DNA of 64,000 nucleotides from Amoebidium appalachense. Lineage: Eukaryota; Protista; Ichthyosporea. Positions 1 through 64,000 of the stretch are shown one piece after another (within the stretch, counting starts at the first letter, position 1; every line of letters starts with the position of its first letter). Both the position numbers and the translations under genes were made by a program. The DNA is taken from positions 8,281,059 to 8,345,058 of the forward strand of contig CAVNZM010000002.1 of NCBI GenBank assembly GCA_963693365.1, written 5' to 3'. The notes below the pieces were generated by a model. It was not told the DNA's origin. It did not search any database and saw only the letters and a program-made list of their open reading frames with translations.

Positions 1-1381
1 CAATATGGCATTTCAATGCGTGCTAGAGAACAGGGTGTGTATACATATGTGCATGTCACGGTGTGTGCGTCTGCGTGTTTGTCTGTGTGTGAGTGGACGT
101 GTATGTATGCCATGTGACGTGTGCTTATTATGCCTGTGTAAACAGTTGCAATTGTGTGTGTGTATGTCAATGATTGAGAGTCTTCTTAAATTCCCTGGTG
201 CAGACCTGCACGCGTTTGCCTACAGTACCGTGGCATGTGTGCTTGTATCATGAGTGATATGAGTGTGTGTGTCTGTTGTTGGTGATGCATGGCTTGCATG
301 ATGGCGTATGATGCATGTATGATTTCCGCAAGACAGTTTACGCGCCCGGGGGGCAGGGGGAGGGGGGGGGGGGGGGGGGGGGGATATCATATTAGAGCGA
401 GAGTTAAGGGGGGGGGGGGGGGGGGGGGGATAAGTGGAGCATGCAGAAAGAAGAAAAGGAATTCTGAACTTTAAGTGCTATGTGTGCGTGTGGGCAAATT
501 TGAATCATTACATATGTGCCACCACAAAGATTGGCATCTACTACTAATGATAACCGTGCAGCAGTCTGTGAGCGTGCCCGAGAGCGTGCGTGCTCATGAT
601 CATGCGTGTGTGTGCCTGCATGCGTGTATGTGCGTATGTGCGTGATACGTGTGCAGTGGGTGGCTGCATGCACGAAATATGGTTTTGTTTTTCTCCTGCA
701 GCTATCTGTTTAACGTAATTGCACGGTGTATCTGTGGTGTGTGTGTGTGTGTGGAGTACGTGCGCTGGCAGCACCCGTGCATGACGCATGCGTGTGTACA
801 TATGTGCGTGCTTGTGTGTGTGTGAAAGCCTGAATGATTTTGTGTGTGTGTGGGGGGGGGGGGGGAGGGGGGGAGGGGGGGGCGCGTGGGGGGGGGGATG
901 GGGGGGGGGGGGGGGGGGGGGGGGAGGAGATGCCTAGCCCTGGCAGCAGGTCACAGAGCCCGATATCGATGATGTTAAATACTGTGATCATTAGTGGATA
1001 TAGAGAAAGTGCCAATAGCACCATTTTAAGTTTTCAGGTTGATTTCCAATATATGCATACATGATATCATGAGTCATTTTTGGGTTATCCCTCCGATCCC
1101 TGGCCATGGGTGGGTGTGGTCCCCCCCCCTTCTCCCCCCCCCCCCCCCCCCCCCCTCTCTCCTCCCCTCAAAAGTTAGGTTTGTGAATGATGGTTTAGCT
1201 TAGCTGAGCACGTAGATAGCACCCTATTAAACTAGTGTATTGTCGGTGCTGTGTGGTAGACGGTTCCCGCGCGAGGGCCTAAAAAGTCGGGTCTTCAGGG
1301 ATCCGGTGTAACAACTTGTGACGTGATAAAATAAAAATCAAAAAAAATTCTGCTAGAGGAGCCGGGCCCCGCGGGGGACGG

Positions 1382-1435
<54 letters not shown>

Positions 1436-2785
1436 ACCCGGCCACCAGGGGTTTCCCAAAGTTTTTTTTGGCGATTCCCGCCGGACGACTTTTCCCCCGC
1501 TACCTCTGACCTCCTCCGCAATAACATAACTCAAAACTAAAATTCGAGCCCTGGAGGGGAACATATTATGCGTTGCATTACATACCAAAGCGGTTATCGT
1601 GAACCAATCGGGCTCCTTTTGTCATCTACATAATATACATTACAGACGACAGGTCGGGACCGCAGCCTCGGTCAGAGATAACCAATTAAAACGATATTGT
1701 ACCTGCAGGTGGGTGTTTGCAGGTTCAGCATTTCTGTGAGTTAAGCACCCTCTTTATCTGCCCAGGAACTAGGTTTACTAAGATGTTCAAAGAATAATCA
1801 CGTCTATCACAACTCCTTTCCCTAACTTCATTAACGAGTGCTATGGTATGGATGACGAAAGGATTTCGAGCCCCGGAGGAATTCGCCAGGGAGCATCCAA
1901 ATGCCCTACGGTGGTGGTCCGACGACGCGGTCAACGTTTCTGCGCTTTTGAACTAAAACTCTTTATAAATAAAGAAACGAATTCAAAACATATCACCGAT
2001 AGGAACCTTATCTACGAAGAAAATGGTGTTTTTTAATTTATCAACCCGAGGGCCGAGAGTCGTTGTGCCCTTGCCCTTCAATTTATCTCCGGTATTAGGC
2101 TTTAGCCCTCCGGTGCAGCGGCGCCAATCATATCGTTGTATAATTTGATTGGTGCTCGGTGGTTTGAGGCTCAATCGGGGGGTCGAGTTTTGAAATTCGA
2201 AGTCTAGCTCAAAACAGTCCTCTAGTATTAGCCGTCATTACAGCATTAACAAGCTTACAAAGTTGATTAAGATCATACTTGTTATGTTAGTATAAATTAT
2301 AAAGCAAAATCATAGTCAATATGTGAAATATAAGCTTTATTATAAATTCTGCCCAAGAATATCTTTTTCAAAAAAAAAAAATAAGTCGAGATTCTCTTCT
2401 ACTCTGATCAGTATAGGGAGAGATGTTGACATTCCACTCGAGTATATAAACAGCGGTGGCAGGGGACCGTATACGCGCAGCACTCGAGCTTCAGGACACG
2501 CTCCACAACCATAAACGTTGTTGATATTCTTCGGCCTAACTATTTCGATGGTGGCCGGGCTTTTCTCTTTGGAAAAACTGTATAGGTTTGAAAACCTGCT
2601 TATGGAGTTCCAAATGATACATTTAACTACAAAAAGAATATGCAAATAGACAAACTGACGTCAAGATAATTCAACCAGGCTCCCCCACGTGTCAAGAGAA
2701 CAGTTACATTAACATTTAGCTAACACTCGTCACACCTTATTTATTTTTTTATTATTATTTTTTATTTTTCAGTGAAAATTGCACG

Positions 2786-4402
2786 ATGACGTTCCTTATC
2801 GAATTCATTCGTGATATCAATCGAAATGTCTCCCTCACAATACTGTCCACTCTATTGGCAGGCATTGCTGTTGGCATGACAGCCAGCACCATTCAGTCTC
2901 CATTCATCGGTGCACTCACACAATCAGCAGGGTATATTGGGTACATTTCAATGGCACAGGGTTTTGCACGGTTTTTAGTCTCATACCCATCTGGTTATCT
3001 CGCAGACCGTTTTGGCCGCGCGATTGTTCTCCGCTATTCCGGAATCGTCGGTGTCGCCGGTGCTGCACTGCAAATGGTAGCACTCTGTGAGCCTTTTGGG
3101 GCAACTGCATGGCAGCAAACATACGCCCTTCTCGCCGTGGGTATTTGCATGCAGGAAGTCTATGTTGGCACCTCGCAGCCACCAATGATTGCTCTCTACG
3201 CTGACTCTATCAAGCCGGGTAGGCGGTCCATGTACGAGGCTGCACGGCAAATCGCCAACCTGCTGGCGTGCACCATCGGCCCGGTGTTGAACATGGTCAT
3301 TTTCTCGTTGTATGGAAACACGTGGTCCATGTCCCTTATGCGTCTTGTTTATTTCATCGGCATGTGCGTGCTTGTGGCTTCCATGGCCCCCCTCCCCTTC
3401 TTCAAAGATATGTGGTCCCACCAGACCGCCTTGGATGCCGAGTTTCGCAAGGACGCTGATAGTATCTGCACGGATGGCCAAACGGACAAGAAAACAACCG
3501 AGCACATGAACACGGAAACCAGCTCTCCCTGCCCTCTCATTTTGGCCGACGGGCCTAGTGTAATTGAGCCGCAGAATGAAACGACCACAACGGAAGCGAC
3601 CTCACTCGGCAGCCCGTCCAAAATCAACATTCTTTTTGGCGAAGACAGCAAGAAGCCAAAAGATGAGCGGACGCCACACGAAACAGCTCTGCCTCTTGAA
3701 GAAGATGCAGTTACGAGCAAGTTTACATGCCGTTTTAAATTTCCAAGTGTATCGCTTGAATACGTCCCACACATGCTCATTCTTGCGGATTTGCTTGATC
3801 TAACGGGGACGGGTATTGCCAACCGATACGACACCCTGTTTCTCACACAGGAGCTCACGATGTCCCCAACATCTCTCAGTGCTCAAATTCTTCTTCAGAC
3901 TTTGTTTTCAGCAATTGTCGTTGTTCTTGCAAGTGTGATTGCTAGGTATATTGGCCGTCTGCGTTCCATGTTACTTTTAAGAACCCTTAGCGTCGCTATG
4001 GTAATGTGTATGGGCACTTGCCTTGCATTTTGGACAACCTACCCCCTCCTCTTTTGCACCATTCACCTTGTGCGCACGAGTTGCCAGGTTGGAACCTACC
4101 CTCTCATGAACTCACTTCTTATGGATCACGTACCGTCGAATCAACTCGCTAAGTGGTTTGGTATTCAAAACATGCTCTACCTTGCGAGCTATGGCGCTGC
4201 CTCTGTCGGTGGTATTATTCTTGATAGGTTGGGGTTCCAGGCTCTGTTTCTCGTTACTGGCTCTATTCGGTGCTTGGGCCTACTGCCTTTGCTTGCTATT
4301 TTCTCTGTTACCAAGGAAGAAAACGATGTTGTTGTTGATAGCAAAGAGCAGGAGGAGACAAACAAGAGTGTGGATGGTAAGCCACTTCCCCCTGCTGCAT
4401 AG
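2786..4402 (+). CDS. Major facilitator superfamily (MFS) transporter, 538 aa, intronless
   Basis: Long clean ORF. Two hydrophobic halves are separated by a hydrophilic loop. MFS motif A appears as 'GYLADRFGRA' and its second-half echo 'IARYIGRLR', with a late 'GIILDRLG'. Confidence 0.92.
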   Translation: MTFLIEFIRDINRNVSLTILSTLLAGIAVGMTASTIQSPFIGALTQSAGYIGYISMAQGFARFLVSYPSGYLADRFGRAIVLRYSGIVGVAGAALQMVALCEPFGATAWQQTYALLAVGICMQEVYVGTSQPPMIALYADSIKPGRRSMYEAARQIANLLACTIGPVLNMVIFSLYGNTWSMSLMRLVYFIGMCVLVASMAPLPFFKDMWSHQTALDAEFRKDADSICTDGQTDKKTTEHMNTETSSPCPLILADGPSVIEPQNETTTTEATSLGSPSKINILFGEDSKKPKDERTPHETALPLEEDAVTSKFTCRFKFPSVSLEYVPHMLILADLLDLTGTGIANRYDTLFLTQELTMSPTSLSAQILLQTLFSAIVVVLASVIARYIGRLRSMLLLRTLSVAMVMCMGTCLAFWTTYPLLFCTIHLVRTSCQVGTYPLMNSLLMDHVPSNQLAKWFGIQNMLYLASYGAASVGGIILDRLGFQALFLVTGSIRCLGLLPLLAIFSVTKEENDVVVDSKEQEETNKSVDGKPLPPAA

Positions 4403-4829
4403 AAATTTTATATCGGTGAAACTTAGTTGTGATGCCTACACTGTATATATCAATGAAACTTAGTTGTGTGAAACACTGTATATATGCCCCAGTTCGCCAC
4501 CTTGTATATACCTGTATCTATGAATGGAAAATGCTTGAATGAAAATGTAAATAAGAGCTCACTTAGATGTACCATATGTAGTTTTAGGCTTTGATGTTAT
4601 TCCCCAGACGTGACTACATATTAGTAACTGCTGTGCACGATGGCGGAATCATTGTGTTTGCGTCGAATTTTCCTGTCAAAACGATAAAGTTAACTGAAAA
4701 CGTCAAAAAATCACTGCTGGCAATTGTTGTGCCTTGTTATCTGTGGCGTGGCATGTGACGTAAGCCCTTCTCTGTTGAACACATCATGTAAACAGAGTCT
4801 CGTAGGCACCTATGAGCAATAGCGCACGC

Positions 4830-4952
<123 letters not shown>

Positions 4953-5011
4953 AGGGAAGAAAGTGGTATGTAGGCGTTTCTTATTTTAATTTAATTAAGT
5001 TATTTATCTAT

Positions 5012-5066
<55 letters not shown>

Positions 5067-5783
5067 TTTTTTGTGTCAGTGTGTGTGTGTGTGTGTGTGT
5101 TTGTGCGTCACTGTGTGTGTTTGGCATGTGTGTATGTGCACGGCCCGGCTTGGGAATGTGTGTTTCAGTGTGTGGCACATGCGCAGATGGGGTGGTAGGA
5201 AGTGCCGGTTGTGTTAGGAGAACTTGAGGTGTTTTTATGGCATAAAGAGGGATAGGGGGGGGGGGGGGGGGGGGGGGCGTGGGGAGGTGGGGCAGGAAGG
5301 AGGGAAGCTGGAGGGGGGGCGGGGGGGGGGGGGGGGTAGGGGGGGTAGGGGAGGAGGGAGGAGGATGACAGTGAAGGACGGTTGTATTTATTGGTTGAAG
5401 CCTTTCAGTGTTTTTATAAGTGAACAGGTATGTCTGGCAGAAAAAAGGGACGTCGAAATGATTCAGTGAGTAAAAATGAAGAGAATACTTGCCAAATGAT
5501 ATGTCCAACCACAGTAGGCTCTATGAGTATGTGCGTGTGTCATGATTCAGGGTAAAATGATTGATTGAATACAGTACCACAGGATCCTGGGAAAATGTGG
5601 GCAACAGGTGGGGAGGGGCCCCGGGGGCTCGGGGGGGGGGGGGGGGGGGGGGAGGGGAGGGGGGGGGGGGGGGGATTGGAAAATGGTACATGATGTGTAG
5701 CAGTATACATGGATTAACTGTTTGGTAAATTGAATGCACAGACGGGATGTAAGCACATTCTATTCCCTTGTGATTTTATTCCG

Positions 5784-5829
<46 letters not shown>

Positions 5830-6280
5830 CGTGGGATTTTATTTTTTTCCCCTTAACGTTTCTCTTTGAGAGAACCGTGGACCACGGTGACCAGGAATGT
5901 GAGATGATGGGATATTCATAGCTATGCCAGTGGCCAGATCCGACCTAGGGGGGAGGGGGGGGGGGGGGGGGAGGGGAAGGGGGGAGAAGGGGGGAGGGGG
6001 GGAGGAGGGGGGGGGGGGGGGGGAGGGGGAGGGGGAGGGTTCAGGGCTGATGTGTGCGAGTGAGTGTGTGTGTGACTCACACCGATGCACTGGCGTGAGT
6101 GTGTCTATGTGCGAGTCCTTGTGCGCGTGAAGAGGCACATGTGCCTAGTTGGCAGGGGATAAATATGTGTGTCAGAGTCCCCGAGGAGAAGCGTGTCCTT
6201 CAGGCCTCTATCTCTTTTCCATCCCTCTCTGCCTCCCTTCCTCCCTTCCCCCCCCCCCCCCCCCCCCCTCTCCCTCTGGC

Positions 6281-6672
<392 letters not shown>

Positions 6673-7195
6673 CCCCCCCCACCCCGTCGACGTCGCAGCC
6701 TTCCCCCCCCCCTTCCCCCTCCCTCTTCCTCTCTCTCCGAGACTATCTTAATCTGTCTGTGCGTCGGAGTGGGAGCCCATGCATGCATTACGGCTACGTG
6801 CATACGGGATGTGTGCACCCGTATCATAGTAGTGGAAGTCAGTGTCACGGTATGTGTGTGTGCACATCGGTCCGTATATTGATATGTGGATTGTCCCTTT
6901 GTGTGTGTGTGTACGTGTGTGTGCGTGTATGTGTGTGTGTGTGTGTTTGTGTCTGTGCTTCGGTGCGTGTGTGTGCGTGTTTGTGTGTGCACGTGTGTGC
7001 ATGCGTGTGCGTGTGTGTGTGCGTGTGTGTATGCGAGCGTGTGTGTCAGTGTGTGTGTGCGTGTGTGTGTGCGTGCGTCTGTGTGTGCGTGTGTATTATG
7101 CGTGTGTGCTTGTGACACGTGTATGTTTGGGTGCATGTGTGTGTGTGTGAGCCTTGTATGTGGCTGTGTGTTGCGTGTGTCACAGTGTGTGTGCG

Positions 7196-7238
<43 letters not shown>

Positions 7239-7483
7239 TGTGCATGTGCACGTGTGTGTGAGCCTGTGTTTCCGTTTGTATGCGCATGTTTGCGTGTATG
7301 TGTGTATTAGCCTAGTCTCCAAGGATATGTACCCACTGGCTTACGTAAGTGGCCGGGCACTACTACGCCACGGTGCGGCAACCAAAAAAAAGAAAAAAAA
7401 GAAAAAAAATTGCCGCAGGGATGACAGCACTCAGAGTGACTAGTATTAGCAGCTACTACTCGGTCTCCGGGGGGGGGGATTTC

Positions 7484-7527
<44 letters not shown>

Positions 7528-8594
7528 GTGGTAGAGGAAAACTGTGTGGGCGGCCAATGATTCACACTGTGGCTATTGGAACTGGAACATCACCAAACAT
7601 TTTCCCACATTTTTTCCCCTATGTACACGTTCTGAACATGCAGGGAGTCCGGGGTCACGTGGTGACTGGTGAACATAATATTTGGGAATTGGCCCGTGAT
7701 CTCCCGACGAGACTCCCGTGCGGGTTATGCTGGGGCTGACAACATTCCATTCAACATTCCATGTCCACTTGGAGCGCTGGGATGCCACGCGTGACGCGGC
7801 CGGGGCAGGGGCTTGAAATAAAAAACCCATATACATATATATATTAGTGTTTTGGACCCTGACACAACGGTAGCGATTTATTATTTTCTATATGAATAAA
7901 GAGGTTTTATAATAAGTGACCGTTTTCGCAGCAGTGGGGTCGTGCGGTCCCATTCGATCGCGACCGAACCCATGTGAGCATGTACCGTACAGTATGACAT
8001 GTGAGTCGTACGTCGACACAGTAGAGTTAAAAAAATTGTTACCTACTTGCTGAAAGAAAACAGTGCTTGATGGCAGTATCTTTAGCATAAAAAAAGGCCC
8101 GTTCTTTTATGGTGTTGCGGAGAAATAAAGACCACCAATGTTGTTAACCCCTTAAGAAGCGTGCCCAAAGTCTGCACACGTGCTTGTGCAGGAATGTGTA
8201 CATGTATTTTTAGCCTCTGGCATGTGCCCAATACACACGAAGATTTGGCTTACATGCTGACTGCATCATTAGGCTATTTTTATGGTCCTTTCTCTCATCG
8301 TGTTGATACATTATCCGAAACTTTTATAAGCGACGCTTATAACTCCTACAAATCTTACGTATTTTCGTATATATGTACATAGTGGCTCTAAATGTAGAGT
8401 CGATTTGTACTGGGCCGGGCCGTGACTGTATTAGTGCACATTCAAAGTTCATGAGAATTCGAAGGTTCCCAGGCTGGGGACAACTAGGGACAGAAGCACC
8501 AAATGGCTTGCAGCAATAAAAAGAAGTGCTACATCAGAGCGTCAGCAGTGTTCGCATGGGGCAGTTTACTAGCACGGGTAGTTGTGAGTAAAAA

Positions 8595-9233
8595 ATGAAA
8601 ATGATGTCTCTTCTCCCTTTCATGCTCCTTTCCGTAGCCGCCGTTTGTAGCTACGGTATGGCCACACTCTCAGACCCGCAAGTGCAAGGTAGGGCGGCAG
8701 CAACCAACCTGTGCAGCGCAGGCCCCAACTACTGGTGTCAAAACTCAACAACCGCAAGCCAGTGCGCGAGTAGCTTGTCTTCTACCACAGGGTGCACACA
8801 GTATTGCAACCTTCCACTCGAGTACCCTAACCTCTGGAACAACACCTACTGTAAAGGCATCAACAGCGGAACAAATCTGGTGCCTTGTTCTCTCGGCCCA
8901 AAGGTCTATTGCATAACCATGAGCATGCTCCTTTCCTGCCACCAATCGAACTCTATTCCGCAGTGTTTCGCATACTGTGATGTCTACAGGGACCTTTCGA
9001 GAAACAGTCTTTTCTGTAAGTACATCTCCACGACCTTTGGTAGCCCATGCCTGAGGGGGCCTGCATATTACTGCGCTTCGAAGACCAATCTGAGCAAGTG
9101 TGGTATGACCGCCAAGATGAGCCAATGCCAGAGCTTGTGCAACCAAACGTCTACCTACCCATACCTTCAATATAGCAACATTTGCAACCCGGGCTACTCG
9201 ACACTGTACGGCGCATTGCTTCCTACATACTGA
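8595..9233 (+). CDS. Secreted cysteine-rich protein with three saposin A-type (SapA)-like repeats, 212 aa, intronless
   Basis: N-terminal hydrophobic signal (MKMMSLLPFMLLSVAAVCSYG). Three repeats begin CxxGPxx(W/Y)C (CSAGPNYWCQNSTTASQC; CSLGPKVYC; CLRGPAYYC), matching the SapA consensus CxxGPxxWCxxxxTAxxC. Each repeat has 6 Cys. Confidence 0.8.
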   Translation: MKMMSLLPFMLLSVAAVCSYGMATLSDPQVQGRAAATNLCSAGPNYWCQNSTTASQCASSLSSTTGCTQYCNLPLEYPNLWNNTYCKGINSGTNLVPCSLGPKVYCITMSMLLSCHQSNSIPQCFAYCDVYRDLSRNSLFCKYISTTFGSPCLRGPAYYCASKTNLSKCGMTAKMSQCQSLCNQTSTYPYLQYSNICNPGYSTLYGALLPTY

Positions 9234-10476
9234 ACAAAACGAAGATACTATGCGTCAGGTTTTGGAGGGCAAGAAGTTTATTGACAATACGACACGGCTA
9301 CCGTAGTGCGACAATAATTTATAGAGGAGACTATTCAAAATCTTTCAAAGCATTTCCCTTCAAGTGAACTTTTGTTAGTTAAATTTACGGTCCTACGGAG
9401 AGGTAGCCCTACGTTATTCACTGGTGCATATCGTATTCAAAGTTTTGAGTCGGAGTGTGGTGTTATTGTGCTGTCCTGATGGGCAAATTGCAAATCTGCA
9501 CCAACATGTGACATGATTATGCAGGGTTGGCTATGTAGTCCTCATTGCTTGCCCTATTCAATTGTTACTCGAAGATATATAGTTACAATGCTTTGTTAGT
9601 TTCATGACGTGGTTTTCGAAAGCAATTTAGATACAATTGTTTACAAATTTGTGCGTTCGTATTCAAGTATTAAAAACAACTGCATAAACAGCTATGACTA
9701 GAACCAATTATCCAGACTTCTGCTTCGTTGCTTTTGCAAAGGTTTCCACTCAAAAGGGATCATGGTTGCTGCGACTGACCAAGTTAATTACTCCGAAAAC
9801 CCCTTTTGTCCGTGCGCTGTCCATATGCTGTTAACTAACACAACTGTAAATTCAATACAGTAACTGTAGGTCGGTTTTCTTCGTCGATACAGTAGAACAG
9901 ACACCACATCCCCCCCCCCCCCCCCCCCCCCCCAAACACACACACGCAAAAAACTTTGAATAAGATTATAAAATAATGTAAGGGCACACATACACTCTGT
10001 CTACCCACTTGTGATGATGCTAATCATAAGTGCGCTTCACTGCCTCAGAGGGTGAATTGCATAGTATATGATTTTCGCTACCTTTCCTGCCGCTGTGGAC
10101 TACTCATTCTTGGCTCAGCGACTTATTCATCTTGTTCGTTTTTTCTCACGAAAACTGTGTGTGTCCCCTTCTCCACTCTCCACGGAGTCCACATTCTCTC
10201 GCCTCCCCCTGCCTCCCTCCATCACATGAACGTACGCCCGTGCACACATGCCCATACGCAGTAAGCATACACACACTCTCTATCCCCTTCTCTTTCTCTT
10301 CCTTCCTCCCTCGAGCTCCCTCCCTCCCTCACTCTCTATTTCTCTCTCTCTCTCATAGATACACACACTCTCTATCCCACTCGATCTTTCCCTTTCTTTC
10401 ACACAGACTCTCTCTCTCTTTCTCTCTCTCTTCTCTCTCTCTCTCTGCATGTGCGCATTCTCTCTCTGTCTCCCCA

Positions 10477-10607
<131 letters not shown>

Positions 10608-10924
10608 CCCTCCCCTCTCTCTCTCCCCATGGTCCTCCCTCTCTCAAGGTAACGTACGTGATGTACATGCAGGCTTGGGGTGTGTCCACCCGTGTGATGT
10701 AATTATCCGGTACCTGGTTAGTCGTTTCTTCCGCCATGCATACGGCCCAAGCATCACAGCTCGCTCGTAAATGTCAGTGTAATTACGTGCGCCTACGGGT
10801 GTTCATGTGTGCACGTGTGTGTGGGTTTGTGTGTGCTGCCTATGGCTGCGTCATAACGGTGTCGACAGCGTCATGCGTGCCTACGTTTCTGCACATGGGC
10901 AGCGTGTGTGGACCACCTGCTCGT

Positions 10925-10984
<60 letters not shown>

Positions 10985-11997
10985 TGTGTTTGTGTGTGTG
11001 TGTGTCTGTGTGTGTCTGTGTGTGTGTGTGTTGTATGTGTGCACGCCTGTGTGTCTGCGCACGCGCGCGCGCGTGTGTGTTTGTGTGTGTTTGTGTGTGT
11101 GCGTGTGTGTTTGTGCCGTGTGTTGCATGTTCTTGTGTGTGTGTGTGTGTGTATATGAATGCCCTTGCAAGGGGGGGGGGGGGGGGGGTACAGAGGGGCA
11201 GGAGCAGGCTCGATACCGTTGAAAGAAAACAGTTTTCCCCATGCCAACACGCAGTGCCATGTGGCTTTCTTCAGCACGGCATGTCTATTTTTAGTTCATT
11301 AGTTTTGCACCAGGGTGTTGCTAAGCAACTCCGGCACAAACCGAACACATCGATCGTAATATATCGGCCCCATATGCAATTGTACGTGCAAGTATTAGTG
11401 CTACTGCTGAAACATGATGTGGTTGACCCTTTACTACGTGCTGTTTTTGCCATTATTCGTGGTGCTTTGCGCCAAGAGGAACTGCTTATGGGCCTATATT
11501 TGTGCTGCAAGCTGCCACACGTGTTTGCTGGAACACATTTGTGTGTTTGCCCAAAGTGTCGAATGGATTGAATTTCACCTTAAAGTTCAAGTTCAGCGCG
11601 AAATAGATCCCACCTTCTGATTGGTGTACCTAAAACCAACAACGGCTTTTGATTGGTGGTCAAATGAGCCACATACACCCTAGCGCAAAAAGATTCCCAA
11701 AGTTTGATTTTGCGACTATAGGAAAAATGTTTAAAAAAGAATTTTTGTTTAGAGCCCTTCGATCTAGGAGAACAGCGTCATCGGCTCGGGTGGTTTTCAC
11801 CAGTTCCCCAGCAACCACGTGTACACGTTTTGATGCGAGTTATAGCGCAATGACGTAGGTGGGGCAGCACCGGCCTCTGTAGAGGCATAAAACATAGCAA
11901 AATGGCAGCAGCCGCAGCGCTCGGGGGTATTTTGACGCTGAATCATACGCCAAAATCTTTCACACCAGAGGTAAAACTGCAGGGCAAGTTGAAGACA

Positions 11998-14579
11998 ATG
12001 AATACACGTTTTTTTTCCGGTTTGGTGGCGTGTCTGGTCACTATTATGGGTCCCTGGGGAGCCGATGGTTGCCAGTGTTTGACTGTGCTAAGAACGACAT
12101 GTGCAAAGCTGGCAAGTCAGCCTAATACCATACGCCTGAGGATCGACAGAATAAGAAGAAGGTGAGTTTTTTTTTACAATAATAAAGCCCTCGCCTTTGC
12201 ATCCCTTATCTATTCTTGAGCTGTGTGCAAAACACTTTTCCATAGTTACTGTGTGGTAGCTAAGCAGGTGTCAACCGAGACCCAATACATATGAACGTAT
12301 GCTGACCTACCTGAAATTTGGTGGATAGTTACCTGTTGGAATACCTGCCCTTTGGGCCATCTCTCTAACTCTGTTGAAAAATCTGCACTATCAGGTACCA
12401 AACGAAAAAAAAACACCCTCAAATTACTAGAATGCATATGTTCCCCGGGACTTGGAATGCCAACCCACAAAAATGGTCGAACAGCCAACACGGAGCAAAA
12501 AAAAAAAAAAAAAAAAAAAAAGCGCAAAAAAGACAGTAGGTATCCACACACCAGCACCCTAAAGCGGTGTATGTGCATGCAACCACAACCATACATACCG
12601 ACAAGCACACACACAAGTCCGCATACCCTGTGTCCACTCGCCGGGGGAAAGTTCATGTACGTGCCTGCACGGGTTGTTCCTCTTTCCCCCTCCCCCCCCC
12701 CCCTGTACACCCCCCCCCCCCCTTTCTTTGCATCCCTTTCATACGGAAAAACACACACACGTAGAAACCCCTTTGTGACAAACCACACACACACACATAC
12801 ACACGGTTGTGAATCAACACACATGTGCTCGCAATCGCAATCATGGCCCATTATGTATGCACACTTACACAAGGATCGAATTGAGCCATTAAGTACATGC
12901 ATGAGGTATGTTAGGCGGTAAAATTATGGACTACCATATCTGCCTGGCGCACAGAGTGGACAAACACATGCCGCATGAATACTACCAAAACAATGAAATT
13001 CATTATTTGGTCGAACAATAAAACCATGTAGAAGGCCTGAGATAAATCTAGAGCATTGGTGTCATGTAGTTATGCGGGAGGCGGCACTGAAATGGTTCAG
13101 TGTGGCGGTGAGTATGCATTTGCCGTGTATCGGTTCTTTTGTTCACATATCCCAAAGTGTGCCCTCCAACACCAACACCAAGTCTTAGACCTTCGTCATT
13201 CAAGCTCAGCTGGGTTTTCATGGCTAGCATTACGGTGTTGTGATTGGTTCACAATATGGGGGTTTAGGCCGTCCGTAAGGCGGCACTGTGTCGTTCTTCA
13301 CATCAAAAACTTCTATTCCGCCTGCTATTGCTAAGCATTGGGACAAAAGTAATTGGCTGATATCAAAGCAGGTTTTTTTTTTTTGTGTGTGTGTGTGTCT
13401 GTGCAGGGAGGTGGAAGAGGGAAGAGGGGGGGAGGGGGGGGGGGGGGGGGGGGAGGAGAAGAGGGCATGACCGTGGTCTTGATGGAAAGGAGAGGTGGGG
13501 GGAGGGGGGGGGCAGGGGGATGATGCACGAATCTTTTTTATTTTTTATTTTTATTTTTTTTCGGGGGGGGGAGGGGGGGGGGGGGGGGGGGGGAGGGGGG
13601 GGGGGGGAAAGTGAGGCACATGATGGGATGCTAGCGAGTGGCTGGAACATAGCACTGCAGCATGCCGCCCGTAATTCCAAACCCTGACTCTAACCCTGCC
13701 TGCCGCAGGAGCAACCGCATTCGCTACACAGCCTCCGTGCTCGAAGTCTTTCTCAGTGACGTCATCTCAAAGGTTCGCCTCTAACCCCCCCTCCCCCTGC
13801 CTCTCTTTCAATCCCGTCTCCCCCCCCCTTCCCCCCCTCCCCCCCCCCCCCCCTTCCCCCCATCCTTCCCCTTCTAAACACGCGCCCACACACTCAAACA
13901 CCCACCCATACATATACCAACACAGAGACACGCACACACACTGTGACACGCGTGCACACAAACACAAACACTTCAACACACACACACATCCATGGCATAC
14001 CTTCACAAACTACGACAGGCAACAACGTGCCAAATCGCTCATCCCAATCCCCCCCCCCCCTCCCCCACCCTCTCCCTCCCCCCTCCCCCCTCCCCCTGTC
14101 TCCACCCCACCCCCTCTACCCAACCCCACCCAAACACACACAAATCCCCTCCCGCCATTTTCCTCCATGCCTAGACGACAAACAGTACTATGCGCACGGC
14201 ATTAGATCACGGTAAAGAATAGCACCCGGTAATCTAGATGCATGACATTAACCCCCTGTGGTTGGACAGGGAGACACGGTGACGCTTGAAACCAACAACG
14301 ACACCATCTCATGTGGCATACCGACGCTCAAAAAGAAGGACACTATCGTCGCCTCCCTCCCTGAAAAATTCGAGGAATTCCCCGAATATCGTCTGAGTGC
14401 ATGCAACTACTATTCCTCTTGGAAAGAGGCTCAACGCACGGCAGATTTTGCGTTTCTTCGAACGCTGAAAAGAGAGAGGGCCTTGGATCGGTGTGGGTGC
14501 ATTGACCCCCTGACAGAACATGAGGTTTTGGATGGGTGGTCCGGCGTGGGAAAGATTGCCAACACAACGGTGTGTTGGT

Positions 14580-14623
<44 letters not shown>

Positions 14624-14948
14624 CCCCGCCCCCCAACCCCGATCTGATGCTCAAATCACCCCCCTTCTCCTCCACACCCACCACCTCCATTCCTCATTCT
14701 CACCTGTATTCACGAACCAATCCTACCGTGGTAATTTACGATCTCTTAGAAAATACTTCTTTGCTCACTTTTACCTTCCCCCCCCCCCCCCCCCCCTCCT
14801 CCCCAGGTCGAAACTCGGGTACTGTGGATGACGTGGGCCCCCCCTGAGGATGGGCTCTGCTTATTATGCATCCTCTTTATGTATGGCTTGCATTCTGCAT
14901 CGTGTTATCCGTTTGTTCTTGTGTACTTCGTACTTTTTGACGCATTCA

Positions 14949-14981
<33 letters not shown>

Positions 14982-15220
14982 TGCCCAACCCCTCTCCACC
15001 TCGCCCGTCCTTGCCCTTCCTTCCCTTTAGTGCCGTTGTGTACACTGTGTCGGGGTGTCGGGTATCGCTTTGCTCTAATAGAAAACACCCTCGAGTTTGC
15101 AATCCCATCCCACACTCCCTCTTGCTCGAAAACCACATGAAGAGTTCGTTTCAACGTAGGTTGGGTCACTCATTCTTATTGAGTAAAAGTAGCCCCCCCG
15201 CCCCCTCCTCCTCCTCCCCC

Positions 15221-15253
<33 letters not shown>

Positions 15254-15954
15254 GGTCCAGGACAAGTGCGTGCGTGCACTACCACCAAAAACCCCCCTTG
15301 CTGCTGCCCTTTTTTCCTACCTTGCTACCCCCCCCCCCCCCCCCCCGGGGCCCCGATGTATACTCTATGTATACTTTGCAAGTTCTGTGTCCGTCGTGTG
15401 TACTTGTCTACCTGTGACGCTTTCCTAACCACCACGTCCCCCCCACCCCCCTCTCTCCGCCCCCCGCCTACACTGAAGTAACATCCTTCACATAGCAGCG
15501 CACAACTGGTTTGAGTAATATGCCACACCAATCGGCCTTATCTATTCATCCTTCCCTCCCCCCTCCCCCCTCCCCCCCTCCCACCGTCCCCCCCTCCCCC
15601 AACTTCCAACCCCCCGCCCCCCCCCGCCCCCCCCTCCACCCCCCTCCTCACACACACGCGCACAGAAACACGCGCATCTCTCCTAGCTACTGTGCTTGTG
15701 TATGTTTTTTTTTGCATTTCGGCACTACGGGTGCTCAAACTAGTACTATGTACGACTTCCATGCCTTTGTGTTGTGACTAACTCAGCTTATCTCCTCTCG
15801 TTTCCCCACATGCTACCCCCCCACCCCCCAACACACACACACACACCCATCCTACCTCACCCACCCCTTCCTCTCACCCTCCCCACATCAAAAAAAAAGT
15901 AAACAAAAACAGCACATGAAATCATGAGACGCACGCACACAACAAACACACAAA

Positions 15955-16001
<47 letters not shown>

Positions 16002-16100
16002 CACAAACATGCCACCAAACACATGCAGTGTTTTTGCGAGAATGGGGATCTCTCGTGCCAGTTCAACAACGGCACCCTTGTTGATCCGTGGACGGTCTAG
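11998..16100 (+). CDS. TIMP-like (NTR/N-TIMP fold) secreted protein, 199 aa, 4 exons
   Basis: Exons 11998-12161, 13709-13772, 14270-14569, 16029-16100 join in phase via GT-AG introns (600 nt); CTAAC branch site precedes exon 2. Product: a 24-aa signal, then CQCLTVLRTTC...TIRLRI...RIRYTASVLEVF...TLETNNDTISCGIPTL...LSACNYYSSW...RCGC, then IDPL...GWS...TTCFCENGDLSC. The mature CxC start, IR, RIxY, TxxxxxxCG, CxY/FxxW and xCxC hallmarks align by eye with vertebrate TIMP N-domains. Confidence 0.78.
14806..14950 (+). repeat. 5'-truncated copy (C) of the structured-RNA repeat, in intron 3 of the TIMP-like gene
   Basis: ggtcgaaactc...gatgacgtgggccccccctgaggatgggctctgctta matches 48883-48940. The tail 'tacttcgtac...cgcattcaaa' plus poly-C is also shared with copy A. 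Confidence 0.85.
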
Positions 16101-16622
16101 CCCGGCCCGGCCATGCAACTTCGGCATAACTCCCTGCATTAGTGCATTAGTGAGATAATGCGCCCGAAATTACGGAAATTAAGCACGATGAATGGTAGAC
16201 TCGGTTAAAGTGTTGTGTTGTACATTAGGATATCTAAACCCTAAACATTATATCTGGATACTGTTAGTTGCGAAGGCACGTGCAACTTCCGCGTTGCCGT
16301 CCCTTTTTTTTTTGTTGTTTGCGTGCCGTTGGGATAGATCATCTCCTTATACTACTAGCCTTTATGTATATTCAACAGGTAAACTCTCACCGGATAACCA
16401 GTTGAAATGTTGGTTTTTGGTGACAACATGGGGTTTACGCTGTTTACTCGAGGCAAAGAGAGACCAGTCTCAGGTATGGGGGGGTTTTGCTCGGAATATC
16501 CCCTCAGCGGTATATCATGATCAAGTACATGTATGGATGCGCAGTGTGCACATTTTACATGTGCACTCTGGCATCCTTCTTACGTGCGCGTGTACCAGCA
16601 GGTGTAAGTTTGCGAAAGCATG

Positions 16623-16709
<87 letters not shown>

Positions 16710-16973
16710 CAATTATTGGGGTTAACAACCTGAATTCGATACAGTTCTTAGCAATGCCCGGGCTCTAGGTGAAGCGGCTGCCTCCCCCCATTTCCCCCCC
16801 CCTTCCACCCCCACCCCACCCCTGCCCTCATCCCCCGCGCCTACCCACCCACCCACCCGTTTTTCAAAAAGTCGGAGTATGAAGTACGCCTATGCAGACG
16901 CTGATATATATTTTTCGCGTGTGTGAGTGCGGTGGCTTTGAATATTATGCAGTGTATCTTACCGGCCTTTCAC

Positions 16974-17012
<39 letters not shown>

Positions 17013-17271
17013 TTCCCGTACCCTCTTAGTTATTACCATAACGCAAACTCCGGTTACCTGCCTCTCATGATTAGTTATGCATACATGCCTGTACTACCCC
17101 TAGAGCTTCCGTTCAGTTCAGCACGTGTAACATTCCCAAAACCCTACATGTACATTAGGCCCGTGGTGGTTCAGGATTAGAAATGGATGGTCAGGTGCTG
17201 TTGCTCGGATTCTGCATATCACTGCACTTCGGAGGAGGAGGGGAGGGGCGCCCAGGGGGGAGCCGGGGGAA

Positions 17272-17308
<37 letters not shown>

Positions 17309-17310
17309 GG

Positions 17311-17389
<79 letters not shown>

Positions 17390-18389
17390 GGGGAGGAGGG
17401 GGCAACTAGAGATGAAGAAGACCTTATCTTGAGTAGAATGCATCCTAAATATGTGTGGGAACCAGCCCTCATGAATACATACGGCCATAACGGCCAGTAT
17501 TCGTGTGTATGTGTGAATCAGTTTGGCAGATATTATCATTCAGCTACCAAATCGTCATCAACCAGAGAGTATATGATTGCAGCAAAACCAAAAACGAAAC
17601 GTACACAATAGGGTCCCAATAATAGAGTCCTAAGGCACCCATTTTGTTCTAAGATACGGCCTGCAACCTTTTCGTTAGTGTTACTAGTGGTATTGAGATC
17701 AATGCAAGAAATGTTGCCATTATCCGGAAAAAAACCCCGAGCACATTCACATATATACCATACTTCCCAACAATCTGAGTTCATATAATTTACAAACCAT
17801 CACACATGGAATCATGACAACTCCAATGTGTTGCAACGAGAGATTCGTTCATATTCATCGTTTCGGAAGGGGCAGAAGATATCGATTAGCTATTAAGGTT
17901 ACCGTAATTGCAAGAAAACATTAGCACCAGATCATACGGACATCAGCTCTCTCACCCGTTGCATTCACAGGAGCCCAGATTTGCAACAATCAAACCAAAT
18001 CCTTATCATCATATTATCGTACATTTGAACCTTCATGTACTTTGAAATTTACAACATAAGGTCGTGATTCTTTCCCAACACATCGTGACCATTACACAAC
18101 CACAAACGCATACATACCCATACATGCCTTCAAGCATAAATCCTCTCCCATCCTCCAACCCAAACCTACTCCATATACATGCATATAACTACTCCATATA
18201 CATGCATATAACTTGCGCATGTGCCCAACGGCATAGCTACCCTCACCTACCCCTTATGCCATGTGACATGCACGTGGTCCCTCCCCTACCTACCCCACAT
18301 GCACGTACAACCTACCCCATACACCCGTTCGTACAAGGTTAATCCCGTTTAACCCCGTTCATACCCACTTTAACCCCGGTTAACCCCAG

Positions 18390-41258
<22,869 letters not shown>

Positions 41259-42554
41259 TCTCGGTATAATTTGGAGTTTCCCCCCACTCCCCTCAAGAAA
41301 TTGGAAACACACGCCTATTCACTTTAACAACATAACCACCTCACTAAATGCACACGTATGATATTACACTCAGCTATAGCCTATGTTATCCGCCTACCAC
41401 CTACTGAGGCGGTGTCTCCTTTCTTTTTTTTTTTTTTTTTTTTTTAAACTTAAAAGGGACCGCCTGAGTAAATGTATAACGTCGCACGTGCGGCAACACG
41501 TCAGTACGTGTTAGGATATCCGCAAAGAGCAGGGCATGAATAGACCTTCAGTTGCTCAGGTTGAAATGGTTATATCATCCACCAGATTAGTCTCATTACT
41601 AATGACGTCACATCTGTTTTTGGCACGCCAAATTCTCTACCCAAGAAAGACTGATAGCATAAAAAAGACAACTTTAGAGTAGATAATGAAAGACTAGCCC
41701 AAATTGCCTCACAGATCTGGGCATGTTCAGCGCTCACTCACATGATTGGACAATCTATCTCCCTCACAGGGCTAGAAAGTTTGCCAAAAGGGGCTCACCA
41801 AAAAACCCTACTTTCAACGTTTTTCGAAAAGTGCAATCAAATATTTATCACTTTTCAAGATGTATTTACGGTGATATGCTGCAAAGGACCGAGCTATTAT
41901 TTGTCCCCTGAGAGCCTAACTGTTATTTGTCGTTTTGATTGGCTGCACTCTCACCTACTACCCTCCTAGACTTCCTATGGGGATTTCTGGCACACCATAT
42001 CAGTGATTCATGACGTTCGGCCGACAACCTTTTTTTTTTTGTTTTCTGGCTTGTCACAAAGTTTTGCGCCTCGTGCGTACTATTTCTCACTTTCAAAGTA
42101 GTATGTACAGCCACCTCAATTCTTCGTTTTACCCACTTTTTTCTCCCCTTTTTACTGGTTTATGTGTATGCCCCAGTCATTTGCCAGGTCATGCGAATGG
42201 TCTAGTAGGCCTGGCGTAATTCGCTGATGAGTTGTTCGCACCAAAACGAGGATCTGGCTTGAGCGATTTTGAACTCTCGTCCTAAGCTCAGTACCAGATT
42301 TTTCAACTATCAGCTTGAGATATTTGGGGCGTTTGATAAGGACGTGCGCGATTACACAACACAGTGGGGCACATGAAGCCAACTTATAGTGTCAACACAA
42401 CCTGCTAGCTCTTTGTTTCTGATGTTTTTGCTCTGAATAAATGTTGTTGGAAAGACAGTAATTTTGTAAGCCTGCGTGGTGTACCCCTGCCTTGTTTAGT
42501 TATTATTATTTTTTTTTTTTGAAAATAGAGGTAACGCAAGCGGAAAGGGCGGCA
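41259..42554. promoter_or_regulatory. Head-to-head intergenic region, candidate bidirectional promoter for ERCC6 and the RING E3 gene
   Basis: Divergent start codons 1.3 kb apart; nearly free of microsatellites. Contains TGACGTCA (CRE-like) at ~41603 and GATTGG (CCAAT) words at ~41744 and ~41937. Confidence 0.5.
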
Positions 42555-50703
<8,149 letters not shown>

Positions 50704-50879
50704 GGACTCCCCCTTCATCCTTGCATGTATACTACCAAACACCGTGTGACGCGTAACGATGCATTTTTACCCGTTACTAGAGCGCTTTTACCTACATTTT
50801 TTCGGCGACTAGCCCGAATATAACAATTAGATATATTTAAATTTTCACGGACTTCATTTTCACTTCGATCACTTTCCTT

Positions 50880-51689
50880 TCACATCGATTTTTTCTCCCG
50901 ACTTTTCATCATGGCAGGTATATAAGATCTTTCGCTTCTTTCTTTTTGTGACGGGACTGAAGTCCGGTGCAGGGGGGATGACCTCCAGGCAGGTGCTGGC
51001 GCAACTGGGGTGATGGTTGTTTTCTGCGGGCTGCAATGAGCTGGTGAGCTACCTCTCTCCATCATGGTTCTGTCTTCGCGTCCTTTACCCGCCGGGGTGT
51101 GCGGATGGTACTCTGATGGCCGCGAGGCTTCTCGTTTAGGGGGTTGGCGGCCCTCTGGGTTAGCGACGGCACCCTTTTTCTATGATGGCGGGCACAACTA
51201 AGTTTTCTCCAACTCTACGTTTTCTCCTTGGGGTGCACCTGCGGCTTGGTTGACGTCTCCTCCGCGGCACGCGTCCGGGGTAGTTTGTAGCCGACTGGGA
51301 CGTCGAGAAGCTTCCTCAGCCGGCTACAGTTACGGGCCCTTGTGGTGGCAGTTAGCTCTATAGCCTTGATTTGTGTACCCGCTTGCTTGGTAGTGTTGGT
51401 TCCTTTTGCATCTCCCGTTACAGCTAGGCTACCTTGTTTGGCTGCTATTATCCTTGGAGGGTTACTCCTGTCGCCGCGCCCCCTAAGGTAGTTTTGCAGT
51501 CTTACATGTTCTGTATTGCTCTTTTGAAACCTCGTGTGCTGCTCCAGTGATAGAGTTTTGGCCGAGGGCTGTGTCTCTAGAGCAGTTACAGATGGCTTCC
51601 TTGCAGTTTGTAGCCTAGACATCTTCGTGGCTTTGATGGAGCAATCTAGCCATGCCTTAAGCTTCTCATTTTGTACCCTGCCATCGATG
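50880..51689 (-). CDS. Possible 3' exons of an orphan gene encoding a basic, low-complexity protein
   Basis: Segments 51689-51239 and 51179-50880 join in frame across a 59-nt GT-AG intron (~250 codons). No recognisable domain; upstream exons are unresolved. Confidence 0.35.
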
Positions 51690-52310
51690 CTATTTACATG
51701 TTAACGTACACATTTACTCAAATTTCTGTGTGTTAACGTACACGTTTCACTCAATGATTTCTGTGACTCAATTCATATTAGGTCACCTTTATTGAGGTTT
51801 TTTTGTTGTGGCAGCCGAGATATCAACTTATCGTTTTCACTCCTGCCTTTAGTGTTTATTTGTATTTTTATACCTTTGGGTCGACGTCCGTATTCCAGTG
51901 AGCCTACTTCTCATTTGAGTGACTCGAAAATCGTCTCTCGAGATATCTGGGATATCTCTTTTTCGTGTCCTTCGAACATATGAGCACATCAATAAAGTCA
52001 TTATGAAAAAAAATATTTTCACGTATGGCTAGCTAAATGTTTACTGTTTTGAAGGATAACGGATTAAGGACGCTTTTGCCTGAAGCAGGTTCACAATTAG
52101 CATTGTACATTTTGGCCCCCTCCCCCTCCAACCCCTCCCCCTCCCTCCCCCCCCCCCCCCCCCCCCTTTCTCTCCCTCTCTCTCTCTCTCCCCCCCCCCC
52201 CCTCCCCCCCCACCCACCCACCCACCTACCCACCCACTCCTCATATCCTCCCGGCACACAACACACACACACACACAGGAGCAGGGACACGCACGGGCAC
52301 ACACGCGCAC

Positions 52311-52356
<46 letters not shown>

Positions 52357-53249
52357 GCGCTTGCGGAGTGTGCCGCTTGCCCCGTCATGCCCACCAGCAC
52401 ACACATGGACACAACACAGAAAGGAACATGTACACACCAACACACGCACGCACAGGCGATCTCACCGAAAGGGACACACCGACAAACAGGCAACACACGT
52501 GCACGCACAATGTAATTCACCACAGAAACACGCCCGAGCGGACAGTCACACCCCAACCCCCCTCCCGGATCCCTAAGCAAAAGGTGCACGTACACTCACA
52601 CACAATATCTGGAAAGAGGAGGAGGAGGGGGGGGGGGGGGGGGGGGGGGGGCGCACCCGTCACAATTACTGCATGAGGTGCACAAAAGATTATGACGTTA
52701 TCATGGGCAGCCTATGAAATCATACCCAAGTTGTTAGAAAACCCCTACACGAATTCGAAGATTGCAAATGTATAGATGGGCCTTCTAAATTTGTGAATGG
52801 TTTTAAGAGCATTCCAAAAGGAGTTTTGATGAAATTATAGCATACGCCATTTGAGCTCGTGTGCGAAACCCACGAAACGAATCTAGAACAGAGAAAAAGC
52901 AGTGCCACTGTGTCCGCAGACAGCAATATTATAATTAGGGCAAAAAAAAACTGCAATGCGCTTGAAGCCTATAGGTTTATTGTCATGTCATTGAGGGAAT
53001 ACTTCAGTCTTGCGTTTAGATAACTCAAACGTAAGACTGCACTTTCCCTCAAAGAATGACCTGGTGGCACGTTGGGGGACTAGAAGCCTTGAGTTAACTA
53101 CAGGTTATATATATATCTGTTCTTTGTTGCCATGGGTGGTGGGTGAAAGGGTGTGTGTTTATGTGTGTTTATGGGGAGAGGGGAGTGGGGGAGAGGGGGG
53201 GAGGGGGGGAGGAGGGGCAAGGGGGGAGGAGGAGGGCGGGGGCGGGGGG

Positions 53250-53330
<81 letters not shown>

Positions 53331-53498
53331 CCCCCTACACCAAAAAAAAAAACAAAAAAACAAAACAAAAAAAAAAACTTTGAATAAATAAAATAAAAAT
53401 TCATAAAACTTTCAATATGCAACTGAGCGTACGCATGGCATTGCGCGCAAGTGTGTATTTGTGGTAGTGTTTGTGGTAGTGTTTGTGGTGTTGATGTG

Positions 53499-53598
<100 letters not shown>

Positions 53599-53669
53599 GG
53601 AGGAGGAGGGGGGGGGGGGGGGGGAGGGGAAGGAGGGGGGGGGGGGGGGGGGGGAGGGGGGGGGGGGGA

Positions 53670-53722
<53 letters not shown>

Positions 53723-55814
53723 GGCAGGATAGGTCCTGGAGTGTGAAGCAATGTTCAACCTAAATCTGAACCGGCCGAAGCCTCCACATCTCTGAGCAGA
53801 TTATACGTTGTGCATGTGCAAGTGTGTGTGTGTGTGTAGTGGTAGATATTTTCGTGGTGCAAGTGTGTATATTTGCTCGTGTGTGTACGTGGTGGGGGAG
53901 AATAACATCAATTTCTGAGCATGTTCGCGCGCACGCATGTCGGTATTAGCCATGGATGTGTGCGAAAGTGTGCTTGTCAATCATCCACGCGCGGCTACGT
54001 GTCGGTCCGTGTGTTTCTGCTTGTGCATATTTGGCTATATGTGTGCGTGTGCCTGCGCGCTCAACACATGGCCTAGTGTATTGTCAACGCGTGCTAACAA
54101 TCAGTCTGTGTCTTATGTGTGTGTGCACGGGGGTGCGTGGGCGTGTTGACTGTGTGCTTGGTGCACACCTGTGGTGTATGAAAGATATGTGTGTGCACAC
54201 TTATGTGTTTGTATGCATCTGCCTGTGCGTGTGCTTGCATTACGGTTTGTGTTTTTGTGTTTTAAAGTGTGCATGTGTGTGCAGGCGCCTGTGTTTGATT
54301 ACACAGCCTGAGTACTTTGTTGGTAAGTTTTTGTATGTGTATGTGTGCATTTACAGATTCCTGCCGTGCAGCAGCCCATTATTCATGCGGTTACAAAAAT
54401 TAGGGGACGGAGCGAGGCGCCCAGGGAGGGGGAGGGGGAAGGGGGAGACGGGGGGGACGGAGGGGGGGGGGAGGGGGGGGGGGATGTATGCATTAGATGT
54501 TTGGAACTGATATATGAAGGAGGAGACGTCAAAAGGCAAATCACAAATACCAGAAAGGAGGGTAGGGTGGTAGGGCGGTAGGTCTCCGATCAGGATGAAT
54601 CGGGTATGTTCACGGGAAAATACACAGACCTGCCCTTATATAATATCCGTATGCAGTAAGTGGGTATTCGTTTGTGCGCTACGTGGATGTAATCGGGAAG
54701 CAGGAAAAGAGGGGCGGGGTGGTGGTGATAGGTGGGAGGAGGGGGAGGGGGTGGGGGGTGGGGGGGAAGGGATGTACATTCGTTACTGCGTGTGGTGTGT
54801 GTGTGTGTGCACGTGCGTGCGTGTGTGTTTGAAGGTGATGGAGGTGGGTGTGGTGTTGGTGGTGGTGGTGGGGGGGGGGGGGGGGGAGAGGGGGAGGGTA
54901 TCTGTGTGTGTGAGTCGGGTGTGTGTCCGTGTGTTTGTAAGGGGGTGGGGAGGGGGGAGCGGGGGGGGGGGGGGGAGGGGAGGGAGGGGGATGTCGGGGA
55001 GGAGGGAGGTAAGCAGAAATGCCGGGAAGCAGGAAAGGTGATGGGGGGATGGTCAAAGGGGGGTTGTGAATATGTGTGCGTGTTAAATGTGCAGTGCAAG
55101 TGTCGCTTTATGTCTGTATGCCTGTGAGCATGTCTACCTCCCCACCTAAGGTTCACGCATCGAGCCACACTAAATGCACAAACACGTGAACTGTTGCTCC
55201 ACGCAGGAACACGCTGCAGACCTTTGTGTCATGGGGGGTTCACACATGGGAAGTATGTAGAGAGGGGGAGAAAGGAAAAAACATAAGCTATTGGTAAGCA
55301 GACAGCCTGAGGAGGGCAAGAGGCAAGAGGGCAAAGCGAGATGAAAAGGAGGGGAGAGGGTGGGGTGGCCACTCGGTTGTGGTCGGGAAGGAAGGACGGA
55401 AGGGGGCAGTGTGGTGCTCGTACATGTTCTTGTGCAAGGGTGGGGGAAAAACAGAAAGACGTGTAAGGAAACCAAGTAGCTTTTATATATCTTTATTTTC
55501 ATAGTTAACGTTGCTTATATATATCAAAGTTTCATAATAACTAGTTGTGGATAAAGCGGGCCAGCTTCTAAATGCCCTCAACAGTGCGCGTATAAAAGTC
55601 AACATTATTATACATGGAAACACCATGGTGGAAATTTTTTTTTTTAAAAAAATCCTACAGTGGCCCAGCCACCCCTCTCTCTTTAAGCTTTACCTTAAAG
55701 CTCGTGTGTGCATTGCATTCGTCAGCAAAAAGACAAAAAAGGCCAAGTAAGGCAAGCGTCGGCTACATCACAAATCATTCGCAGGTGGGAGAACAGGTTA
55801 ATCTACGCACGTGT

Positions 55815-56762
55815 TTATCGTGGCCCGGTAGTCAGGTCGGGCAAACCAGCATACACGTTGGACTCGATACCGCACTCGTTGGAGCCCTGAGCAATACGGA
55901 AATAACCACTCTCGCCCCAGTCCTCACCCCAGCTGTTGGCAATGATCCAGTAGGGGGTGCCTGCCTCCTCCCCCCAGCCAACAACCTTGATGGCGTGGCC
56001 ACCCATAACGGGGCCAGTCACGTGCTTGTACACACCCCCACGGTAGCTCATAAAGTCCTGGTACACGGTGAAGGCAGCCTCCACGGGGCCATTCTTAAAG
56101 ATCTCCGCCTTGATTTTGTTAACCCGCTTGTCAATCGGGTCGAAGAACGACACGACGCTGTATGCATTGCTGGCCTTGTAGATGACCGGCTTCTCACCAT
56201 CCTTGCATGTCTTCTGGCAGGGGCCGGCATTGCCCGCCCCGGCAGTGTACGGCTCACACTCGTCAGATGGAACACCTCTTGAGGACATGTACTCCCACAC
56301 GTTGCGTAGCTGGCCACCGTGGCAGCCGAGGTCGGTGCGGTCACAGGCGACGAGGTACTGGGGTGAAAGGATGACATCCTTGCCAGCTATGCAGAAGCGG
56401 TCGGAGAGAGCCTCAGAGGCGGCAAAAGCCCAGCAGGAACCACACTTCTCCTGGTTGCGCACGGGGTGCACACACTTGCCCCACTTCTCACGGCCGTCGA
56501 AGGTGGATGGCAGGGAGCCGATGACATCGTCGTAAAGAAGGTCGTTGGCACCAACGTAGGGGGCGTCCTCATCGACCAGAGTGCCCATCATGGAGATCAT
56601 ATCGTCCATGGTGTAGTTGGCAAACCGTGTGTTCTTGCCTGCAATCCACGTACGGGTTGGGTGGTTGTTCACTTGGTTGATCACCTCATCCTCGTGGGCG
56701 AAGTTGTTGCGGTAGGCGGCAACGAAGCCGACAACGGCGCTGAGGGCAAGAAGCTTCTGCAT
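55815..56762 (-). CDS. CTSB: Cathepsin B-like cysteine protease (C1A), intronless preproenzyme
   Basis: Signal peptide MQKLLALSAVVGFVAA. CatB-type propeptide (VN..TWIAGKN.RF). Active-site motifs QEKCGSCWAF, SDRFC, GGHAI and IANSWG, then RIAQGSNECGIES. The ATG at 56762 is preferred over the longer ORF-track start. Confidence 0.95.
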   Translation of the reverse strand: MQKLLALSAVVGFVAAYRNNFAHEDEVINQVNNHPTRTWIAGKNTRFANYTMDDMISMMGTLVDEDAPYVGANDLLYDDVIGSLPSTFDGREKWGKCVHPVRNQEKCGSCWAFAASEALSDRFCIAGKDVILSPQYLVACDRTDLGCHGGQLRNVWEYMSSRGVPSDECEPYTAGAGNAGPCQKTCKDGEKPVIYKASNAYSVVSFFDPIDKRVNKIKAEIFKNGPVEAAFTVYQDFMSYRGGVYKHVTGPVMGGHAIKVVGWGEEAGTPYWIIANSWGEDWGESGYFRIAQGSNECGIESNVYAGLPDLTTGPR

Positions 56763-56866
56763 GGTTGAAACTAACACACCCTCTAAAGCGAAGGGATAAA
56801 ATGGAGAGGATAATAGTGAGAATGTAGAGGGTGGATGTTTCTGAACCAAAATGGTGGTGGTAAAGG

Positions 56867-57023
56867 TTTATATACGCGAGCCCACTTCAGTGGGGGTCAG
56901 ACAAACGCGTTTCCATTGGGTTATGTTGCGGCCCAGGCGAGAATAAAGTGAGCCGTGGAATGTGCTACCTGCTTTTTTGCTTTGATTGGCTCATGACTAA
57001 CCACCGCATCGCATTCTCATTGG
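56867..57023 (-). promoter_or_regulatory. Cathepsin B promoter: TATA box and three CCAAT boxes
   Basis: Minus-strand TATATAAA at 56874-56867; CCAAT at 56919-15, 56989-85 and 57023-19. Confidence 0.6.
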
Positions 57024-58555
57024 TTAGTTCCCATAACCGTTAGAGGGCGTGTGAAACAACGCAATGCTGCAGCAGCAGGCTCCATGCATGGGTCATAACG
57101 GCCGGGGGCCGCAGACGATATCTTTACATACGGTCAAATATTTAAAACACTTGCGCATGTAGAATAAGCGATTTAGATTGTTTGAATAAAATAAAATCAA
57201 ATTGAGCTTATTATTTAATGTTTTTCATCGAATACTTCAGGCTCATCCGACGGCGTTAACATAGCCAAGCCCAAGTTGCCCAACTATACACGTTATCATA
57301 AAAAGCATTTGCTGTCTCCGGTAGGTGCTCCTATTGGGCACTGGTCTCACATGACGGGATTTCATTGGGTGGCAAAGAAGCAACTGGTTGTTCGTGATTG
57401 GGGGCTCACACCCCCACCGCGTCATTTTTCTAGTGCATTTGCAACTATTCAAGTACATTATATGCTACTAACCAACTTAGAGATTTTACAAAAAAGATTT
57501 TACAGAAACTTGAATGGAGCCCATCAATGACAATTTTGGTATTTTATCCACTGATAGCCCTATGAGATCTATGGCCTCAGTTGTCAGCTGCAGCAATGCA
57601 CCGCACCGGCCATGTCCCTATGTTAACGTTCTGTGCTGATATGAATCATATGATTGTGCTTATTCGATACAGAATACATCCAAAGGATAGATCAGCCCCA
57701 TAAAGATAACTGCTTGTTAAAATTGACTCCATTATAGGAAATGGTTTGGTTTAGGCTTAGAAAATCTTACTAAAAGACATCCGGTACCGTAGTGAACTGG
57801 TAGGTTTATTTATCGACGGATTCCAGAGCCTACTTTATTGCGCCTACCGCCTTTGGATTGGTCAATCAAGCATCGGCAATCGTCAGCATGGAATGTAACG
57901 TTTTTGGGCAGCAACAAGAAGAACTTGCCCATTTTGATTGGTTCTATGCGCCTCTACTATTTGTCATCTCGTTTGGAACAGTTTGATTGGATTCATACCA
58001 TGTGCTCCGATTAGCGGTCCTGAAACTGGTGATGGTTGGGTGTTCCTGCACCGAAGAACGGTAAACGAACTTGAAGGAAAACGTCGGATGGCCTGGCTGA
58101 GGACAAAAAGAGAGAGCCTCGCCAAGAAAGAGAGAAAGAGAGAAAAGGTGATGCAGCCCTGCAGTCGGTAGTGGCTATTGGGAACCCCTCACGGGCTCGA
58201 TATTGACGAAGGGATAAGCGCCGGGATGTTTTGTGAGAACCACGATGTTGGAACAAAGTTTTCAGACTCGGAGGAGCCGCACGGTGGCCCACGGTGTGCT
58301 GTGCACATGCCCGCACGCGTACGTGCTCGAGAGGCTGGTATGTCTTGAGGTGTGTGAGTGAATGTCGGAGGTGGTTCAGGGTGGACGGGGGAAGGGGAAG
58401 GCGGGGGATGGGGAGCTTTGAATTCAATCAACGAGACTGGCCATGGTGGTACTGTACACAACCTGCTGACGTCCAAAGTAGCTCCAATATGAGCCTGGAG
58501 TGACGGACGTATTAGTTAGAGTACTAGAATGTGTGTGTGTGTCTGTGTGTGTGTG

Positions 58556-58608
<53 letters not shown>

Positions 58609-59228
58609 GGGTGAGTGGATGGGTGGGTGGGCCCGGGGTGGGTGGGGGGATGGGTGGGTGGGTGGGTGGTGGGGTGGTGGTGGTGGTGGTGGTGGTGATG
58701 GTGGTGGTGGTGATGGTGGTGGTGGTGGTGGGGGGGGGGGGGGGGGGGGTGTAGTCGTCAGGCAAAGAGGGCTTGCGGGTTTAATGACCGGGAGGGAGGT
58801 GGGAAGAGGCAGGGGGATGGGGGGGGGAAAGGAGAGGAGGGAGGGAGCTCGAGGGGGGGGGGGGGGGGGAAGGTGTTAACCAGTTGCGGGAGGGGGGGGG
58901 GGGGGGGGGGGGGGTGGGGGGGTGGGGGGGGTACGGAGATAGAGTCTCAGAGAGACAGAGACAAGGACTGACAGAGTTGTTTGGAGATAGAGAGAGGAGA
59001 AACAGACGACATCTCGAGAGAGAATGAGAAATTGGGAGGGAGATAGAGAGAGAACGTGTGTGTGTTTATGTGTGTGTGCCAAGCAGGAGACGGGTGGGGA
59101 GGGAGGGGGAGGGGGGGGGCGGGATAGATAGATAGAGAGAGAGTGTGTGTGGGTGTGTGTGGTGGGTGTGTGTGTATGTGTGAGAGAGAGAGAGAGAGGG
59201 GGGGGGGGGGGGGGGGAGAGAGAGATAC

Positions 59229-59336
<108 letters not shown>

Positions 59337-59894
59337 AGAGAGAGAGAGAGAGAGAAAAAGAGAGAGAGAGAGAACAACCCACCTTCACATACTATATGTA
59401 TCATCAGGTGCACCACTTCATAGCCACTACCTGACATCAAAAGCTCGCATCAATCCTGGTAGCTGCTCGAAGCCATTTTCTCGTGCAAATCTATTTTCTC
59501 CCCCAAGCCTTGAAGGCCCAGGATTCCCAAGGATGAGGTGTAGGTATCTGCAACCACAAAAATAGACTCAATTTACAACACCTAGAAACTTTCATAGTGT
59601 CTGGAAAAATGGGGATAATCTGTGAGCAAGGTGAAAACAAGGACGGGAAATGTTACGGCAGCGTGAAGCGGGAGCGGACCGTGACAGTTGGACGAGGCGA
59701 TGGGTGGGAAGGGGGGAAGGGGGAGAAAAAAAAAGGGAGGGAGGAGGCGGGGGGGGGGGGGGGGGGGGGGAGGGGGGAGGGGGGAGGGGGGGGAGGGGAG
59801 GAGGAGGACACAGACACATACATGGAAACGCATGCACCGATAGAGAAGCAAGGCCTCCTAATCTCTCTCCCAAGGCCTCCTAGATTAGGAGATT

Positions 59895-59976
59895 ACAAAA
59901 AAGGCCTTGGAGAGAAGTCGAAGGGGGCGTACATAAACCCCCCCCCCCTTCGACTTCTCTCCAAGGCCTTTTTTGT
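59895..59976. repeat. Perfect 33-bp inverted repeat (hairpin), 16-nt spacer
   Basis: acaaaaaaggccttggagagaagtcgaaggggg (59895-59927) is the exact reverse complement of 59944-59976. Confidence 0.9.
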
Positions 59977-60415
59977 TAGTCGAAGCTTGTTGCGATTGAG
60001 CAACTAATTGTGACGCAACCTTTATTCAATCGCTCAAAAAAAGAAGACTGATAAGGTCACACGTTTTAGACTGTATCTATATGCGGCAAGCTCGCTGCAG
60101 CTTTTGCCAGCTTTTCTTCGCTGTAAAAACCTTTTGGCTGGTGTAGTTTACACACTGTGTACTCTCTGTGTACTTAATCAAGATTATTATTGGTGGCCAC
60201 TGGTGCCTTTTATGTTCAGGAGTTTATATGCAGCAGTGAAGGGGCCTTTTGCCGTGTGTGTTTCTGTAGCCAGAGCAAATACTCCACTATGTTGTGATTC
60301 AGATCCGGAAAAGAGCTTGCGGTGATCACAGGTTTTGATAGCAACGACTTTCTTCTTCACATAGCACCAAAACTTCGCTCCACTCAATCCTGCTAGTGAT
60401 AACAAAAGATATACG

Positions 60416-62887
<2,472 letters not shown>

Positions 62888-63033
62888 GTAAGTTTAGAGA
62901 ATCATCACATCCCTTCCTTGCACACACACACACTCTCTGGCATGCGGGTACGTGTGCATACTCTCACCATTACTCGGACCCTCCCCCCCCCCCCCCCCCC
63001 CCCCCCCCCTGCCCTTCTAGACACACACACACA

Positions 63034-63138
<105 letters not shown>

Positions 63139-63304
63139 ACACCCACACGCACAGGCACGCACACACACGCTCACACACACACACACACCACACGCACGCA
63201 CACACACACACACACACCAACAGCGAGCCAACACACACGCACGCACAAGCACTCGGATGCATCTCAGCAGCCCCGTAGTCACAGGCACCTACCTTCTCAT
63301 ACAA

Positions 63305-63336
<32 letters not shown>

Positions 63337-63672
63337 TCCCCCCCTCCTCTCCCCTCCGGGTTGTAATTCTTTGTGCTTTTACTTCCTCCCCCCCCCCCCC
63401 CCCCCCCCCCCAAAACAATAATGGCCAGGTTAAGTTCCCCCTCTATTTCTCTTTGTCTCCATGTCCCCCCCCCCCCCCCCCCCTCCTCCTCTCCCCCTGC
63501 CCCTCCCCCCCCCCCCCCCCCCCCCCCCCCCTTCCCTCCCTCCCCCTTCTCCATAGGTTAGGGAGTCGGGGAGCTTTGTAGAAGCCCGGCTTATGCTCTA
63601 CTTCTCTGCTTGTTTTCTTTGGTTTTTGCTGCTTGCAGTTTTTGTAGACTCTGTTTTCTTAGATTGCTGCTC

Positions 63673-63830
63673 CTTGAACAACCCTGCTCGTCTTTGGCCA
63701 AGACGGGTGGACTCGCCTATTGCTGTTGAAACAAAGTATGGGTTGGGAACCACGCGCGAGAGGTTAAAGAGTCGAAACCCATGCTTTTGTGGAGGCATAG
63801 GAACCCCCTCGATGATGGGCTCTGCTCAAG
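63673..63830 (+). ncRNA. Unclassified structured RNA element, copy B (sense, downstream of the last visible UCK donor)
   Basis: Same conserved words (ACCCTGCTCGTCTTTG, AAGACGGGT, GTCGAAAC, GATGGGCTCTGCT) and the same stems as copy A, with divergent but still complementary stem sequences. Confidence 0.65.
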
Positions 63831-64000
63831 TGTCTTCTGCCTGCACGCTTAACTGTTTGATTTTGGGTTTCCCACGTTTGTGACGTTTTGTTGTGGCTCT
63901 TTGTTGTCTCTTCCATATTTCCAACCCTCTAACGCATACATCACCCCCCCGCCCCCCCCCCTTCCCCCCTCCCCTTCCCAACCTCTTGTTATGCATACTC

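Follow-up and report, generated by a model that had tools for sequence, protein, structure and literature searches.

Genes and repeats in the window

The window, the whole stretch of 64 kb analyzed here, is intron-rich eukaryotic DNA containing 112 runs of C and 63 runs of G, each of ten or more letters. A multi-exon gene for an SNF2-type helicase lies on the minus strand at about 18400-41300, with long CA/TG and C/G runs in its introns; from its motifs we take it to resemble ERCC6/Rad26. Amid the intron-rich genes there are long uninterrupted reading frames for an MFS transporter (2786-4402, plus strand, E = 1e-28), a saposin A-type repeat protein (8592-9233, plus strand, E = 8e-12) and cathepsin B (55818-56759, minus strand). 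The cathepsin B gene is intronless, and its best matches are labeled Ihof (64%) and CFRG (57%), with Sphaeroforma arctica (54%) and Awhi (53%) also among the ten best matches listed. The labels Ihof, CFRG and Awhi presumably stand for Ichthyophonus, Creolimax and Abeoforma. As a single gene from a family with paralogs, it makes the host a likely, though not a certain, ichthyosporean. Open frames at 14252-14560 (plus strand, directly upstream of copy C below), 51218-51700 and 60190-60927 (both minus strand) have a protein-like composition and no Pfam matches. An inverted pair of about 60-90 nt (26342-26431 and 26751-26837) around an intronic insert of about 400 nt is MITE-like by eye, a near-perfect long inverted repeat centered on a C run (59850-59975) is possibly a small DNA element, and an intron contains a direct duplication of about 150 nt (62385-62560 and 62600-62760).

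Two long copies of a repeat, A and B, lie between C-rich tracts, accompanied by copy C, fragment D and a minus-strand scrap (Table 1). Copy A is in the sense orientation within an intron of a RING-finger gene. Copy B lies downstream of a GT donor, with no further exon within the window, and is probably intronic. We take its host gene to resemble uridine kinase; the short exons have no Pfam or PDB matches. Copies A, B and C and the scrap share a 3' end, the motif GCAT(A/T)CA and one to four letters before a C run. An earlier note on this DNA had counted only two full copies, which holds within the window but leaves aside the three further fragments and thousands of family contigs. To copy A align 7,343 (X1) and 9,323 (X3) contigs of two public DNA runs, and to copy B 1,624 (X3) and 1,721 (X8) contigs of public runs, where these counts are of assembly-graph pieces and not of copies. 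They show the repeat family to be very abundant.

Contig joints run from the 3' tail through a C-rich spacer into a head truncated at many positions (48904, 48915, 48916, 48919, 48981 and 49003 in copy A; 63750, 63815, 63826 and 63884 in copy B). Three of the five window copies are 3' fragments, and such 5' truncation is a feature of Penelope-like elements (PLEs) of the Naiad/Chlamys clade. The partial tandems and (C)n insertion bias of that clade, features not unique to PLEs, are also present; Chlamys PLEs are described as targeting (C)n in the accessible part of PMC8557442. Within the window the copies are solitary and not of type I, and the tandem units of non-LTR retrozymes are absent. We found no RT or GIY-YIG reading frame within the 64-kb window, where four unexplained open frames lack an RT or EN Pfam match. 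The most likely identity of copies A and B is the 3' end of a Penelope-like family, probably of the Naiad/Chlamys clade, of which no coding part is seen here.

Two runs from one sample that we guess to be RNA (X13 and X14) give 10 and 200 pieces on copy A and 7 and 89 on copy B, which fits a few expressed master copies and leaves transcription unproven. No back-joint of the kind left by a circular RNA occurs in the stretches compared with these two runs, and contigs cannot exclude circles.

Table 1. Positions of the repeat copies and their structural elements in the window, and comparable records in the accessible consensus files of PMC8557442 (stem lengths in bp)
Feature	Position	Strand	Remarks
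Host intron of copy A	48513-49867		GT..AG; splits RING domain of RING-finger gene; copy A in sense
Copy A, whole repeat	~48705-49040	+	between C-rich tracts
Copy A, structured domain	48782-48942	+	core intact; predicted cut 3' of 48855
A, P0	48782-89/48935-42	+	
A, clamp helix	48791-93/48929-31	+	
A, hairpin P1	48796-816	+	loop within palindrome UUGAUCAA
A, stem II	48819-24/48881-86	+	
A, helix V	48825-38/48899-914	+	14 bp, one mismatch, removed by family letter 48901 A
A, GAAA	48887-90	+	
Copy B, whole repeat	~63557-63945	+	between C-rich tracts; 5' edge uncertain
Copy B, structured domain	63673-63830	+	core damaged in window's copy
B, P0 5' strand	63673-63680	+	pairs 63823-30; 7/8 in window, 8/8 with family 63825 C>T
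B, clamp helix 5' strand CCC	63682-63684	+	pairs GGG 63817-19, one U past A9
B, hairpin P1	63687-63707	+	8 bp; loop within palindrome UUGGCCAA
B, stem II 5' strand GACUC	63710-63714	+	G10.1 = 63710; pairs 63769-73; covaries with A and loose-end variants
B, helix V 5' strand	63716-63724	+	pairs 63794-801; links stems I and II at their far ends
B, stem III 5' strand and GUU	63733-63744	+	GUU 63742-44; cut 3' of 63744 predicted by analogy only
B, stem I 5' strand GGG	63745-63747	+	pairs 63806-08
B, hairpin W	63748-63765	+	small, variable; in stem I-stem II linker; weak (-1.9 kcal/mol)
B, stem II 3' strand, GAAA, stem III 3' strand	63769-63787	+	GAAA 63774-77
B, stem I 3' strand and core	63806-63815	+	UCGAUGA in window; CUGAUGA in family
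Copy C	14806-14950	+	5'-truncated just before GAAA; third subfamily; core CUGAGGA
Fragment D	61376-61500	+	degraded 3' fragment; weak match
Scrap	54480-54506	-	B-type 3'-terminal fragment before C tract
Naiad_Bfor			II 6/6, I 2, III 7, V 16, GUA; split form, by eye
Naiad_Plae			II 6, I 5, III 6, V 9, GUA; split form, by eye
Naiad_EuTe			II 6, I 5, III 10, V 5, UUC; split form, by eye
Record before Naiad_Plae			Naiad-2_Movir by table order; II 5, I 4, III 6, V 8, AUC; split form, by eye
Naiad_Ovul and near-identical record before it			II 6, I 4, III 5, GUA; split form, by eye
Record before Naiad_Adux			II 4/5, GUU; probable split form, by eye
Intact CSG records	File S5 parts 14-16		Nippostrongylus (by table order), three families; parts 15 and 16, one record each

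Hammerhead words and their helices

In copy A the words of a hammerhead ribozyme are GUU (48853-55), GAAAC (48887-91) and CUGAGGA (48921-27). Stem III has 9 bp (48846-54 with 48890-98) and stem I the four pairs of GGAG/CUCC (48856-59 with 48917-20), and after a 2-nt UG insert GGCUCU is pairable with GGGGUC in 6 bp that include three G-U pairs. Copy B has GAAAC at 63774-78 and the core UCGAUGA at 63809-15, with stem I formed by the 3 bp of GGG/CCC and an A-C mismatch at the fourth position. The words and pairings that the earlier note had named, GGCUCU/AGAGUC in copy B among them, are all present, and it was right in calling the element hammerhead-like, in setting it apart from types I, II and III, and in requiring a fold-back or a trans dimer. 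The spacing that it gave as identical differs between the copies, at 32 nt in A and 30 in B from H17 to G12, and 34 and 35 from G12 to C3.

GAAA lies between stems II and III, there are an A15.1-U16.1 pair, an NUH triplet (GUU) and G10.1-C11.1, and CUGANGA directly follows the 3' strand of stem I in A, in C and in the B family, though not in the window's own copy B. GUU is a weak hammerhead triplet. The blocks S, G and C of the hammerhead, as defined in PMC10085705 (Eckert et al. 2023), occur here in the order S, G, C, which is none of the circular orders of types I, II and III (CGS, GSC and SCG). Together with a helix joining stems I and II (helix V) this order is shared with type SGC.

The variant core of copy B, which the earlier note had listed among its caveats, is not the family state. 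At 63809 C replaces T in 98.6%, and at 63810 T replaces C in 99.2%, of the summed contig depth in X3 (about 98% and 99% in X8), so that about 99% of family depth reads CUGAUGA. The core letters in the window are either private to this copy (decay) or an artefact of assembly or polishing, and the core of copy B as it stands in the window is likely inactive. The third difference of this copy from about 99% of family depth is at 63825, where T replaces C in 99.7%, completing the outer helix P0; of the three places, this one matches the A-type letter. Since family B reads CUGAUGA, and A and C read CUGAGGA, N7 is the sole differing core position. The A type has 24 listed differences, none in the core words, a constancy that alone says little because only 8 positions vary in 48785-48940.

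The RNA-guessed runs contain further core letters. In X14 C stands at position 3 in 2,027 of a summed depth of 4,363, and the remainder keeps U with no listed change at G8. A divergent haplotype (X13 record 5, covering 63769-63832) has GAUAC, U3 and an altered clamp strand, and its UGUA upstream is possibly compensating, a pattern like that of normal pairing between 14 and 17; its share at 63776 is 17% of X14 depth versus 0.1-0.3% in the DNA runs. Natural hammerhead core variants exist, some of them weakly active or inactive (PMC3088659, accessible part).

Between A and B, pairs change on both sides three times in stem III, once each in stems I and II and twice in P0, counts that come from few sequences. 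The loops of P1 are palindromic in both copies and in two Naiads, that of copy B being common to the Naiad record before Naiad_Plae, and on paper the P1 self-dimers are stronger (-25.6 and -29.7 kcal/mol) than two hairpins (2 x -8.0 kcal/mol).

A loose SGC descriptor finds only copy A on both strands of the 64 kb, with 6 matches in 100,000 dinucleotide shuffles of copy A and none in 100,000 at A's stem lengths. A descriptor of the split core set out below, written post hoc with the element already seen, finds only copy A (strict core) and copy B (relaxed core) in the window and has no match among 100,000 shuffles of either copy. The hammerhead words are thus genuine and well beyond what chance would give. 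Rfam has no match at the gathering score in the 64 kb and none at E ≤ 3 around either copy, where only one (A) and two (B) chance-level matches occur (E 3.8-6.3). Nested folding, which cannot hold pseudoknots, gives z-scores of -1.6 and -0.65 for the two copies, with 14 and 45 of 200 shuffles equally stable (not significant). That this is an ordinary SINE-like repeat, its structured RNA unrelated to hammerheads and its core words coincidental, would accord with the Rfam and folding results and the post hoc descriptors, and is hardly credible in view of the shuffle rates, of variation at N7 only and of an identical architecture in Naiads that share no stem sequence.

ARAGORN finds no genes in the window and inspection by eye shows no tRNA-like head, which leaves a tRNA-derived SINE without support. 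By eye we also rejected an HDV-like fold (wrong partner order, no P4), a box C/D RNA (B and C do not retain the boxes) and the reading of GUCGAAAC as a T-arm (no stem). A scan with the 3' pattern gave 23 matches, 22 among metagenome contigs and one among viral contigs, and the remainder of the element accompanies none of them; the 5' hairpin pattern had no match in viral contigs.

The strand that pairs in stem II

Copy A has GGGUC before GAAA and copy B has GAGUC, while loose ends of the third subfamily have GGGUC or AGGUC; a strand upstream changes in step, as GACCC, GACUC, GACCCA and GACCUA. In one loose-end variant a second stem II pair, in addition to the one counted above, changes on both sides; the third-subfamily pairings join loose ends of different contigs from the same run. 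The downstream GGCUCU is invariant and loses its fifth and sixth pairs in variants. With the upstream strand, stem II places G10.1-C11.1 directly before GAAA, and in copy A helix V begins right after stem II and ends two bases before the 3' strand of stem I, the place of the published I-II helix.

The earlier note had built stem II from GGCUC or GGCUCU with a 2-nt insert, which amounts to a plain type-SGC hammerhead, and had suggested that the "competing" upstream GACCC/GACUC strand acts as an off/on switch. Six pairs are indeed possible in A and in B, both A-to-B changes lie opposite U, the two duplexes are close in B (-6.0 versus -6.4 kcal/mol), and the published block definition allows inserts of one or two bases (PMC10085705, accessible part). 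Yet no pair of that duplex has changed on both sides, the compensatory changes being in the upstream strand, which covaries as the partner in stem II. The downstream duplex is the weaker in A (-5.1 versus -8.7 kcal/mol) and in the loose-end variants (-4.7 versus -8.7; -2.2 versus -6.7), it must melt the clamp, and it gives helix V no connection with stem II. Among the six clear Naiad records described below it amounts to 0-2 bp, against 5-6 of 5-6 for the upstream strand. The downstream stem II is probably wrong, and we regard the arrangement built on it as very improbable.

With stem II formed upstream, the structure is stranger than the one proposed before, because the CUGANGA block is broken. 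The core strand is likely interrupted between A9 and G10.1, which in copy A (48927 and 48819) are 108 nt apart in sequence. They would be bridged by A9, one U, a 3-bp clamp with an 8-bp outer helix, UG, P1 and one or two bases. From 5' to 3' the order is clamp, P1, 5' strand of stem II, V, 5' strand of stem III with GUU and stem I, and then the small hairpin, second strand of stem II with GAAA, second strands of III, V and I, CUGANGA, U and the clamp partner. The intact block C of type SGC, with a stem II strand 0-2 nt after CUGANGA, is absent; the covarying partner lies upstream.

Types SGC and CSG were validated by cleavage, and depend on a fourth helix that connects stems I and II at their far ends (PMC10085705, accessible part). 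The strand order is not the new topology that had been suggested, since S-G-C is already published as type SGC; what appears new here, on the pairings above, is the split at A9/G10.1. The present element resembles these types in that S-G-C is a rotation of CSG, in the extra I-II helix, in the short link between stem I and the second strand of stem II, and in helices V and III sometimes being joined with no spacer. In the published types CUGANGA runs into stem II, whereas here a clamp and a hairpin interrupt it. As far as the accessible text goes, their examples come from metatranscriptomes and metagenomes and from no named organism's genome (CSG from two metagenomic sequences), whereas here we have a high-copy eukaryotic genomic repeat.

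Like PLE type-I hammerheads and retrozymes (PMC4209133 and bioRxiv 10.64898/2026.07.22.740005, both in part), the element places a candidate ribozyme in the terminal repeat of a PLE or short derivative, with a U after A9, palindromic loops and possible dimers; PLE hammerheads usually carry a base between 9 and 10.1 (PMC4209133). Those ribozymes have an intact core strand, a short stem III and often full tandem arrays, whereas here we find a pseudoknotted topology, a long stem III and dispersed truncated copies. In two Xenopus genomes retrozymes are depleted from introns (the bioRxiv report, accessible part), and copy A is intronic. The PK hammerhead (Zhan et al. 2024, PMC11300833, accessible part) offers a parallel in that helix II can be supplied in a non-standard manner and the ribozyme still works. 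There a pseudoknot replaces helix II and an extra stem-loop is tied to helix I, unlike the normal G10.1-C11.1 stem found here, whose 5' strand is at the other end of the domain. The PK variant of Weinberg 2015 is described in PMC11300833 and PMC12192606, and for variants that carry extra helices PMC13725137 refers to Weinberg 2015, Eckert 2023 and Forgia 2023 (accessible parts). The literature searched, which included few subscription papers, contains no hammerhead split at A9/G10.1 (the Eckert supplements could hold related forms), no permuted hammerheads in Naiads and no hammerheads in ichthyosporeans. In accessible text, the words ribozyme, Penelope and SINE do not occur in the ichthyosporean genome paper PMC11244446, nor the stem "ichthyospor" in the main text of PMC8557442.

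Naiad and most Chlamys elements were reported without canonical hammerheads (PMC8557442, Craig et al. 2021, accessible parts), some records carrying only the annotations "HHR_core" or "HHR_half_core" for unplaced core halves. We searched the available consensus files, with 54 Naiad families, for core words and read the matches by eye. Among the matches listed, the same layout is found in the 3' UTR of several Naiads, with the split clear in six records and probable in one, and with wholly different stems (Table 1). By our parsing the six clear records represent five independent lineages. In each split record a hairpin precedes the stem II strand and a clamp of 4-10 bp follows 0-2 bases after CUGANGA, the position that the clamp has in copy B. 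At least five further records contain an intact type-CSG hammerhead (CUGANGA, stem II, helix V, GUC and GAAA), and five of these consensi are nematode by name or table order. About eight ambiguous Naiad/Chlamys matches (supplement parts 13, 16, 17, 18, 19 and 49) are outside both counts. No motif was recognized in the consensi of Naiad_Mley, Naiad_Dcar and Naiad_Ppla, read whole, and no split form in Chlamys among the matches listed. A Naiad record of order S-G-C in part 17 of the available File S5 has an 8-bp stem I, a 10-bp stem III and GUA, with an indistinct stem II after about three inserted bases, and is possibly a further variant.

Proposed working and its biological meaning

We assign a probability of roughly 0.7 to the reading that A and B are the 3' ends of a Penelope-like family of the Naiad/Chlamys group whose RNA is a predicted hammerhead with its core strand broken between A9 and G10.1. 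This form would correspond to a type-CSG hammerhead closed between III and V and reopened at A9/G10.1, the one place in the core where bulged bases are known to be tolerated; tandem terminal repeats could give rise to such a change. The clamp and P1 would keep A9 adjacent to G10.1, and helix V would take the role of the tertiary helix between stems I and II. The active site would lie at the junction of stems I, II and III, with the cut after GUU; in the Hydra-clade table of PMC8557442 (accessible part) a U is frequent at this site. By analogy, the predicted cuts are 3' of U48855 in A and of U63744 in family-type B, in agreement with the earlier note. On both strands 0-7 bases connect helices V and III, and a monomer would therefore have to bend sharply; in Naiad_EuTe V is shorter than III, which by a rough count of helix steps makes a monomer hard. 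Cleavage would occur either in cis, in a molecule bent where V meets III, or from one copy to another in trans, and A9 and G10.1 would come from separated segments in both cases. Such a ribozyme may process tandem or read-through transcripts into templates for retrotransposition; processing of element transcripts was proposed for PLE hammerheads (PMC4209133, accessible part).

The fold and the ancestry could be the same with no working ribozyme, the structure serving as a 3' signal for the RT or cleaving slowly with the aid of protein. Several observations fit this. U17 can pair with A14, simply lengthening stem III, and the U3 and GAUAC variants occur in the RNA-guessed runs. The contig data contain no step in depth at the predicted site, and record starts or ends do not pile up there in five runs, although these are contigs only and cannot show RNA ends. 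Copy A is tolerated, intact and in sense, in an intron. Counting against the predicted cut itself, RNA-guessed contigs bridge the site in copy A (X13 record 10, X14 record 20) and in copy B (X14 record 9); because the halves would remain paired after a cut, religation is plausible and could explain them. In the accessible literature, the minimal hammerheads of metazoan PLEs have low activity in vitro (PMC4209133), and Naiads spread without canonical hammerheads (PMC8557442). Against a non-working RNA, CUGANGA (with N7 alone free) and GAAA are kept in three subfamilies whose arms have turned over, and nematode and other Naiads retain textbook triplets in the available consensi. On balance we find a fold without function unlikely.

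Returning to the split-core hammerhead, it is likely an overlooked form of a putatively self-cutting RNA, to judge from its layout recurring in Naiads that were reported to be without canonical hammerheads. More tentatively, the Naiad/Chlamys elements from ichthyosporeans to ctenophores, molluscs and crustaceans might carry a hammerhead split at A9/G10.1 that assembles between two RNAs, one placing its apex on the base of its partner, with the palindromic P1 loop as the point of nucleation. Cutting would then require an encounter of two terminal repeats, with possible re-ligation to a circular template. We regard this as conceivable but doubtful.

The scheme of six hammerhead permutations rests on three unbreakable core blocks, and in the accessible text of PMC10085705 it assumes that they are uninterruptible. 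A natural and repeatedly conserved break in block C, if true, would be a seventh arrangement, missed by standard descriptors and by Rfam. A core insertion site that accepts whole helices would matter for the design of ribozyme switches. Nematode retrotransposons would become a home for type CSG, which was described from two metagenomic sequences. If true, the split would also answer why the abundant Naiad and Chlamys elements seem to be without the hammerhead that other Penelope-like elements keep.
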